Notes under the pieces: generated by a model
What the model was told of the DNA's origin: nothing
The model's input: only the letters and a program-made list of their open reading frames with translations
Databases searched by the model: none
Translations under genes and position numbers: made by a program
DNA from: a virus
Direction: 5' to 3' (one strand)
DNA length: 64,000 nt
IMG/VR virus record: IMGVR_UViG_3300043411_001314
Coordinates: 32,001-96,000 of that record
In this document: positions 1-64,000 of the stretch, in pieces
Numbering within the stretch: position 1 is the stretch's first letter
Layout: the number at the start of each line of letters is the position of its first letter

Positions 1-364
1 TCATCAAGCTGTGGCGGAACTCGACTGTTTCGTATTCCTCTACTCCGTACCGCTCGTCCATTTCAGACGAGGATGAGCCCCTCAGTTGGTAAGGGGCGTC
101 GATCGTGGCGGCGTCCACGGAGTTGTCATCCAGTGGCATCTTTGTTGCATTGAGACTCAGACCGGAGGGTGACTTGCTCGCGTTCAGGTCGGACGCCAGG
201 AGTGTTGCCGGCTTCCACTGGGTCCAGAAGGCGCCCTCACCGTAGGTTGGGTCGACCACGGTCCACTGCTCATGGAGCCAGCCGACCTTGGCGATCGCAG
301 CGATCAGTGCGCCGTTCGTCTTCCATCGGCTCGCCGACAAGACCGGCGGTTCCAGGACACCCAT
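1..364 (-). CDS. DNA methyltransferase (partial; runs off window start)
   Basis: Manual translation from ATG 364: MGVLEPP...VVDPTYGEGAFW (SAM-binding motif I-like)...IDAPY (DPPY-like motif IV); open to window edge. Confidence 0.7.
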   Translation of the reverse strand, partial: MGVLEPPVLSASRWKTNGALIAAIAKVGWLHEQWTVVDPTYGEGAFWTQWKPATLLASDLNASKSPSGLSLNATKMPLDDNSVDAATIDAPYQLRGSSSSEMDERYGVEEYETVEFRHSLM

Positions 365-370
365 GCGGCG

Positions 371-399
371 AGCTTATCGACTCGGCGGTCCCGTATCAA
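371..399 (-). promoter_or_regulatory. sigma70-type promoter, probably leaderless
   Basis: Minus strand TTGATA-N17-TAAGCT-N6-ATG(364). Confidence 0.6.
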
Positions 400-416
400 G
401 GGATCCGATCAGATCG

Positions 417-557
417 TCAGCGATGCCGGTCCACGGTGCGTCCGAGATGGCGCACGACGGCGTCCACGATCATCACGCAGCACAACGCTCCAGCGGCGCC
501 GGCGGTGAACCCGGAGGCGACCAGCACGATGGCTCGAGCGGGGGTGATGTGGGCCAT
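417..557 (-). CDS. small membrane protein (46 aa)
   Basis: MAHITPARAIVLVASGFTAGAAGALCCVMIV..., one hydrophobic segment; start overlaps upstream stop. Confidence 0.5.
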   Translation of the reverse strand: MAHITPARAIVLVASGFTAGAAGALCCVMIVDAVVRHLGRTVDRHR

Positions 558-880
558 CACGCCCCGATGGCTTCCTTGGCCCGCTCACGCAGAACGTCGG
601 CGAGTGCTTCGCCGTGCTCGGCTGGCGCCCCGAGCGCGTCGACGAGCTGCGGCACCAGTACCGCCAGGATCCACCGGTCGACGTCGTCGACGGTCCCGAG
701 GATCGCGTTGCGCTGCTGGACGAGCCGGCCGACCTGGTCGCGCAGCTGGGTGTTCTCGGCGAGGAGCCTGCAGATCGTGGTCTTGGACTGCTCAGCCTCG
801 GCCTCGAGTTGGCGGAGCTCTGCGGCCGCCTCGACGGTCAGTGCCGGCCAGCGAGGGCCGTCCGCCCCCGGCTCAGACAT
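557..880 (-). CDS. hypothetical coiled-coil protein
   Basis: ORF 557..1024 with likely start MSEPG at 880, overlapping upstream gene. Confidence 0.55.
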   Translation of the reverse strand: MSEPGADGPRWPALTVEAAAELRQLEAEAEQSKTTICRLLAENTQLRDQVGRLVQQRNAILGTVDDVDRWILAVLVPQLVDALGAPAEHGEALADVLRERAKEAIGA

Positions 881-1085
881 CCTGGGCTCCAGGCATGCCG
901 GAGGCCGCCAGGGCGAGCTCCTGCTGGCGCTCCCGGCGTTGCGTGGCGTAGCGGGCCCACTCCTCGTCCGAGCCGGCGAACACGATCGAGCAGGCGTGGC
1001 AGTAGAAGTTCCCAGCCCGCTCACGCGGCAGGGTTTCCACGGTGTCGTCGGCCCCGCACGTCGGGCACATCTTGGGTGGGATCAT
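873..1085 (-). CDS. small Zn-ribbon protein
   Basis: CPTC...CHAC motifs; coupled to rep stop. Confidence 0.6.
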   Translation of the reverse strand: MIPPKMCPTCGADDTVETLPRERAGNFYCHACSIVFAGSDEEWARYATQRRERQQELALAASGMPGAQDV

Positions 1086-2179
1086 CAGCTGGCCTTTCGG
1101 GTGTCAGGTTCTTCGGCAGAATCGCTCTCGGCGTTCACCGCTGAGCGTCGAAGTGTTGGTTTTGCTGGGGTTTCCGATCGCATGGCCTCGAGTCGGGCCT
1201 GGGTTTCTTCTTCGAGCTGGCGGGCCTGAGCCCGGGCCGCGGCGACGGCCGCGGGGTCGCCTGCCGAGCCGGGCGGCGGGGGCGGCGGGTCCCACCAGCG
1301 GGCCACGATCTCGTCATCGCTGAGGCCCGTGGCCAGGCTGGCAGCGATCCGCTGCCGGTCTGCGTGGCGGTCGGCGTCCTGGAGAATCCTCCGGGTGACC
1401 CCGGCTGCGTAGGAGCCGTGGTCGTCGGGTGCGTCCCGGTCCGCTGCGGCCAGCCCGATGCGTCGGGCGACCCGCCGAAGATTCTGATCAGGATTTCCCA
1501 TGCCACCCGGTTGAGGATCCGGGCCGGCGGGTTGTAGGTAGTCCTGAGACTTGGTGGGAGTGTTAGAGGGTGGAGGGTGGAGGGTGGAGGTACGCGTTAG
1601 CAACCCTTCCCCAAGGGGTTCCGTAAACCCTTCCTGGAAGGGTTCCGTAAGGGGTTCTGGGAACCCTTCCCCAAGGGGTTCCGTCGATCCGGCAAAGCCC
1701 TGGTCAGGGGCAACTTCCGGCATCCCGGCGAGAAGTGTCTTGATGGCTGTCGGGTGCATGGACACGATTTTGTCCGGGAAATACCCCCGAAGCTGTGCCG
1801 GCAGCTCCCTCAGGATGGCTTCCTTGACCGTTTCGGAGTGGATCGCGCCGAACTGACGGGCGGCTGACTTCAAGATGTTGGGCGATTTCAGGATCCCGTC
1901 GTGGCGCATGAAGGTGCGGATCAGCACCTCGTCGGTGTCCTCATCGAAGACCAGGAACCCGCGGTCGTGGAGCCCGATCACCAAGTCCTCGACCTGGGTC
2001 CGGGAGATGCCCTCGGCGAAGCGGGCCCACATCTTGGGGCGGTGCGCGATCACGCCACAGGAGTTCAGGTCCTGCTGGGAGAGTAGGAGCAGGTACATCC
2101 ACTGAGCCTTCGGGTTCAGCGCGTTGAAGTCAGGGTCCTGCCAGATGGCCGAGAGGATCGTGGCGTGGTTCCGTGCCAC
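1085..2179 (-). CDS. phage replication initiator (RepA/lambda-O-like)
   Basis: N-terminus IWQDPDF..L..AQWMYLLLLSQ.DLN.CGV typical of actinophage replication initiators; internal iteron-like repeats. Confidence 0.8.
   Translation of the reverse strand: MARNHATILSAIWQDPDFNALNPKAQWMYLLLLSQQDLNSCGVIAHRPKMWARFAEGISRTQVEDLVIGLHDRGFLVFDEDTDEVLIRTFMRHDGILKSPNILKSAARQFGAIHSETVKEAILRELPAQLRGYFPDKIVSMHPTAIKTLLAGMPEVAPDQGFAGSTEPLGEGFPEPLTEPFQEGFTEPLGEGLLTRTSTLHPPPSNTPTKSQDYLQPAGPDPQPGGMGNPDQNLRRVARRIGLAAADRDAPDDHGSYAAGVTRRILQDADRHADRQRIAASLATGLSDDEIVARWWDPPPPPPGSAGDPAAVAAARAQARQLEEETQARLEAMRSETPAKPTLRRSAVNAESDSAEEPDTRKAS
1602..1684. repeat. iteron-like repeats, putative replication origin inside rep
   Basis: AACCCTTCCCCAAGGGGTTCCGT at 1602 and 1662, variant AACCCTTCCTGGAAGGGTTCCGT at 1626; each partly palindromic. 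Confidence 0.75.
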
Positions 2180-2309
2180 GTCAGCAGGCGGCCGGGGTCG
2201 GGCGGTCCATGCGGGGCTCCTTCATGTTGGGCCCCTATCTCTACCGCGTCCGCATCGGTTCTGGCAATACCTATGAGGGGAGTTCATCGCGCCGGCCGAG
2301 TGAACCGGA

Positions 2310-4250
2310 GTGAATCACTACCCCTTCACCTGCCGAAGTAAGAGCGTGGCATCCATCAGCACCATCGAGTTTGGGCCCAACGGTGTTCCGATCGTGAACG
2401 CCTCCGGCCTGGACCTGTCCACCATCGCGGGCGCCCTCGGCGGACTCCCGATGAACGACCCGACCACTCGTCGGATCGTGGACACGCTCGGCGGCTGGTC
2501 CGGTGCGCAGCGGCAGCGTAAGCCGCGGCTCGGTGGGATCCTGGACCGAGATCGCTACCTGACGCCGGTCACCCACTTCGAGAAGATCCGCACCGCCCGA
2601 GACGCCCTCCGTGACGACGTGATCGGTGGGGCGGCCGACACCACCGAGGCCCTGGCCCTCTCTTCCTGCAGCCTCTTCTCGGACGACGTCGACCACCAGG
2701 ACGTGTGGAACCAGTGGGCGGCGAAGATCGACCTCGACTCCAAGCTCCGTGAGTTCTGGCGGATCCTCTACACCGACTCCCAGGCCGTGGTCGCCCTGTG
2801 GTGGGAGCAGCAGACCTTCAAGGTCCGGGGCGTCGGCGACGAGGGCCGCCAGCGGCGCAAGCGGATCTCCATCCTGGCTCCGTCGGCCTGGTCCTTCATC
2901 GACTCGACGAAGGTGGTGCCGGTCGGCAGTCAGATGTTCAACCGTGGCGCCCTGGCCTACATCGCCGACGCCGACGAGGCCGAGATGCTCGATCGGGTCA
3001 TCGAGGCGCGCGAGGGGATGGCTCCCCCGAAGAACTCCCGCGGCATGCCGGTCCGCTTCAGCGAGCGGTCTGGTGGTCCGACGGCGCCGGCGGCGTTCGA
3101 CCCCGAGGACGACGCCGTGGCCGCCCGCCTGATCCGCCGGCGGTACAACCCACCCGAGCATGAGCGGACGAGACTCACCCAGCACGGCATCGCGTGGGAC
3201 AACCTGTTCCTCCTCGACAGCCGGATGGTGTTCCGCCACACCCTCACGAAGCCCGACTACGACCTGTTCCCAGACATCCGCCTGGAGGGCGCCTTCCCGC
3301 TCCTCGACCTGAAGGCCCAGCTCCGCCAGATGGACCGGGCCTTCCTCGTGGGTGGCGCCGCCTACATCCTGGTACTGACCCAGGGCTCGGACGCCCACCC
3401 CGGCCAACAGCCCGAGATCGACGCGCTGAAGGCCGGCGCCGCCATGCTCGGGTCGCTCCCACTCCTGGTTGGTGATCACCGACTGAACCTCGAGATCGTC
3501 ACCCCACCCATCGAAGCCACGATCAACAAGGCCAAGTGGGACACGATCGACGCCCGGCTCACCAGCCTGGCGTTCCGCACCTTCGCCGCCGGCGGCAGCG
3601 ACATGGACGACCCGATGAAGACGGGCCGCATCGTGGCCCGGGGGCTTGAGGGCCGCCGGCGCATGATGCGGCGTTCGATCGAGCAGAACGTGCTCAGCCC
3701 GATCTTCGAGTCCTCGCCGGAGCTCCTCACGCCGGCCAAGCTCCGGTTCCACCCGGCGCAGATCCACCTGGCGTTCGACCAGGGGTGGGCGAACCTCCTC
3801 CTCGACCTCCGTGAGGCCAACGAGCTCTCCCGTGAGACCATGCTCTCTCAGCTCGAGTTTGACCAGGCCGACGAGGCCATCGAGCGCGAGCGTGAGCGCA
3901 AGCTCTACGACGACATCTTCCAGACGTTCGTCCCTCACGGTGCCAACCCCAACGGTGGCGACCCAGAGGGCGATCCTGGCTCCACAAGGCTCGCTCAACG
4001 TATGGGTGGTCGCCGGCGAGGCGGGAACCGCGCCGGCGGCGGTGCAGCGCCCGGCTCAGGCCAAGGGCAGGAGTCGAGGGATCCCCGTCGGTCCCGTGAG
4101 CGGCCGGCCAACGACCTGCTGATGGACATGACGCGCGACGAGCTCATCGCCGAAGCGGCCCAGTGGGGGGTCCAGGGCCGGCACCAGATGAAGAAGCAGG
4201 ACCTGGTCGACGCCATCAGTGATGCACAGAACGGAACCGAAGATGACTGA
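2310..4250 (+). CDS. portal protein with C-terminal Rho-N/HeH-like domain
   Basis: 646 aa, first head gene, portal-like C-terminal LSRETML.QLEFD...E.ER; tail MTRDELIAEAAQWGVQGRHQMKKQDLVDAI. Confidence 0.7.
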   Translation: MNHYPFTCRSKSVASISTIEFGPNGVPIVNASGLDLSTIAGALGGLPMNDPTTRRIVDTLGGWSGAQRQRKPRLGGILDRDRYLTPVTHFEKIRTARDALRDDVIGGAADTTEALALSSCSLFSDDVDHQDVWNQWAAKIDLDSKLREFWRILYTDSQAVVALWWEQQTFKVRGVGDEGRQRRKRISILAPSAWSFIDSTKVVPVGSQMFNRGALAYIADADEAEMLDRVIEAREGMAPPKNSRGMPVRFSERSGGPTAPAAFDPEDDAVAARLIRRRYNPPEHERTRLTQHGIAWDNLFLLDSRMVFRHTLTKPDYDLFPDIRLEGAFPLLDLKAQLRQMDRAFLVGGAAYILVLTQGSDAHPGQQPEIDALKAGAAMLGSLPLLVGDHRLNLEIVTPPIEATINKAKWDTIDARLTSLAFRTFAAGGSDMDDPMKTGRIVARGLEGRRRMMRRSIEQNVLSPIFESSPELLTPAKLRFHPAQIHLAFDQGWANLLLDLREANELSRETMLSQLEFDQADEAIERERERKLYDDIFQTFVPHGANPNGGDPEGDPGSTRLAQRMGGRRRGGNRAGGGAAPGSGQGQESRDPRRSRERPANDLLMDMTRDELIAEAAQWGVQGRHQMKKQDLVDAISDAQNGTEDD

Positions 4251-5892
4251 CTCAAGCATCATCCAGCCAGGCTCCGATGGCCGGCTTCACATCCTGAGCC
4301 CGCTGGTGGTCTGCGACCAACTCCCAGACTGGGACCAACTCGACGACGTCCAACCGTCTGCCGACAAGGTGTACCTGCGGGCCCGCTACGTCCACGGTGG
4401 CCTGCCGGCGAACCAGAACGGCCACATCTTCCGCACGGAGCAGCTGGTCGACGCCCATCGCAACCTCCCGCACACCTACCTCAACTGGCTCCACCGGACC
4501 AAGCACACCATCGGCTGCTTCGTGGCGTCCCGGCTGGTGGACGAGGCCACCGGCGCGGTCATCGCCGACGCCAAGGCGGTCGACGCCTACGACTCAACCC
4601 CCTACGTCGACACCGTGGCCGCCTTGTGGCGGTTCGCGTACCCCGACGAGTACAAGGCGGTGCGCCGGGCCTATGACGCCGGCATGGGTTTCGTGTCGTG
4701 TGAAGCCTTCCCTCAGCAGAACACCTGCCCGACCTGCGACGCCACCTACGACTGGAAGGGCTACGTCTCTGACTCGTACTGCGAGCACCTCAACCGTCGG
4801 CGGGCGCCCCGCTGGCTGGAGGGCCCCACCTTCGTCGGCGGAGCCGTCGTGGTTCCTCCGGCCCGCCCGGGCTGGAAGGAGGCGTCCATCACCCGGATCG
4901 CCGACTGGATGCACAAGGATCCTTCCGCCGCCAGGGACCTGTTCACCCAGGTGGCTGCTGTCGCCCCCCACCTGTCCCAACTCGAGCTCGAGGCCATGAT
5001 GGGCGTGATCGTGGAGAACACGTCCCCAGACCTGCTGTCGGACCCCACCTCGGTCATCGCCCCACTGTGGGACAACCTCGCCGGCCGCTACGCCGGTCGG
5101 GTGGATCTGGTTCCCCCGGTTCCTGTTGCCGCCGCCGCTGCCGCCGGCGTGCTAGCCGCCGAGAACCTGGCGCCAGTGGAGCTCCACCGCTCCATGAACC
5201 TCGCTCATCGCCGGCCGCAGTCCCCGCCAACCGTTCGCCGGATGGCCATGGAGCTCGCGTCCCACCGGGTCGGAGACTCCGCCAAGTTCGACTCACTCGG
5301 TGGTGAAGTGGTGGCCGAGTGGGTCGAGCTCACAGCGGATGCCATGGCCGCCATCGACGCCGAGGGGGTGCACCCATCCAAGCCGTCCAAGCCGTCGGCT
5401 GTCATCGTGGTCCGTCCCTCCGTTGACGTGGCCGCCGACCTAGCGGCTGTGGCCGGCCTCCCGGTCGACGAGATCCATGTGACCATGGCGTTTCTGGGCC
5501 CGGTCGTCGACGGGGTGCTGGAGGGGTCGAGCTTCGGGCCCGACGAGATCGCCTCTGTCATCCGGTCTGTGGTCTCCAATAAGGCTCCACTGTCGGCGAC
5601 CGTGAACGGTCAAGGGGTATTCAACACCGGTGGCGGTGAGGTCGCCGTGTGGGCGGCCGTCGACTGCCCCGGGCTGGCCGAGCTCCACGTCGAGTTGATC
5701 GACGCCCTCCACCGGGTTGAGGCCCCCCACTCCCGCCAGCACGGGTTCACGGCCCACTCCACCGTCGCCGTTCAGCCGGCCGATGCACCAGTCCCCACTG
5801 TTCCCTCCGGCATGGCCTGGGCGGTGGACAGCGTGGAGTTGTGGTGGGAGGAGCTCGAGCCCCTGGTGATCCCATTCGATCAAGGGTCTTGA
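4243..5892 (+). CDS. capsid maturation protease-like protein fused to 2H phosphoesterase domain
   Basis: Follows portal; N.NGH.F, NW.H, SCEA..CPTC..YCEHL; C-terminal HVTMAF and HSTVAV (two HxT motifs). Confidence 0.65.
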   Translation: MTDSSIIQPGSDGRLHILSPLVVCDQLPDWDQLDDVQPSADKVYLRARYVHGGLPANQNGHIFRTEQLVDAHRNLPHTYLNWLHRTKHTIGCFVASRLVDEATGAVIADAKAVDAYDSTPYVDTVAALWRFAYPDEYKAVRRAYDAGMGFVSCEAFPQQNTCPTCDATYDWKGYVSDSYCEHLNRRRAPRWLEGPTFVGGAVVVPPARPGWKEASITRIADWMHKDPSAARDLFTQVAAVAPHLSQLELEAMMGVIVENTSPDLLSDPTSVIAPLWDNLAGRYAGRVDLVPPVPVAAAAAAGVLAAENLAPVELHRSMNLAHRRPQSPPTVRRMAMELASHRVGDSAKFDSLGGEVVAEWVELTADAMAAIDAEGVHPSKPSKPSAVIVVRPSVDVAADLAAVAGLPVDEIHVTMAFLGPVVDGVLEGSSFGPDEIASVIRSVVSNKAPLSATVNGQGVFNTGGGEVAVWAAVDCPGLAELHVELIDALHRVEAPHSRQHGFTAHSTVAVQPADAPVPTVPSGMAWAVDSVELWWEELEPLVIPFDQGS

Positions 5893-5925
5893 CCGGGCAT
5901 GTCGTAATCTGATAGTCCTTCATCC

Positions 5926-6141
5926 GTGATCGAACCCGGCGACAAGATCAGATTCAGGCCGCGGCCCAACTCCAACCACTCCGATGGGGTGGTCATCGCC
6001 GTGGACGGAACGATCGTGCACATCGCTGATGAGTCCAAGCGGAACCGGTTCATCCCAGTCGACCGGGTGTTGGTCCGATCCGTCGGGCCGCGTGGTGGTC
6101 TGTCGTGGGTGCCCGCCGTCGTTGTCACACCCGGTTCGTAA
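5926..6141 (+). CDS. hypothetical SH3/KOW-like protein
   Basis: IEPGDKIRF...GVVIAVDGTIVHI. Confidence 0.5.
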   Translation: MIEPGDKIRFRPRPNSNHSDGVVIAVDGTIVHIADESKRNRFIPVDRVLVRSVGPRGGLSWVPAVVVTPGS

Positions 6142-6150
6142 TCTGCCGGC

Positions 6151-7182
6151 ATGGATAAGCAGACCCAGACGATGATCCTCGACGCAATCGCCCCTCACGC
6201 CATCTCCCTGCCCGTTGCCCAGGAGGTCGATGAGAAGGTCTGGCTCGAACAGCGCCGGAAGGGCATCGGTGGATCCGACGCCGGCACTGTGCTCGGGATC
6301 AACCCCTACCAGGGCCCGTTCGAGCTCTGGCTGTTGAAGACCAACCAGATCCCCGACCCAGACCTGTCCGACCGTGAGGCTGTCTACTGGGGGCACACCC
6401 TGGAGTCGATCGTCTGCGACGAGTTCGGACTCCGCAATGGCGTCCCGGTGATGAAGCCGAAGGTGATGTTCCAGAGCATCGAACGCCCCTGGCAACAGGT
6501 CAGCCTCGATGCCCTCACCCTGGATCCTGAAACCGGCGAGCCGGCCATCTTCGAGGCGAAGACGGCCTCGGAGTACTTGGCTTCCGAGTGGGCTGACGAC
6601 AGTGTGCCCCAGCACTACGAGGCCCAGTGCTACCACGCAGCGGCGGTGACCGGGATCCGCAACGTCTGGATCGGCTGCCTCATCGGCGGCCAGCGGTTCA
6701 GTGGTGAACGTGGGGCCGGCACGCGGGTCACTATCGACGAAGAGGTGCTGGCCGACGTGTGCGCCGCTGAGGAGCGGTTCTGGCATCAACACGTCCTGGG
6801 TGGTACCCAGCCACCACCCGACGCCTCGACGTCGTGCACCGACCTCCTTCGGGCTATGTGGGAGGCCAAGGAAGGCGAGGTCGAGCTTCCACCCAGGGGG
6901 CTCGACGTCGCCATCGGCTACCTGGACGCCCATCGTCGGCTGAATGCAGCGAAGGACGAGAAGGCCGAGCTCGGCAACTGGCTACGCCAGGAGATGGCGG
7001 CCAACACCATCGGCATGGTCCAGGGCGTCCAGGTGGCCACATTCAACAAGCAGCCCGACAACAGATTCGACCTCGAGACGTTCAAGGGTGATCACCCCGA
7101 CCTCTACGAGAAGTACTTCAAGAAGGGCAGCACCCGCGCCCTTCGAGTGAACCCCAAGCTCGCAAACATGAAGGAGAGTTGA
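6151..7182 (+). CDS. YqaJ/RecE-like exonuclease
   Basis: WLEQRRKGIGGSDAG..LG.NPY, WGH.LE, SLD, FEAKT, YEAQ motifs. Confidence 0.92.
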   Translation: MDKQTQTMILDAIAPHAISLPVAQEVDEKVWLEQRRKGIGGSDAGTVLGINPYQGPFELWLLKTNQIPDPDLSDREAVYWGHTLESIVCDEFGLRNGVPVMKPKVMFQSIERPWQQVSLDALTLDPETGEPAIFEAKTASEYLASEWADDSVPQHYEAQCYHAAAVTGIRNVWIGCLIGGQRFSGERGAGTRVTIDEEVLADVCAAEERFWHQHVLGGTQPPPDASTSCTDLLRAMWEAKEGEVELPPRGLDVAIGYLDAHRRLNAAKDEKAELGNWLRQEMAANTIGMVQGVQVATFNKQPDNRFDLETFKGDHPDLYEKYFKKGSTRALRVNPKLANMKES

Positions 7183-7183
7183 C

Positions 7184-8059
7184 ATGGCAGCCCCCAAGCA
7201 GTCCCTGGCCGACGCAGCGAAGGGTGCCGCCAGCGGCGAACCCACGAGCGCCGTCGTACCCAAGGCACCCGAACCGCCCAGCATCGTCAAGATGTTGGAG
7301 TCGCCCGCGCAGCTGGAAGAGCTCCGCAAGGCCCTCCCCCCCGGCCTGAGCGTCGAGCGGTTCGCTCGCATGGCGCTCACGCTGGTGAAGTCCGATCCGG
7401 AAATGCTGGAGCTCGGCTCCACGCCCGAGGGGACCAAGTCGCTGATCACGGCGTTCCACCGCTGCGCCCAACTCGGGCTCGAGGTCGGCCCGGACCTGGG
7501 GCAGGCGTACCTGCTCCCCTTCCGCATGCGCGACACCCTTACCCTGCAGTTCATCCTGGGCTACAAGGGCATCCTAACCATGGCTCGTCGCAGCGGCGCC
7601 CTCCGCCGGCTCGACGTCCACGAGGTCTACCAGAACGACGAGTTCGAGTACTCCTACGGCCTCAACGGAACCCTGCATCACCGTCCCACCCTGGAGAAGG
7701 ATCGTGGGCCCATCATCTGCTACTACGGCTTCGCCGAGTTCACAGATGGCGGCTACTACTACACGGTGCTGACCCTCGACGACATCGACTCTCGCAAGCA
7801 ACGGTCGGCCTCAGTCAAGGCCGGGCGGAAGTCGCCCTGGGACACCGATCCGATCGCCATGTCCAAGAAGACGGTCGTCCGCGCCATGGCCCCGTATCTC
7901 CCCCTCTCCGTCGAGGCCCAGGACGCCATCGCTGACGACGAGAAGATGGTGGTCGGCGACCAGCTGTCCTACATCGACGTGGGCACCGTGGACCACACGC
8001 CCATGCGGGACACCCAGGAGCCGGTCCAGGAGGTCATCGAGGTGGACGCCGGTGGCTGA
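7184..8059 (+). CDS. recT: RecT recombinase
   Basis: AQLGLE...LGQAYLLPF...QFILGYKG, PWDTD..AMSKKTV; adjacent to YqaJ. Confidence 0.92.
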   Translation: MAAPKQSLADAAKGAASGEPTSAVVPKAPEPPSIVKMLESPAQLEELRKALPPGLSVERFARMALTLVKSDPEMLELGSTPEGTKSLITAFHRCAQLGLEVGPDLGQAYLLPFRMRDTLTLQFILGYKGILTMARRSGALRRLDVHEVYQNDEFEYSYGLNGTLHHRPTLEKDRGPIICYYGFAEFTDGGYYYTVLTLDDIDSRKQRSASVKAGRKSPWDTDPIAMSKKTVVRAMAPYLPLSVEAQDAIADDEKMVVGDQLSYIDVGTVDHTPMRDTQEPVQEVIEVDAGG

Positions 8060-8342
8060 GGACACGTTGTTCGGGCCGGCTGAAACCCCAGTGCGGATCT
8101 CGGCCGATCGGAAACGCACCCTTCGCAACACCTCAGCGCTGACGGCTGGCAAACACCCGGTGACAGGACTGCGCTTATCTTGGGTGGATGGTCAAACATG
8201 CGGCAACTGCGACCACCACTTCAGCCACACCCGCAACAAGACCTGGCACAAGTGCGACCTCAACGCCACCCGTGGCGCTGGTACCGACATCCGGGTGTCC
8301 TGGCCGGCCTGCACCGCATGGGTAGCTGAACAGGACTCGTGA
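8052..8342 (+). CDS. hypothetical Cys-rich protein
   Basis: TCGNCDH...KCDL...TDIRVSWPAC. Confidence 0.65.
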   Translation: MAEDTLFGPAETPVRISADRKRTLRNTSALTAGKHPVTGLRLSWVDGQTCGNCDHHFSHTRNKTWHKCDLNATRGAGTDIRVSWPACTAWVAEQDS

Positions 8343-8387
8343 TCCATCTCCCGCTCACCGAGTGGGATCAACAGAAAGGAAGCGGCT

Positions 8388-8516
8388 ATGCCGACGGAAG
8401 AGGAAATCAGAGAGCAGTTCGACTACCGGTCCCACCCTCCGGTGACCAGCGTCGACCTCGATGAAACCGAGGAGTCCGACGAGGAGTCCGACGACGTGGA
8501 CGACAAGACCGAGTGA
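8388..8516 (+). CDS. small highly acidic protein (42 aa)
   Basis: RBS GAAAGGAAG; MPTEEEIREQFDYRSHPPVTSVDLDETEESDEESDDVDDKTE; stop overlaps dnaB GTG. Confidence 0.6.
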   Translation: MPTEEEIREQFDYRSHPPVTSVDLDETEESDEESDDVDDKTE

Positions 8517-9841
8517 GCGGCGGGGCCCGAGAGACCCCGTGCAACCTTGACGCCGAAGAGTCGCTGCTCGGGGCAATGATGCTGTCCCGAGCAGCGATCG
8601 ACGTCGCCTCGGAGCGGCTCTCTCCAGATGACTTCTACAAGCCCGCGCACGGCCACATCTACGACGCGATCACGTCCCTCGCCGGCCGGGCCGATGCCGT
8701 CGACCCCATCACGGTGGCCGACCACCTGGAGCGGGCCGACCTCCTTGAAGCCGTCGGCGGGGCGTCCCGACTCCTGGAGCTCCAGGCCGGCACGCCGGCC
8801 ACGTCGAGCGCCGGCCGCTACGCCAAGATCATCGAGGACCACTCGATCCTCCGCCGTCTGGCCGGGGTGGCGGGTGAGATCTCCGAGATCGCCTACAGCT
8901 CCCCCGACGACGTGCCGAAGGCGATCGACCAGGCCGAGACACTGGTGTTCGAGATTGCCCAGCACCGCGACACCGACACCACCAGCGCCCTCCCCGAGCT
9001 TCTCGACGCCACACTCGACTCCCTGGAGGCGCTCGCTGAGCGGGGGGATGAGATCACCGGCACCCCAACCGGCTACACCGACTTCGACGAGCTCACCGCT
9101 GGGCTCCAACCGAACGCCCTCATCGTACTCGGGGCCCGCCCCGGCATGGGCAAGACCAGCTTCGCCCTCGGCATGGCCTCCCACGCCGCCCTCGACCACC
9201 AGCTACCGGTCCTGTTCTTCTCCCTGGAGATGTCCAGAGTCGAGCTCACCCAGCGACTGCTGTGTGCGCACGCCGGCGTCGACTCCGTGAAGCTCCGCAA
9301 CGGTCGCCTCAATGAGTCCGACTGGAAGCGGATCGGGACGTCGGTCGGCAAGCTCGGGGACTCCCGCCTGTGGATCGACGACAACGCTCACGCCAGTGTC
9401 ATGGAGATCCGGGCCAAGGCCCGCCGCCTGCAGTCCAAGGTGGGCCAGCTGGGCATGATCGTGGTCGACTACATCCAGCTGATGAGCGGCACCGGTAGGT
9501 TCGAGAACCGCCAGACCGAGGTGGCCGAGATCAGCCGTGGCCTCAAGATCCTGGCCCGCGAGCTGCAGTGTCCGGTGGTCGCCCTGGCCCAGCTGAACCG
9601 GGCCCTTGAGCAGCGAGCAGACAAGCGCCCCATGCTCGCCGACCTTCGCGAGTCGGGCAGCCTTGAGGCCGACGCCGACATCGTGGTGTTCCTCTACCGG
9701 GACGAGCTCTACGACAACCAGTCACCAGACCGAGGTACCGCCGAGGTGTTGGTGATGAAGCATCGGGCCGGCCCCACCGGTATGGTGCGTCTGGCGTTCC
9801 TGGAGCACTACACCAAGTTCGCCAACATGGCTAGACCCTGA
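8513..9841 (+). CDS. dnaB: replicative DNA helicase
   Basis: GARPGMGKT Walker A, FSLEM, IVVDYIQLM, LADLRESGSLEADAD. Confidence 0.97.
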   Translation: MSGGARETPCNLDAEESLLGAMMLSRAAIDVASERLSPDDFYKPAHGHIYDAITSLAGRADAVDPITVADHLERADLLEAVGGASRLLELQAGTPATSSAGRYAKIIEDHSILRRLAGVAGEISEIAYSSPDDVPKAIDQAETLVFEIAQHRDTDTTSALPELLDATLDSLEALAERGDEITGTPTGYTDFDELTAGLQPNALIVLGARPGMGKTSFALGMASHAALDHQLPVLFFSLEMSRVELTQRLLCAHAGVDSVKLRNGRLNESDWKRIGTSVGKLGDSRLWIDDNAHASVMEIRAKARRLQSKVGQLGMIVVDYIQLMSGTGRFENRQTEVAEISRGLKILARELQCPVVALAQLNRALEQRADKRPMLADLRESGSLEADADIVVFLYRDELYDNQSPDRGTAEVLVMKHRAGPTGMVRLAFLEHYTKFANMARP

Positions 9842-9843
9842 GG

Positions 9844-10761
9844 TCAGGTCACTCGGAAGAACCCGAAGGTCGCTTCTGTGTTGATGGAGTTCGTCGTATC
9901 CTGGCTGCACGCCAGGCCCATGTGGGTCGGCGTGAACCCGGGGTTGAAGGTGACGAGCTCAACCCACACGTAGCCATCGTCCGAGTAGTAGGCCGTGGCG
10001 CTCGACGCCGACGCGACGGTGACTCGGCCGTACTTGGCATCGCCGCGCCCAGCATGAGAACCGGGGCTGGTGTAGAACGCCCCAGCGTAGGACTGGTTGC
10101 CCACCCACCACTTCTGTAGGCCGTCCCATACTTGGCCGACATACCAGACGGACGACCCGGAGGTGAGGCCGTTGGACAGGATGATCCCGCCGTTCCGGTG
10201 GTAGTTCACGGGGGCTCCGCGGGAGGCGAGCTGGAAGGTGATGGTGTACGGGAAAGAGCCGGGCGGGGCCTGGACTACCCCGATGAGGTTGTTGTTCGTG
10301 CCGACGCCCTTCAGGTGTAGGCACCCGGAAACGAACGAGTTGGTGTCCTTCGTGGTGGCAGCTGTTGGGGTGTCAGACCAGGTGACCGTCGACCACCCGT
10401 CGAACTCGTCGTCGTAGGCGGACGGCGAAGACGGTGGAGCCGGCTCGTGGAGGTGGGAGACCTCGAAGTCGGCGGCAGTGGGAGCATGGACCCAGGCGAC
10501 CGCCGAGGCGTGAGCCGCAGCGGTGGTTCCCTCCCTGCCCCGCACTACCGTCGCGGTGGTCGCTGCCGTGGAGTGGGCGGTGATGTGCACGATCTCTCGT
10601 GCCCCGCCGGCGCCTGGGTCGAGGGTGATGGCGATCACCTTCCCAGACCCACCAACGACCTCCGGGAACCCAGCGAACTCGGCGGAGGTCAGTGAGGTGG
10701 TCGAGTCGGACGCCGAGGAACTCAGCGTGCCCTGCATGAAATCAAATCGGAGCCGAGGCAT
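9844..10761 (-). CDS. tail fibre / receptor-binding protein
   Basis: EIVHITAH...TVVRGREGT..AAH N-terminal fibre motif; DDEFDG then lectin-like beta domain. Confidence 0.65.
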   Translation of the reverse strand: MPRLRFDFMQGTLSSSASDSTTSLTSAEFAGFPEVVGGSGKVIAITLDPGAGGAREIVHITAHSTAATTATVVRGREGTTAAAHASAVAWVHAPTAADFEVSHLHEPAPPSSPSAYDDEFDGWSTVTWSDTPTAATTKDTNSFVSGCLHLKGVGTNNNLIGVVQAPPGSFPYTITFQLASRGAPVNYHRNGGIILSNGLTSGSSVWYVGQVWDGLQKWWVGNQSYAGAFYTSPGSHAGRGDAKYGRVTVASASSATAYYSDDGYVWVELVTFNPGFTPTHMGLACSQDTTNSINTEATFGFFRVT

Positions 10762-10774
10762 GGTGTTCCTTTGG

Positions 10775-10984
10775 TCAGGCGAGGCGGACGTAGCCGGTGG
10801 CGACGGTGTACACGTCGAAGAGTGCTGGGCAGTCGGTGCGGCGGATGGCGGCGGTGAGTGAGGCGATCACGTCGAGCAGCCGGGCGATCAGATCCCGCGA
10901 CTCGGGGTGCGTGCGGGCGTGCGCCCGGGCGTGGGTGTCGAGCACGGCGAGCGGTGCGTGAGCGTCGAGCGGGTGGACCATCAC
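10775..10984 (-). CDS. hypothetical protein
   Basis: 69 aa; shares HPESRDLI motif with 15169..16599. Confidence 0.5.
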   Translation of the reverse strand: MMVHPLDAHAPLAVLDTHARAHARTHPESRDLIARLLDVIASLTAAIRRTDCPALFDVYTVATGYVRLA

Positions 10985-10989
10985 GCCCC

Positions 10990-11328
10990 CTAGGTGTCGC
11001 TGGTGTCGGTGAGGTCGCGGAGTAGGCGGCGGATCAGCGCCGTGGTCTGGCGGGTGAGCCGTGCGACCTGGGCGCGTTGCTGCGCCGCGGTCGGCGTGTC
11101 GATCGCCAGGTACGTGCGGTTGGCGTCGAGCGCCCGACGGAGCCGGTCCTCGATGGTGCGCTGGTTGCGGTCGGCGGGTGACTCGACGGGCAACCCGGTG
11201 ACCTGCTCGGTGGACGTGACGTTGCCGTCGGCGTCGTAGACGGTGCGGGTGCCGGTGCCGTCGCCGTTGTCGGTCACCTGCTCGATGATGTTCCCATTGC
11301 CGTCCTCGTGGGTGAAGTAGACGGACAT
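10990..11328 (-). CDS. putative tail-fibre accessory/chaperone
   Basis: Directly after fibre gene; C-terminal ALDANRTYLAI.TPT.AQ..AQV..LTRQ motif. Confidence 0.55.
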   Translation of the reverse strand: MSVYFTHEDGNGNIIEQVTDNGDGTGTRTVYDADGNVTSTEQVTGLPVESPADRNQRTIEDRLRRALDANRTYLAIDTPTAAQQRAQVARLTRQTTALIRRLLRDLTDTSDT

Positions 11329-11333
11329 TGCGG

Positions 11334-12737
11334 TCACGCTCCTCTCAGGGCCAGCCAGGGGCCGAAGTCCGACCACGACGTCGCCGGGCACGTGGCGGGC
11401 ATCGCCCCAGTAGTGACACCCGTCGCGGTGCGGGTGATGTTGTTGCGGGTGATGTTCGATCCCATCGTGTTGGGGGTCCATGGCGGATCGACCACGAAGC
11501 TCCCGCCGCCGCCGCCGACGCAGTGGACGGTCGGCGCCGTCGTGAGCGCATCGAGCAGGACCCCCGCCCAGTACAGGGTGGGGACCGTCGGCGACACCGA
11601 CGCAGCGACAGTGCGGTACCCGGTCGTCGTCGACATATTGAGGGTGCCGAGATCGGCGATCAGTGCCAGCCCGTCAGGGAGCAGGGTGGTTGGGTCCGAC
11701 GGGTACAGCCCGAACCGCCACGTCGAAGTCCCCACCACCGTCTGGTTCAGGGCGAGGGCGTCGTAGCTGCCAGGCTCGACGAACACCGGGACGAGAGCCA
11801 TCCGCCCGGTGACAATCATGAAGTGGTAGGTGGCGTTCGCCGCGCGGGTCTGGAGCCCGTGGTACTGGCCGGACTGTGCGGGCAGGATCAAGCCGGGCCT
11901 GCCCCACGTCTGATCGCCTCGCAGGAACGTGGCCGACGACGCCGTACCCGACCCGAGGCGTGCGGTGGCGACGGTGCCCGACGAGATATCTGCGGCCCCG
12001 TGAACGTGGCTCGTCGGGGTGCGGGCATCGGACAGCCGCGAGTCGTTGCCCTGCGCTGCGGTGCCCGCCGTGGTGCCGTAGGAGACGGCCAGGGTGCGGT
12101 TGGCCGACAGGTCCCCACCACCGGTGAGCCCGGTCCCGGCAGAGATCGTGCGAGAGGTTGGGGCGGCGCCCACGTCGGCGGCGTCGAGCACCACCGCGCC
12201 CGTCTCGCCGTTCACCGAATCGACCGCACCACCACCGGCGCCGATCGGCCCCACTTCCGCGCCAGCCTCGTCGCGGACATACAGCCCGTCGGTGCGGGCG
12301 ACGAGGCGCTGCGACCCCGCTGCGGGGTTGGTCACGTCCGCGGTCTCGGGGAGGTCCACGAACCCGTTGGCGGTGAGTGTCACGATCGTCCCGGTCGACC
12401 CGACCCCCACGACATCAGACAGGTCGACCGCCCCGCCGGCGGGAGCCTCGATGTCATACACCGGGTACTCCACCCCGCCGATCACCTCGAGCACCTGGTA
12501 CGTCCAGTTGACCGGGACCACGTCGGGGTCGTCCGTGGCGGGAAGGCTGATGCTGATCGCGCCGTCCTCAAGCCACACCCGTCGAGCGGTGGGGAGTACG
12601 ATGGCATCGGACGTCGTGGTGATGCGAGTGGCGCGCGGTGTAAACACCACATACCCACTACCCGGGTCTCCGGTGGCGATGTCCACCCAAGTCCCAGTGA
12701 CGGTGCAGGTTTGGTAATCAACGGGGAGAGGCATCAA
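11334..12737 (-). CDS. tail fibre protein
   Basis: VDSVNGETGAVVL.AADVGA, AGTGLTGGGDLSANRT, GNDSRLSDAR, ARLGSGTASSATFLRGDQTW fibre motifs. Confidence 0.8.
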   Translation of the reverse strand: MMPLPVDYQTCTVTGTWVDIATGDPGSGYVVFTPRATRITTTSDAIVLPTARRVWLEDGAISISLPATDDPDVVPVNWTYQVLEVIGGVEYPVYDIEAPAGGAVDLSDVVGVGSTGTIVTLTANGFVDLPETADVTNPAAGSQRLVARTDGLYVRDEAGAEVGPIGAGGGAVDSVNGETGAVVLDAADVGAAPTSRTISAGTGLTGGGDLSANRTLAVSYGTTAGTAAQGNDSRLSDARTPTSHVHGAADISSGTVATARLGSGTASSATFLRGDQTWGRPGLILPAQSGQYHGLQTRAANATYHFMIVTGRMALVPVFVEPGSYDALALNQTVVGTSTWRFGLYPSDPTTLLPDGLALIADLGTLNMSTTTGYRTVAASVSPTVPTLYWAGVLLDALTTAPTVHCVGGGGGSFVVDPPWTPNTMGSNITRNNITRTATGVTTGAMPATCPATSWSDFGPWLALRGA

Positions 12738-13060
12738 ACAATCACGATCGTCTTGTCGGCTTTCAGGCTGATGTCTTGGAACTCCCAGGAGTCCAATCCA
12801 CCCGGGCCCAGGAACGTAGCCTTCACTCTGTAGGACCCAGCTTCACACCCGGTTGTGTCCCAGTTGTATCGCCAGACCTCATGGTTGTCGTCCCATGTCA
12901 ACGGTTCATCCTCCACGGTGTAGACGGTCCCGGTTTTGAGCCATACAGAGATGGTCGCGTCCGTCACATCAGCGGGGACCAACGGGGACGACAAGGTTGG
13001 GGATCTGTCGTAGCTGGCCGCCACGGCGATCCGAGCGATCTCACCCACGTATACGGTCAT
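12734..13060 (-). CDS. BppU/Ig-like virion accessory protein
   Basis: MTVYVGE...WRYNWDTTG..AGSYRV; start overlaps upstream stop. Confidence 0.5.
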   Translation of the reverse strand: MTVYVGEIARIAVAASYDRSPTLSSPLVPADVTDATISVWLKTGTVYTVEDEPLTWDDNHEVWRYNWDTTGCEAGSYRVKATFLGPGGLDSWEFQDISLKADKTIVIV

Positions 13061-13647
13061 CAGGAGGTCCTTGTCGCTACAGAGTCTTGGAGGGTGATGG
13101 TTGCGGTCATGTCTAGGGTGGAGATGGACACTGCCATGTCGAGGAGGGAGAAGGAGACGGCGTCGTCCATGACGGAGATGGTGATCGTGACCGGCCTGAT
13201 GGTGGCGGCGATTGCCTCCCAAACCCCGCTCCCTTGGCCGACGAACGCAAAGCCGCCCGTCCCGGCGCCAACCCGCGACGCGGCCGAGGTTGCCCAGCCT
13301 GGGAGCAGGAACCCGCCGTAGCCAGAACCGGACCTACTGGTGGCCGAGAAGCCGACGCCAACAAGCAGGGCCCCGCCGACACCGGCGCCAGTCCTAGTGG
13401 TGGCCGAGGTTGCCCAGCCTGGGAGCAGGAACCCGCCGACACCGGCGCCAGTCCTAGTGGTGGTGCCGGTGGCCGACCCGACGACATGGATGAGCGAGCT
13501 CGAGGAGCCGCCGGCGGACTTGGTCCCCCCGGTGGTCCCGATCGCGACGATGAACCCGGCAGCGGATGCCCCATACGACGGAGGCGTGGAGCCGGAGTGA
13601 GTTTCGCCGTAGACCTGTTCGCCGTAGATTTCCTGCCCATAGGCCAC
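13060..13647 (-). CDS. Gly/Thr-rich repeat virion protein
   Basis: About 20-aa repeats RTGAGVGGFLLPGWATSATT. Confidence 0.55.
   Translation of the reverse strand: MAYGQEIYGEQVYGETHSGSTPPSYGASAAGFIVAIGTTGGTKSAGGSSSSLIHVVGSATGTTTRTGAGVGGFLLPGWATSATTRTGAGVGGALLVGVGFSATSRSGSGYGGFLLPGWATSAASRVGAGTGGFAFVGQGSGVWEAIAATIRPVTITISVMDDAVSFSLLDMAVSISTLDMTATITLQDSVATRTS
13282..13463. repeat. intragenic direct repeats (60-bp period)
   Basis: GGCCGAGGTTGCCCAGCCTGGGAGCAGGAACCCGCCG at 13282 and 13402; CCGCCGACACCGGCGCCAGTCCTAGTGGT at 13373 and 13433. Confidence 0.85.
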
Positions 13648-13655
13648 GGTTCACC

Positions 13656-14261
13656 TCAAGGAATCGCGACACTGATGGACGAAATCGTGTAGGTGCCCTG
13701 GCCGCCATAGGTCTCAAACGTGGCCTCCTGGACGGCCGCTCGCCCGGCAGCGGAGATGGTGATGGCCGCCCCACCAGAGGAGGCCGCCAGCTTGAAGGTG
13801 TCGCCAGAGACATCCCGCACCCAATACGTGGATCCCTCGGTTGTGCCTGTCGGCAGGGCCCCGTAGGTCTTCAACACCACGACGCTGTCGCCGTCGGAGA
13901 ACGTGTGCCCCGGGGCGGTGAAGGCGCCGCTCGTGGCGGCGGTCGCCAGTTGCGGGTCGCCAACGGGGCCCAGTGGGATGGAGCCCAGGAACGTGCCGGC
14001 CGTGATGGCGGACCAGAACCCGGCGAAGCCGACCGTCGCCCCGGCCGGCACGTCGAAGGCTGCGGGGGCGACGCTGGTGGTGAGGACGCCTGATGCGGCG
14101 GCGCCCCAGGTTACGGCCTTGCGGGCGTAGGCGGGGCTCCCACCAGTGAGTTCGCTGGTCCCACCCGTCCCGGGGAAGGCGGAGTGCAGGCTGATGTGGG
14201 TGATGTTGGATGCGAGCTCGTTGAGCGTCAGGTTCCTCGCGGCATCAACAAGATCGGTCAC
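13656..14261 (-). CDS. virion structural protein (tail-fibre associated)
   Basis: ISLHSA.PGT.G.SELTGGS..YARKAVTW...GFWSA.TAGTFLG motif. Confidence 0.7.
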   Translation of the reverse strand: MTDLVDAARNLTLNELASNITHISLHSAFPGTGGTSELTGGSPAYARKAVTWGAAASGVLTTSVAPAAFDVPAGATVGFAGFWSAITAGTFLGSIPLGPVGDPQLATAATSGAFTAPGHTFSDGDSVVVLKTYGALPTGTTEGSTYWVRDVSGDTFKLAASSGGAAITISAAGRAAVQEATFETYGGQGTYTISSISVAIP

Positions 14262-14295
14262 GGTGGTCCCCTGGGTGGTCGTCGCGTCTTAGGTG

Positions 14296-14323
14296 TTATC
14301 GGCCCTCGGCCAGGATGGATTCA
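14296..14323 (-). promoter_or_regulatory. putative late promoter (sigma28/WhiG-like)
   Basis: Minus strand TGAA-N16-GCCGATAA upstream of fibre operon. Confidence 0.6.
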
Positions 14324-14544
14324 CCTGGGTCGGCGATGGTGTAGGAGTTGGACCTGGCGTTCCGCGTGAGCCGGCCGGCGTCCTCGAGTTGCTGGAAGAG
14401 CTGGGTGATCCGTTGCCGCGACAGCAGGAGGTCGGCGGCGATGTCGGCCTGCTTCATGCGGAGGATCCCCCCGGTGGAGTAGACCCAGAGAAGCTCGTGG
14501 AGGTCCTCGAGGCTGATCGCCCCGCCGGTATGTTGATTGGGCAT
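14296..14544 (-). CDS. winged-HTH DNA-binding protein
   Basis: QADIAADLLLSRQRITQLFQQLEDAGRL. Confidence 0.65.
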   Translation of the reverse strand: MPNQHTGGAISLEDLHELLWVYSTGGILRMKQADIAADLLLSRQRITQLFQQLEDAGRLTRNARSNSYTIADPGESILAEGR

Positions 14545-14553
14545 GCCCGCCCC

Positions 14554-14582
14554 TTGATTGGAATCAGGGAATCAGATACGGT
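14554..14582 (+). promoter_or_regulatory. sigma70-type promoter, leaderless
   Basis: TTGATT-N17-TACGGT-N6-ATG(14589). Confidence 0.55.
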
Positions 14583-14588
14583 GGGGGC

Positions 14589-14858
14589 ATGCGCTCAGCA
14601 ACCCTCATCACCGAACGGTACACCCAGACGAGGCCGGCCATGAGATGCCCCCTCTGCTCTCGGGCCATCCGCGTCGGCCAGTACACCCTCCGCCTGAAGA
14701 CCGGCGCCCGATGGGACACCAACGTCCACGCTTCCTGCCTGAAGGAGTGGGTGGTCGGTGTCCCGGAGGACGAGACACCACCCTTGGCGGTGGAGGCCGA
14801 GTTCCAGCGGATCAGGCGCGAGCTCGTCGGGTTCTGCTCAGGAGGGGATGGCCGATGA
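14589..14858 (+). CDS. small Zn-finger protein
   Basis: CPLC...HASC. Confidence 0.6.
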   Translation: MRSATLITERYTQTRPAMRCPLCSRAIRVGQYTLRLKTGARWDTNVHASCLKEWVVGVPEDETPPLAVEAEFQRIRRELVGFCSGGDGR

Positions 14859-15172
14859 ACGAGGTACCGACCTACACACCCCCCGAGGGTGTGCACGGCC
14901 CGACACTGGGCCGCGACCTGCCCGACGGGTGCGAGCGGAAGCCTGCCGGGTCCCCCACGGCGAGGTGGCTGTGTGGTGCGGCTCCCGCGGCGTACAGGGA
15001 CACCCTCTTCTGGTGGCGCTTCCCGCCGTTCGAGCCGGGCGACCGGGTGCAGCTCACCGGGACGGTGGGGGAGACGGACGACGGATGGCACGTCGTCGTC
15101 CTCGACGGCGACAACGACGATTCCACGCGGTGGTTCCCCACCGCCGCCCTCACCCGTGTGGTGACCCCGTGA
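14855..15172 (+). CDS. hypothetical protein with SH3-like C-terminus
   Basis: FEPGDRVQLTGTV...WFPTAALTRV; ATGA/GTGA coupling. Confidence 0.55.
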   Translation: MNEVPTYTPPEGVHGPTLGRDLPDGCERKPAGSPTARWLCGAAPAAYRDTLFWWRFPPFEPGDRVQLTGTVGETDDGWHVVVLDGDNDDSTRWFPTAALTRVVTP

Positions 15173-16599
15173 CCGCCCCGGAGTGGCGTGACTGCGCCGA
15201 CCCCGACGAGTTGGCCGCAGCGGTCGCCGCAGGGGTTGAGGTGTTGTTGGTCGTCCAGTCCTTCGATCCCCGGCCGACCAACTGTGTGACGGATACGGAG
15301 TTCGCTGACAACATGAATGTGGGCGCCGCCTATCGCGTCCCCACCGCGTGGACGTACCTCGGGACGTTCCCGAGGCGCCCGGAGCCCCCCGCCCCCGACG
15401 ACACCACGGAGCCACCGTGCCAGAAGTGCGGTCACTACGAGCCAGACGTCGTGGTCCCGTCGCCGCTGTGGAACTACGTCATGCGGGGCAACGACATCGA
15501 CGGCCCGGCGCTCTATGGCGATCTGGTGTGTGCTCGGTGCTTCATCGGGCTTGCGGTCGAGGCCGGGGTGGAGCACGGCTGGCGGCTCACAACCACCGCC
15601 ATGCCTGAGGGTCTGGTCTACGAAACGCCGTCGGGCCGCGTGTGGGACCACTCCGCATGGATGTGGGTGGAACCCCCCGCCACCGACAACCTCGCGGCCC
15701 GTGCCCGCCGACACGCCGACACGCACCCCGAGAGCCGGGACCTGATCGAGGAGTTGCTGGGGGCGTGGGACCAGCTTGCCGACCGTGCGGCCGAGGCCCA
15801 GGCGGCGGCATGGGACCAGCGGCTCAACTGGACGGGTAAATGGCCCACACCCCCGGACGGATGCGAGGCGGTGTTCCTGCCGACCGACGTGGTGGACCAC
15901 TACGTCAGCGCCGAGCCACCCTCCGGGCGGTGGGAGCGACAAGCGTCCTTCGTGGTCGACGCCTGCCGCGAGGCGCAGGCCCGCCGTGGCACCACCCCCA
16001 CCACCCCAGGCGGCGACCCGCGGGACGCCGTGCGCTTGCTCGACCTGGCGTGGGGTGTGATCGCCAACGCCGACGGGTGGGACGACGACACCTCATGGCG
16101 GCAGGCGGCTGAGCGGTGGCGCGACGGGTACCACCGGTTCCTCGACGCACTGCGCGAGGAACCCACCGCGCCCCCGGCCCCCACCCCGCCCCCCGCCCCG
16201 CCGTGGCCGGGTGTGGTGCTGTCCGGTCTCTGCGACGAGGACGGGCAGCCGACGTGGCTCGCCCTGGCTGGGGACGTGCGCGGCGAGCAGGCTCGGCAGT
16301 ACCGGGATGATGAGTGGTGCGGGTCCTACAACGAGACGGACGAGTGGTCCGAAACCGCGTGGGTGGAGGTGCGTGCTCCCCGGGCCGTGCCGGAGCCCGA
16401 GACGGAGCGGGTGCCGGTGCTCGACGCCATCCGCGACCGGATCGAGCTGACGCACCCCGAAGGCGAGTTCCTGGCGGTCGGGGTGGAGTTGCGCGAGGAC
16501 GGCGACCTCGTGGCCATCGAGCAACAGGAACCGTGGGGCAAGGCCCAGCCCGTCGCCCCCGATGGCACCGTTGAGGTGCTGAGGGACGGCGGGCGGTGA
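15169..16599 (+). CDS. multi-module (polyvalent) hypothetical protein
   Basis: 476 aa of short modules joined by Pro-rich linkers, including CQKC...CARC. Confidence 0.6.
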   Translation: MTAPEWRDCADPDELAAAVAAGVEVLLVVQSFDPRPTNCVTDTEFADNMNVGAAYRVPTAWTYLGTFPRRPEPPAPDDTTEPPCQKCGHYEPDVVVPSPLWNYVMRGNDIDGPALYGDLVCARCFIGLAVEAGVEHGWRLTTTAMPEGLVYETPSGRVWDHSAWMWVEPPATDNLAARARRHADTHPESRDLIEELLGAWDQLADRAAEAQAAAWDQRLNWTGKWPTPPDGCEAVFLPTDVVDHYVSAEPPSGRWERQASFVVDACREAQARRGTTPTTPGGDPRDAVRLLDLAWGVIANADGWDDDTSWRQAAERWRDGYHRFLDALREEPTAPPAPTPPPAPPWPGVVLSGLCDEDGQPTWLALAGDVRGEQARQYRDDEWCGSYNETDEWSETAWVEVRAPRAVPEPETERVPVLDAIRDRIELTHPEGEFLAVGVELREDGDLVAIEQQEPWGKAQPVAPDGTVEVLRDGGR

Positions 16600-16604
16600 G
16601 CGGC
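16553..16604 (+). repeat. 52-bp imperfect direct repeat (second copy 17446..17497)
   Basis: TCGCCCCCGATGGCAC.GT.GAGGTGCTGA.GGACGGCGGGC.GTGAGCGGC, 4 mismatches. Confidence 0.9.
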
Positions 16605-16826
16605 CCGCTTGACCTTGTGGTGCTTCTAGACCCCTGCGCCCCCCGCCCCGTGTACCACGCCATCGGCAACTACCGGGACCAGCACCCGGAGGGCCTGACC
16701 GTGGCGTGTGGCGCCATGTGGGCGCCGCGGAACCGGTGGGGCTTCATGGACTACGGCCTCTCGGCACGGCTGCGCCGGGAACACGCTCGGCTGTTCGCCC
16801 GGCCGTGCAAGCGGTGCTTCGGATGA
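16596..16826 (+). CDS. hypothetical protein
   Basis: YH...ACG...PCKRCF; coupled starts and stops. Confidence 0.6.
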   Translation: MSGPLDLVVLLDPCAPRPVYHAIGNYRDQHPEGLTVACGAMWAPRNRWGFMDYGLSARLRREHARLFARPCKRCFG

Positions 16827-16993
16827 CCCGTCAGACGTGGTGCCTCGCAGCACTCGCAGCGATGGCGGCGGCCGGGTGCTGGCACGCCGGCCGCACCGGT
16901 GAGGCCGTGTGGTCGGCGCTGTTCGGCCTGCTCGGCGGCGGGTTCCTGTTTCTGATCGGTTGGACATGGCATGACGAAGGAGTGAGCGAGTGA
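16823..16993 (+). CDS. small membrane protein
   Basis: MTRQTWCLAALAAMAAAG...two hydrophobic segments. Confidence 0.55.
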   Translation: MTRQTWCLAALAAMAAAGCWHAGRTGEAVWSALFGLLGGGFLFLIGWTWHDEGVSE

Positions 16994-17256
16994 AGGCAAC
17001 AACGACCTACCGAAAGGTGGGCACGCTGCGGTACGAGTGCGCCGGATGCGACAACACGGCCGAGGTCCCCGTGCGAGTGGAGATCTTCACCGAACCCATC
17101 GGCCCTACGTGGGTCAAGACGACCACGCGACTGCCGAAGCTCCCGGATCTCACGCCCGACGGGTGGATGGTGTCCGACCCATACACGCACCTGACGTACT
17201 GCCCAACGTGTTGGGCGCAGATCGACGCGGATGTGGCCGAGAAGGCGCAGGGATGA
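16990..17256 (+). CDS. Zn-binding hypothetical protein
   Basis: YECAGC...PDGW...YCPTC. Confidence 0.6.
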   Translation: MKATTTYRKVGTLRYECAGCDNTAEVPVRVEIFTEPIGPTWVKTTTRLPKLPDLTPDGWMVSDPYTHLTYCPTCWAQIDADVAEKAQG

Positions 17257-17492
17257 CCGCCGCCAGTCAGGGCGCAACGAATCGCCGCAAGGGCCACGAG
17301 ACGGAGCGGGTGCCCGCGTGGGAGGCGGTCAAGGATGGGCGTCGAGTCGTGGGAGCATCCGAGCCTTTCGAGGCGCACTACATCTGGCGAAGCGGTCCGG
17401 ACCGGGCGTTCATCGGGGAGCGGACGATGGATAGGGCGGTCCTGATCGCCCCCGATGGCACGGTCGAGGTGCTGAAGGACGGCGGGCAGTGA
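17253..17492 (+). CDS. chimeric hypothetical protein
   Basis: MTAASQGATNRRKGHETER fused to ETERVP...PDGTVEVL module paralogous to the end of 15169..16599. Confidence 0.55.
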   Translation: MTAASQGATNRRKGHETERVPAWEAVKDGRRVVGASEPFEAHYIWRSGPDRAFIGERTMDRAVLIAPDGTVEVLKDGGQ

Positions 17493-17689
17493 GCGGCGAC
17501 CTGAGCGTGCGGCTCACCCACCACGACCCCGGCGCCAACGTGCGCGTGGAGGTGGGCGAGGAGGGCACCGTCTGGCTGTGGCTCGTCACGGACGAGGACC
17601 AGCCCGCAGAGGACGCCACGTTGACCCCGGCCGAGGCGCGATCCCTGGCCGCTGCGCTGAACCACATCGCCACCGAGGCCACCCCGTGA
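17489..17689 (+). CDS. hypothetical protein
   Basis: LTPAEARSLAAAL motif common in small actinophage proteins. Confidence 0.6.
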   Translation: MSGDLSVRLTHHDPGANVRVEVGEEGTVWLWLVTDEDQPAEDATLTPAEARSLAAALNHIATEATP

Positions 17690-17772
17690 CCCGCCAGGCG
17701 TGGTGTCTGGCGGTGCTCGCGGTCGCGGCAGCGGCCTTGACCCGATCGGGTGGGGTGATACTGTATCAGTAG
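17686..17772 (+). pseudogene. truncated paralogue of 16823..16993
   Basis: VTRQAWCLAVLAVAAAA, then runs into a promoter-like TTGACC-N16-TACTGT. Confidence 0.5.
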
Positions 17773-17795
17773 CCCCGATCTCGACAGGAGACAGA

Positions 17796-18398
17796 GTGAC
17801 CGTCTACAGCCCCGCCTCAGAGGTCGAGCGCATCGCCCGCAGCCTCATCCCGTTTCACCACTCCCATCTCGCCGGCGTGCGGATCGAGTACGTGTTTCGG
17901 GAGAAACCAGCGGTGTCGGGCGGCGTCACCACCTGGGGCTCGGCTCGTAAGATGTCCGGCCTCGCGGCGCTGCTCGGTACGCCAGGCGCCCTGGACTCCT
18001 CACACCTGGACTTCTTCGTGATCGAGATCGCTCGGCCGGTGTGGGACGAGATCGGTTCAGCCCAACGCAAGGCGCTGGTCGACCACGAGCTCTCCCACTG
18101 TGGCCTGAAGATCGACGACGAGACAGGCAACGTGAAGCTGGTGATGCTCACCCACGACCTCGAGGAGTTCTCCGGGGTGCTGCGCCGGCACGGCATGTGG
18201 AAGCAGGACATCGCCAGGTTCCTCGGCGATGTGGGCCCGGCCCAGTTGGCCATGTTCAGCGACACGCTCGAGTTGGTGGACGCAGACTCCTTCGACCCGT
18301 CGAACCCGGCCCACTCTGGCGCCCCTTCGAACCCGGTGGAGAGCACGCCGGATTCGACCCCCTTCCCAACCACCCCAGACATCCAAGGAACAACATGA
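17796..18398 (+). CDS. putative phage metallopeptidase
   Basis: ALVDHELSHC...HDLEEF..V.RRHG.W; RBS AGGAG. Confidence 0.8.
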   Translation: MTVYSPASEVERIARSLIPFHHSHLAGVRIEYVFREKPAVSGGVTTWGSARKMSGLAALLGTPGALDSSHLDFFVIEIARPVWDEIGSAQRKALVDHELSHCGLKIDDETGNVKLVMLTHDLEEFSGVLRRHGMWKQDIARFLGDVGPAQLAMFSDTLELVDADSFDPSNPAHSGAPSNPVESTPDSTPFPTTPDIQGTT

Positions 18399-18799
18399 AG
18401 AAGCTCGTCCTCATCCTCGCGGCCCTGGCGCTGTCCGTTCTGGCCTGCACGCCGTCCGCCGAGGTGATCGAACGCGACGCCGTCGACCGCATCGCTGACG
18501 CCCTCGACATCACCGACCTGAAGTGCGAGGAGGTCCGCGCTCACCCCAACCAGGAGAACGTGTGGATCCTCTACTGCGACAAGTCCGGGCCCGGCGCCCC
18601 GAGCTCCGACTGGGCCCTCGTCGACGCAGCGGTGCGCTACTCCGGCTCCAACGCCACGGCAACCTCCTCCGCCACGTTCGAGTCCGCCGGCTACGTGGTG
18701 ACCTACAAGCAGACCTGCAAGTGGGTCAGCCGCAACAACAACTGGACCGTCTCGTCCTGCACCGCCCCGCTCCGCACGTCGTCCTTCCCGCTCGGATGA
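18395..18799 (+). CDS. lipoprotein
   Basis: MKKLVLILAALALSVLAC lipobox. Confidence 0.7.
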   Translation: MKKLVLILAALALSVLACTPSAEVIERDAVDRIADALDITDLKCEEVRAHPNQENVWILYCDKSGPGAPSSDWALVDAAVRYSGSNATATSSATFESAGYVVTYKQTCKWVSRNNNWTVSSCTAPLRTSSFPLG

Positions 18800-18836
18800 G
18801 CGACGCCCCCAACCCCAACCCTGAGAAGGAATAGCT

Positions 18837-19295
18837 ATGGACAACACCGTGACCCTCGTGGGCAACGCAACCAGGGAGCCAGAAGTTCGCTACACCCCCA
18901 GCGGACAGACCGTGGTCACCTTCGGCCTGGCGGTCAATCGCCGCTGGCAGAACAAGACCACCAACGAATGGGAGGAGCAGGTCTCCTTCTTCGACGTCAA
19001 GTGCTGGGGTCAGATGGGCGAGAACGTCGCCGAGTCGGTGCCCCGCGGTACCCGCGTCGTCGTCACCGGTCGCCTCGAGCAGCGCTCGTGGGAGTCCGAC
19101 GCTGGCGAGAAGCGCTCCAAGGTGGAGGTGGTGGCCGATGAGGTCGCCCCCAGCCTCCGCTGGGCCACCGCCCAAGTGCAGAAGATCGAGCGCCAGGGGT
19201 CCGGTGGTTCGGGTGGCGCTGGCTACCAGGCGCAGGCGGGGGGCGGGGGTCGCCAGGCCCCGGTCGACAACTACGGGGACGAGGAGCCGTTCTGA
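18837..19295 (+). CDS. ssb: single-stranded DNA-binding protein
   Basis: VTLVGNATREPEVRYT..G, GTRVVVTGRLEQRSWE, acidic DEEPF tail. Confidence 0.97.
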   Translation: MDNTVTLVGNATREPEVRYTPSGQTVVTFGLAVNRRWQNKTTNEWEEQVSFFDVKCWGQMGENVAESVPRGTRVVVTGRLEQRSWESDAGEKRSKVEVVADEVAPSLRWATAQVQKIERQGSGGSGGAGYQAQAGGGGRQAPVDNYGDEEPF

Positions 19296-19296
19296 T

Positions 19297-19524
19297 ATGT
19301 CGGACCTGATGGAGTGTCCCGACGTCCGCACGACGGACCACGAGGACAACGACGGGTGCGCCCATGTGGTGGTGCCGGCCTCGGCCGTCACCGAGGCGTA
19401 CATCACCGGCGCCCCGGTGACCGCCCTGTGCGGGAAGACGTGGGTCCCGAGCAGGGACCCCAACAGGTACCCGATGTGCCAGACCTGCAAGGAACGGCTT
19501 GAGTCCTTCAGGGCGCCCACGTAG
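19297..19524 (+). CDS. DUF3039 domain protein
   Basis: AH.V...G.PVTALCGKTWVPSRDP.RYPMC..CKE. Confidence 0.85.
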   Translation: MSDLMECPDVRTTDHEDNDGCAHVVVPASAVTEAYITGAPVTALCGKTWVPSRDPNRYPMCQTCKERLESFRAPT

Positions 19525-19554
19525 ACTGGCCGTCATTGACAGTGCGGTGCAACC

Positions 19555-19592
19555 CAAGAAGGCCCCCCCGCTCCGGCGGGGGGGCCTTCTTG
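19555..19592. terminator. intrinsic terminator (possibly bidirectional)
   Basis: CAAGAAGGCCCCCCCGC-TCCG-GCGGGGGGGCCTTCTTG. Confidence 0.85.
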
Positions 19593-19603
19593 TCGTTGGT
19601 GAG

Positions 19604-19631
19604 TGAATGAGACTTTCGGTGCCTCCGATAA
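19604..19631 (+). promoter_or_regulatory. putative late promoter (sigma28/WhiG-like)
   Basis: TGAA-N16-TCCGATAA, 7 nt before GTG 19639. Confidence 0.6.
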
Positions 19632-19638
19632 CTGAATC

Positions 19639-20343
19639 GTGGATGTTTCACCAGAAGCGAAGCGGGTCGCACACGACCTTCTGATTGACCTGACGGGTGA
19701 TCATCCAGCCGATTGCGTCATCTGCGCGACGGCCAACCACGATCTAGGAGACGCCCACGTGGCCGAGATCACCGAAGCTGACGTCACCGCCGCGGTGGCC
19801 AAGGCCGTAGCAGACAAGGAAGCCGAGTTCCAGGCGCAGATCTCCGATCTCCAAGCCAAGCTCGACTCCCGCGAGACCGAGTCCAAGGTTGCCGACCTTC
19901 AACGGCAGCTTGACGCCGAGGCGATCGCCCGCAAGGCCGCCGAGGATCAGCTCAACGACACCGTCGCCTTCCTGAGCGCCGAGCATGTCCGCCTCGAGGA
20001 TGAGGCTCGCATCGAGGCCGCCAAGGCCGAGCGTGTCCAGGCCGTCCGCGACCTGGACCTCTTCCCCGAGGATCAGCTCGAGGGTCGCATCGAGGCGAAC
20101 GCCGACCGCTGGGCGGCCATGGACGCCGACCAGTGGGGTGAGCAGCTCGCCGACTACCAGGCCGTGAAGGCCCGGATCGTCGACGCCCTGGGCGCCTCCC
20201 ACAACCCCGTCGGTGACGCCAAGGAGCCCGGGCAGTCCGCCCTCGGCGGCGCCGGCGTGAAGGACTCCAAGGACGACGGGGACTCCCGGAGCCTGGTGAC
20301 CGACATCATGTCCGACCGCTACGCCATCACCGGCAGAATCTGA
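19639..20343 (+). CDS. scaffolding protein
   Basis: Acidic coiled coil upstream of capsid genes. Confidence 0.7.
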   Translation: MDVSPEAKRVAHDLLIDLTGDHPADCVICATANHDLGDAHVAEITEADVTAAVAKAVADKEAEFQAQISDLQAKLDSRETESKVADLQRQLDAEAIARKAAEDQLNDTVAFLSAEHVRLEDEARIEAAKAERVQAVRDLDLFPEDQLEGRIEANADRWAAMDADQWGEQLADYQAVKARIVDALGASHNPVGDAKEPGQSALGGAGVKDSKDDGDSRSLVTDIMSDRYAITGRI

Positions 20344-20356
20344 AAGGCCAAGTTCG

Positions 20357-20917
20357 ATGAGCTCCCTTGGACGCAACTTCTCGTTCCTCCAGTCGCCGCT
20401 GCCCGAGCACCGTCTCGGCCGGTACAAGACTGGCGCAACCGTCTTCCCGCAGGGCGCGCCCGTGGTCGCCACCGGCGCCATGGACACCGCCGACAAGCGT
20501 CGCACCGTGGCCCTGGCTGCGGCTGACGCTGACGTCGCCACCGTCACCGGTGGCCTCGGCGGCATCCTCGTGTGGGATGAGGCATGGACCAACTTCCACG
20601 GCTACGACCCGGTGCTGACCACGGCTTCGGACATCGACACCGTTCCCACCTACACGCCCGCTCAGGTCGTGCACGGCACCGAGGTCCGGGTCCAGTTCCG
20701 CAACACCATCGACCGATCGTTCCTGGGCCTCCGGGACTACGACGGCCGGACCATCATCAACCTCACCAGCATGGTGCTCGGTGACTACCTCACGCCCGGT
20801 GCCGGCGACGACACCAACGGCTACTGGAAGCGGACCACCACCGCCGGTGATGGTTGGCTTCGTGTTACCGCAATCGACACCACCAACGGGCTCGTCGAAG
20901 CCCAGATGCTCTTCTGA
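20357..20917 (+). CDS. head decoration / minor capsid protein
   Basis: Between scaffold and major capsid; beta-rich, GDYLTPG. Confidence 0.6.
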   Translation: MSSLGRNFSFLQSPLPEHRLGRYKTGATVFPQGAPVVATGAMDTADKRRTVALAAADADVATVTGGLGGILVWDEAWTNFHGYDPVLTTASDIDTVPTYTPAQVVHGTEVRVQFRNTIDRSFLGLRDYDGRTIINLTSMVLGDYLTPGAGDDTNGYWKRTTTAGDGWLRVTAIDTTNGLVEAQMLF

Positions 20918-20931
20918 GAGGGGAGAACACA

Positions 20932-21867
20932 ATGGGCAGCATCCGACAGATCGGATACAAGGATTTCGGCGGCAAGAACGCCGAACTCGCGCAGAAGATT
21001 GCGATCCTGGACGCCGAGGCTCGCGAGAACTGGTACAACGACGAGTGGCGTGCCGAGCACATCCACGACGTCCAGACCACCATCTTCGAGGGCTTCACCC
21101 ACGAGAGCCTCCTGGGCCTCATGTCGACGGTCGAGACCGTCGACGAGGGCGAGCGCATCGTCATCGAAGAGGTCCGGGGCCTGAAGGTCTGGTTCGTGTC
21201 CGCTGGTGGTCAGATCGACGAGTCGACCATCACCAGCGAGTCGGCCGAGCTTCGCCGGGACTTCGTGGGCTACCACGTCAACGAGCGCACCGAGAAGATC
21301 CGCTCCGGGTTCTCCCGGCAGATGGCGACCATGGCGACGCTGGCGATCAGCCAGATGGACGCCGCCATCAACCAGCGTCTCCTCGGGGCCTTCCAGGCCG
21401 CGATCGACAACGCCTCGCCGTACTACATCAGCGGCGCCGGTCTCTCCCTGCCGGCACTGAACACCGCCATCACCGAGGTCGTCGATGAGACCCTCGATGG
21501 TCCGGTGACGGTCGTCGGCCGTGGCACCATGGTCGACCAGATCGTGAACGAACTCCAAGACCTGAACGGGTTCACCCCCGCCAGCAACGAGGAGATCCTT
21601 CGCACCGGCCGGCTCGGTGAGTACCGGGGCACCAACATCGTCCGCCTGAAGAACCACAAGGATGCCGACGGCAACTCCTTCTTCCCGGACAACGAGATGT
21701 TCGTGCTCGGGGCCGACGCCTCGAAGACGGGCTTCTGGGGTGGCATGCACTCCGCCGAGTGGACCACCCCCGAGGGCTTCTACACCAACATCCTCGGCGT
21801 GCGCACCTTCGGGTGTGCGGTCCACCACCCGGAGCGTGCTCGCCGGATCGTGGACACCTCGCTCTGA
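20932..21867 (+). CDS. major capsid protein
   Basis: 311 aa after scaffold/decoration, followed by strong terminator; C-terminal FGCAVHHPERARRI like HK97-fold capsids. Confidence 0.8.
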   Translation: MGSIRQIGYKDFGGKNAELAQKIAILDAEARENWYNDEWRAEHIHDVQTTIFEGFTHESLLGLMSTVETVDEGERIVIEEVRGLKVWFVSAGGQIDESTITSESAELRRDFVGYHVNERTEKIRSGFSRQMATMATLAISQMDAAINQRLLGAFQAAIDNASPYYISGAGLSLPALNTAITEVVDETLDGPVTVVGRGTMVDQIVNELQDLNGFTPASNEEILRTGRLGEYRGTNIVRLKNHKDADGNSFFPDNEMFVLGADASKTGFWGGMHSAEWTTPEGFYTNILGVRTFGCAVHHPERARRIVDTSL

Positions 21868-21890
21868 TCCCTCCCGGTCACGAGTGATGC

Positions 21891-21919
21891 AGAGGCCGGG
21901 CCTTCGGGGCCCGGCCTCT
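21891..21919 (+). terminator. intrinsic terminator
   Basis: AGAGGCCGGGCC-TTCGG-GGCCCGGCCTCT. Confidence 0.8.
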
Positions 21920-21927
21920 TCGCGTTG

Positions 21928-21955
21928 CGAATGACTGGATCGGATGGGCCGATAA
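21928..21955 (+). promoter_or_regulatory. putative late promoter (sigma28/WhiG-like)
   Basis: CGAA-N16-GCCGATAA. Confidence 0.6.
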
Positions 21956-22002
21956 CAGTTCGTAGACGCCGCGCCCCAGCGGCGTGATGGAAGGATGGAA
22001 TC

Positions 22003-22554
22003 ATGACTGTGGAACTGGAAACCTGGGTGAACGAGACCCGAGCGACGTGGCTGGTCAATCGGCTGAACCCCGATGGCACCACCCGCCAGGAGATGGTGCG
22101 TGGCAACGCCACGGTGATGCTCACCCCCCAGGAGCGTGAGCTCAACCAGTCGAACGCCAAGCCGGCGCTGGACCCGTTCCTGAACGGCACGTTCACCTGC
22201 CTCGCCGGCGACTCGGCACCGGAGAGCTCCAACCGCCTCACCGACGACGACATCGAGGAGCTCCTCTCGGGACACTGGAAGCGTGCGGCCAAGCGCCTCG
22301 AGGAGATCACCTCCGAGGCCGCCCTCACCCGTGTGCTCAACGTCGCCCTGGAGTCCGGCGCCGGCGCCAAGCGCATCGAGATGGTCCGCGACCGGATCCT
22401 GGAGATCAACCCCCGACGGGTGTTCCCCACCCAGTCCCGCTCGATCTCGCCGCAGTCTGAGCTGCAGGGCGTGGCCAAGCCGACCGACCTGATCCCCGAG
22501 CCCCCGAAGACGAACTTCCAGGAGCTCGCCGGCAACCTGATGGCGAACCTGTGA
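22003..22554 (+). CDS. hypothetical head-associated protein
   Basis: RBS GGAAGGA; position after capsid gene. Confidence 0.7.
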   Translation: MTVELETWVNETRATWLVNRLNPDGTTRQEMVRGNATVMLTPQERELNQSNAKPALDPFLNGTFTCLAGDSAPESSNRLTDDDIEELLSGHWKRAAKRLEEITSEAALTRVLNVALESGAGAKRIEMVRDRILEINPRRVFPTQSRSISPQSELQGVAKPTDLIPEPPKTNFQELAGNLMANL

Positions 22555-22587
22555 TGAGTGTCCCAGGGTTTGGAACGGAGATGTCCA

Positions 22588-23079
22588 GTGGAGATTGAGC
22601 TCCTCGTACCCAATCTGAAGAACTCCCTGAACGCCCCAGGCGAGGCGCTCTTCCAGGCGTCCGACAGTGAGTGGGTCGGGGCTCTGTCCAACGCGTTCTG
22701 GTGGGGCCGCATGAAGGGCTTCTTCACCGACTGGCGCACCGACACCGACGGCGAGAACATCGTCCCGGTGGTCGACGGCGGTGAAGAGATCCCGATGGAG
22801 CTCGCCCAGATCGTGGTGGCCATCGCCTCCCTCAACGCGCTCGAGGCCAAGCTCCTGTCCATGGAGACCAAGACCGTGGCCAAGGCCGGCCCCGTCGAGT
22901 ACGAGACCGGTCGGTCGGCCCAGGTGCTCACCGAGCTCCTCAAGCAGAAGCGCCGCGAGTTCGACGAGCTCAAGGCCGAGCTCGTCGGCTCCCGCTTCGC
23001 CATCTACGGCGGCATCATCGACATGGTGCTGAGCCGTGAAGGTGCCTACATGTCCGGCTACGCCTCCTTCGTGAACTGA
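22588..23079 (+). CDS. head-to-tail adaptor
   Basis: Position; KAGPVEYE motif. Confidence 0.55.
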   Translation: MEIELLVPNLKNSLNAPGEALFQASDSEWVGALSNAFWWGRMKGFFTDWRTDTDGENIVPVVDGGEEIPMELAQIVVAIASLNALEAKLLSMETKTVAKAGPVEYETGRSAQVLTELLKQKRREFDELKAELVGSRFAIYGGIIDMVLSREGAYMSGYASFVN

Positions 23080-23540
23080 TGGCCGGCGCCGACCCGAGGG
23101 GGTCCTTCAGCGGCGACGTGTTCAGGACGGCGATCCGTGCCGCCATGTCCATGGGGTCCCCGACGGTCGTCGAGGACCGAGCCACCTTCCACTTCGCCGA
23201 CGGCCGCACCTTCACCGTCGCCGATGACGCCGGCGACCCCTACGACTGGACTCTGGCCCCGGACGGCGGCCTGGCCGCCCGCGCCTCAGTGCAGGTGCTG
23301 TGCGCCATCGACACCAAGTCGGCCGTAGGTGCTCGAGGTCAGCCCCGTACGCCGGTCGGCGAGTTCGACGAGGACACAGCCACCCTCTACCTGTTCGAGG
23401 ACGAGTGGGCCCTAGTCTCCGACTTCACGTCAGTGGACCTGGGCGGCTCGACCTACGTCCGCATCAAGCGGCTCATCCCGCTTGGGCTCTTCGATGTTCA
23501 GGTGGAGCAGGTGCACGTCCGGGCGGTGGACGAGTCGTGA
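23079..23540 (+). CDS. head-to-tail stopper/connector
   Basis: Synteny, size, TGATG coupling. Confidence 0.5.
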   Translation: MAGADPRGSFSGDVFRTAIRAAMSMGSPTVVEDRATFHFADGRTFTVADDAGDPYDWTLAPDGGLAARASVQVLCAIDTKSAVGARGQPRTPVGEFDEDTATLYLFEDEWALVSDFTSVDLGGSTYVRIKRLIPLGLFDVQVEQVHVRAVDES

Positions 23541-24055
23541 GCACCTTCGAAGGTGGCCTCCTCGACCGGGTGGTGTTCGACTCGTTCGTGCACATGATCC
23601 GTGACTCCCTCAACCAGCTCGGCTGGTTCGACGTCGTGGACTCGGGGCGGACGCCCATCACCCTGATCACCACACCCGTGTCGCTCCATGACGAGATCCA
23701 GCCGAACACCATCGCCATCCAGTTCGAGGACCAGTTCGACGAGCCGGCCGAGATCGGCTCCAACCTGACGTTCGACAACACCATGGCCTGGGTGGAGATC
23801 TACCCGGAGTCCATGGCCATCGGGCGCCACATCGCCGGCGACGTGCGGGACATCCTGCGAGGCAAGATGCCGTCGATCGACCGGACGGACCCGAGCTTCG
23901 AGGTCCTCGACTTCCCTAGCGGCGTCGATCCGCCGGCAGTGCTCTTCCTGGCCGACATCTCCAAGGTGGAGGTCCATCGCGACCGGGAGCCCACCACCAC
24001 GGCAGGCCGGTTCTGGTTCGCTGTATCAGCGATTCTTGAGGAGGAGAGACCATGA
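23537..24055 (+). CDS. tail terminator-like protein
   Basis: Synteny; GTGA overlap; WVEIY..S.AIG..IAGDVRDIL. Confidence 0.5.
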   Translation: MSTFEGGLLDRVVFDSFVHMIRDSLNQLGWFDVVDSGRTPITLITTPVSLHDEIQPNTIAIQFEDQFDEPAEIGSNLTFDNTMAWVEIYPESMAIGRHIAGDVRDILRGKMPSIDRTDPSFEVLDFPSGVDPPAVLFLADISKVEVHRDREPTTTAGRFWFAVSAILEEERP

Positions 24056-24309
24056 CGGCGTTGGAGGATGTGACCGAGCTGGTTCGCCGACACCAGAAGC
24101 GGTGCGCCCGCACCATCCTGGAGGCCAAGGACGCCGGCGCCACCGACGACGTCCTGCGCAAGGTGGTGCTCGACGCCATCGGCGACTTCGCCGACCTCGT
24201 GGTGTCCGTGTTGCCATCAGTCACCCGCGAGGACATCATGCTGAACGGGTACGCACTGGAACTGCTCGAGCAGATCCACACCTCAGTGGGCGCGGCAGCG
24301 GAGTCCTGA
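24052..24309 (+). CDS. hypothetical protein
   Basis: Coupled ORF with RBS GAGGAG. Confidence 0.6.
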   Translation: MTALEDVTELVRRHQKRCARTILEAKDAGATDDVLRKVVLDAIGDFADLVVSVLPSVTREDIMLNGYALELLEQIHTSVGAAAES

Positions 24310-25250
24310 TGGCGAAGAAGGTGGCCCTCTCCAAGGGTCAGTTTCACGATCTCGTCCCCTTCGCGTCCGCCGCCCTCAACGACATAGCGGTACAGGGGTC
24401 CGGGTTCGCCGGATCACTCATCGCCACAGCGGTAGCGGAGACGGTCGACCAGTCGACCAGGGCGGTGGCCAAGCAGCTGGCCGAGGTGGCTCGCGTCATC
24501 AGTGAGGGCCTGGAGCCGGAGGAGTTCCGTAAGGCCCACCAACGGATCGGCGAGGCCGCCCAGAGGTCCGTGGTCGCCTCCTACAACGCCTCGAGGAACG
24601 GCCAGACGCGAGGCGCTTCCGGCTACCGCTCCGATGAGCGCTACTCCGGTGGCAAGCTGCTCGGCGCCTTGAACAGCCCGGACTTCTTCCGCGCCACAGC
24701 GGCGGGCCTGGAGTTCATCAACGTCGGCATGCTCAACGACCAGGCCGCCCAGTGGGCGCGCCTCAACTTCGGCGCCCAGCCCCGGGGCCGCGGTTCACGA
24801 CGTCAGTTCAGCGTGCAGGTCGGCCAGATGATCCTGGCGACCATCGGGTTCAACGAACCAGCGCGGCCCGGGTTCCTGCTGCCGAAGGGCTACTTCTGGA
24901 AGGACGGTCAGCCCGTCCGCCCAGGCCCCCCCACACCTGGGACGGAGTTCTACCTCGCCGGTACTGGTCCCCGGAAGGGGAAGGACCGGGTTCGGGGTGC
25001 CGCCGACGGCGAACGTGGCAGCTTCAACGCCATGGTCGGCCCGAAGCGTTCCCTCGGCATCGAGGCCCGGAACTTCCTGGATGCCGGCCTCTATACCATC
25101 GCTCATGAGATCGGCCCTGCCTACATCAAGATCGTCAACGACATGTACCGTCGCGGCGAGTCGACTGTTCGTCCGGCGCCCATCACCTTCAAGGTGCACA
25201 CGAATGCGACGTTCCGACGTTCGTCGACTTCAGGCTTGAAGTGGGACTGA
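24309..25250 (+). CDS. neck/tail completion-like protein
   Basis: WARLNFG and C-terminal GIEARNFLDAGL reminiscent of HK97 gp10-like proteins. Confidence 0.5.
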   Translation: MAKKVALSKGQFHDLVPFASAALNDIAVQGSGFAGSLIATAVAETVDQSTRAVAKQLAEVARVISEGLEPEEFRKAHQRIGEAAQRSVVASYNASRNGQTRGASGYRSDERYSGGKLLGALNSPDFFRATAAGLEFINVGMLNDQAAQWARLNFGAQPRGRGSRRQFSVQVGQMILATIGFNEPARPGFLLPKGYFWKDGQPVRPGPPTPGTEFYLAGTGPRKGKDRVRGAADGERGSFNAMVGPKRSLGIEARNFLDAGLYTIAHEIGPAYIKIVNDMYRRGESTVRPAPITFKVHTNATFRRSSTSGLKWD

Positions 25251-25253
25251 TCC

Positions 25254-25282
25254 TTGACTCACCACTGGGTGGTCTGTAGGAT
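25254..25282 (+). promoter_or_regulatory. sigma70-type promoter for leader peptide and tRNA-Pro/Trp
   Basis: TTGACT-N17-TAGGAT; spacer contains ACCAC-TGG-GTGGT palindrome. Confidence 0.75.
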
Positions 25283-25289
25283 TTCAACC

Positions 25290-25334
25290 GTGCGCACCAC
25301 CCTGCTCCCACCCGTCCCGCGATGGCGGGGCTGA
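25290..25334 (+). CDS. putative leader peptide MRTTLLPPVPRWRG (Pro/Trp sensing)
   Basis: GTG CGC ACC ACC CTG CTC CCA CCC GTC CCG CGA TGG CGG GGC TGA, 7 nt after the -10 box; shares 14 nt with the Ser leader. Confidence 0.7.
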   Translation: MRTTLLPPVPRWRG

Positions 25335-25370
25335 CGGCCTGATTGGTCGGTCACACCCCGCGCGAGTCTC

Positions 25371-25444
25371 CGGGGTGTGGTGTAGTGGTAGCACGGGTAG
25401 TTTGGGACTATCTGGTGGGGGTTCGATTCCCTCCACCCCGACCA
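25371..25444 (+). tRNA. tRNA-Pro(UGG)
   Basis: CGGGGTG...CACCCCG-A-CCA acceptor; GGTAG-TTTGGGA-CTATC anticodon arm; GGTTCGATTCC. Confidence 0.92.
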
Positions 25445-25463
25445 GCAGGCTTCATCCATTCCT

Positions 25464-25537
25464 ACGGGTGTAGCTCAGTGGTAGAGCAGCGGCTTCCAAT
25501 CCCGCCGGCGAGGGTTCGACTCCTTCCACCCGTGCCA
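25464..25537 (+). tRNA. tRNA-Trp(CCA)
   Basis: ACGGGTG...CACCCGT-G-CCA (A1-U72, G73); loop TTCCAAT; C31:C39 mismatch. Confidence 0.85.
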
Positions 25538-25546
25538 CGCAGGCGC

Positions 25547-25575
25547 TGAATGAACCCCCCTCCAGGGGCCGATGA
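25547..25575 (+). promoter_or_regulatory. putative late promoter (sigma28/WhiG-like)
   Basis: TGAA-N17-GCCGATGA before the major tail gene. Confidence 0.55.
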
Positions 25576-25616
25576 ACGTTCGTAACCAAGTTCGTTCACC
25601 AACCCTGGAGTGATCT

Positions 25617-27014
25617 GTGAGCGTCAAAGCAGGCAAGGTTCTTACTGTCGGCAACGGCTTCCTCGTGGATCGCCTCCAGTCGACCGGTGGGTCCGGCGTC
25701 AACTTCCCCGAGGAGAGAATCCTCGAAACCGGCAACGAGCTGGCGGTCGACACCGTCTCGGACACCCCGCAGGTGTCGATCGAGCTCGAGTCGCTGGACA
25801 CCACGGTCGAGACCGAGGCGATCCTGATCAACGTCGACGAGACCACGCTGTCCGACGGCGACATCATCGACCTCCGTGACGCCAAGCCGCTGGACATCGT
25901 GTCCCCGGTGAAGGGCGCCGGTACGTCGAAGGACACCGTGGCCGGCGTGATCTGGGGTCAGTGCCAGCTGGAGTCCGCCACCTGGCGGTACGGTGTTCGC
26001 CAGAACGCCACCCAGTCGTTCTCGCTGACCTCCGACTCCCAGTACATCGGCGTCTACACGCCGTACCGTCAGGAGTGGGCTGCGGCCGGCACCGGCCCGT
26101 ACGCCTTCACCAACACCGCCATCAAGACGGTGGAGAAGGGCTCGGACCTGTACGCCCTGGCCGTGTGCATCCATGAGTCGGACGGCACCTACACCCCGCT
26201 GTTCCATGGTGCGGACTACACCAACACCAACGCCGGGTTCACCCTCGTCTCCGCTGCACCCGGTGGCTCGACCGTGACCGCCTGCTACTTCTCGGCGACG
26301 GACACCACGTTCGCTCAGACCGTGCACCCGACCCCGTCGGTGAAGCCGGCGGCTGTGCGCGGCAAGGACATCGAGTTCTACCTCGGCGTTGGCCCGACCC
26401 GCGTCTTCACTGGGTCCACCACGAACGCTGACGCCACGCTGACGGCTGCTGGCGGTGCGTTCACCTCGGCTGACGTCGGGGCTCTCATCGAAGCGACTGG
26501 CGTCACCGCCGGCACCACCATCGCGTCGGTGACCAACTCGACCACCGTGGAGCTCTCAGCCAACGCCACCGCCACCGGCAGCGTCGATGTCACCCTTCGG
26601 CCACCGCTGGTGTGGTGGAGAGGCGTCCAGTCGGTGGACGTCTCCTGGCGTGTCCAGATGGAGCGTGAAGAGGAGCTCGGCAACCCACACAACGTGGCGT
26701 CGGACTACGACGTGCCTGAGGTCGGTGGCTCGATCACCATGCGCCCGTCCACCATCGACTACCTGGTGGAGAAGGCAGCGCAGATCGCCGGCGTGCCCAC
26801 CACGCAGATCTCGAACCTCCTCCAGTCTGCGCTCCTCGAGCTGCAGATCCGGATCAACCACCCGTCGACGGGCTCTCGCCTGAAGACCTTCCGCTGCCGT
26901 GACGCCCGTGTGCGTCCGCCGGCGTTCGGTGCCCGGGTGAACCAGAAGGTGGAGCCGCAGTTCCAGTGGACCTCGGCTTCCGGCGACCTGGAGATCATCA
27001 AGGGCGCCCCGTAA
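25617..27014 (+). CDS. major tail protein
   Basis: Thr-rich 465 aa upstream of chaperones and tape measure; followed by hairpin. Confidence 0.75.
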   Translation: MSVKAGKVLTVGNGFLVDRLQSTGGSGVNFPEERILETGNELAVDTVSDTPQVSIELESLDTTVETEAILINVDETTLSDGDIIDLRDAKPLDIVSPVKGAGTSKDTVAGVIWGQCQLESATWRYGVRQNATQSFSLTSDSQYIGVYTPYRQEWAAAGTGPYAFTNTAIKTVEKGSDLYALAVCIHESDGTYTPLFHGADYTNTNAGFTLVSAAPGGSTVTACYFSATDTTFAQTVHPTPSVKPAAVRGKDIEFYLGVGPTRVFTGSTTNADATLTAAGGAFTSADVGALIEATGVTAGTTIASVTNSTTVELSANATATGSVDVTLRPPLVWWRGVQSVDVSWRVQMEREEELGNPHNVASDYDVPEVGGSITMRPSTIDYLVEKAAQIAGVPTTQISNLLQSALLELQIRINHPSTGSRLKTFRCRDARVRPPAFGARVNQKVEPQFQWTSASGDLEIIKGAP

Positions 27015-27021
27015 TCGAGGC

Positions 27022-27060
27022 GGGGGCGATGCCGTAGGCAGGGGACACGGCATCGCCCCC
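27022..27060 (+). terminator. stem-loop after major tail gene
   Basis: GGGGGCGATGCCGT-N11-ACGGCATCGCCCCC, no U-tract. Confidence 0.6.
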
Positions 27061-27107
27061 GACGGTGGCCAGCATTTCGAAGGAACAACGGAAGGACAAG
27101 GATCAAC

Positions 27108-27971
27108 ATGCGCCTCAGCGACATGTACAAGACCAGTGAGGAAGTCACGTTCATGCAGGGGTCCGACGCCGAAGAGACGGTGGCGGTCGTCAAGCTGAAC
27201 GAGCCGGAGCAGGCCACCTTGGCCCGCAAAGCCGGTGCCGCCCGAGCCCGGGCCATCGCCGAGCTCCGAGACCCGGAGTCGGATCTCTCACTGGAGCTTC
27301 GGATGGTCCTCGTCGGCATGACCGAGGACGAGTTGATCTCCCAGATCATCGACGAGGATCTCGAGCAGAAGCTCCTGTCGGTCCACGAGGAGCTCGCCGC
27401 ATCGGATGAGTGGTCGACTGACGACTACCTCCACGGCCTCGAGGAGGCGTGGAACGGCTCGGCCGACGAGCCTGGCCTCAAGGTCACCGGCGCCGACACC
27501 GAAGAGGGCCAGCGGGTCCTCAACGAGTTGTCCCGCTTCCACACCAAGGTAGGGGAGCTCATCGCTGCTGAGCGGGCGGATCTCCGCGCTGGGTTCGAGG
27601 GGCTCGACATGGAGTTCCTCCTCGACAAGGCGTACGCAGCCTGCGTGAAGCGCAAGGCCGACCAGGTGTTCATGGACGAGTACGTCCGCCGGCGCACCTA
27701 CATGTCGACCCGTGTCGGATCCGCCCCCGAGGATCGCCGCAAGTACTACTTCGACTCGATCGAGGACTACGACGACTGCGATGAGCTGATGATCAAGCAG
27801 CGGTTGATGAAGGCGTACGCCGAGATGGCCGTGGAGGGTGTGGAGGGAAAAGAATCGCCGGGTCACCCCGGTTCCTCGCCCTCGTCCGAAGCTCCCGCCA
27901 CGGAGCCGGTGTCGGCTCGCTCCGCCCGTCCGGCTGCGAAGCGTTCGAAGACGTCCCGAGCGAGTGGGTAA
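27108..27971 (+). CDS. tail assembly chaperone (gpG-like)
   Basis: Between major tail and tape measure; contains G GGA AAA slippery site. Confidence 0.8.
   Translation: MRLSDMYKTSEEVTFMQGSDAEETVAVVKLNEPEQATLARKAGAARARAIAELRDPESDLSLELRMVLVGMTEDELISQIIDEDLEQKLLSVHEELAASDEWSTDDYLHGLEEAWNGSADEPGLKVTGADTEEGQRVLNELSRFHTKVGELIAAERADLRAGFEGLDMEFLLDKAYAACVKRKADQVFMDEYVRRRTYMSTRVGSAPEDRRKYYFDSIEDYDDCDELMIKQRLMKAYAEMAVEGVEGKESPGHPGSSPSSEAPATEPVSARSARPAAKRSKTSRASG
27845..27851 (+). other. programmed -1 frameshift site GGGAAAA
   Basis: -1 frame (GKRIAGSPRF...EWVMAVAH) is open and joins ORF 27971..28195. Confidence 0.85.
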
Positions 27972-28195
27972 TGGCCGTCGCCCACGCTGACCACATCCTG
28001 GAGCTCCAGGCGAACCTCGACGGCAAAGAGATGCCGCCGGAGTGGATGTGGACTCTGCCGTGGGAGATGGAGCGCCACATGAAGAAGGTGGTTGCCGCCC
28101 GCAAGGAGAAGTACGGGAAGGACGACGACGACGAGGACATGGAGGGGGAAGGCTGGACCCGCAATGAGATGATCCCTGACGCGTGGCGCGACTGA
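27971..28195 (+). CDS. C-terminal part of frameshifted chaperone (gpGT)
   Basis: MPPEWMW motif; in frame with the -1 product. Confidence 0.75.
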   Translation: MAVAHADHILELQANLDGKEMPPEWMWTLPWEMERHMKKVVAARKEKYGKDDDDEDMEGEGWTRNEMIPDAWRD

Positions 28196-28207
28196 GAGGT
28201 GTGAGCA

Positions 28208-31200
28208 GTGGAGACTTACAAGCTGAACTTCAAGGTCGGGATCGACAAGACCGACGTCACCGCGTTCATCAGGGACATGAATCGTGCCGCCGCCGAGGCG
28301 TCATCTTCCATCGCCAAGGCTGCTTCCGGCGCCCAGGCGAAGGTGGGCGCCGGAGCTCCTGGCGCTGTAGCCACCCGGGGTATTGCCGACATCGAAGGTC
28401 AGCTGCGCGGCAGGGTTGGCTTGGCCGAGCGGTCCGGCCTGTTCTCCACCGGCCAAATACGGGACCTTCAGGGTGCCGTCAACGAGATCGTCCGACTTGC
28501 CAGGTCGGGGGTCCGCAAGGACGTCACCGCCGCTGGGCGCAACCTCACGTCCGACCTCGGTGCGTCGGGCGGTAAGGCGTACCGGTCGCGTGTCGGCGGC
28601 GTCGAGCAGTCGGTCTACCGTCGCGCCGAGGCCGAGGCCCAGGCCGCCGAGGCCGCCACTCAGGCCGCCGCCGAAGAGGGGCGACTGAACGCTTGGCGTA
28701 AGAACGCCCGGGCCCGCCTTCAGGGGTCCATCTCCACCGAGAACGCCGCCCGCGCCGAGTCGGCCAAGGCCGCCGAGCTCGAGGCCGCTGCCCGACTGAA
28801 GGAGGCCAATGAGGCGGAGAAGCAGGCCGCAGCGGCCAAGGCCAGGGCTGACAAGGCCCGCCCCATCTACGGCCCCCCGAAGCCGCCGAAAAGCGGGGTC
28901 GCCCCAGGTGTCGCCGCGGCCGAACGGCAGGCCAAGGAGCTCGCCGCTGCCCAGGCCAAGCTCGACAGGGAGCAGGCCAGGGCCCAGGCCAAGGCCGCCG
29001 CCGCCGCCTCTGAGCCGGAAGATGCCGTCCTGAAGAGGTTTGGTCTCCTCCCAGAGGGGGGGCTGGACTATTACTCCAAGGTGATGGGTGGCCCTGGCCC
29101 TGGCCTTGGTTGGGCTCGCCTCAACGCCGGACCCACGTCGGCGCTCGATCGCTACCGCGACCTGAACACCGGCATCGGCCGTAACGAGTTCGCGAACAAC
29201 ACCGTCCTCGATGGGGATGACAAGACCCTCGCCGAGATGTCGGCCGAGGCCCGCGCCAACCTGACCTCGCTTGAGCGGATGCGTCAGGCCACCGAGGAGC
29301 TGGCCAAGGCCGAGCAGTACCTGGCAGACCTCATGGGCCTGTCAAGCCGCGACATGTCCGGCAAGCTCCGCGCCGCCGCCGGGCCCGGTCGTCTGGCCGA
29401 ACTCCTGGAGCTCCGTGCGAAAAGGGAGGGGACCGCCGGGCTTCAAGACCTTGAGGGGTTTGAGGCCGCCGCCGACCAACGCCGGGCCAACGAGGTCAAG
29501 GAAGCCAAGAACAGGTACATCACCGACGACGACCTCGACGCCGCCGTCGGCGTGAAGGTGGAATCGGAGAGGCACACCAACGTCATCCGCGGCCGTGCCG
29601 CCGACGAGAAGCGCAGCAACCAGCGGCTGATCGAGGCCGACGCGGAACGAATCGTCGCGACCAACTTGGCATCCTCGGCTTCGAAGCGCATGGCTGCCGA
29701 CATGATGCGTGCGGCGGGGGTGGGACGCGAACGTGAGGCGACGCCGACGCAGCGTTTCCAGGCGTGGATCGCCAACCGCGGGGGCGGCGACAACCTGCCC
29801 CGCCCAGCCACCGACTTCATGCAGGGCAAGCAGCTGGCTGCTTCCCGCATCATGACCACCGCCTCCTTCGCCGCCTCTGGTGGCCTGCTGTACGGCGCCA
29901 TGAGCCTCGGGTCCGACATCATGCGGGAGTCGACCGAGCTCCAGGTCGAGCTCGGGATCATCGAGTCCCAGATCAACTCCCTGGACGCCACCGCCAACAA
30001 GGTGTCGCTCGAGAAGCTCCGCGACGAGCTCCACAAGACGTCCGTGGCGTCGGGTGTGGAGATGAACGAGGTTGCCAACGTCACCCGCCAGCTCGCCGGG
30101 GCATTCGCCGACCCGGAGACCGGGAACGCCAACTTCGCCCTCGCCCAGAAGGAGGCGGACGTCGCCCTGCGGTACTCGAAGATCTCTGGGATCCCCCAGC
30201 AGGAGATCACCGACTCCATGTCGGCCATCTCCCTGGCCTTCCGGGATGTCGACACCGACGTACCGCTTGGGTTCGAGCGGATTCTCGACACGGTCCTGGC
30301 GCTGGAGAACCGCTTCGGCGTTCTCAGCCCGGAGATCGTCAAGTTCACCGCCGATCTTGCCCCCCTCGGCAAGGAGCTCGGCTTCACCCAGGAGCAGCTG
30401 TCCGGCCTCGGCGCCGTCGCCCAGTCGCGGTCCGGGCGCTCCGGCACGGTGCTGTCCGAGCAGCTCGGCCGGATCCTGCCGTCCCTCCAGGACCAACAGA
30501 AGAAGCTGTATGAGCTGTTCAGCTTGAACGCAAACACCGAGGGTGCCGTTGGCGATCTGATGAAGGGGTTCTCGGAGGGTGACACCCCCGAGGTCCTGCG
30601 GACCCTGGTGAAGAACTACGACAAGTTGACGAAGGAGCAGCAGAACGAGATGGCGTCTCTCGTCGGCTCCCGCCGCGAGGCCGCCACCTTCTACGCCCTG
30701 TTGGATTCGCCGAAGCTGACCGAGGATGTCCTCAACGGGGACTTCGTCGCCGGCGGTGAGTTCGAGAATCGCTGGGACAGCTACGAGCAGACCGTCACCC
30801 TGTCAACCCAGCGGATGCGTCGGGCGGTAGAGGAGTTCGGCCAGAAGCTGTTCGACGCTGGCATCGACGACCTGTTGATCAAGGGTGCTCAGTTCGGCAC
30901 CGTCATAGCCGCCGCCCTGTCTGGCGCTGTCAGCTGGATGACCAAGCTGAACGACCTGATGGGTGGTCACCTGACCACGGTACTGCTCGCCGTGGGGGCG
31001 TGGAGAACCTTCGGGCCCTACGTCGCCAAGGCGGTGGCGGCGATGAAGGGATCAGCGGCCTTCGGCGGCCTCATGGGGCGGAGCGGAGCGGTTCCCGGGG
31101 CGGCCGGCCCCATGGTCGGAGCGGGGCCGTTCGGTGGCATGCTGTACGCCGCCCCCCCCGTCCAGGGCCCCCCCGCCCCGGGCACTCCTGGCGCCCCCCG

Positions 31201-33667
31201 CCAGCCCCTTCGTTCGAGAATCGGTGGCTCGGCCGTCCTGGGTCAACTGTCGACGGCCGTCGCCGGATATGCAGTCCTCGAGCTCGGCGCCGAGATCGAC
31301 GAGGTCAAGAAGCAAATCGACGTCGCCCGGACGGATCTTCGGTCCAAGATCGCCGAGGCGCTTGACAGCGGGGTGACCGAGGAGGAGCTGCGCCGGCGCA
31401 TCGACTCGGCACCCCAGTACGACTCCGGCCTCTTCACGGAGTGGAGCGGCATCTCGGGGATCAGCTCCGGGATCCCCCTGCCAAACGTCAAGAACATCAT
31501 CGGCAAGATCTTCGGCGTGAACACGGACGCCAAGGCACCTGGACTCGAGGAGTTGGAGGGGGAGCTGACGGCTCGGGCGGCCGAGCGGCAGGTTGCGGAA
31601 GGCCAGGCCCTCATCGACGCATTCAATGAGGCATTCTCCAGTTCCGGAGAGAATGGCCTCATCGCTTCATGGGAAAACCTTGGGTTCAAGATTGACCGGG
31701 ATAAGGATCGGCTCCCCCCGGAAGTGAAAGCTGCCCTAGCTCTCCCGGGGATGGACAAGGTCGGCATCGACAGCGGTTTCTCAATGGACAACCTTGTCCA
31801 GCTGCTACTGCTCAGGCAGCAGAATCCGGACCAGAAGATCTACCAGCAGCTTCTGGACTTCATCATCAACCAGGCAAGCATGGACCCAGAGCTGTTGAAG
31901 TTGATCAACGCGGCGACGTCGGCGTTCGATGACAAGACGGCCAAGGACGCGGCCTCAGCTGAGCTCGAGACCGAGGTTAGCGAAGCTCGTACGGCGTTCG
32001 AAACCGCCATGGGATCACTGGAGGCGGCGAACGAGGCCGGACGGGTGTCCGTGAAGCCACTGATGGACAGGATCGCTGAAGAGCGGGCGTTCTACGTGGA
32101 AATGATCAACCGAGCCCGCGACGCCGGCAATGAGGATTTGGTCAAAGAGTACGAGCAGATGATCTACGAGCTCGACTCCAAGGCCACGGACATCTTCACC
32201 TCGGACACCGACACCGGGTCCGACATCCGCTCGCGCCTCCTCGAGCTCTCCGGCGTAGGAAACTCGGATCCGGGTGGTACGAGAGTCGAGCAAGCGCAAG
32301 GTGCCTATGACCGGATTGCTGAGGCCCAGGGGATCCTTGTTAGCGCCAAGGCCGAGAAGGCCATGGAGGTCCTGGAGGCCCAGCAGGAAGATCTTGACCA
32401 GCAGATCGCCGACGCCACCGACCCGGCGGAACGAGACCGACTCCTGGCTGAGAAGATTCAGGTGTCGGATGCGATGCGTACCGATCTGGTGAGGTCTCAG
32501 CTCCAGTCGGATCGGCCGGCAGAGATCCGCGACATGGTCGTGGACGCGCTCCAGATCAAGGTGGAGGAGGCGGAGGCTCTGATTGCCCAGGCCATCATCG
32601 CCACCGACGAAATCAATGAGTCAATCCTGATGGCCGGCCTCGAAGCTCAGCGTCGTCAGCTCCAGGCGGCGATCAAGGCCCTGGGTCCTGCTGGGATCAT
32701 GCCGTGGAACAAGAAGGGCAGCAAGCTGAGGGCCAGACTGGAGGAGGTGTTGGCGGCGATCGAGGCCCTCGGGGAGCTCGACAACCCCAACGTCATCAGC
32801 GATCTCTCCGAACTCGGCGCCAAGGGTGGGGGTAAGAACGGCAAGGACACCGCGTCGGACGCCAACGCCAACGCCGAAGCCTACGGGGCCCTCCTGTCCG
32901 CTCAGCTGGCCCGGGATCCCGTGGCCCAGGCCCGTCAGAACCTGGCCAACGCCAACGCTGCCGTCGGCCGCGCCGACACCGAGGCCGCACGTCTCCAGGC
33001 CCTCGCCGGCCAGGTGTCGGCCCAGCACGCGCTCGAGGACGCGATGCAGGCCATGTGGGAGGCTCAGATCGACGTGGCCAACGCCATGTCCGAGTCGGTG
33101 GGTGATGTGGTGGCCGTGGCCAACCGCAACGCAGCAGTCGCCCAGGAGCGGCTGCGCATCGCCCAGTCGAACGGGACTGGCGGCGCCGAGATCTACGCGC
33201 TCCAGGCGGCGGCGATCCGGGCCCAGACGGAAGCGGTGGAGACGGCTCGCGGCGATCGCGTCGGGGACCTCGAGTACCTCTACGAGTTCGACAAGATCAC
33301 CGCCGAGCAGTTCATCAAGTCGCTCCAGGCGGAGCTCCTCCTCATTCCCGAGGCCAACAAGAACGCCCGCCGGGAGATCGAGCGGCGGATCAAGGCTCTG
33401 CGCGACGAGATGTCGTCGAACATGAGCATGAACATCCCGTCGGAGATCACCCTGCCGACGCTGTACGAGGCGCGCCGGCTCAACTCGAACCGCGGTTCGG
33501 GTGGCCCGGCCTGGGGCACCTACAGCCAGCTGCAGTCGATCGACAACAGGATCGTCACGATCAACGTGTTCGAGTCCGGGGACACCCGCCGCACCACCAG
33601 GGCGGTGTCCGAGGCCATGGACGCCTCGCCGAGGTCCGGGTCGTTTGCTACAGGGGAGTGGGTCTGA
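28208..33667 (+). CDS. tape measure protein
   Basis: 1819 aa, Ala-rich helical, after chaperones; TP901-like core (ELGFTQEQLSGLGA...SGRSGTVL). Confidence 0.92.
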   Translation: METYKLNFKVGIDKTDVTAFIRDMNRAAAEASSSIAKAASGAQAKVGAGAPGAVATRGIADIEGQLRGRVGLAERSGLFSTGQIRDLQGAVNEIVRLARSGVRKDVTAAGRNLTSDLGASGGKAYRSRVGGVEQSVYRRAEAEAQAAEAATQAAAEEGRLNAWRKNARARLQGSISTENAARAESAKAAELEAAARLKEANEAEKQAAAAKARADKARPIYGPPKPPKSGVAPGVAAAERQAKELAAAQAKLDREQARAQAKAAAAASEPEDAVLKRFGLLPEGGLDYYSKVMGGPGPGLGWARLNAGPTSALDRYRDLNTGIGRNEFANNTVLDGDDKTLAEMSAEARANLTSLERMRQATEELAKAEQYLADLMGLSSRDMSGKLRAAAGPGRLAELLELRAKREGTAGLQDLEGFEAAADQRRANEVKEAKNRYITDDDLDAAVGVKVESERHTNVIRGRAADEKRSNQRLIEADAERIVATNLASSASKRMAADMMRAAGVGREREATPTQRFQAWIANRGGGDNLPRPATDFMQGKQLAASRIMTTASFAASGGLLYGAMSLGSDIMRESTELQVELGIIESQINSLDATANKVSLEKLRDELHKTSVASGVEMNEVANVTRQLAGAFADPETGNANFALAQKEADVALRYSKISGIPQQEITDSMSAISLAFRDVDTDVPLGFERILDTVLALENRFGVLSPEIVKFTADLAPLGKELGFTQEQLSGLGAVAQSRSGRSGTVLSEQLGRILPSLQDQQKKLYELFSLNANTEGAVGDLMKGFSEGDTPEVLRTLVKNYDKLTKEQQNEMASLVGSRREAATFYALLDSPKLTEDVLNGDFVAGGEFENRWDSYEQTVTLSTQRMRRAVEEFGQKLFDAGIDDLLIKGAQFGTVIAAALSGAVSWMTKLNDLMGGHLTTVLLAVGAWRTFGPYVAKAVAAMKGSAAFGGLMGRSGAVPGAAGPMVGAGPFGGMLYAAPPVQGPPAPGTPGAPRQPLRSRIGGSAVLGQLSTAVAGYAVLELGAEIDEVKKQIDVARTDLRSKIAEALDSGVTEEELRRRIDSAPQYDSGLFTEWSGISGISSGIPLPNVKNIIGKIFGVNTDAKAPGLEELEGELTARAAERQVAEGQALIDAFNEAFSSSGENGLIASWENLGFKIDRDKDRLPPEVKAALALPGMDKVGIDSGFSMDNLVQLLLLRQQNPDQKIYQQLLDFIINQASMDPELLKLINAATSAFDDKTAKDAASAELETEVSEARTAFETAMGSLEAANEAGRVSVKPLMDRIAEERAFYVEMINRARDAGNEDLVKEYEQMIYELDSKATDIFTSDTDTGSDIRSRLLELSGVGNSDPGGTRVEQAQGAYDRIAEAQGILVSAKAEKAMEVLEAQQEDLDQQIADATDPAERDRLLAEKIQVSDAMRTDLVRSQLQSDRPAEIRDMVVDALQIKVEEAEALIAQAIIATDEINESILMAGLEAQRRQLQAAIKALGPAGIMPWNKKGSKLRARLEEVLAAIEALGELDNPNVISDLSELGAKGGGKNGKDTASDANANAEAYGALLSAQLARDPVAQARQNLANANAAVGRADTEAARLQALAGQVSAQHALEDAMQAMWEAQIDVANAMSESVGDVVAVANRNAAVAQERLRIAQSNGTGGAEIYALQAAAIRAQTEAVETARGDRVGDLEYLYEFDKITAEQFIKSLQAELLLIPEANKNARREIERRIKALRDEMSSNMSMNIPSEITLPTLYEARRLNSNRGSGGPAWGTYSQLQSIDNRIVTINVFESGDTRRTTRAVSEAMDASPRSGSFATGEWV

Positions 33668-34038
33668 TGGTTGTCAGGTGGACGTTCAGCGGGTCGTTCG
33701 GATCGGGGCAGTTCCCGATCAACCCCAAGAGGGGCGCCCTCCCGCAGCGGGAGAAGAACGTCAACGTCTCGTCGCAGGCGACGTCGCCCTACGCGAACCC
33801 GATCATCTTCGAGGGTCGTGAGAACCCGTCGATGTTCCCGTTCGAGGGCTCGATCATCAGCGAGTACCACTACAACTTCATGGTGGCCTGGTTCGAGTCC
33901 ACGCAGACCTGCTCGGTCACCGACGACCTCGGCAACTCGTTCGACCTGTACCTGACCAGCTTCAAACCGACGCGCAAGAACAGACACAACCACGACTGGG
34001 CCATGGACTACACCGCCGAGGCGGTGATCGTCGGATGA
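33667..34038 (+). CDS. distal tail-like minor tail protein
   Basis: Directly after tape measure; VTDDLGNSF. Confidence 0.6.
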   Translation: MVVRWTFSGSFGSGQFPINPKRGALPQREKNVNVSSQATSPYANPIIFEGRENPSMFPFEGSIISEYHYNFMVAWFESTQTCSVTDDLGNSFDLYLTSFKPTRKNRHNHDWAMDYTAEAVIVG

Positions 34039-35546
34039 GGCGGTCAGGGGCACTCGAGTCGATCTGGGCGTCCGGTCTCTACCTTGGCGACAACCGGGCC
34101 AACGCCTACGTCACCGTCAACCCGACCTGGCACCTCGAGGAGGACTCGTCGTCGTCCGCCGCCGTCTACGAGCCCGAGCGCATGCCCTTCCGCCGCTGGG
34201 CCGACACGGGGGGGGACATCGAGGTCCCTCGCTCGGTGCTGAAGTCCATCCAGATCAACCGGTCCATCACTGAGGACTGCGCGCAGCTGACCCTCGTCAT
34301 CAAGAACGCTGCCCCCGGCGGCGGGCCCAACATCGACCAGCAGGGCTACTTCGCGCTACGCCAGGTGGTGGCCGACTCCAGCTGGGGAAAGGCGCCCACT
34401 AGCTGGGGCGCGCTCGCCTACCCCGGCACGTCAGCCTCCTACGGCTACCTCGCCCCGGGCAGCCTCATCAAGACCTACGAGGGGTACGGCGGTTACAACC
34501 TGTCGCGCCCGGCGGCTCTCGGTGCCGGCAACGTGGTGCCGACGGGCGTGTGGATCGTCGACGACACCAACCTCACCGCCAACGGCGACATCTCAGTGAT
34601 CGCCCGCGACCTCGCCGCCCTGCTGGTCGATCAGACCCTGTACCCGCCCTTCATGCCCGACGACTGCTACCCGCTGCAGTTCTACAGCGCATCCTGGAAC
34701 GAGGACATCAACGGCGACCCTGACGGGTTCGTGCCGACGGAGACGAACTACGAAGACCTGATCAACATCCCCGAGCTCATTGCCCTTTGGGCGGGGTTCC
34801 ACGCCCCCGATGGCTCGGGCGTTCTCGGGCACGTCGAGCAGACCGGCATCGACATGCCGGCACCCTTCAAGGCCGACTTCTTCGACAAGAAGCAGCCGAT
34901 CGACGTGATCAAGGAGATCCTCAAGATCGTTGGGTACCGCGCCTGGGTCGACCAGGAGGGCGGCCTGCGGATGACGTCGCAGAACATCTGGCAGGCCGGC
35001 AACCGCCTCTACGGCGGTGGCGAGACCGGGGCGTGTTTCACCATCCATGAGCGCCAGATGCTCACCGCGTTCACCTCGTCGTGGACCCGACGGGCCGACC
35101 GGTCGCGGGTGATCGTATCGCAAGGCAACCCGGCCATCGAGGACGGCGTGAAGCACGCCACCTGGGACTCGACGCAGGACGCTCGGAAGAACCAGCTGCG
35201 CGGCGCGAACTACCCGGCGTTCTGGCAGTTGGACAAAGACATCCCCAAGGAGGACATGACGATCCTCGCCGAGCTCACCGCCATGCGCATGTGGTTCGCC
35301 CGGCATGGTGGCCAGATCACGGCATGGGCCAACCCGCTGATCGACCCGGACGACCAGGTGAAGGTGGTCGAGGCCACTACCTGGGACACGTTCCTACACC
35401 GCGTACAGTCGATGTCGACCACCAACGACATCGAGACCGGCAAGTACGAGATGACCCTCACCACGAACTGGATGGGCCCCGACAACTCCGGCTGGTACAT
35501 CGAGATCAACGAGGATGGGCACGTGATCTACAACGGGGGCACGTGA
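34035..35546 (+). CDS. baseplate hub / minor tail protein
   Basis: SIQINRS, GVWIVDD, ANPLIDPDDQVKV hub-like motifs. Confidence 0.7.
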   Translation: MRRSGALESIWASGLYLGDNRANAYVTVNPTWHLEEDSSSSAAVYEPERMPFRRWADTGGDIEVPRSVLKSIQINRSITEDCAQLTLVIKNAAPGGGPNIDQQGYFALRQVVADSSWGKAPTSWGALAYPGTSASYGYLAPGSLIKTYEGYGGYNLSRPAALGAGNVVPTGVWIVDDTNLTANGDISVIARDLAALLVDQTLYPPFMPDDCYPLQFYSASWNEDINGDPDGFVPTETNYEDLINIPELIALWAGFHAPDGSGVLGHVEQTGIDMPAPFKADFFDKKQPIDVIKEILKIVGYRAWVDQEGGLRMTSQNIWQAGNRLYGGGETGACFTIHERQMLTAFTSSWTRRADRSRVIVSQGNPAIEDGVKHATWDSTQDARKNQLRGANYPAFWQLDKDIPKEDMTILAELTAMRMWFARHGGQITAWANPLIDPDDQVKVVEATTWDTFLHRVQSMSTTNDIETGKYEMTLTTNWMGPDNSGWYIEINEDGHVIYNGGT

Positions 35547-36055
35547 TGGGCGTAACCCAAGGTGACCTCGCCGCCGTCCAAGGCCGGGTGCTGTCCTACC
35601 AAGGGCAGCGTGAGTTCAGGTCGTCCCAGCAGGGGGCGATGCGCTGGGCCCAGTTCCGACTCCACGCCGTTGGGTACAGCGACGCCGAGTACGGGCCGTG
35701 GGATGTCGTGGCTCCCGCCGAGGCCGTTCGGGAGTGCAGGTTCCCGATTGCGTTCGCCGAGGAGCCAATGATGGACGTGATGATCGCACTCGCCGATGGC
35801 GAGACGTGGTCCGGCTCCTATCCAGCCATCACCGCATGCGCTGTCGCCTGGCGACGAGTGAAGGAGAAGCAGATCTTCATCGGGGCGAACGTCGCCCTCT
35901 CGGCGAAGGGCATCGACACCGGGCAGAAGACCGTGGTCACGATCTCGTTCTACGGGCCGGCCTTCACCACGCCCATGAACACCACCCCGGAGATCGAGTT
36001 CTCGACGTCTGGACCGACGTGGGACATGGCCGAGTGGCTGGTGCCGCCGCCATGA
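35546..36055 (+). CDS. minor tail protein
   Basis: Coupled; paralogue of next gene. Confidence 0.65.
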   Translation: MGVTQGDLAAVQGRVLSYQGQREFRSSQQGAMRWAQFRLHAVGYSDAEYGPWDVVAPAEAVRECRFPIAFAEEPMMDVMIALADGETWSGSYPAITACAVAWRRVKEKQIFIGANVALSAKGIDTGQKTVVTISFYGPAFTTPMNTTPEIEFSTSGPTWDMAEWLVPPP

Positions 36056-36591
36056 CGGTGATGGCATCTGACGATCTGTCTGCGGTCCAGGGGCGGCTCC
36101 TCGGCTGGCAGGGCGCGCGTGAAACTCGGACCGCCTCTCAAGGTGGTGAACGGTGGGAGGTGTTCTCGGTTCCCCTCACCGGCGCCTCCCTTCCCGGCGG
36201 ACCCACTCCAGTTCTGGCGGCAGTCCTGCGAGCCGAGGTCGACTGTTCGTTCGCCTATGCGTTCCACGATGAGCCCTTCCTGAAGACCAGCCTCTCCCTC
36301 ATGGATGCTGAAGAGTGGGGGATCATCGAAGCACCCACATGCATGTACGCGACGGCCTGCGTGATCAACTGGCGCCGGGTGAAGGAGCAGCAGTTGATCA
36401 TCGGGGCGAAGGTCGCTCTCGGCGTCTACGATTACCCCATTCGCGACACCGATATGGGTATGGAGATGATGGTCAGGTTCGCCTTCCATGGCCCTGCCAT
36501 CGCTACCCCACTGACGTCTGAAGCTCAGTACGAGAACTCAACAAGTGGTCCCACCTGGGACATGGCCGACTGGCTCGTGGTCGAGCCGTAG
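36052..36591 (+). CDS. minor tail protein (paralogue of 35546..36055)
   Basis: Shared DL.AVQGR.L..QG.RE, WRRVKE.Q..IGA.VAL, STSGPTWDMA.WLV. Confidence 0.65.
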   Translation: MTVMASDDLSAVQGRLLGWQGARETRTASQGGERWEVFSVPLTGASLPGGPTPVLAAVLRAEVDCSFAYAFHDEPFLKTSLSLMDAEEWGIIEAPTCMYATACVINWRRVKEQQLIIGAKVALGVYDYPIRDTDMGMEMMVRFAFHGPAIATPLTSEAQYENSTSGPTWDMADWLVVEP

Positions 36592-36608
36592 AAGGAAGAC
36601 GAAGGAAC

Positions 36609-37898
36609 ATGGCATCCACCACCCCGCTCGGGTTGACCGTCCTCGCCCATGGCGAGAACACCTCAGCCAACGGCCACGCGTTCACATCGAAGGATCCGCT
36701 CCTGGTTGACCGCCTCCTCCGCCAGCTGATGGATCACCGCCACACTGGCGGGACCCCGGCGGCTGAGGTCGCCCCGGACCCGCCGGACCTACTCGAGCTC
36801 GCCACCGAGGGATCCCTCCTACCCGGAACGACCTACTACTACCGGATCGCTGAGATGCGGGGTGGCCTCATCCCCTTCGAGTCGCCGGCTTCAGCCAGTG
36901 TGTGGGTCACCACCTCAGCCGGGTTGACTGCCCCCGAGATCACTACCGCCGACCTCACCGTGGTCACCACGGGGGGCGCCCTCGCTCCCGGGTTCTACCA
37001 GTACGCCGCGACGGTGTACGACACCTTCTACACCTACGACACGAACTGCCCTTCTCCGGTGAGCGTGATGCTCAGCCCCGGCGATGGCGACGCCCAGCAG
37101 GTGGAGATCGACCTCCCCCTCCTCCCGTCCGGCGCCGACGGTTGGAACATCTACCGTCGCGCTCCGAATGGCCTGAACTTCCACTTGATCGACACGCTGG
37201 TTGGTGATCCTGTCGGCCCGTTCGTCGATGACGGGTCCCTGGTGGAGGGCTCGAGGACCCTTCCCACGCGGAACCTCTCGGCGTGGAAGCGCACGGTTTC
37301 CGTCACCCGCCCCGTCGCCGTCACCGGGGACTGGGTCGTGTACCGCTCGAGGGATGACGCAGACTGGAACGGGACGCTCATCGCCACAGTCGACTCCGCC
37401 ACCGACTCGATCGACGACACGGGCCTGCCTGCCGACTTCCTGGCTCCACATGAGTCGTTCTCGCCCTACTGGCAACCGCAGCGCGTGCGCGGTGATGAGG
37501 TCGTGGAGACGGCGCAGGTCGTCCAGTTCTCCGATCCCGGCACGGCGGCCACGGGCCCCATGACCGGCGAGTGGGTGTGCCCGTACACCGAAGCCCGGAT
37601 GGTCAGCCTGACCGCCTCGCTGGCCGCCGGCACCTCCCCGGTAACCCAGGATCTGATCTTCGACGTGGAGAAGTGGGACGGGGTCTCCGCATGGGACGTC
37701 CTGTTCGCCGCCTCCATCGACGCTGCCGTCGACACCGAGACATCCGTGGTCTCCCCCGTCGAGGCCCTGGTGGCCGGCGACCGGCTGCGCGTCAACGTCA
37801 CCCAGGTCGGCGACGGTACCGATCAGGACCTGACCGTGCAGTTCCACCTGTGGGCCCACCCGGGGTGGACGGCTGTGACCTGGGACGAGCCTGCCTGA
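36609..37898 (+). CDS. minor tail protein (FnIII-like repeats)
   Basis: GSLLPGTTYYYRI, GGALAPGFYQY, GADGWNIYR, GDRLRVNVTQVG. Confidence 0.7.
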   Translation: MASTTPLGLTVLAHGENTSANGHAFTSKDPLLVDRLLRQLMDHRHTGGTPAAEVAPDPPDLLELATEGSLLPGTTYYYRIAEMRGGLIPFESPASASVWVTTSAGLTAPEITTADLTVVTTGGALAPGFYQYAATVYDTFYTYDTNCPSPVSVMLSPGDGDAQQVEIDLPLLPSGADGWNIYRRAPNGLNFHLIDTLVGDPVGPFVDDGSLVEGSRTLPTRNLSAWKRTVSVTRPVAVTGDWVVYRSRDDADWNGTLIATVDSATDSIDDTGLPADFLAPHESFSPYWQPQRVRGDEVVETAQVVQFSDPGTAATGPMTGEWVCPYTEARMVSLTASLAAGTSPVTQDLIFDVEKWDGVSAWDVLFAASIDAAVDTETSVVSPVEALVAGDRLRVNVTQVGDGTDQDLTVQFHLWAHPGWTAVTWDEPA

Positions 37899-38830
37899 TG
37901 AAGGTCCCAGAGAAGGACTGGGGATACTCCTTCAACCACCCCAAGCTCGTCCACCGCCACACCAACAAGTTCAGGGCGACCCCCCTCCCCGGGCAGCTTG
38001 ACTCGATTCCCACAGAGGGCGGCTGGCATGAGGAGTGGTTCTGGACGAACCCGGGTGAAGCGTTCGAGTATGAGTGGGTGGTCCCGGCCACCGTGGAATG
38101 GGTCTATGTGTTCGGCGCTGGCGGCGGATCCAACGACACACAATCGGTGGCCGGTGCAACGTTCGGGATGTTTGTGAAGCCTGTTACCCCCGGGTCGACT
38201 ATATCTGTCGTCGTCGGATGCTCTGGCAACCTCGACGATGCCGGTCTACCCGACGGCGGCCCCCCTGGTTTCGGTGGGGATGCGCTCGCCTACGGGGGAG
38301 GGGGTTCGACGACTATGTCGGATGGTGGTGGAATCCTCTATGTGGCGCCTGGCGCTGGAGGTAACACCATCATCCCTGGTGGTGGCGGCTCCGTCAACTT
38401 GTCTTGGACCTGGTGGGATCCATCGCCTTTGTCATGGATTGGGTCCTCAATGGTGAACCCGAACCCGATAACCCCTTCCGTCCCGATCGAACAAACTTTG
38501 GATTCCTACTCGAACGGTGCCCCCGGTTCGGGGGCGGTCGGCGGTGCCGGCGCCGACTGGGTTCTCAGCGGGGACGGCAACCACCTCGCCGGCGGCGGCG
38601 GAGGGGGAGGGTACGGCGGCGGCCCTGGCGGCCCAGTCTACAAGGGCCGACAGGGAGGCTTGTACTGGCATTATGCCAACGGCGGTCGGGCCGGCCGCCC
38701 CCACGTGGGTGGCGACGCCACATATGCGGGCGCCCCATTCACTGAACTGGTCAACGGGACCCCCCTATACTTGCCGTACACGTCCTACAACGCTGGGTGC
38801 GGGTACCTTTACCTTCGATGGCTTGAGTGA
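37898..38830 (+). CDS. glycine-rich tail/receptor-binding protein
   Basis: WVVPATVEWVYV.GAGGG, GGGGGGYGGG. Confidence 0.65.
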   Translation: MKVPEKDWGYSFNHPKLVHRHTNKFRATPLPGQLDSIPTEGGWHEEWFWTNPGEAFEYEWVVPATVEWVYVFGAGGGSNDTQSVAGATFGMFVKPVTPGSTISVVVGCSGNLDDAGLPDGGPPGFGGDALAYGGGGSTTMSDGGGILYVAPGAGGNTIIPGGGGSVNLSWTWWDPSPLSWIGSSMVNPNPITPSVPIEQTLDSYSNGAPGSGAVGGAGADWVLSGDGNHLAGGGGGGGYGGGPGGPVYKGRQGGLYWHYANGGRAGRPHVGGDATYAGAPFTELVNGTPLYLPYTSYNAGCGYLYLRWLE

Positions 38831-38840
38831 GGAACGTCTG

Positions 38841-39338
38841 ATGGCCAATGATCCCGAAGCCGAGTTCCGCGAGTCCATGTACGGCCACGCCACGAACACG
38901 CCGACAGCAATCCACGAGTCCACCACCAAGTGGCTGGACACCGTGCACGCAGGTGGCATCGGCTTTCAGGCCCGGCCCCAGCAGCCCGTCGGCGTGGTGG
39001 ACCTGGAGCATCGAGCCAAGGATCTGGCCGCCGAGTTTGGCATCCCCACCCCGGGCCTCTCCGGCGTCCGGTGGGCGCGCCTACCGCGATCCTGGGGCCG
39101 GTGCGAAGAGGACAACACCATCCTGATCGCCGACCACGCCGCCAAGGTCCCGGCATGGGTGCTCGACTCGGTCATCATCCACGAGCTCGCCCACCTGTCC
39201 CACCGCGACCACGGCCCCGAGTTCGAGGCCATCACCGCCCTGTACCCCTACACCGATCAAGCCCATGGCTACATCCTCTCCGTCCAGGACAGGGAGTGGT
39301 CGATCAAGCGCCCGCCCAAAGGACCCCGCCATGTATGA
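38841..39338 (+). CDS. YgjP/M48-like zinc metallopeptidase
   Basis: WGRC...VP.WVLDSVIIHELAHL.H.DHGPEF. Confidence 0.85.
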   Translation: MANDPEAEFRESMYGHATNTPTAIHESTTKWLDTVHAGGIGFQARPQQPVGVVDLEHRAKDLAAEFGIPTPGLSGVRWARLPRSWGRCEEDNTILIADHAAKVPAWVLDSVIIHELAHLSHRDHGPEFEAITALYPYTDQAHGYILSVQDREWSIKRPPKGPRHV

Positions 39339-39603
39339 CCCCATGATCAGCCTCCCCTACCACGTCGACGGCGTGCAGTTCGACGCGAACATGACCGGCA
39401 TCACCGTCCAGTACTCCATCCCCGAGGAGGTGTCGTCGAAGGGGTCCGAGTACCGCCAACGCAGCATCCCCCTGGGCGTGTCCGAGGAGATCGACCAGAT
39501 CGTGGCCGACATGATGGACTCGCTCTGCCAGGTGCTCGACCTCCACACCGTCGTGCTCCGTGCGCCGGCGGACCGGGTGGCGTCTCGGCCGTTCACCAAG
39601 TGA
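39331..39603 (+). CDS. hypothetical protein
   Basis: RBS AAAGGA; coupled ORF. Confidence 0.55.
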   Translation: MYDPMISLPYHVDGVQFDANMTGITVQYSIPEEVSSKGSEYRQRSIPLGVSEEIDQIVADMMDSLCQVLDLHTVVLRAPADRVASRPFTK

Positions 39604-39619
39604 GGTGTCCGCGGTCTGG

Positions 39620-40087
39620 GTGATACTGCTCAGCTTGTGGATCCTGGTGGCCCTGGCCGCCGCCGCCTTCGTCCTCGCCAGACGAGCTCGAGTGTTCAGC
39701 TCTATGCCGCGGACCGGGGACGTCACCTCAGACCGAGACCCCTTCACCCAGGGCCCCTGGGCCGGGACTGAGGGGGCCGTGCTGGTGGACCGGCGCATCC
39801 TTGTCGCCGTGGCCGAGCCCGAGGAGCTCCGCCTGGCCACCTCACACCGGGACCGGGTCAGACTGCTCGAGCGGCAGATCAAGGCCGAGGGCCTCCGGGT
39901 CCCGGTGCGCATCAACCTCGACCAGCGCGGCCAGCTGTGCGTAGCTGATGGGCACCACCGGCTGGCCGTGGCCACCCGCATGGGGGCCGAGCGGGTCCCG
40001 GTGGTTCTCGTTGGCGTGGAGCAGATCCGGGGGTGGTCCAGGCCCGCCGCCTCCTTCTTCATCAGCGCCCTTGTCACCTGTTCGTAA
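39620..40087 (+). CDS. ParB/sulfiredoxin-like domain protein, possible N-terminal TM
   Basis: I.AEGL.VPV...VADGHHRLAVA..MG.ERVPV. Confidence 0.7.
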   Translation: MILLSLWILVALAAAAFVLARRARVFSSMPRTGDVTSDRDPFTQGPWAGTEGAVLVDRRILVAVAEPEELRLATSHRDRVRLLERQIKAEGLRVPVRINLDQRGQLCVADGHHRLAVATRMGAERVPVVLVGVEQIRGWSRPAASFFISALVTCS

Positions 40088-40100
40088 TCTTTGATACGAT
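40071..40100 (+). promoter_or_regulatory. sigma70-type promoter, leaderless
   Basis: TTGTCA-N18-TACGAT-N6-ATG(40107). Confidence 0.6.
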
Positions 40101-40106
40101 GTTCCG

Positions 40107-40637
40107 ATGAGAAAACTCATCATTGCATCCATCCTTCTACTCTCCGTCGTGGCCTGTCAGCCGGCGCCGGCGCTAGGAGCGCAGTACCACCACTGGTCTG
40201 AGACACCAGCGGAAGTCAGGGCCGAACACGAGCCCGAAGTGATCCAAGCCTGGATCGACACCTACTGGGCCAACGAGTGGGTGCGTATCTACTGGGAGCG
40301 CATCGCCGCCTTCGCCGCCGCCTACGAGCACGCCCAGCGGGTGGCTGCCGAACAGGCCGCCTACCCGTCCGGCCAGTGTGGTGGCGACCTGCCCCCGTGC
40401 TGGGTGATGCGCAAGGAGTCCAAGGGGGACATCCGGATCTGGAACGGTGGCTGTTACAACGGTCCGTGTGGTGGGCGCTCCTCGACTGCGTCCGGTAAGT
40501 GGCAGTTCATCCGGCGCACCTGGGCCGGCTTCGGCGGGTACGCCAATGCGGCCGACGCCCCCGAGCGCGTGCAGGACGACAAGGCTCGTCAGGTCTGGGC
40601 CGGCGGCGGTGGCTGTTCCCACTGGAGCGCCTGCTGA
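40107..40637 (+). CDS. lipoprotein with Rpf-like transglycosylase domain
   Basis: Lipobox VVAC; ES.G...ASGKWQFI..TW..FGG...AADAP..VQD..A..VW...G.SHW.C. Confidence 0.85.
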   Translation: MRKLIIASILLLSVVACQPAPALGAQYHHWSETPAEVRAEHEPEVIQAWIDTYWANEWVRIYWERIAAFAAAYEHAQRVAAEQAAYPSGQCGGDLPPCWVMRKESKGDIRIWNGGCYNGPCGGRSSTASGKWQFIRRTWAGFGGYANAADAPERVQDDKARQVWAGGGGCSHWSAC

Positions 40638-40873
40638 TGCCGACTATCGACGACGTCTTCCCGCCCGAGCAGTGCTCGCCAGAGCCCGAACGGGCAGCCG
40701 ACCCTGAGGTCCTCGGCACCCGCCTGGCGATGGAGCGGGCAATCCACCTCTGCCCCCTCGGGGACGACTCGAAGACCCGCTGCTGCGGCGTCCTGATGTT
40801 CGAGCTGCCGCTCGACGACCGCATCACCATGGACCCCCACCGGGTCCGGTGCATGGTAAGGTCGTTCCCGTGA
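40637..40873 (+). CDS. hypothetical protein
   Basis: HLCP....T.CCG...ELP..DRIT.DP..V.C. Confidence 0.6.
   Translation: MPTIDDVFPPEQCSPEPERAADPEVLGTRLAMERAIHLCPLGDDSKTRCCGVLMFELPLDDRITMDPHRVRCMVRSFP
40854..40862 (+). promoter_or_regulatory. extended -10 promoter candidate for Ser leader
   Basis: TG-G-TAAGGT, 7 nt before GTG 40870 (same spacing as the Pro/Trp leader). Confidence 0.45.
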
Positions 40874-40911
40874 CCACCACCCTGCTCCGATCTTCATCGA
40901 GTAGCAGCTAG
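40870..40911 (+). CDS. putative leader peptide MTTTLLRSSSSSS (Ser sensing)
   Basis: GTG ACC ACC ACC CTG CTC CGA TCT TCA TCG AGT AGC AGC TAG. Confidence 0.75.
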   Translation: MTTTLLRSSSSSS

Positions 40912-40937
40912 CACCGCGGACCATTCCGCGGTGCCTT

Positions 40938-41020
40938 GGAGGGTGCCGCGGAATGGTCCGCAACCGGTCTCGAAAACCGGGGTGGTCGAAAGGCCAGGGG
41001 TTCGATCCCTCCACCTTCCG
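40938..41020 (+). tRNA. tRNA-Ser(CGA)
   Basis: GGAGGGT...ACCTTCC-G; CCGGT-CTCGAAA-ACCGG; long variable arm. Confidence 0.9.
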
Positions 41021-41024
41021 CCCT

Positions 41025-41113
41025 GGAGCGTTGACCGAGTAGGTAAGGTGCCGGGTTGCTAACCCGAGGTCAGCCGTCAGGCTGGGCAGGTTCGAACCCT
41101 GCACGCTCCGCCA
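41025..41113 (+). tRNA. tRNA-Ser(GCU)
   Basis: GGAGCGT...ACGCTCC-G-CCA; anticodon loop TTGCTAA; long variable arm. Confidence 0.9.
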
Positions 41114-41267
41114 TACAGAACGAGCAGTTCCCGGCGAAGATGTCGTTGCTTCCCACGTACTGGCCGTGGACGCAGTAGTTCCTGGAGTGCAGCGGATCCC
41201 GCTCGTCCATGAGCTTCTTCCACTGCCGGCCGACGGTCTCGCTCGGGCCTCGGGCGGGCCCTGTCAT
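41070..41267 (-). CDS. small Cys-containing protein; stop lies antisense inside tRNA-Ser
   Basis: YCVHGQYVG......NCSFC; RBS GAGAGG. Confidence 0.5.
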   Translation of the reverse strand: MTGPARGPSETVGRQWKKLMDERDPLHSRNYCVHGQYVGSNDIFAGNCSFCMAERAGFEPAQPDG

Positions 41268-41298
41268 GACCCTGCCTCTCGCCGCCATTCGCGCCAGC

Positions 41299-41838
41299 TC
41301 ATGGGTCTACCTGTCCGGTGTTGGCCACGAGGTCTTCGAGGCTGGGGTGGTGGGAGTACCAGTCGTCGGGTGAGTCCTCGCGGGCGTTGAGGCGGATCTC
41401 CATCCACCCGAAGGCGAGGTGGAGGATGTCGGTCTCATCGGTCGGGTCGAGGGTGATCTCGGACTCGATCTGAAGCTCCTCGGCTAGCTCGGCCAGCCAG
41501 GCTGCCTCCCGGGAGTCCGGACATTCCGGGTCAGGGGCCCAGGCCCGGAGTGTCACTCTGACACGGTGGCGGTGGGCGGCCAGCACGAGGCGGGTCAGGT
41601 TCGCCGAGTCGTAGGTGCTCAGCTCGGAGCGGCACAAGAAGGCGAGCCCGGTCGGGGTGACCCATGGACGGGTGCCGGCATCGTGCAGGTTGTAGATCCG
41701 TGTCATGTCCCACATCGCCTGGGCGCAGCGCTGCTGGGGCTCGGAGAGCTCGAGGTTCAGCCGGCGGGCGAGCCAGTCGGCCCCGGGGTAGGTCGTGGTC
41801 GCGGTCATGGGGAACCATGCATCCTCAGGGGTGGCCAT
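41299..41838 (-). CDS. hypothetical protein
   Basis: LSTYDSANLTRLVLAAH..RVRV...HHPSLE phage motif; coupled to PNK stop. Confidence 0.65.
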   Translation of the reverse strand: MATPEDAWFPMTATTTYPGADWLARRLNLELSEPQQRCAQAMWDMTRIYNLHDAGTRPWVTPTGLAFLCRSELSTYDSANLTRLVLAAHRHRVRVTLRAWAPDPECPDSREAAWLAELAEELQIESEITLDPTDETDILHLAFGWMEIRLNAREDSPDDWYSHHPSLEDLVANTGQVDP

Positions 41839-42830
41839 CAGAAGTCCCCTTCCGCTACCTGCCAGCAGGGCAGGCCGAGTAGGCGCCACATGCGCACCAC
41901 GCTGTTGCGGTCGTCGAACACGGCGGTCACGTGGAAGTGCGGCCGGATCCGCTCGGTGTAGATCTCGAGTTTGACCACCGAGTCCGGGCGCTGGTCGTCG
42001 CCGGCCCGCATCATCAGCTTGGCCCCCAGGAGCCGCTCCTCCTGGTCCCGGGTGAGGAGGCCGTCTTCCCGGGCCTTGGTCGTGGACTTCACGAACCAGT
42101 CGACCGTCTGGCTCTCGTGCTTGTCGCTCCGACCGGAGCAGAGGATGACGTGCGGCTGGCCGGCCGCGGCTCGGGCCACCTGGACGTTGAACTTGTCCGT
42201 GTGGCAGTTGGCGGCGTCGTAGGGGTTGCGGCCCTGGTGGATGGCCAGGGTGCCGTCGAGGTCGACCAGGCAGGTCTCGGGGAGGGTCTCGTCCTGCCAC
42301 ACCTGCAGCTTGGGCTTCGCCGGAGCGTCGGAGAGCAGGAGCTCGCAGGCTTCACGGGGGCTCAGCGTCTGCCAGCGGCGGAATCTCCCCCGGTTCTCAG
42401 CGGCCTCCTGGTAGATACGCCCGACGACATCGGGCCCGACGCTCTTGGGCCGGACCTTGTCTCGGTACAGGCAGTCCTGTAGGGGTACGTCGGTGAAGTC
42501 CACGATGGCCACGTCCGCTTCGACGGCGATCATCCGTGAGATCCTCGCCGGCGTGGAGGGGTTGGCGTGCGTGTTGTGCACGATGACGTCACGGCCACGC
42601 GCCACGGCCTCGTACACGACCTGGTCGTGGACGCGCTTCACCAGCGTCTCGTCGATCTTGCCCATGCCGTCGACGAACGCCCTGCCGCGGTCGACCATCG
42701 AGCGGAGGTCGTCGAGCGACACCAGCTTCACCCGGCCGGCCGGCAGACCATCAGCGACTCCCTTGGCCCACGTCGACTTCCCGGACCCCGGCGCACCGCG
42801 GGTGAACAACACCACTGGGCGCCGACTCAT
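41838..42830 (-). CDS. pnk: polynucleotide 5'-kinase/3'-phosphatase
   Basis: GAPGSGKSTWA P-loop; DLDGTLA HAD motif; SGR; FDDR..VV.MWR.LGL.C.QV. Confidence 0.95.
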   Translation of the reverse strand: MSRRPVVLFTRGAPGSGKSTWAKGVADGLPAGRVKLVSLDDLRSMVDRGRAFVDGMGKIDETLVKRVHDQVVYEAVARGRDVIVHNTHANPSTPARISRMIAVEADVAIVDFTDVPLQDCLYRDKVRPKSVGPDVVGRIYQEAAENRGRFRRWQTLSPREACELLLSDAPAKPKLQVWQDETLPETCLVDLDGTLAIHQGRNPYDAANCHTDKFNVQVARAAAGQPHVILCSGRSDKHESQTVDWFVKSTTKAREDGLLTRDQEERLLGAKLMMRAGDDQRPDSVVKLEIYTERIRPHFHVTAVFDDRNSVVRMWRLLGLPCWQVAEGDF

Positions 42831-43294
42831 GACATCCCCATGTGCCGCGCCTGGAGGCTGCCAGAGTAGGCGGACCGATAGAGGGAGGCCAGGAACATCA
42901 GCATGTCCCCGAAGGCCATGCCCTCCTCGACCGCCTCGTCGACGATGTCTAGGGCGGCGTCGATGTTGCCACCGGACAGCAACGTCAGGAGTCGGAGAAC
43001 CCGCGCTTCGGCTGCCCGGGTGTGGTCGTCGAGCTCGATGATCTGCCCAGTGGTGGGGTGCTGGACCATCATGCCCTCCACCTCGATGGCTCCCCCTTCC
43101 GGGGAGCCGAGGGCGATCCGGATGTGGGGGAGGAGCAGCCGGGCCAGGGTGTCGATGGCGGCGATGCCGGTGATCACGTTCCCCAGGTTGGAGGCGGCTG
43201 CCACGACTTCGTGCTCGTGGGGGCTGTCCTTGATGGTGGTGACGAGGGTGTGGACGGCCTTCATGTCCGGTTCGGGTTGGTCAGGGGGCATCAT
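42827..43294 (-). CDS. hypothetical protein
   Basis: Coupled between PNK and RNA ligase. Confidence 0.6.
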   Translation of the reverse strand: MMPPDQPEPDMKAVHTLVTTIKDSPHEHEVVAAASNLGNVITGIAAIDTLARLLLPHIRIALGSPEGGAIEVEGMMVQHPTTGQIIELDDHTRAAEARVLRLLTLLSGGNIDAALDIVDEAVEEGMAFGDMLMFLASLYRSAYSGSLQARHMGMS

Positions 43295-44427
43295 CAGGAT
43301 CTCCAGTGAAAGGAAAGCTCGAGCTCGGGCCGGGCGGCTGCCCAGCATGCGGCTTTGAACTTGGTGGTGTTGCCGTCGAGCAACATGAACAGGAACGGTC
43401 GGTGCGGGCTGGCGGTTGCCAGCATGGCGAACTGCTTGCGCATGGCGCTGTCGTCTCGGATCTCGGGCGCTGGGGCGCCCATCTCCTGGAGGATGGCCCG
43501 GTACGCCTTGAAGGCGCCACGCATCACCTCCCACTTCTTGTTGCGGATGGAACGGATCTGGTCGTTCAGCCAGCGCCGGAACTCGTCGGGGACCGTGTCG
43601 TAGAGCCGGTCCATGCCGGTGTCGGTCCGCAGGTAGTCCCAGACGGTCCGACTGGTGCAGCCGGTGAGGAGGGCGTAGAGGCGGACGTACTCGGCTTCCT
43701 TGGCTTTGGCCCGGGTCACGCCGTCGGCGGACACCAGCACGTACCCCTCGCTGTTCGGCCGTGACGGCAGGGACGGAAGGTCATGCGGTCCACCGAGGAT
43801 GCCGAGCACCTCGACGCGGGCCCACGGCCACCAGTCGAACACCGGGTCGTGAGGGGAGGTGAAGTTCCCGGTGGCGATCTCGATCGCACCGAGCAGCCGG
43901 AGCTCGGCCAGCCGGCCGTAGTCCACCACGATCCGGTTCTCCGGGTAGATGATCTCGGCCAGGATGGTGTGCTCGGCCGGGTCGAGGTCGAACGGGAGCT
44001 GGTCACACAGTGGAACCCGCTCACTGAAGAGGTCGTTGGCGAACGCAGCCTGCTTGCCGGCGAAGGATCCCTTCGTGGCCCACCGGAAGCTCCCCTCAGC
44101 GTCGAGGTGGCCGACCCCAAGCGTTCCATCGGCTTTGTCGTAGGCGGTGACAGGTGGGGCCAGGTCGATCGGCCCGGCCGGCCCGTCGTCACCGTGCTCG
44201 CCCAGGTTGAAGAACTTGGGGAAGGGGCGAGCCACCACGGTCCCGTCGTCGGCCAGGATCAGCCCGCGACAGGTCCGCGTCACGTCGTCCCAGGCCCGGG
44301 TGAACTGGACCCGCTGGGTGTAGCAGTAGATGCTGAGCGGCTGCGTCGGGTGACGTTGGGCCCGGACCAGGCCCTGTTCGATGTGGCGCTCCAGCAGCTT
44401 GGGGTTGAAGAGCTCGTCGACCTTCAC
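43294..44427 (-). CDS. T4 Rnl1-like RNA ligase
   Basis: CRGLI...VARPFPKFFN, KADGTLG, ATKGSF, EIIYPENRIVVDY, EGYV. Confidence 0.93.
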   Translation of the reverse strand: MKVDELFNPKLLERHIEQGLVRAQRHPTQPLSIYCYTQRVQFTRAWDDVTRTCRGLILADDGTVVARPFPKFFNLGEHGDDGPAGPIDLAPPVTAYDKADGTLGVGHLDAEGSFRWATKGSFAGKQAAFANDLFSERVPLCDQLPFDLDPAEHTILAEIIYPENRIVVDYGRLAELRLLGAIEIATGNFTSPHDPVFDWWPWARVEVLGILGGPHDLPSLPSRPNSEGYVLVSADGVTRAKAKEAEYVRLYALLTGCTSRTVWDYLRTDTGMDRLYDTVPDEFRRWLNDQIRSIRNKKWEVMRGAFKAYRAILQEMGAPAPEIRDDSAMRKQFAMLATASPHRPFLFMLLDGNTTKFKAACWAAARPELELSFHWRS

Positions 44428-44449
44428 ACTTCCACCATCTTCGCTTCGG

Positions 44450-44587
44450 TCACTTCTTCGCCTTGCCCTTCTTCTTGGGCTCGACGGCCCGTGGGTGTGC
44501 TTTGTGGAACTCGTCGGCCAGCGTCACGAGATGATCGGCCATCGGTAGGTCGCACCCGGCTTGCGGGCACTTCCACTCCTCCTTCAT
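44450..44587 (-). CDS. small protein with Lys-rich C-terminus (45 aa)
   Basis: MKEEWKCPQAGCDLPMADH...EPKKKGKAKK; ATGA overlap with upstream gene. Confidence 0.55.
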   Translation of the reverse strand: MKEEWKCPQAGCDLPMADHLVTLADEFHKAHPRAVEPKKKGKAKK

Positions 44588-44841
44588 GCGGTCCTCGCGA
44601 ACGGTGGCGGCCGGCGCCGGCGTGGTGGCTCGGCCAGGTTCTCCACGACGGCTGTTCTGGTGGCCGGGGTGAAGGTCCGCTGCTCGAGGTACTCCTTGAT
44701 CCCGTCCTCGGGGATGAGGATCCTGGTGGACACTCGGTGGGCTTGGAGCTCGCCGGTGCGGATCAGCTTGTCGATCGTCCTGATGTGGACGTTCAGCAGG
44801 GAAGCGGCCTCACGTCGGCTCAGCATGGGGCTGATGGTCAT
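44584..44841 (-). CDS. excisionase-like HTH protein
   Basis: MLSRREAASLLNVHIRTIDKLIRTGEL. Confidence 0.8.
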   Translation of the reverse strand: MTISPMLSRREAASLLNVHIRTIDKLIRTGELQAHRVSTRILIPEDGIKEYLEQRTFTPATRTAVVENLAEPPRRRRPPPFARTA

Positions 44842-44847
44842 CCTGCA

Positions 44848-44877
44848 ACCATACCGATCGCATATCAGCGGAGTCAA
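44848..44877 (-). promoter_or_regulatory. sigma70-type promoter, leaderless; heads the RNA-repair operon
   Basis: TTGACT-N18-TATGGT-N6-ATG(44841). Confidence 0.65.
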
Positions 44878-46094
44878 TACCCTGAGCGTCGCCTGCCTAG
44901 GCGGTGATCGACCAAGATCTGGTGAATGAGGTCGATGTTGGGCGTCGCCGGCAGCACCGACTCGACGGCGTTGAAGCGAGCAAAGGCGTCCTCGGCCTCC
45001 GTCACCATGGCCTCCAGCGGGAGCTCCCCGAACTCGAACAGTTCCTCACGGTTCGGGACCATCACTCGCAGCTCGCCCGTCTCCAGGAGGTGGGCTCCCT
45101 GCTGCAGTAGCCGGAGCATGTGGCGGGCGTGCTTGGCCGTCCGCTTCCTGGTGTCGGCGCTGAAGGATCCGTCACCGCGGTTCTTCAGCCGATTGAACTG
45201 CGCCATGGCGTAGCCGCCGAAGGTCGCTCGGCATCGGTCCGAGAGGAAGGCGTCGAGGTTCGCTCGCAGGTCGTCGGCCAGGGGAGATGAGACCTCCGGG
45301 TCGATGGCCAGCACCTCGAGAACCGTCGGGTTGGCGGCAAGCGCCAGGCTCACGAACTTGCCCACCTCGTGCAAGGTGATGTCTGGGTCGGTGCGCGTCC
45401 AGGAGTCCTTCGGGCGCTTGTCGTTCACGCCGACCAAGAGGTGCGCCGGCGCCTCGAAGAACCCTCGGTAGTCGGTGTCGCTGTCCGGCGTGTCGAGCCC
45501 GTAAGCCTTCGAGCCGGCCACCACGACGAGCCCGACATCCATGCCCTCAGGCGGCGACCAGGGGAGGGGCCATGTCCGCACCGTCCGCACCCGTGGTCGC
45601 CCAGGCCGCCCCCCGAGGCCAGCGGCGAATGCCTCCCCGCACTCGCGGTAGTACTGCTCGATGTCGGTGGGTCGATAGCGCCGTCGGATGGCAGCGAGCG
45701 GTAGGGGCGGCGGGAAGCATGGCCTGAGCGCGTGCTGTCGGACCCGCTCTCTGGTGATGCCGAGGACCTTGGAGATCTGCCGAAGAGTCACCCCGGGGAG
45801 CGGCGGCGGGGGAGGCTGGCGCCTACTCGGCTGGGGCTGATGCCACCGCCAGGTCTTCTGTGCCTTCACCTCACCAGGTTTCAACCAGTACCGCCCGCGG
45901 TACCCGTCCGCTTGGGCATCTTGGGTGACGTTGATGTTGCCGCCACGTGCTCGGTTCCACGAATCCTGCAGCTCCCTCTGGTCGAACATCGCCGACTCGA
46001 TCAGGAACCGCATTGTCCGCTGCCTCTGTTGCGTCGCGGCCCGTTGCTCCGGGGACCACCGCGAGATGCGCTCGGGTACTCCGACCTGACTCAA
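44874..46094 (-). CDS. Pol-beta superfamily nucleotidyltransferase with N-terminal HTH
   Basis: GSKAYGL.TPDSDTDYRG, ANPTVLE.L, KHARH.LRLL; N-terminal TLRQISKVLGITRERVRQ. Confidence 0.85.
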   Translation of the reverse strand: MSQVGVPERISRWSPEQRAATQQRQRTMRFLIESAMFDQRELQDSWNRARGGNINVTQDAQADGYRGRYWLKPGEVKAQKTWRWHQPQPSRRQPPPPPLPGVTLRQISKVLGITRERVRQHALRPCFPPPLPLAAIRRRYRPTDIEQYYRECGEAFAAGLGGRPGRPRVRTVRTWPLPWSPPEGMDVGLVVVAGSKAYGLDTPDSDTDYRGFFEAPAHLLVGVNDKRPKDSWTRTDPDITLHEVGKFVSLALAANPTVLEVLAIDPEVSSPLADDLRANLDAFLSDRCRATFGGYAMAQFNRLKNRGDGSFSADTRKRTAKHARHMLRLLQQGAHLLETGELRVMVPNREELFEFGELPLEAMVTEAEDAFARFNAVESVLPATPNIDLIHQILVDHRLGRRRSGY

Positions 46095-46113
46095 GACGTG
46101 ACCTCCTGCGGGC

Positions 46114-46527
46114 TCACTTCTTCTTCGCCTTGCCCTTCTTGGTCGCCTTGCGCCGGGCCCGGTCCTTGGCCTTGCGGGCCGCGGCCGGCGTCTTGGTGGC
46201 CCCGGGTGGATGCTTCTCCCACCGGCCGGCCGGGGGAGCCCAGGTGGGGGTGAGTATCTCCAGGAAGAAGAACAACGAGTCGCCGAGCCCGTCGAGTCCG
46301 TCGAGTCCGTCGAGCTCGTCGAACACGTCGTGCATGGCGTCGTTGCCGAACTCGTCCTCGAGCGCTTCGCACGCCGCGTCGTACTCGAACTCAGACAGGT
46401 GTTCCAGGGCGGCGGTGACCGCCCCGCACAGGTCGGTCCGGTGGGCGAACTCGACGATCCGCCTCCCGATGACCTCCCGGCAGGTGTCGTCGTCGAGGTC
46501 GTCCAGGCCGTCCCGCAGGGCGATCAT
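46114..46527 (-). CDS. hypothetical protein, acidic body with Lys-rich tail
   Basis: Ends RRKATKKGKAKKK. Confidence 0.6.
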   Translation of the reverse strand: MIALRDGLDDLDDDTCREVIGRRIVEFAHRTDLCGAVTAALEHLSEFEYDAACEALEDEFGNDAMHDVFDELDGLDGLDGLGDSLFFFLEILTPTWAPPAGRWEKHPPGATKTPAAARKAKDRARRKATKKGKAKKK

Positions 46528-46964
46528 TCGGTCACCGCTCGGCCGGCCTCGAGGATCGGCAGCCCAGCCTCGGTCGGCACGTAGATGATCTGGCCGTTGC
46601 CGCCGGCGAGGGCGTCGATGTAGAGGTACCGCAGGTACTCCTCGGTGAGCGTCGAAGCGATGATGTCCTGCGACTCAGCCAGGCCCCGGGCCCGGATCAC
46701 CTCGGCGTCGGCCTTGGCCTGGGCCTGGGTGACCTGGGAGCGGGCCGCGTACTCGGCGGCCTCGGACTTGGCCTTCTGCTCGGCGATGACCGCCTGCTTC
46801 TCCGTGTTCGCCCGGTAGAGGTTCAGTCGTGGGCTGATGATGCCCCATGCCGCGCTGATCAGGAAGATGCCGACGACGAACCCGCCGGTCACCTTGCAGC
46901 CGAACACCACCCACTGCCGGGCCTCGGCGTTCTGCGCGGCCTTCTGCTCTTCGTAGCTTGCCAT
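46524..46964 (-). CDS. band-7/SPFH-like membrane protein
   Basis: TM, then AKADAEVIRA.GLAE....I..TLTEEYLRY...QIIYVPTEAGLPILEAGR. Confidence 0.8.
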   Translation of the reverse strand: MASYEEQKAAQNAEARQWVVFGCKVTGGFVVGIFLISAAWGIISPRLNLYRANTEKQAVIAEQKAKSEAAEYAARSQVTQAQAKADAEVIRARGLAESQDIIASTLTEEYLRYLYIDALAGGNGQIIYVPTEAGLPILEAGRAVTE

Positions 46965-47004
46965 GACTTGCTCCTTCTTGTTGTTGTCCGCGCTGGTGCG
47001 CGAG

Positions 47005-47077
47005 CGCCTTGGGCTGGGTTCGAACCAGCGACCGACCGTTTAGAAGACGGGTGCTCTATCCACTGAGCTACCAAGGC
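47005..47077 (-). tRNA. tRNA-Arg(UCU)
   Basis: Reverse complement GCCTTGG TAGCTCAGTGGATAGAGC...CTTCTAA...GGTTCGAACCC...CCAAGGC-G. Confidence 0.9.
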
Positions 47078-47082
47078 TGAGG

Positions 47083-47155
47083 ATCCCGGGGACCGGATCG
47101 AACGGTCAACCGCTGCATCCAAAGTGCAGTGTTCTGCCAGTTGAACTACCCGGGA
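47083..47155 (-). tRNA. tRNA-Gln(UUG)
   Basis: Reverse complement TCCCGGG...CTGCA-CTTTGGA-TGCAG...GACCG-TTCGATC-CGGTC-CCCGGGA. Confidence 0.88.
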
Positions 47156-47231
47156 AGGGTGGGGGTGGGCGGGCCAGTCCCAGTCCAGCGCGAGATCAAC
47201 ATCGCGCGTGACTGGGCGCCCACCCCCAGAC

Positions 47232-47537
47232 CTAGAGCGAGGTCAAGCTGGAGAGTTGTCGATCGAGCTCGTTGGCGGTCATCGACGAAACGTCGAGAGT
47301 GACCGCCCCGGTCCTGCTCATGTGGTGCCAGGCAACCGTGAGGAGGGAGCCGGTCAGGTAGGCGACGTGGCGTCGGCCGTACCGACGTCCGCGCCGCCAC
47401 ACCTGCGGCTGCACCTGCTTGAAGGAGTGCCGTGCGAGCACCGACTCGAGGGTCACGGCCTCCAGAGGAAAGCCCCCAAGGAGGGGCCCATCGCCACGTT
47501 CCGACGGGGTCGGCAGGGGTGGCGATGTATCGGTCAC
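47232..47537 (-). CDS. hypothetical protein
   Basis: GTGA overlap with XRE gene. Confidence 0.5.
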   Translation of the reverse strand: MTDTSPPLPTPSERGDGPLLGGFPLEAVTLESVLARHSFKQVQPQVWRRGRRYGRRHVAYLTGSLLTVAWHHMSRTGAVTLDVSSMTANELDRQLSSLTSL

Positions 47538-47770
47538 TGTGCCGTTTCGGCGTCGACCGCGGCGAGGAGCGCCGTGGGGTCGATGCCGAGGACCTTGGCG
47601 ACCGGGATCACCTGATGGATGCGCAGCCGCTGCTTGCCCGACTCCCACATGGAGACGGTCGACTGCTTCACGCTCACCTTGTCGGCGAGCTCGGTCTGGG
47701 TCAGGCCGGCGTCGATGCGAGCCGATCTGATCACGGAGCCTAGGACGGGGGCAACAACGGTGGCGCTCAT
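47534..47770 (-). CDS. XRE-family HTH regulator
   Basis: IRSAR..AGLTQTELADKV.VKQSTVSMWESG. Confidence 0.88.
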   Translation of the reverse strand: MSATVVAPVLGSVIRSARIDAGLTQTELADKVSVKQSTVSMWESGKQRLRIHQVIPVAKVLGIDPTALLAAVDAETAQ

Positions 47771-47778
47771 TGACCCCG

Positions 47779-47814
47779 ATGATACTTGATGCGTTCGCCT
47801 GATACAAGCATCAG
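47779..47814 (-). promoter_or_regulatory. promoter with overlapping palindromic operator
   Basis: TTGTAT-N17-TATCAT; CTGAT-N6-ATCAG palindrome over the -35. Confidence 0.55.
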
Positions 47815-47829
47815 ACATACATCTTCCTC

Positions 47830-48378
47830 CTATCGACCGCTGGGGCCGAGAGCTCGAAGCTGAATCTCGGATACCAGGGCCAGCGCTGCAGGGCACTGAT
47901 CGTAGAGGTAGCCCTCTGCCCGGGCCCGGGCCGACAAACCGTCGGCTTCGAACAGCGCGAGCTCCTCAGTCAGGATCCGCCCGATCGCCTTGACGTAGTT
48001 GTCGGCGAACCACAGGGACGATATGGCCGCCGTCCGCTCGGCGTCGGCGTCGCTCCGGTCGACCTCCTGTTCCGACTTGGAGCGCCTGAACCGGGTCCGG
48101 TTGTCAGGCTGGAAGGGCATGGTGAGGGTCGCCTCGGCGATGATCTTCGGGCAGAAGCGGACGATCACGTCGCCGGCGTGGGCCCCGTCACGCGGGGCGA
48201 TCGGAGAGGTCCACCCGTACCGCTTGTCCGGCTCAGGGATGTCCGCCGTCTGCCAGTTCGTCGGGTGGAACGGCAGCCAGTTGATCCCCCTCTCCGGCCT
48301 GAGCCCTGACAGGTACTCGTAGACCCACTTGGCCCGCTTTCGCACGTCCTCTGGTGTGATCGACGGATGAGCCGCCAT
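47830..48378 (-). CDS. hypothetical protein
   Basis: Coupled ORF, 182 aa. Confidence 0.6.
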   Translation of the reverse strand: MAAHPSITPEDVRKRAKWVYEYLSGLRPERGINWLPFHPTNWQTADIPEPDKRYGWTSPIAPRDGAHAGDVIVRFCPKIIAEATLTMPFQPDNRTRFRRSKSEQEVDRSDADAERTAAISSLWFADNYVKAIGRILTEELALFEADGLSARARAEGYLYDQCPAALALVSEIQLRALGPSGR

Positions 48379-48722
48379 CAGAAGGTGCGCACCCAGATCC
48401 GCCCGACCAGGTCACACCAGTCGTAGAACTCGTCCCAGACGGCGTCGAACTCGTCCGTCGCTTCGGTGAGATCCCCCTCAGCCTCGACCGACAAGGCGTC
48501 AAGCTGGAAGAGGATGTCCTCGAGGTCGGGGTCGTGCTCGTCGAACCACGCGGCCTTCCTGATGCGGTCGGTGATCACCCCAGCCTTCGCCCATACCTCA
48601 GTGCTGTCGTCGTGGAAGACGTCGGACACGTCGAGTTTGCCGGCCCACGTCGGCAGCCCAGCTGCTCGTCGTTCCCCCGCTCGTGCGTGGGCGGCGATCT
48701 TCGATTCGATGGATCGTCCCAT
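48378..48722 (-). CDS. hypothetical acidic protein
   Basis: EFDAVWDEFYDWCD...RIWV phage motif. Confidence 0.7.
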   Translation of the reverse strand: MGRSIESKIAAHARAGERRAAGLPTWAGKLDVSDVFHDDSTEVWAKAGVITDRIRKAAWFDEHDPDLEDILFQLDALSVEAEGDLTEATDEFDAVWDEFYDWCDLVGRIWVRTF

Positions 48723-49546
48723 CAGTCAGTCCACCCTTCTGCCCAGGTGAGGGCGAGCGTCTTGTTGGTGCGGCACGCATCGAGCTGGTCGATGGTGCAC
48801 TCGTCGGGTCGCTTGTCGGTGCGGATCTTCTTGACCACGGGCTGGTACAGCCGGTTGTCGTCGGTGGCGTAGAGGCACTGGACCTCGATCACGTCGCCGG
48901 GTTGGGCGATGGGCCCATCACCGACGGTGCGGCCGACCTCGAACTCGGTCAGCGACGGACCGTCGAACACGCCGACGATCATGTTCTGCTTCTCGACACC
49001 GAGCGAGATCACCACGCAGTCCACGGTGTGTTGGCGCTTCAGCTTGACCCAGTCTCGGGATCGCTTGCCCTCCTGGTACAGGGAGTCGCGACGCTTGGCC
49101 ACGATCCCTTCACCACCGAGTCGACGAACCCGCTCAGCCATGGCCAGCTTGTCGTCGGTGGTGCCGGCGGCGGCCACCAGGAGGATGTTGGGGCGGAGCT
49201 CGGGCGACCAGCGGTCGAACAGGCCGTCCAGGAACTTGCGTCGGTGGTCGTAGTCCATCTCGGGCAGGTCGGCGATCTGGATGATGTCGAACACCACCAG
49301 CGTCTCGCCGATCAGCTCGCCGTCGATGGTACAGGCCATGAGGCAGCAGGACAGCTGCTCGAGCACGGGCTTGGGGAGGTACGTCGGGTTGCCGTCTCGG
49401 CCGTAGGGCTTGATGGTGGGTGGGTCGCCGGCGGCGATGTCGATGATGACACGCCGGCCATCCATCTTCAGCTCGGTGACCCAGTTGTCGTCGTTGAACA
49501 CGTCGGTTCGTGGTGTTGCCGGTGTGGCAAGCATCGGGGTAGTCAA
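48722..49546 (-). CDS. ATP-dependent DNA ligase (minimal)
   Basis: PMLA, ELKMDGRR, IDGEL, VFDI, EGIVAK..S.Y..GKRS.DWVKLK, IRTDK. Confidence 0.92.
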   Translation of the reverse strand: MTTPMLATPATPRTDVFNDDNWVTELKMDGRRVIIDIAAGDPPTIKPYGRDGNPTYLPKPVLEQLSCCLMACTIDGELIGETLVVFDIIQIADLPEMDYDHRRKFLDGLFDRWSPELRPNILLVAAAGTTDDKLAMAERVRRLGGEGIVAKRRDSLYQEGKRSRDWVKLKRQHTVDCVVISLGVEKQNMIVGVFDGPSLTEFEVGRTVGDGPIAQPGDVIEVQCLYATDDNRLYQPVVKKIRTDKRPDECTIDQLDACRTNKTLALTWAEGWTD

Positions 49547-49875
49547 GGGATCCTCCTTGGGGTCACTTGTGGATCATCCATGGGGCTCGTCACGTCATCC
49601 CACAGCATCATCGCCAGCTCGGCCACCGCTTCGGAATCATCGTCGGAGTGGACGTGCTTCTTGCACCACTCGAACGCGTCGGGGCCCCCTTGTGGCACGA
49701 AGTCGACGGTGACACCCCGGGCCTCGGCCGCGGCAGTCAGCCGGGCCTCCCATTTGGCGACGATCGCCCACTTGGTGGTGTCGTCGTCGATCTCGCAGGC
49801 ATCCATCCACTCGGGGTCTTGCACCTCGTGTAGGTCGAATGCGACGTCGATGGTTGTGGTGTCCAGGTGGTTCAT
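49543..49875 (-). CDS. hypothetical acidic protein
   Basis: Coupled ORF. Confidence 0.6.
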   Translation of the reverse strand: MNHLDTTTIDVAFDLHEVQDPEWMDACEIDDDTTKWAIVAKWEARLTAAAEARGVTVDFVPQGGPDAFEWCKKHVHSDDDSEAVAELAMMLWDDVTSPMDDPQVTPRRIP

Positions 49876-50381
49876 CAGAACTGCCGAGGATCGAGTGGTT
49901 CGCCGGCCAGGAAGGTGAGCGCCGAGTAGCCCTCGATCGCTTCACCCTCCGGGTCATCAGGCAGAGCCACCACGCTGATGTTGCGGTACCAGCCGTCGCA
50001 GTCGTCGAAGGCGACGTGGACGTCGTCGTTGATGCCCTCCATCAGCGAGCGCAGCACGCCCACCGTGAGGATGGGTCGGCCGTACTTGTCGTGGACCGCG
50101 ACCTCGTTGAGGTCCGGGTTGACGGCCCGGCTGGCTGTCTTCAGGGGGGAGGGTGCGGGGTTCATGGTTTCTCCTCGTTCCGGCTCCGGTTCGAAGTGGG
50201 GGTTGACTTTCAGGAAGTGGGGGTTGGGTTCGCCGTTCCACAGCGGCCGCCCGTCAGACTCGGGGCACCGTGGGTTTTGTTGCGACCCGGGGCACACCAC
50301 CCGACAGGGCCGTGGGTAGTCGTGGGTGGGGATCAGCCCTGTCGTCGGCGTGAGCCATCCGCAATGCGGGCACATGTTCAT
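49875..50381 (-). CDS. hypothetical protein (possibly two fused modules; internal RBS and ATG at 50165)
   Basis: CPHC..H..CPGS module, then LTVGVLRSLMEG module. Confidence 0.55.
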   Translation of the reverse strand: MNMCPHCGWLTPTTGLIPTHDYPRPCRVVCPGSQQNPRCPESDGRPLWNGEPNPHFLKVNPHFEPEPERGETMNPAPSPLKTASRAVNPDLNEVAVHDKYGRPILTVGVLRSLMEGINDDVHVAFDDCDGWYRNISVVALPDDPEGEAIEGYSALTFLAGEPLDPRQF

Positions 50382-50824
50382 CAGCTGAACTCTCTTGCAG
50401 TGAACGAGAATCCTTCGTCGGGGTCAGCCCAGGTGCACCCACGCGCCGGGCCACTGGAAACGTCATCCCGGTACCTGTTGTCGGATCGTCGCAGCATCCA
50501 TTCGTGCATTCGCTCGACGCCCATCTCCCGGTCCTTGACGGCCTGGGCTTCGACGGCAGCGATGAAGTCCTCGACCTCCATCCACTTGCCGTACTCGTCG
50601 ACGACGGCGTGCCCCTCGGGCTGGGCCCGGAGATGTCTCTTCCACTCAGCCCACGAGGACGGGAAGACGGACCACCCAACGTGGCGCCAGGTGTTGCCAT
50701 CGCGGACCGTGAGGGCCTTGGACGGGGCATGGAAGGACCGCAGCGACTTGCAGATGTGATCCCCCTGGTCGTAGCGGTTGCAGCAGTCGCACTGATTCGA
50801 ACCCATGTAGTAGTTGGTTCCCAT
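50381..50824 (-). CDS. hypothetical phage protein
   Basis: MGTNYY...C..C...HI.KS...DEYG...D.EGFSF...EFS family motif. Confidence 0.75.
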   Translation of the reverse strand: MGTNYYMGSNQCDCCNRYDQGDHICKSLRSFHAPSKALTVRDGNTWRHVGWSVFPSSWAEWKRHLRAQPEGHAVVDEYGKWMEVEDFIAAVEAQAVKDREMGVERMHEWMLRRSDNRYRDDVSSGPARGCTWADPDEGFSFTAREFS

Positions 50825-51042
50825 CAGGCCCCCCGGTGGATGGCCACGAGGCCGAGGATCGAGTTGGCGAAACTCTCCAGGGAGTCGGTGGAGAGCGTCA
50901 CGATGCTGGTGATGCCGCGATCGGTGATGTAGACCTCCCAGTCCTCCTCGTCGGCGAGGGGACCGTTGACCACGATGGCGTCGGTTGGGACGATCTCGCA
51001 GTGCCTCACGAGGAGGGCGTTGCGTTCGGTCGGCTTAGGCAT
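50824..51042 (-). CDS. hypothetical protein
   Basis: RBS AAGGAGG. Confidence 0.6.
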   Translation of the reverse strand: MPKPTERNALLVRHCEIVPTDAIVVNGPLADEEDWEVYITDRGITSIVTLSTDSLESFANSILGLVAIHRGA

Positions 51043-51055
51043 TATGCCTCCTTGG

Positions 51056-52204
51056 TTATGCGGCGTGTCCGGCTACCCGGTTGCGCCCTTCCGGTGTGAT
51101 CTGTCGACCCGTGCCGGTGAGGGCGATGAGCCGTCGTTCAACGAGCAGTCGTTCCGTCACCCGCACCTGGGCCGGAGCCATGTCGAGGATGGTGGCCAGT
51201 GCCTCCTTGCCGGCGGTGCCGCCCCGCTGAGAGGCGAGCAGGTCGAGGTAGCGGATGTGGTCGTCGGTGAGCCCGTCGGGCTGGATGTGACACAGTGACA
51301 GCACCGCGGCACCGGTCACCTCTTCGCCGGCGTAGGCCAGGTCCCGGGCGGCCATCACGAGGGCCCGGGCTTGTCGGGGCACACCGGCGGATGCCTCAGC
51401 CAGGGTGACGGTGAGTTCGGCGGTCACATCCCCTTCCCGAAGGTCGGCCCGCTCGGCCATACCCCGGACGATCTGCACCATCTCGTGGCGGGTATAGGGC
51501 TGCCAGGCGGGTTTGCATTCGAACCTGGACAGCAACGGTCCGGTCAGTGCCGCCGGTTCGGTCGTGGCGGCGATGACAGTCAGGTTGGGGAAGTCGAGGG
51601 TCCAACGCCCCTGCAGCACGTGGGGCGGCTCGGTGAGGGACATCAGGTCGTGTTGGGCCCGCTTCGTGAAGAGGTGGACCTCGTCAAAAAAGACGACCCC
51701 CTCCCGGGCCATCCAAAGCTCGTCGATGAGGTCGTTCGTGTTGGCCGGCGGCTTCGTGAAGGTCACCAGCGGGCGGTCGAGCTCCTGGGCCACCAGGTTG
51801 GCCAGCGTCGTCTTGCCGGTACCGCCGGGCCCAACCAGGAGCACCGGGGGGACCGGGGCCCCGCGCTTGGCGGCGGAGATCGTGCGCACCCGGAGCTCCC
51901 GGAGAGCCGCCTGCTGCCCGATGAACCCGTCCCAGGTGAGGGAAGCGAGCCCGTGGGGGGTGGATGTGGCGGTGGGGGCCGGCCGGCTGTAGCGGTATGG
52001 CTCGGGGTCGGGGCCAGCCAACTCGTCGTGCCGGGCCATCATCTCTTCGGCGAGCTCGAAGGCCCCGCTCTTCAGCGCCCAAGTGATGAGCATGCTGTCC
52101 ATCGGGTCACCAGTGATGCGCTCGAGCTCAGTGAGGCGCACGTATGGGGTGTCTACCACGTAGTTGGTAGGTGTGTAGGGCGCTGGGGGGGCGTGATTGT
52201 TCAT
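51056..52204 (-). CDS. ruvB: RuvB-like Holliday junction branch migration ATPase
   Basis: WDGFIGQ, LLVGPGGTGKTTLA, FFDEVH, AATT..L..PL.SRF, GVPR, E..L....I..T..GR. Confidence 0.85.
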   Translation of the reverse strand: MNNHAPPAPYTPTNYVVDTPYVRLTELERITGDPMDSMLITWALKSGAFELAEEMMARHDELAGPDPEPYRYSRPAPTATSTPHGLASLTWDGFIGQQAALRELRVRTISAAKRGAPVPPVLLVGPGGTGKTTLANLVAQELDRPLVTFTKPPANTNDLIDELWMAREGVVFFDEVHLFTKRAQHDLMSLTEPPHVLQGRWTLDFPNLTVIAATTEPAALTGPLLSRFECKPAWQPYTRHEMVQIVRGMAERADLREGDVTAELTVTLAEASAGVPRQARALVMAARDLAYAGEEVTGAAVLSLCHIQPDGLTDDHIRYLDLLASQRGGTAGKEALATILDMAPAQVRVTERLLVERRLIALTGTGRQITPEGRNRVAGHAA

Positions 52205-52252
52205 GGGCCGCTTTCCGGTATCTAGCAAGTTCAAGTCGTTACTGCGGTCCGC

Positions 52253-52621
52253 ATGGCCGCCAGCATGCGCGGCCTAGCCCGGCCTGCGGACAGATCGGAC
52301 CAGAGGCGGGCCCCGATCGGCGAGCCCCGCCTCGTGTTCGGCACGGCGCTCCCCGGCGACAAGGCCGGTGCGGTCGACGTGGTGACCGCGGCGCTCGACG
52401 CCGGCGCCATCTCGACGCTCACGGCGGTGCAACTGCTGATCGCGGCGGGGTTCCCGATCGTGGACGCCGCCGAGGAGGTGGCCCGGATCCGCTCGGAGCA
52501 GACGGCGAAGGCCCGGGAGTTGGCCGACGCCACCGGGAGCGAAGCGCTCGCCGCCCAGTGGTTGGGGGTGGATCTGCCCGAGGTGGCCGCCACGCCGCCG
52601 ACCATCAACCTGGCGCCGTAG
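52253..52621 (+). pseudogene. C-terminal fragment of a foreign portal-like protein
   Basis: LVFGTALP.D...V......GAIS..TAV.LL..AGFPI.DAAEEV.RI resembles actinophage portal C-termini; opposite strand to the operon. Confidence 0.55.
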
Positions 52622-52699
52622 TCGCCGATTGCATCCCCGGGCGGGCGCCAGTCGTCGGGTACGGTCGGGGCATGGGAACACCCCGAAGGGAGGCCCGCC

Positions 52700-53005
52700 G
52701 TGGCCGTCCGCGTGCACATCAGCCCCGACGACATCCAGCGCATGTGGCGCACAGACCCCGACAAGGCGCGGGCGATGCGTGAGTGGATCGACGCCGCCGG
52801 GTGGGACGCCACCACCGTGCGGTCGTTGACGATCAGCCCCAACGGCGTCCTCGTTGAGCACATCTGCACGACGTGCGAGCACGCCAACGGCCAGCGCCAC
52901 GGCGACCCCGAGCGCCCGAACATGGTGCACACCTACAAGGTGGTGCGCCAGGCGCCCCCCACGCCGCCGCCGTGGCTGCCTGACGCTGTGCTCACCCCGG
53001 CATGA
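52700..53005 (+). CDS. hypothetical protein in the inserted segment
   Basis: RBS GGGAGG; 101 aa. Confidence 0.55.
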   Translation: MAVRVHISPDDIQRMWRTDPDKARAMREWIDAAGWDATTVRSLTISPNGVLVEHICTTCEHANGQRHGDPERPNMVHTYKVVRQAPPTPPPWLPDAVLTPA

Positions 53006-53258
53006 ACCCGGGCGCCGTGATCGTCGGCGTCGGCCGCTCCGGCACCGGCTACATAGCCGCAAGTACGACGCGATCGGCGTCGGCTGGGGCCTGGGGGCGG
53101 GCCTGCGGCGCACGTTCCCCGACGTCGACTTCGTGCCCGTGGTGGTGTCCGAGGCCGCACCGGGCGAGGACTCGGCGCGGTTCGCGAACCTGCGGTCGTG
53201 GATCTGGTGGAAGGTCGGCCGCGAGCTCTCACAGGACCGGGCGTGGAACCTGGCCGGG
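53002..53258 (+). pseudogene. fused fragments: sulfotransferase-like N-terminus and terminase nuclease-domain piece
   Basis: VIVGVGRSGTGYIA, then in another frame YDAIGVGWG...FANLRSWIWW.VGRE. Confidence 0.55.
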
Positions 53259-53322
53259 CCCCCTCGGCCTCGGCGATTGGTTGGTGTCGACCAGGACGTA
53301 GCGGGTGATCTGCATGGTTCTC

Positions 53323-53568
53323 CTAACTGACCGGGAGATCGAGAGCCTCGACCCCGGCCTGGGTGATGGTGTACCTGTACTCAAGTCGTTGCCGGTCCCA
53401 GGCCGGCTCAAGGAGCCGGAGCTTGGCGAGGCGCTTGGCCACCCACCTGGACACCGATGGCGGCGATGCCAAGGTGACGTCACCGCCGTAGACCCCGACC
53501 CTGCCGACGTCTTCAGCGGCGACCAGGAGCACGGCCCGTTGGTAGGGGGTGAGGTGGGTCAGACCCAT
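53323..53568 (-). CDS. winged-helix-like hypothetical protein
   Basis: LTPYQRAVL...RLAKLRLLE...YTITQAGVEAL. Confidence 0.55.
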   Translation of the reverse strand: MGLTHLTPYQRAVLLVAAEDVGRVGVYGGDVTLASPPSVSRWVAKRLAKLRLLEPAWDRQRLEYRYTITQAGVEALDLPVS

Positions 53569-55055
53569 ACCCCCTCCTTCTGCTTCATCACTTCGCCGAA
53601 CACGTCCTTCACGTCGGATCCGTCGGTGAGCTTGGACACGTCGGTCACGCTGTCGCACACCGAGGCAAGCGCCGGGGTGACGCCGTAGCCGATCGAGATG
53701 CCCCAGCACCGGAACCCGAGCCGCTGGCGGGCCTCAGCCCATGATGCGGCGAACTCGGAGGAGACCGGGGCGTCGCCGTCGGTGACGAACACGATGTCCC
53801 CAGTTGTCCGGCCGGTGGCCGCATGCTCTTCCTCCAGGGACTGCAGGCCAGTGGCGAGCGGCCCCTCGAACCAGGTGCCGCCATGGAAGACGAACTCGGC
53901 GAACTCCAGCCGCTCCAACACCGTCGGCTCCGGGCCGAAGTCGAACACCCGCTCCTCACCCTTGGAGCCGAAGATGATGGCGGTGAAGCCCCGGTTTTGT
54001 CGGACCGCGACGTCGAGGAGCACCAGGCCGACGGCCCGGGCCCAGATCTCGGGATCCCCCATCATCGAGCCTGAGGAGTCTTCGATGTGGATGATCCGCC
54101 CCTTGGCCTCTCGGGCCCGGGACTGCATCTCGAAGGTGAGAAGCTGCTTGCGGGACCAGCGATCCAGGAAGTCGCCCTCGAGTTCAGGCACGGTGAGCGA
54201 CAGCAGTTCGCTGCCGGTGAGGCGGTTGAGGTCGTCGGACAGGGTGATGTCGGCGATCTCGTCGGGCCCGTTGTCCCACCGGTTGGACTGGGCGGCCCAC
54301 ATCTCGGAGCGGAGCCGGCCGAACATCTCGGTGATCTTCTTCATCCGGTCGGTGGACAGTCGCTGAGCCAGGGCGAGTCGCTCGCCGGCGGACATGCGAG
54401 ATGCCTCACCGGGCTCCAGACCCCACGCTGCAGCTGCAGCGGCAAGCTCCTCGATTTCGTCGGCGGCCTGGCCGGCGGCGGCTCGGGCAGCCTTGGCGAT
54501 GGTGGGGCCGACCCGATCCAGTTCGTCGTCGGCGTTGCGGGCCGATCGCTGTGCCTCGGAGCGAAGATCCCGGAGCCCGGGCCGCTGATCCACGGCACCC
54601 TGGTCGGCGGGGTCGACGCCGGCCGCGGCGCAGGCGTCGGCGTACTCCTGAGCCTTCTCCTCGGCCTCGTCCTGCTTCTTCTGGGCCTCGGCGGATCGCT
54701 CCAGGATCTCCTTGAGGTGGTCGGCGATCTTGGTCACGGCGAGGCCGGCCAGGAACTGGTCGCCCACGGTGTACTGGCGGACGTCGGCCCAGGGTTGGGT
54801 GTCCATCAGCTCGCCCATGACCCTCCGGTTGACCCGGAACGGACGGTCGACGTCCTCGGCCTCGAGCACCTTCGGCGCCGCCTTGTGGAGCGATGTGAAG
54901 GTGTCGGACAGCAGGCGCCCCGCCGTCCACGACAGTTCCTTCAGGGACTCTTCGAGGTCGGGGATCTTGGACACGTCGGTCCGGGCCTTGTCGTAGTCCT
55001 GGACGTCCCAGCGGTCTCGGACCACCACATGCTTCGACTGTTCGATGTCGTCCAT
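53559..55055 (-). CDS. VWA domain protein
   Basis: DSSGSM MIDAS, GGT.F..PL, DIVFVTDG. Confidence 0.9.
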   Translation of the reverse strand: MDDIEQSKHVVVRDRWDVQDYDKARTDVSKIPDLEESLKELSWTAGRLLSDTFTSLHKAAPKVLEAEDVDRPFRVNRRVMGELMDTQPWADVRQYTVGDQFLAGLAVTKIADHLKEILERSAEAQKKQDEAEEKAQEYADACAAAGVDPADQGAVDQRPGLRDLRSEAQRSARNADDELDRVGPTIAKAARAAAGQAADEIEELAAAAAAWGLEPGEASRMSAGERLALAQRLSTDRMKKITEMFGRLRSEMWAAQSNRWDNGPDEIADITLSDDLNRLTGSELLSLTVPELEGDFLDRWSRKQLLTFEMQSRAREAKGRIIHIEDSSGSMMGDPEIWARAVGLVLLDVAVRQNRGFTAIIFGSKGEERVFDFGPEPTVLERLEFAEFVFHGGTWFEGPLATGLQSLEEEHAATGRTTGDIVFVTDGDAPVSSEFAASWAEARQRLGFRCWGISIGYGVTPALASVCDSVTDVSKLTDGSDVKDVFGEVMKQKEGVWV

Positions 55056-55088
55056 CAAGCCTCCATTCCGTAGTAGTATCGCCAAACC

Positions 55089-55259
55089 TTATGAGGCAAC
55101 GCAAGCCTCCATGGCGCCGGCGGCGAGGTTGCGGATGTCGAGGAGCATGTCCACGTGCTCGTTGATGTCGACCAGGCTGCGGCCCGGGGGGATGGCGGCA
55201 AGGTGGACGTCCACCCGGTCCACCACGGCCAGGCAGGTCGTGCAGTCGTCATCAGGCAT
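55089..55259 (-). CDS. small hypothetical protein
   Basis: MPDDDCTTC...VDMLLDIRN; RBS AAGGAG. Confidence 0.55.
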   Translation of the reverse strand: MPDDDCTTCLAVVDRVDVHLAAIPPGRSLVDINEHVDMLLDIRNLAAGAMEACVAS

Positions 55260-56148
55260 GGATGAGCTCCTTGGAATGTTGCGTCTGGGTGATACCAACC
55301 AAGTCCTCGGTCGGTTCGAAGAAGTCGAACGGGCGGACGAAGCCGCCGCGCTTGAGGGACTGGGCCCGGCCTTTCGGGTAGAGATGGACGATGACCCCCT
55401 CACCGTCGTTGGGTCGGTTGTCGTCGAGGTCGCCGTCGACCACGGGATAGCCCTGCCAGGTCGTGGCGCACTCACCCTTGCGGCCGCCCTCGGAGCGGTC
55501 AGCGACCACAGCCACGTTGCGCCCCAGGTCGAGCCGGTCCGAGATGGCGACCGCTGTCGTGCGATGGGTGGCCGAGTAGGTGAGATGGTAGTTGGCCGGC
55601 AGGTCGAGCCGCCCCCAGTCCTTGGTGTAGTCGTAGACCTGGACGCCGGGGAACTCCTCGAACAGCCAGGGTAGTCCCTTCTCCCAGGGGATGTCGGAGA
55701 AGGTGTTCATCCGCACGGCGACAGGCCGGTCGTGGGCGATGCCGTAGCGCACGGCGTTGCGGAACTCGTTGCGAAGCAGGGCGGCGAACACCTCGGCGTA
55801 CTCGGCGAGCAGCTTGGTGCGCACGACCCGGCCCAGGGTGACGCCGGGGTAGGCGCCCTTGCCGTTCTTGGCCACGCAGACCTTGATGCACTCCTTGGTG
55901 GCGTAGGTGCAGGCGTTCATCACGCCGCTGGTCCGATGCTGGGCGAGCGACAGCGTGTAGGTGATCGGTTCGTTCTTGGCCACCTTGGAGTTGTTCTCCT
56001 TGGCCATGAGGTTCGGCGTGGTGGGCGCGAACCCCTCTCGCTCCCGCAGGGCGGCCCAGGTCTCACGGGCGGCGTTCACGGGCGGCAGATCTTCGGGGTC
56101 CAGCCTCGAAAGGCGGGATACCACAGCGCTGGTCGTCAGCATGCTCAT
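55252..56148 (-). CDS. GP88-like protein (radical-SAM-fold related)
   Basis: N.KV.K, NAC.YA...C...C..GKG, VRMN.FSDI.W, YDYTK, NYHLTYS, VVDGD.DD.R. Confidence 0.8.
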   Translation of the reverse strand: MSMLTTSAVVSRLSRLDPEDLPPVNAARETWAALREREGFAPTTPNLMAKENNSKVAKNEPITYTLSLAQHRTSGVMNACTYATKECIKVCVAKNGKGAYPGVTLGRVVRTKLLAEYAEVFAALLRNEFRNAVRYGIAHDRPVAVRMNTFSDIPWEKGLPWLFEEFPGVQVYDYTKDWGRLDLPANYHLTYSATHRTTAVAISDRLDLGRNVAVVADRSEGGRKGECATTWQGYPVVDGDLDDNRPNDGEGVIVHLYPKGRAQSLKRGGFVRPFDFFEPTEDLVGITQTQHSKELIHA

Positions 56149-56167
56149 CCCTTTCTTGGTGCGTGCG

Positions 56168-56204
56168 CGACACCGCCCGCCCCGGGTGAGGGCGGGCGGT
56201 GTCG
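56168..56204. terminator. 15-bp GC stem-loop
   Basis: CGACACCGCCCGCCC-N7-GGGCGGGCGGTGTCG. Confidence 0.55.
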
Positions 56205-56225
56205 AGGTGGTCGTTTGATCGGTGG

Positions 56226-56666
56226 CTAGTAGTCATCCACCCCGTGCATGCCCCCAGTCTCCGACTTCCAATCCTCAGGCACGAGGCGCTCTTGGGTGGT
56301 CCGGGCGACCGCCTGTCGCGCCATCTCCTGGCGCACCCACTCCCGTCGGGCGTCGAACACCACCCGCCGGGCGTCGTTGCCGCGTCCCGACCAGGTGTCG
56401 TCCGGGCCCGAGGCGAGCAGGGCGTTGAGGGTCCCATCACCCACCACTCGCCGGGCCACGTCAGGCTCGAGCCCGGACTCCGTTGCCACGGCGACGGATG
56501 CCTCGATGGCCAGCACCGCCTCGGCGGCGAGTACTCCGTGCGTGGCGTCGGTTAGCTTGTGGGCCTCCCGGCCGGCGACGATGGCCCCCAGCGCCGCCCA
56601 TGCGTCCTGCTTCGCCCGTGCTGCCGAGTCGTGGTAGGCGCTGTTGTTCACGGGGAGCCTGCTCAC
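56226..56666 (-). CDS. hypothetical protein
   Basis: GPDDTWSGRGNDARR..FDA motif; GTGA overlap. Confidence 0.6.
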   Translation of the reverse strand: MSRLPVNNSAYHDSAARAKQDAWAALGAIVAGREAHKLTDATHGVLAAEAVLAIEASVAVATESGLEPDVARRVVGDGTLNALLASGPDDTWSGRGNDARRVVFDARREWVRQEMARQAVARTTQERLVPEDWKSETGGMHGVDDY

Positions 56667-56974
56667 TTCGCGACCTTCCGGCCGTTCCGGACCTTGGTGG
56701 TCTTGGGGCCGGTGATCTTGAGGTAGAGCGCCTTGTCGTCGGTGCGGGTGGCCATGTTGTACTCCGGGAGGTAGGACCGCCGGAGGGTTGTGGCCAACGA
56801 GTCGTTCTGCGTCTTCCGGCCAGCGTTCGGCACGATCACCCACTCGTCGGGGCCGGCGTTGCGGATGGCCTCGGCCAACTGGAGCCACTTCGTGGGCCCT
56901 CCAGTGCGGCCTCGGTGCCGCGTCTCCGGCGGGGTGGTGGTGGTCTTGTAGGTGATGGTCTTGCTCATGTCCAC
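56663..56974 (-). CDS. hypothetical basic protein
   Basis: Coupled ORF, 103 aa. Confidence 0.55.
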   Translation of the reverse strand: MDMSKTITYKTTTTPPETRHRGRTGGPTKWLQLAEAIRNAGPDEWVIVPNAGRKTQNDSLATTLRRSYLPEYNMATRTDDKALYLKITGPKTTKVRNGRKVAK

Positions 56975-57279
56975 TCTCCTTCACGGATGTGCTTGGTGAT
57001 TGCTTCGAACTCGGGGGGGTTGTGGGCCGCGACGTACCGCAGGGCCCGCAGGTGGGTTTCGGATCCGGCGTAGGCACGCCTCACGACATGCAGCCAGACG
57101 TCGGTGTCGTCGTCCCAGTAGTGGACCTCGTCCACCTTCTGGATCTGCCAAGGCCCGTTCTCAGAGCCGGCCGAGTCGAACACGTTCCAGTGTTCTGACT
57201 CGGCGATGTCGGAGTCGACCAGCCGCCAGGCGGCGAACTCGGGGGTGGGCTCGGTCCCCCACACCAGCTCGCTCACCAT
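56965..57279 (-). CDS. hypothetical protein
   Basis: WNVFDS.GS..GPWQIQKVD motif. Confidence 0.6.
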   Translation of the reverse strand: MVSELVWGTEPTPEFAAWRLVDSDIAESEHWNVFDSAGSENGPWQIQKVDEVHYWDDDTDVWLHVVRRAYAGSETHLRALRYVAAHNPPEFEAITKHIREGEWT

Positions 57280-57458
57280 GGCCCGGCCGACAGTCGCTGG
57301 ACGAGCTCGCAGTAGGAGTCGATGCGATCGAGGGCCTCCACCCGCTCCGCCCTGGACACGTCGTCGTTGACCTGCACGAGGGCGGCGTGATCTCGGTAGG
57401 CGCAAGCGTCGGTGAACATCTGGTCGAGGACCTTGCGGTCCAGCACTGAGAGGATCAT
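57273..57458 (-). CDS. hypothetical protein
   Basis: Coupled 61-aa ORF. Confidence 0.5.
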   Translation of the reverse strand: MILSVLDRKVLDQMFTDACAYRDHAALVQVNDDVSRAERVEALDRIDSYCELVQRLSAGPW

Positions 57459-57694
57459 GGGGGTCCTTCCTGGTAGTGGAGGTCCGTGGGTTCGTCGGAG
57501 CGGGCGTGCTCGGCGGCGAAGTGGGTGGAGTCGATGCCGTGGAGGTTGAGTAGTTCGACAACGGCGTCCGCCTCCTGGCAGGTAAAGCGGCCGGCCTCAC
57601 ATGCCAGGGCGTCGGTGATCTCGGCGAGCAGGTGGCGGGTCGCGACCACCGTGGCATGCCACACGGCGCCGGCGACCTCGTCGCACACCCTCAC
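57455..57694 (-). CDS. hypothetical protein
   Basis: FTCQEADAVVEL...H..SDE..DLH motif. Confidence 0.55.
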   Translation of the reverse strand: MRVCDEVAGAVWHATVVATRHLLAEITDALACEAGRFTCQEADAVVELLNLHGIDSTHFAAEHARSDEPTDLHYQEGPP

Positions 57695-58644
57695 GCCGAC
57701 CCCTCGGTACGCATCTTGAGCAGGCACGCCTGCACCTGCTGATCCAGGACGCTGAGCCGGTCGCCGGCGCCGGAGAGCTCCTCGCCGAGCAGGTCCTTGT
57801 AGGACGAGAGCCGGTCCCGGATCTGCTTGGACTGGGTGACGATGCGAGCCAGCTTCGACTCGGACACCGCCTCACCAGCCTTCAACATGGCGGCCAGGTC
57901 CTTCATCATCTCGTCGGCGGCCCGGGTCGATGCCGAGGACACGCCCTCGGACACCATCTGCACCTGGTCAGGGGTGTCGACCAAGGGCAGGGTGTGGAGC
58001 GACACCTGCTCGAGGACCGAAGCGAACGCCGATGCCTTGTGCAGGGCGTCGTCGTTGGTGCGGGGCATGAAGTAGACGCCGCCGGTGGGGCGGACCAGCA
58101 CGCCGTGGTTCTCCTCCAGGGCCCGCTTCAGCACGGTGCGCAGCGACTCGGAGCCGTGCATCCCGACAGCGATCCAGTGGGAGAACTTGCGCTGCATCTC
58201 GGCCACGGCGTCATCGGCCGGCGTGTCCGCCCAGGTGAGGCGGGTGGTGACGAACCGCTTCTCCTTGCGCCGGTACTCGAGGTCGAACACCTCGGCGTAG
58301 TCGAGGCGAGCGTCGTTCTCGTCGACGGTCTCGACCACCACCCGGCGCAGGATCCGCTCCTTGTCGGAGGCGACGTCACGGACCATGATCTTGGCCACAG
58401 TCCCGTCAGGCTGAGGGATGTTGGCCTCACCAGCCTTGGTGACCCGCCGGAAGATGTCGGTGTCGCCGGGCCGGCGGGGCGTGAACTCGGCCAGGCCGGC
58501 AGCGTCGAGCTCGTTCTTGATGGTGTCGTGGGGTACGGGGACGTCCCGCACCGAGTACCAGGCGATGCGCCCCAGGAAGGGGGTGTCGGCGTGGTCGGTG
58601 TTGTAGTCGTCGATGATCGACGTGTCGATGGTTGCAGCAGTCAT
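57691..58644 (-). CDS. DUF6744-like protein
   Basis: LGRIAWYSV, D.FRR.T, VRPTGGVYF.P; neighbour of AAA/VWA genes. Confidence 0.7.
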   Translation of the reverse strand: MTAATIDTSIIDDYNTDHADTPFLGRIAWYSVRDVPVPHDTIKNELDAAGLAEFTPRRPGDTDIFRRVTKAGEANIPQPDGTVAKIMVRDVASDKERILRRVVVETVDENDARLDYAEVFDLEYRRKEKRFVTTRLTWADTPADDAVAEMQRKFSHWIAVGMHGSESLRTVLKRALEENHGVLVRPTGGVYFMPRTNDDALHKASAFASVLEQVSLHTLPLVDTPDQVQMVSEGVSSASTRAADEMMKDLAAMLKAGEAVSESKLARIVTQSKQIRDRLSSYKDLLGEELSGAGDRLSVLDQQVQACLLKMRTEGSA

Positions 58645-58860
58645 GGGGTGACCTTTCCTTCGAGTTCAGTGATGGTGTTCTCGAGTTCGACGATGGTCTT
58701 CAGGAGAGCGTCGATGTGCTCCTCGCGATGGAACACGCGCTGCTCGGAGTCTCGGAGTCGAGCTTCGACCCGGGTGAGGTCGTTCATCAGGGTGTCGATG
58801 TGGTCTCGCAGCAGCCACACCTCACTGGATACCCGGTCGGATGGTCCATCTTCGTGGTCA

Positions 58861-59040
58861 TCAGTCCTCCTTGCCGGTGTAGTAGCGGGGTTCCTGAGCC
58901 TCGTCGTAGATCGCCTGCAGGTCGTAGCTGGCGGTGACGAGGTCCTGCAGCATCTTCGGGTCATCGACCAGATGTCTGGCCACGGACTGAAGATCGGCGA
59001 TCACGTCCTGGATTCGTTGGATGATCTCGTCGGTGTCCAT
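58861..59040 (-). CDS. small hypothetical protein (59 aa)
   Basis: MDTDEIIQRIQDVIADL...; coupled to AAA stop. Confidence 0.55.
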   Translation of the reverse strand: MDTDEIIQRIQDVIADLQSVARHLVDDPKMLQDLVTASYDLQAIYDEAQEPRYYTGKED

Positions 59041-60233
59041 CAGAGCTTCCCACTCCTTGCGAGATCGACGAGCGACGCGGGCCGGGGCAGCCCGTACGCC
59101 TCTCGCTGTACCTGGTCGTTCAGTTCGTCGATGCGCCGGAGGGTGTCCTCGACGGCACGCAGGTCCCGACCCGAGGCCCGCTTCTCCAAGTCGACGGCGC
59201 TGAGGGCCGCCTTCTTGAGCTTGCCCATGATGGCCACGGCCATCTGGTTGCGCTTCGGGTCAGCGTCGTCGAGAGCCAGGGCATCGGTCAGGTCGGTGAG
59301 CAGGCCGGCGGTGGCGTCGGCGAGCTCGTTTGCTTCCTTGCGGAGCGGGGCGCACGCCTCGTACACGATCCCGTTGACAGTGGACCGCTCCTCAGGGTTG
59401 TGCCACAGCATGTGGACCATGAAGTCCAGGTGACCCACCTCGACCTTGTCGTCGCCGGCGAGGAAGGCAGCGGCCTGGGCGATCCGCAGGGTCTTGACGA
59501 GCCGTCGTTCCGACACGTTGATCCCAGCCCGGGTGACACCGGTGACGATCCCGACGATCGCCTCCTCGGCGGCCGGGGTGATCGGGATGTCCCGCACCAC
59601 GGCCTGCGCAGCCTTCACGTCGGCCCAGTCCAGGACCGGGGTGATGTTCGCCGGCGGCTTGGGGAGCCGCAGGAGCCGCAGCCGATCGGCCGGGTCGGTG
59701 ATCGGGGAGACCACCATCCGCAACTCGATGCGGTCGTAGATGGCCTCGAGCTCGGAGTGATCCTGCTGGGGGAGCTCGTTGGATGCGAGGATCGCCGTGC
59801 AGAGCGGGATCTTCTTGGTGAGGCCGTCGTCGGTGAAGGTCCGCTCGTTCGTCGCCTCCAGCAAGGCGTTGAGCAGCGACGATGTGCCTTTCCAAGCCTC
59901 GTCGAAGAAGGCGAAGTCAGCGTCCTGCAGGTACCGCCCCGAGACGGCCCGGATCCGCTGGTCGTTCTTCAGGCCGGCCAGCGACCAGGGCCCGAAGATG
60001 AGGGTGTCGTCGGCGAACTTGGTGAACAGTGCCCGGAACTGCTTGCTCCCGCCGATGAGGGCGTGGGCCAGGTTGGCCAGCATCGACTTGCCCGTACCGG
60101 GCTGGCCGAGCAGGAAGATGTGGGACTCCGACAGGAGCGCCAGGAACAGGGCGTCGATCTCGTCGTCGCGGTTGATGATGTACTTGTTGAGCTCCGTGCG
60201 CAGCGGCACGAAGATGGACGCGTCAACGGACAC
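59040..60233 (-). CDS. MoxR/RavA-type AAA+ ATPase
   Basis: LLGQPGTGKSMLA, FFDEAWK.TS.LLNALL...NER.F, ASNELP, A.YDR, SERR. Confidence 0.92.
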   Translation of the reverse strand: MSVDASIFVPLRTELNKYIINRDDEIDALFLALLSESHIFLLGQPGTGKSMLANLAHALIGGSKQFRALFTKFADDTLIFGPWSLAGLKNDQRIRAVSGRYLQDADFAFFDEAWKGTSSLLNALLEATNERTFTDDGLTKKIPLCTAILASNELPQQDHSELEAIYDRIELRMVVSPITDPADRLRLLRLPKPPANITPVLDWADVKAAQAVVRDIPITPAAEEAIVGIVTGVTRAGINVSERRLVKTLRIAQAAAFLAGDDKVEVGHLDFMVHMLWHNPEERSTVNGIVYEACAPLRKEANELADATAGLLTDLTDALALDDADPKRNQMAVAIMGKLKKAALSAVDLEKRASGRDLRAVEDTLRRIDELNDQVQREAYGLPRPASLVDLARSGKL

Positions 60234-60261
60234 GGTTCCTCCAGTTGGGTTGGGGCAGGGC

Positions 60262-60293
60262 GCAGCGCCCGGTGGTCACCCACCGGGCGCTGC
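60262..60293. terminator. 14-bp stem-loop after ku
   Basis: GCAGCGCCCGGTGG-TCAC-CCACCGGGCGCTGC. Confidence 0.55.
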
Positions 60294-60298
60294 AGGTC

Positions 60299-61132
60299 TC
60301 AGGCAGCCGTGGCGGCCAGGGCCCTGTCGAGCAGGGCGTCGAGGTCGAGGCCGGCGCTGGCAGTAGCAGCGGGGGCGTCGGCCGGGGCGTCACCGGTGGC
60401 TTCGGCGGCCACCTGGTCGATGGCGGCAGCCACGTCGAACGACAGCACCCCGGGATCCCAGTCCTCGAGGTGGCCATCCACGAACTGCGCCAGCTTGCCG
60501 ACGGTGGACTCGGCCACGTCGACCTCGATGACGTCACGATCAGCCAGGTCGTCGGGGTGGGCAAGCTCCTCCAGCACGAGCTGGCCGCCCCACACGCCGA
60601 GCCGGTACAGGCTGGGCGTGCCACGCAGTAGCAGCCGGCCCATCAGGACGACGTCGTTGCGCTTCGAGATGAGCTCACGCCAGACGGCGTACATCTCGAC
60701 GTCGCGATCGGACACCTTCGAGCGGGTCTTGGAGGGGCGGAGGCGGTACGTCTTACCGGACGGCAGGACCTCGTTGTCCACCTGGTCGGCGGGGTACACG
60801 CTCAGTTCGAGCCGGCCCGTCTCCTTGCCGCCGGCCTTGGCGGTGGCGACCTTCTCGGCGTCGACCTTCACCAGCGTGCCGTCGGGCATCTCGCGGGCCC
60901 GGGCCACGTCGGCCGGCAGGTACGGGCCGTGCTTCTCGTCGTCGGGGCAGATGTAGCGCTGCTCCACCCGGACCGGGGTGGCGTGATCCTCGGGGCACAC
61001 CATGCGGGTGGCCGAGTCCTCGACCTTCTTGGGGCGACCTGTGGGCACCAGGTCGAACTTCATCTCGATGATGCCGATCGAAATCGACACCCCGGAGCCA
61101 CCGGACCGTTGGGCTGTTGGTTCGTAACGCAT
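60299..61132 (-). CDS. ku: Ku-like DNA end-binding protein
   Basis: ISIGII...LVP, RVEQRYIC......DVARARE..DGTLV.V, K.Y.L.P, Y......I, LLRG...L..L. Confidence 0.75.
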   Translation of the reverse strand: MRYEPTAQRSGGSGVSISIGIIEMKFDLVPTGRPKKVEDSATRMVCPEDHATPVRVEQRYICPDDEKHGPYLPADVARAREMPDGTLVKVDAEKVATAKAGGKETGRLELSVYPADQVDNEVLPSGKTYRLRPSKTRSKVSDRDVEMYAVWRELISKRNDVVLMGRLLLRGTPSLYRLGVWGGQLVLEELAHPDDLADRDVIEVDVAESTVGKLAQFVDGHLEDWDPGVLSFDVAAAIDQVAAEATGDAPADAPAATASAGLDLDALLDRALAATAA

Positions 61133-61147
61133 GCTTTCTCCTTGGGG

Positions 61148-61432
61148 TCAGGAGTCCTGGTCGAACTCGATCCATGGAAGCGGGATCCTCGTGTAGACGG
61201 CTCCGATGACCAGCCGCTGCTGGTTCTCGTCGATCAGGTACTTGATGGTGAACGAGTCGACGTTGAGCGGTTCCAGGGCGTGGGAGCCCAGGTATTCAGC
61301 GACGGACTGGAACAACACCGCTTCGGGTCGCTCGAACCCATCACACGGCACAGTGAACTCGATCATCGTCGGTCGATCCGAGATGATGGACACCATCACC
61401 TCGGGGTTGCTGAGATCAAACATGATCCTCAT
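61148..61432 (-). CDS. hypothetical protein
   Basis: Overlaps upstream ORF; plausible composition. Confidence 0.5.
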   Translation of the reverse strand: MRIMFDLSNPEVMVSIISDRPTMIEFTVPCDGFERPEAVLFQSVAEYLGSHALEPLNVDSFTIKYLIDENQQRLVIGAVYTRIPLPWIEFDQDS

Positions 61433-61691
61433 CTTCCTGCGGCCAGCGGACCCAGAGCCCGTGGACGCCCTTGATTGTGCGGTTCTCGATATCGACGTTG
61501 CTGTCGGCGTACGCCTTTCGGGTGGAGTCGGCGGCGTACTTGGCTGCTCCGGAGCTCTTGTAGGAGAACACCAGACACCAGCTACCCGAGTGGCCCCGGG
61601 CTTCTTCGATGTTGCCCAGGACTGCTTCCGCCTCCTCCGTCTTCTTGCCCCACTTCGGTGGGAGTGTTTCACGCACTTCAAGGATGGCCAT
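61416..61691 (-). CDS. hypothetical protein
   Basis: RBS GAAAGGAAA. Confidence 0.6.
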   Translation of the reverse strand: MAILEVRETLPPKWGKKTEEAEAVLGNIEEARGHSGSWCLVFSYKSSGAAKYAADSTRKAYADSNVDIENRTIKGVHGLWVRWPQEDEDHV

Positions 61692-61736
61692 GAAGTTTCC
61701 TTTCGTTCGTCGAGGACTGGGACCGTAGCACGGGAG

Positions 61737-62945
61737 TCACGCCGTCCGCACGGGCATCAGGAGCCGGCGGGACCGTTCCTGGTTGGCACCCTCGGTGCAG
61801 CCCAGGTGACGGTCGCTGACCACCGGCCTCAAGGCGTCGATGCCGTCGATGGCGACGATGCCGTTCGGGTCGGGGAGCGCCCCGTCGAGGACGTCCAGCA
61901 GGAAGTCGGGGTTGAACCCGATGACCACGCTGTCGTCGCGGAACTTCACACCGGGCAGCGGCACCCTCCCGCTGAGGCCGTTGATCCCGCCTCGGAGCTC
62001 GACGGTCTTGTCGTCGAGCTCGCACACCACCACCGGGGTGTTCGCCTCGAGCCCGCCGGCCAGGGCCTTGACGCCGGCGACGAACGCATCACGAGGGCCC
62101 TCCAACCGCCACCGCATGTCCTCGGCGGGGGGCATCAGCTTCTCGAAGTTGGGGAACTCACCTTCGACGAGCCGGCAAGTCACATCCCAGCGGCCGTCGC
62201 TGGCGTCGGTCCACCGGAAGGAGCAGTGGTTGTCGCTCCGGTCGACCCACACCGACGGGGTCTTGCCGGCCAGCTTCACCATCACGGTGATGCCACCCAC
62301 CGGCACCAGCATCCCGTCCTCGTCGGCGACCGGGCTGGTGAGCACGTTCTCGACGAGGTGGTACGAGTCGGTGGCCACCAGGCTGGTTCCCTTGAACAGG
62401 ACACAGTTCAGGATGGGCCGGGCCGTGTCCGCCGAAGCGAACTTGGCCGTGTCGCAGAGCACGTCGACCGAGAGCGAGCCCTGGCCGGCGATCGGGGAGA
62501 CGGGCAGGGCCGGGTACTCCTCGGCGGGGTGACGGTGGATCGGGATGGATGCCAGCCCGACGGTGACGGTGACGGCGTCCTCGTTCCACGACGTTTTGCC
62601 GCCGAGCTCGAAGGTGACCGGCCCGAACTTGGCTCCCCGCACCTGCTTCAGCGCGTCGGCGAGAGGCTTGCGGGCGATCACCACCGGGCCGGTTAGGTCG
62701 AGGAGGTCGGGGTCCGCCGCAGGCACCTCGACCCGGACCGTGGTCTCGAGGTCGGTGATGGTGAACAGCACCCGGCCCGGGTCGTCGGCGGGCTCGACCT
62801 TGATCGAGTTAAGCACCGGCATGTAGGTGTTCCGGCTCAGCTTCGTGGTGGACGACAGCAGCTTCTTCAGCCAGGGCCCGTCCACGGCGAAGGTCTCACC
62901 GGTCCGGGGGTCGACGTCCGTGGGGTTGTCTTCGACGATGGTCAT
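61737..62945 (-). CDS. dnaN: DNA polymerase III beta sliding clamp
   Basis: PVLNSI...TDLE, AEEYPALP, FASAD.ARPILN.V, VATDSY.L, RLVEGEFPNF, IGFNP.FLLD.L, LLMPVR. Confidence 0.92.
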   Translation of the reverse strand: MTIVEDNPTDVDPRTGETFAVDGPWLKKLLSSTTKLSRNTYMPVLNSIKVEPADDPGRVLFTITDLETTVRVEVPAADPDLLDLTGPVVIARKPLADALKQVRGAKFGPVTFELGGKTSWNEDAVTVTVGLASIPIHRHPAEEYPALPVSPIAGQGSLSVDVLCDTAKFASADTARPILNCVLFKGTSLVATDSYHLVENVLTSPVADEDGMLVPVGGITVMVKLAGKTPSVWVDRSDNHCSFRWTDASDGRWDVTCRLVEGEFPNFEKLMPPAEDMRWRLEGPRDAFVAGVKALAGGLEANTPVVVCELDDKTVELRGGINGLSGRVPLPGVKFRDDSVVIGFNPDFLLDVLDGALPDPNGIVAIDGIDALRPVVSDRHLGCTEGANQERSRRLLMPVRTA

Positions 62946-62954
62946 GTGTTCCTC

Positions 62955-63443
62955 CTAGATGTCCCCGCCCATTTGGGCGTAGTGCTCGGTTGCTTCGTTG
63001 ATGTTCATCAGTCGGGCGAAGCCCGGGTTCCTCAACCGCCGGCCGTCGAAGAAGTCCCAGTGGGCTACCTCGTAGAACGGCGGCTCGTCCATCAGCCGCA
63101 TGATGAGGTACTCGTCGCGGGCAGTGTCGTCGCAGTACACGCAGGAGGCGATGACGATGCCATCGTCCAGCGTCGCCCCCGGCCGGGTGAGCCTGCGGAC
63201 CTCAGCCCACTCCTGTCGGTCAGCCAGGGCGGTCAGGCGCCCACTCTCGTAGGCGAAGCTGCGAGCTTGGGCCCGGAGCAGCTCCTTGGGCGCGGGCCCA
63301 CTGCTGAGGCTGTCAGCGATCACTCGAGCGTTGTCGATGCAGTCCGTCAGCTCCTGATCGAAGTTGGACTGGTCTGCGTTGCAGGCGGCGTGTACGTCCT
63401 TGATCGCCTTGGCCATCACGTCGGCGGGTGTGCTGTATCCCAT
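62955..63443 (-). CDS. hypothetical protein
   Basis: RBS GAAAGGAA before MGYST. Confidence 0.55.
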   Translation of the reverse strand: MGYSTPADVMAKAIKDVHAACNADQSNFDQELTDCIDNARVIADSLSSGPAPKELLRAQARSFAYESGRLTALADRQEWAEVRRLTRPGATLDDGIVIASCVYCDDTARDEYLIMRLMDEPPFYEVAHWDFFDGRRLRNPGFARLMNINEATEHYAQMGGDI

Positions 63444-63480
63444 TGTCCCGTTCCTTTCATTGGTCATGGGTGGTCTTCGA

Positions 63481-63657
63481 TCACGTCGGGTACCCGACCC
63501 ACTCGATGAGCATCGCTGCGAACTCCATGAAGTCGTTGGGGTTCCCCCACTGTGTGCCGAAGGAGGGATCCTCGTAGGAGTTCTCGATGATGAACTCCGA
63601 CATGAGCTTGATCGCCGCCTCGGGGTCCATCCGAACGTCACCCTCACCCACGGACAT
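63481..63657 (-). CDS. small hypothetical protein (58 aa)
   Basis: MSVGEGDVRMDPEAAIKLMSEF...; TGATG coupling. Confidence 0.5.
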   Translation of the reverse strand: MSVGEGDVRMDPEAAIKLMSEFIIENSYEDPSFGTQWGNPNDFMEFAAMLIEWVGYPT

Positions 63658-64000
63658 CACACGCCCCCCACGGCCAGGAGGGCATCGGTGGCCAGGTTGA
63701 TCTGCTCGGTGCCGTCCATCAGGTACTCGGCGGCGGTGTTGATCAGGTCAGCATCCATCATGGCCGTCCCGTCGATACAGAAGGCCGCGCCGGTGCTGTA
63801 CAGGCGCAGCGCTTCCTGCCAGTGACCGTTGACGGTGTCCTCGGGGATGGGGGGCAGGGCCTTGGCCTCGTCGATCACGTTCCGGAAGTCTCGGCACGCC
63901 TCACCCAGCAGCGTGGGTGACCCGATGCCGGCGGCAGTGGACACGTCCTCCATGCCACTGATGAGCTGATCGAAGATGACGCCGTTCTCGGCATGCCACA
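63657..64000 (-). CDS. hypothetical protein (start probably beyond the window)
   Basis: LPPIPE..VN.HWQ.AL..Y..GA..C; frame open to window end. Confidence 0.55.
   Translation of the reverse strand, partial: WHAENGVIFDQLISGMEDVSTAAGIGSPTLLGEACRDFRNVIDEAKALPPIPEDTVNGHWQEALRLYSTGAAFCIDGTAMMDADLINTAAEYLMDGTEQINLATDALLAVGGV

Follow-up and report, generated by a model that had tools for sequence, protein, structure and literature searches.

A short open reading frame (ORF) ending in six serine codons lies 26 nt upstream of the gene for tRNA-Ser(CGA) in a phage of high-GC bacteria, and the RNA that begins at its stop codon can pair in two mutually exclusive ways, as a local hairpin (P1) or as a longer duplex with the tRNA itself (P2). 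The interpretation that we prefer, although we would put it at slightly less than an even chance, is that this Ser module is a ribosome-sensing leader that acts as a kinetic switch on the folding of the precursor of the first tRNA. The features of the module (Table 1) lie within the 64,000-nt stretch of DNA that was analysed (the window), which belongs to a 117.5-kb genome.

Table 1. Coordinates of the Ser module and its flanking features, in positions of the window.
Feature	Position	Strand	Details
Upstream gene	40637..40873	+	78 codons; TGA overlaps the leader GTG (GTGA); from the ORF list
-10-like box	40854..40862	+	TGg + TAAGGT, extended type, 7 nt upstream of GTG
Leader ORF	40870..40911	+	13 codons + TAG: MTTTLLRSSSSSS; homologous Ser leaders in Sparky and L107
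13-mer ACCACCCTGCTCC	40876..40888	+	identical copy in the Pro/Trp leader at 25296-25308
Ser run	40891..40908	+	six consecutive Ser codons; rare Arg codon CGA (40888-40890) just before
P1 'protector' hairpin	40911..40934	+	10 bp, loop CCAT, -19.5 kcal/mol
Anti-tRNA segment, P2 5' arm	40916..40936	+	
P2 3' arm	40941..40961	+	acceptor bases 4-8, two linker bases and whole D arm of the tRNA
(8/4) allo-tRNA-Ser(CGA)	40938..41020	+	ARAGORN 40937-41023; covariation backs the fold
allo-tRNA-Ser(CGA) stems	acceptor 40938-45/41012-19; D arm 40948-52/40957-61; T stem 40997-41000/41008-11	+	
allo-tRNA-Ser(CGA) identity positions	anticodon 40971-73; discriminator G 41020	+	
Canonical tRNA-Ser(GCT)	41025..41113	+	encoded CCA; 4 nt past discriminator 41020; 51.4 bits

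The leader ORF and the first tRNA

As originally predicted, the leader ORF reads M T T T L L R S S S S S S from its GTG to the TAG at 40909-40911, and its serine run (TCT TCA TCG AGT AGC AGC) uses five of the six synonyms, with TCC absent. The claim that TCT, TCA and AGT are unexpected in this DNA was also borne out, since these codons make up 4.1, 7.4 and 4.1%, respectively, of the 2459 Ser codons in the long, high-GC3 ORFs of the same phage. With 6 Ser among about 12-13 codons, the ORF, the translation of which is predicted, is as short as those of leader-peptide attenuators. The Ser run by itself is not rare, because nine runs of at least six Ser codons are found in the six frames of the genome, and its weight rests on its position and on its relatives. 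The TANNNT element of the -10-like box occurs 6-7 nt upstream of 14 of the 7680 ATG/GTG sites of the genome; these 14 include both tRNA leaders of the phage and several real gene starts with a -35. A consensus scan yielded no full -35/-10 promoter at the leader, where the -35 is lacking, and the AAGG inside TAAGGT could alternatively serve as a Shine-Dalgarno sequence. The 13-mer shared with the Pro/Trp leader has three exact copies in the genome, the third of which (11678-11690, minus strand) stands outside any GTG context. Promoter, translation and switching of the leader are all inferred from sequence.

The upstream ORF can be taken as coding because its third-position GC reaches 0.90 (0.95 in its second half); it forms one unit with the leaderless gene at 40107-40637, matches no Pfam family and has no relative that we found. 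The overlap between its TGA (40871-40873) and the leader GTG is as had been described, and with a coding ORF upstream the translational coupling proposed on that basis is possible, which would offer an alternative to a leaderless start of the leader ORF. Contigs spanning 40605-41500 were recovered from four DNA sequencing runs of four studies, with no gaps and 14-59 differing letters.

The tRNA-Ser(CGA) that follows is an (8/4) allo-tRNA-Ser, a kind already published, and this explains its odd D arm. When the 12-bp branch is split as 8+4, all eight acceptor and all four T-stem pairs form, and the eighth acceptor pair covaries (GC in five and AU in four homologues, paired in 9/9), whereas the pair required by the rival 7/5 arrangement forms in 6/9. 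Folded alone, the tRNA adopts the 8/4 cloverleaf as its minimum free energy (MFE) structure. Its D arm, a 5-bp stem with loop ATGG, is of tRNA-Sec-like length, and a 5-bp variable stem with a GAAA loop, G73 and the Ser anticodon CGA make charging by SerRS the prediction. The Rfam tRNA-Sec model fits it better than the tRNA model, at 39.9 bits and hence under the cut-off of 47; across 40000-42000 the Rfam scan returned tRNA models only, with T-box and all other families far under their cut-offs. A selenocysteine tRNA was ruled out by the CGA anticodon. The discriminator G is followed by CCC, so CCA is not encoded. Genes for (8/4) allo-tRNA-Ser are also present in the cultured actinophages Stella and Sparky, in at least one of which (Sparky) the gene is unannotated. 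The D arm is invariant across phages, and this conservation implies that it is the leader that was copied from the tRNA; origin of the gene as a pseudo-tRNA by palindrome conversion was ruled out, the D arm being ancestral.

Two exclusive folds and a possible kinetic switch

The hairpin had been predicted to start at the G of the TAG, and it does so, with 40911-40920 and 40925-40934 joined by ten Watson-Crick pairs; eight of the ten bases in its 5' arm are identical to those at 40943-40952 of the tRNA. The antisense relation proposed as its competitor is equally exact, 40916-40931 being the reverse complement of 40946-40961 and these being the sole two copies in the window. None of 300 shuffled 100-nt upstream regions exceeded 11 nt of such complement. 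The expected G-U extension into the acceptor strand was recovered by RNAfold as a 21-bp duplex with three G-U pairs and 40937-40940 as its loop. The description of its target as the D arm holds in that the whole arm, with the 5-bp stem and tetraloop of the 8/4 allo-tRNA, is taken up, but it is incomplete, as five of the eight acceptor-stem bases are included as well. P1 and P2 are mutually exclusive, given that 40916-40934 are common to both.

On its own, P2 is worth -43.0 kcal/mol. Over 40911-41023, P1 plus the cloverleaf (-57.7 kcal/mol) and P2 (-60.8 kcal/mol) are nearly equal in energy and separated by a findpath barrier of 28.0 in one direction and 31.1 in the other, and for these two reasons whichever fold forms first during transcription is expected to persist. 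In growing-chain MFE predictions P1 is complete from 40934 to 40955, and the barrier from P1 to P2 on the nascent 40911-40961 is 13.4. The bistable hairpin of the original prediction is thus upheld as a two-state system in silico, with near-equal energies, a high barrier and P1 forming first, but not as an equilibrium switch, because the cloverleaf is never the MFE structure. The same limit emerged from constrained folding with a ribosome footprint, which had been suggested as a test of stalling at the Ser codons against arrival at the stop: P2 was best at all positions. The penalty on the cloverleaf was smallest (10.2) with the ribosome anywhere up to the first Ser codon and largest (24) at the last Ser codons; the masks for stalls on Ser codons 1-4 end at 40902-40911, short of the P2 duplex. 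Since no ribosome position favours the cloverleaf at equilibrium, the ON state is a kinetic argument only. The full leader costs the cloverleaf 14.4 kcal/mol, a value reached by 2 of 300 shuffled leaders (mean 4.5, sd 2.6).

The switch that we envisage would work as follows. P1 would leave the tRNA free to fold and P2 would take up acceptor bases 4-8 along with the entire D arm. P1 would form once base 40934 has been transcribed, except where its 5' arm lies under a ribosome, as it should with a ribosome on the stop or the last Ser codon, because P1 begins with the G of the TAG. With fast Ser decoding, the ribosome would trail the polymerase to the stop and keep 40911-40920 unpaired, which would leave the 3' arm of P1 available to the emerging 5' half of the tRNA; P2 would lock and no tRNA would be made. 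With scarce Ser-tRNA, the ribosome would stall at the first Ser codons, P1 would form, the tRNA would fold and RNase P could release it. Such a device may supply phage tRNA on demand, for instance after a host nuclease has depleted tRNA, and on-demand supply fits the adjoining T4-type tRNA repair pair, a PNKP and an Rnl1-type ligase encoded within 3.4 kb of the module. Only tRNA-Ser(CGA) lies within reach of such a switch; tRNA-Ser(GCT) does not. Counting against it, tRNA-Ser(CGA) reads TCG alone, whereas the leader also holds AGY, TCT and TCA. P1 as an intrinsic terminator was ruled out, as 40400-41400 contains no terminator-like site and P1 is directly followed by CTTGG; the output would therefore not be classical termination.

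That P2 is the ground state in every equilibrium calculation also lends itself to a different reading, in which P2 is the working structure, either as a processing or decay site of RNase III type or through recruitment of tRNA-Ser(CGA) into a leader whose sole target would be tRNA-Ser(GCT) or the mRNA upstream; in either case the first tRNA would be sacrificed. Its 21 bp, about two helical turns, and the encoded CCA of the second tRNA, absent from the first, are in keeping with this. However, the supposedly sacrificed tRNA has kept its discriminator G and all 22 of the stem pairs counted (acceptor, D, anticodon and T) and folds alone as an 8/4 cloverleaf, its homologues in other phages do without any such partner, and the RNase III role is putative, so that we judge this reading distinctly improbable.

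Recurrence of the leader class and absence of the antisense repeat from the other loci compared

Short leader ORFs written in cognate codons recur as a class, a point in favour of the original interpretation, at the Pro/Trp locus of the same phage and, as homologous or analogous loci, in Sparky, L107, StAugustine and L109. The Pro/Trp tRNA pair is preceded by an identical -10 element, 7 nt, a GTG and the 13-mer, then by three Pro codons and one Trp codon. Leaderless short ORFs whose codons match the amino acids of the tRNAs downstream are present in the mycobacteriophages Sparky and StAugustine, as well as in a Sparky-like contig; L109 too has a cognate-codon ORF, there as part of a terminator-type leader. 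The last nine codons (GRRSSSTSR) are common to the Ser leaders of Sparky and L107, where the frame has been kept despite a net length difference of 3 nt. A uniform filter retained exactly one -10-linked short ORF ahead of each of five other actinophage tRNA clusters, to be compared with a background of 14 such sites among 7680 start codons, and the matching of leaders to clusters is maximal, with 24 cognate codons, a figure equalled in 2 of 120 permutations (mean 12). Outside Ser and L109 the enrichments of single leaders are modest (0.077, 0.026, 0.058). Of four further actinophages sampled, one was positive and one negative, and the other two gave an ambiguous and an uninformative result, respectively.

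The pairings do not recur in the same manner. The inverted repeat, the absence of which from related phages had been named as a refutation, is missing from all 11 other loci with a homologous tRNA (complement 5-8 nt), and the antisense repeat therefore appears unique to this phage in comparison with these loci, all of which come from distant phages. Among the loci scanned we saw no close relative carrying the Ser module. A scan of IMG/VR with the 16-mer gave 27 loci, none inside a tRNA-Ser; a scan with the 3' half of the tRNA gave two matches, both in unrelated low-GC phages; and the GTG-NNN-13-mer pattern gave nine loci, none close to a tRNA. The D-arm pattern, for which about 500 chance matches are expected by calculation, matched genome contigs at least 120 times, and no true tRNA was present among the 80 matches listed, as judged by a T-loop filter and by reading the two that passed it. 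Parallel pairings at the other modules are weak: the observed value was reached by 24 of 300 shuffles for the Pro module, 12 of 300 for the Sparky Ser module and 72 of 300 for the Sparky Pro module. A 1:2 / 2:3 / 3:4 scheme for the Pro module was discarded, as it was not reproduced by MFE folding and 2:3 never displaced 3:4.

All four cluster-first tRNAs of the phage have a strong hairpin 0-7 nt before their 5' end, whether or not a leader is present, and P1 may consequently have a generic role. In the account that builds on this, the short ORF would genuinely act in regulation or as a start element, but P1 would be no more than a 5'-flanking hairpin of a generic kind, and P2, which P1 as a rule keeps from forming, would be a side effect that is tolerated. 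Nothing would switch, and the antisense relation would be left over from the inverted duplication that gave rise to P1; after an RNase P cut 3 nt downstream, P1 would serve as a 3'-terminal stabiliser of the upstream mRNA, or else it would insulate the tRNA from the mRNA. Two of the four hairpins indeed stand at leaderless clusters, an inverted copy of a D arm is automatically a hairpin because the D arm already is one, the repeat is missing wherever else this tRNA was compared, and P1 is both the first fold to form and kinetically stable. Against it stand the five extra perfect pairs (GCACC/GGTGC) through which the 5' arm comes to mimic the tRNA strand, the five pairs by which P2 runs into the acceptor stem, and a stop codon that abuts P1 exactly. 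Moreover, anti-tRNA complementarity in this phage reaches 16 and 9 nt at the two clusters with a leader and 5 and 6 nt at the two leaderless ones, a partition seen in four clusters only. On balance we hold this account to be rather unlikely.

The remaining alternative places the feature at the DNA level: the palindromes would be a protein operator, a cruciform or recombination site or a template-switch scar with no function in RNA, and the Ser run would have arisen by coincidence. In favour of this, P1 forms a perfect 10-4-10 palindrome with CCGCGG, and the surroundings suggest a cassette-like insertion. The 176-aa protein of the neighbouring gene has relatives in metagenomes, for which profile scans gave 50 loci, and the tRNA segment is absent from all of them; DNA homology to the closest stops at about 40637 and extends nowhere beyond 40644. 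The 49 loci scanned for tRNAs contain no tRNA-Ser and a single tRNA-Arg, and the relatives' loci that were fetched contain neither the 78-aa gene nor the small minus-strand genes, PNKP or ligase. In IMG/VR, scans with the 176-aa, 78-aa and PNKP proteins taken singly returned no relative, and megablast of 39500-42500 against GenBank phages no match. Nevertheless, the motif has no further copy in the window even at three mismatches, the three pairs of P2 that are not Watson-Crick are all G-U in the transcribed strand and would read A-C in the opposite one, the D-arm half is nothing other than the conserved tRNA and the leader class recurs in other phages, all of which makes a DNA-level origin highly improbable.

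The original interpretation of the Ser module as a whole is therefore sustained in part: it has on its side a recurring leader class and an in-silico two-state system, and against it the absence of the repeat elsewhere and of an equilibrium ON state. If the ribosome-sensing reading is followed, the module is a terminator-less actinophage form of leader attenuation. A more general proposal, which we regard as possible but doubtful, is that actinophages use terminator-less attenuation in which a leaderless cognate-codon ORF reports decoding speed and the fold of the tRNA precursor executes the decision, and that together with PNKP and the ligase this makes up a circuit that detects depletion of host tRNA, for instance by anticodon nucleases, and replaces the tRNA. 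Phage tRNA genes are commonly viewed as passively expressed helpers of codon usage. Were the proposal true, a leader that gauges the decoding of codons served by the downstream tRNAs would make tRNA supply conditional and would tie phage tRNA genes to the conflict over cleavage of host tRNAs, and ribosome-mediated attenuation would gain an output that is the fold of the product RNA instead of a terminator or a ribosome-binding site. Since both Sparky and StAugustine can be grown on Mycobacterium smegmatis, the part of the idea that concerns the leader lends itself to direct testing. We found no paper on leader-peptide control of tRNA genes in the literature searched, which fell short of most subscription journals.

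Comparison with known attenuators and tRNAs

Transcription of amino-acid operons in enterobacteria is attenuated by leader peptides, as in the trpL, hisL, pheL, thrL, leuL and ilv leaders. In these attenuators a very short ORF with a run of the sensed codons is followed by mutually exclusive RNA helices, between which the position of the ribosome selects. The Ser module resembles them in having a short ORF with a codon run and mutually exclusive helices. It differs in that there is no U-run terminator, the product under control would be a tRNA instead of biosynthetic enzymes, this product RNA is itself taken up in the second helix, and the start is leaderless or coupled and not clearly led by a Shine-Dalgarno sequence.

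The first tRNA agrees with the (8/4) allo-tRNA-Ser species, of which bacteriophages, proteobacteria and rumen Clostridia are carriers named in the accessible part of the published account (Mukai et al. 2017, PMC5389517), in its 8-bp acceptor and 4-bp T stem, long D stem with a tetraloop, long variable arm, G73, Ser anticodon and occurrence in phages. It departs from that part of the account in that the carriers here are actinophages, cultured ones (Stella, Sparky) included, and in having an upstream antisense leader, of which that part describes none. Mycobacteria have leaderless polycysteine short-ORF attenuators (Canestrari et al., bioRxiv 10.1101/834739), and as far as the accessible part of that preprint describes them, the Ser module shares with them a host group within the Actinobacteria and a codon run for a single amino acid; its ORF may likewise open the transcript, and its output would likewise depend on an RNA duplex rather than a terminator. 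It differs from this description in that its duplex hides the 5' half of a tRNA and in that the effect of a stalled ribosome would be indirect, P1 being left free to form.

The Ser leader and its two folds

The original prediction placed a short leader ORF and a hairpin before tRNA-Ser(CGA), together with a mutually exclusive pairing into the tRNA D-arm, and this observation is confirmed. Direct reading of the sequence recovers the Ser leader, the protector hairpin (P1) and an exact 16-nt antisense (40916-40931) of tRNA bases 40946-40961, which RNAfold extends by G-U pairs, as had been proposed, into the rival helix P2 formed with the 5' half of the tRNA. The start codon overlaps the TGA of an upstream ORF (40637-40873, GC3 0.90), and the Ser codons singled out as unexpected in GC-rich DNA (TCT, TCA and AGT) jointly make up 15.6% of Ser codons in the genes of this phage. 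Runs of Ser codons are by themselves no rarity: across all six frames, the genome has nine of at least six codons. The longest tRNA complement in 300 shuffles of the upstream sequence is 11 nt, against the 16 nt observed.

The minimum free energy (MFE) structure of 40860-41030 (-90.5 kcal/mol) is dominated by P2 (z = -5.6; none of 200 shuffles equally stable). Taken alone, P1, the D arm and P2 are worth -19.5, -6.2 and -43.0 kcal/mol, respectively. Over 40870-41023, P2 with the remaining structure reaches -82.2 kcal/mol versus -67.8 for P1 plus cloverleaf, a gap of 14.4 kcal/mol. Two of 300 shuffled leaders reach this gap, to which pairing between the leader 5' end and the unfolded variable arm contributes. 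Restricted to 40911-41023, the values are -57.7 (P1 plus cloverleaf) and -60.8 (P2), with findpath barriers of 28.0 and 31.1 kcal/mol. In a growing chain, the complete P1 is present between 40934 and 40955 and P2 becomes the MFE structure at 40958, where the path to it from P1 plus D arm has a barrier of 13.4 kcal/mol, an estimated delay of minutes versus the 1-2 seconds needed to complete the tRNA. The 5' arm of P1 equals tRNA bases 40943-40952 at 8 of 10 positions, and at both differences P1 has a Watson-Crick pair where P2 has G-U. If this arm is kept open while 40941-40956 emerges, a 16-bp P2 is computed to form without a barrier. Assuming that the ribosome footprint extends 14 nt beyond the first base of the codon in the P site, a ribosome on the leader stop, which adjoins P1, masks exactly 40911-40920, and P1 stays free when the stall is on Ser codons 1-4. 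Equilibrium folding yields the cloverleaf at no ribosome position. The proposed P1/P2 switch is physically plausible and statistically non-random, and it is unique to this phage.

The (8/4) allo-tRNA and its surroundings

tRNA-Ser(CGA) is an (8/4) allo-tRNA-Ser. ARAGORN draws it with a poor D arm, and its best Rfam model is tRNA-Sec (39.9 bits, under the cut-off of 47). Folded alone (-39.8 kcal/mol), it has acceptor, D and T stems of 8, 5 and 4 bp, a tetraloop on the D stem and a long variable arm, exactly the architecture that defines allo-tRNAs, and (8/4) tRNA-Ser has been reported in phages (Mukai et al. 2017, PMC5389517). A homologue is annotated in Streptomyces phage Stella, and others lie without annotation in Mycobacterium phages Sparky and Farewell; the Sparky copy is missed by ARAGORN and scores 30.5 bits with the tRNA-Sec model. 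Further homologues account for 10 of the 19 IMG/VR loci with the D-arm pattern. Among nine distinct sequences, the eighth acceptor pair is always formed and covaries (GC in five, AU in four), and the alternative 7/5 pair forms in six. The unusual D arm is invariant in all of them and therefore ancestral, so that the upstream antisense was fitted to it.

Other tRNA features were noted as well. In Sparky, tRNA-Ser(GCT) likewise has, by RNAfold, a long D stem and eight acceptor pairs, and tRNA-Sec is again the top-scoring model for tRNA-Tyr (45 bits). Six IMG/VR loci with large tRNA arrays (L094, L097, L101, L105, L106, L112) share a conserved spacer of ~100 nt between tRNA-Ser(GCT) and allo-tRNA-Ser(CGA), the ends of which pair (CCGGCAG with CTGCCGG). 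At 14 of 27 IMG/VR loci carrying the D-arm 16-mer (within L003-L027), ARAGORN calls a 72-74-nt 'tRNA-???' with a two-base anticodon (tg), in which the 16-mer occupies a different position in the molecule. The ARAGORN 'tRNA-Thr(agt)' at 60325-60420 (96 nt, anticodon at position 38) is probably a spurious call in GC-rich sequence.

The window covers bases 32001-96000 of the 117.5-kb record of an uncultured virus, and near-identical DNA turns up in sequencing runs of wastewater, activated sludge and freshwater (14 studies). Its host is likely actinobacterial, judging from the GC-richness of the window, a polynucleotide kinase-phosphatase (PNKP) sharing ~34% identity with its counterparts in Streptomyces and Rhodococcus phages, and an encoded Rpf-like transglycosylase. 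PNKP and an Rnl1-type ligase, no more than 3.4 kb away from the Ser tRNAs, make up a T4-like pair for tRNA repair. A 72-codon ORF converges on these tRNAs and, as drawn, is antisense to the last 44 nt of tRNA-Ser(GCT). Among the closest relatives of the transglycosylase-like neighbour (L053-L059), homology stops at ~40637; these loci lack the 78-codon gene, both tRNAs, PNKP and ligase, and three of them (L056-L058) carry a homologue of the gene at 42830-43300 (-) downstream in opposite orientation, which together suggests a cassette-like, rearranged segment. In contigs of a related phage from three metagenome runs (X2, X3, X7; joint 41021 to 25479), 23 nt separate a ~90%-identical allo-tRNA-Ser from a tRNA-Trp-like gene that follows it; the upstream 270 nt do not resemble the window.

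Coordinates of the features discussed (window positions unless a locus or the genome is named)
Feature	Position	Strand	Details
Ser leader ORF	40870-40911		GTG to TAG; MTTTLLRSSSSSS
P1	40911-40920 with 40925-40934		loop CCAT
P2	40916-40936 with 40941-40961		21 bp, three G-U pairs
tRNA-Ser(CGA)	40938-41020
tRNA-Ser(GCT)	41025-41113
72-codon ORF	41070-41288	(-)	GC3 0.84, coding-like; no Pfam family
PNKP; Rnl1-type RNA ligase (named in this order)	pair 41838-42830, 43294-44427	(-)	HAD_PNKP, 2.8e-41; 2.8e-11
Pro module, before tRNA-Pro(TGG)/Trp(CCA)	25254-25380		TTGACT-17-TAGGAT, 7 nt, GTG ORF MRTTLLPPVPRWRG
Hairpin upstream of tRNA-Gln, no leader	47161-47230	(-)	-42.8 kcal/mol for 70 nt
Hairpin upstream of tRNA-Thr(TGT), no leader	genome 101295-101364	(-)	-41.1 kcal/mol for 70 nt
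Sparky Ser/Ser and Pro/Trp/Tyr leaders	pair L093 1363-1404, 1633-1686		MLIPGRRSSSTSR (Ser/Ser); MTSARRRPWPWRYTAEG (Pro/Trp/Tyr)
Sparky allo-tRNA-Ser(CGA), (8/4)	L093 1501-1583 (KM083128, about 28342-28424)		unannotated; directly 3' of tRNA-Ser(GCT)
Sparky-like contig leader	L107 328-366	(-)	MRFGRRSSSTSR
StAugustine Trp/Asn/Gln/Lys leader	L233 398-469		MSGRRWQLPQQRNY...; ends 21 nt inside tRNA-Trp

Leaders at other tRNA clusters

The genome contains exactly three copies of the 13-mer ACCACCCTGCTCC. Two of these are preceded by GTG-NNN, with the GTG 7 nt past a TANNNT box, and lie before tRNA-Ser/Ser and tRNA-Pro/Trp, the latter with a complete promoter match. A TANNNT box 6-7 nt upstream of ATG/GTG is found at 14 of 7680 such sites; the others include several real gene starts with a good -35, such as the 40107 gene heading the Ser-module unit, so this phage evidently uses leaderless transcripts. 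Its Gln/Arg and Thr clusters have no comparable leader ORF.

A uniform filter (ORF of 8-40 codons, start at most 130 nt before the first tRNA, TANNNT 6-7 nt before ATG/GTG) was applied to five further actinophage tRNA clusters and returned a single ORF for every one. The Stella match is uninformative, with 21 tRNAs downstream; the Sparky, StAugustine and Sparky-like leaders combine a -10 box, 6-7 nt and ATG/GTG, and their codons specify the amino acids of the tRNAs that follow. The Ser leaders of Sparky and the Sparky-like contig share the last nine codons before the stop, with the frame kept and a net 3-nt difference in 5' length. Binomial enrichments over six-frame usage for five leaders are 5.7e-4, 0.077, 0.026, 0.058 and 1.8e-4, and the true assignment of the five informative leaders to clusters gives 24 cognate codons; no permutation gives more, and 2 of 120 give as many (mean 12). 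It is very likely that the Ser leader is functional. Elsewhere, a lower-GC, 160-kb phage has the classical attenuator form, an SD-led Gln/Ser-rich ORF and a hairpin with a run of eight Ts ahead of allo-tRNA-Ser(TGA) and tRNA-Gln; in prophiGD54-2 the ORF is SD-led and contains only one Trp codon, Omnicron has no comparable leader ORF, and PhinkBoden is uninformative for a leader ORF.

Every leader of the window phage, Sparky and StAugustine has the rare Arg codon CGA immediately before or inside its cognate-codon run (7 of 69 codons, versus 1.2% in the genes of the window phage, P = 2e-5, and 3.2% in six-frame usage, P = 0.007); it could serve as a built-in slow codon or belong to an RNA motif that the leaders share.

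Proposed mechanism and known systems

Once P1 has formed, tRNA-Ser(CGA) should win kinetically, because escape to P2 is slow relative to tRNA completion; were the 5' arm of P1 held open during emergence of 40941-40956, P2 would form and then lock. Only this first tRNA could be gated by P1/P2. The common principle would be that a completed short ORF blocks the 5' half of the tRNA and an early stall spares it: across a short gap the terminating ribosome itself would cover the tRNA 5' end, and a long one holds an anti-tRNA segment. The Ser module may be the relay form of this principle. In Stella and StAugustine the leader stop directly adjoins or overlaps the tRNA; the gap between them is 6 nt for Sparky Ser, ~5-6 nt in the Sparky-like contig, and 26-36 nt in both modules of the window phage and Sparky Pro.

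The inverted repeat, for which the original prediction looked to related phages, is found nowhere else: all 11 other loci with a tRNA homologue, which belong to distant phages, have 5-8 nt of antisense, and at most of them some other gene, not the allo-tRNA, comes first after a leader. The Pro module has CACACCCCG (25352-25360), antisense to bases 1-9 of tRNA-Pro; the hostility of its leader to the cloverleaf is within chance (24 of 300 shuffles), and in its MFE structures the 2:3 helix never displaces 3:4. Analogous Sparky pairings are weak (12 and 72 of 300 shuffles). P1 may instead be a generic mRNA 3'-end or insulator hairpin, given that strong GC-rich hairpins also end 4-7 nt before the leader-less tRNA-Gln and tRNA-Thr(TGT). 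Those hairpins show no complementarity to their own tRNAs. Anti-tRNA complements, however, measure 16 and 9 nt at the two leader clusters of this phage against 5 and 6 nt at the two leader-less ones.

Searches of the accessible literature found no paper on leader-peptide control of tRNA genes. The Ser module would work like a leader-peptide attenuator, although it lacks a terminator. Nearest to it are the leaderless poly-Cys short-ORF attenuators of mycobacteria, in which a duplex is described as hiding a ribosome-binding site (Canestrari et al., bioRxiv 10.1101/834739); in both systems a duplex takes the place of the terminator.
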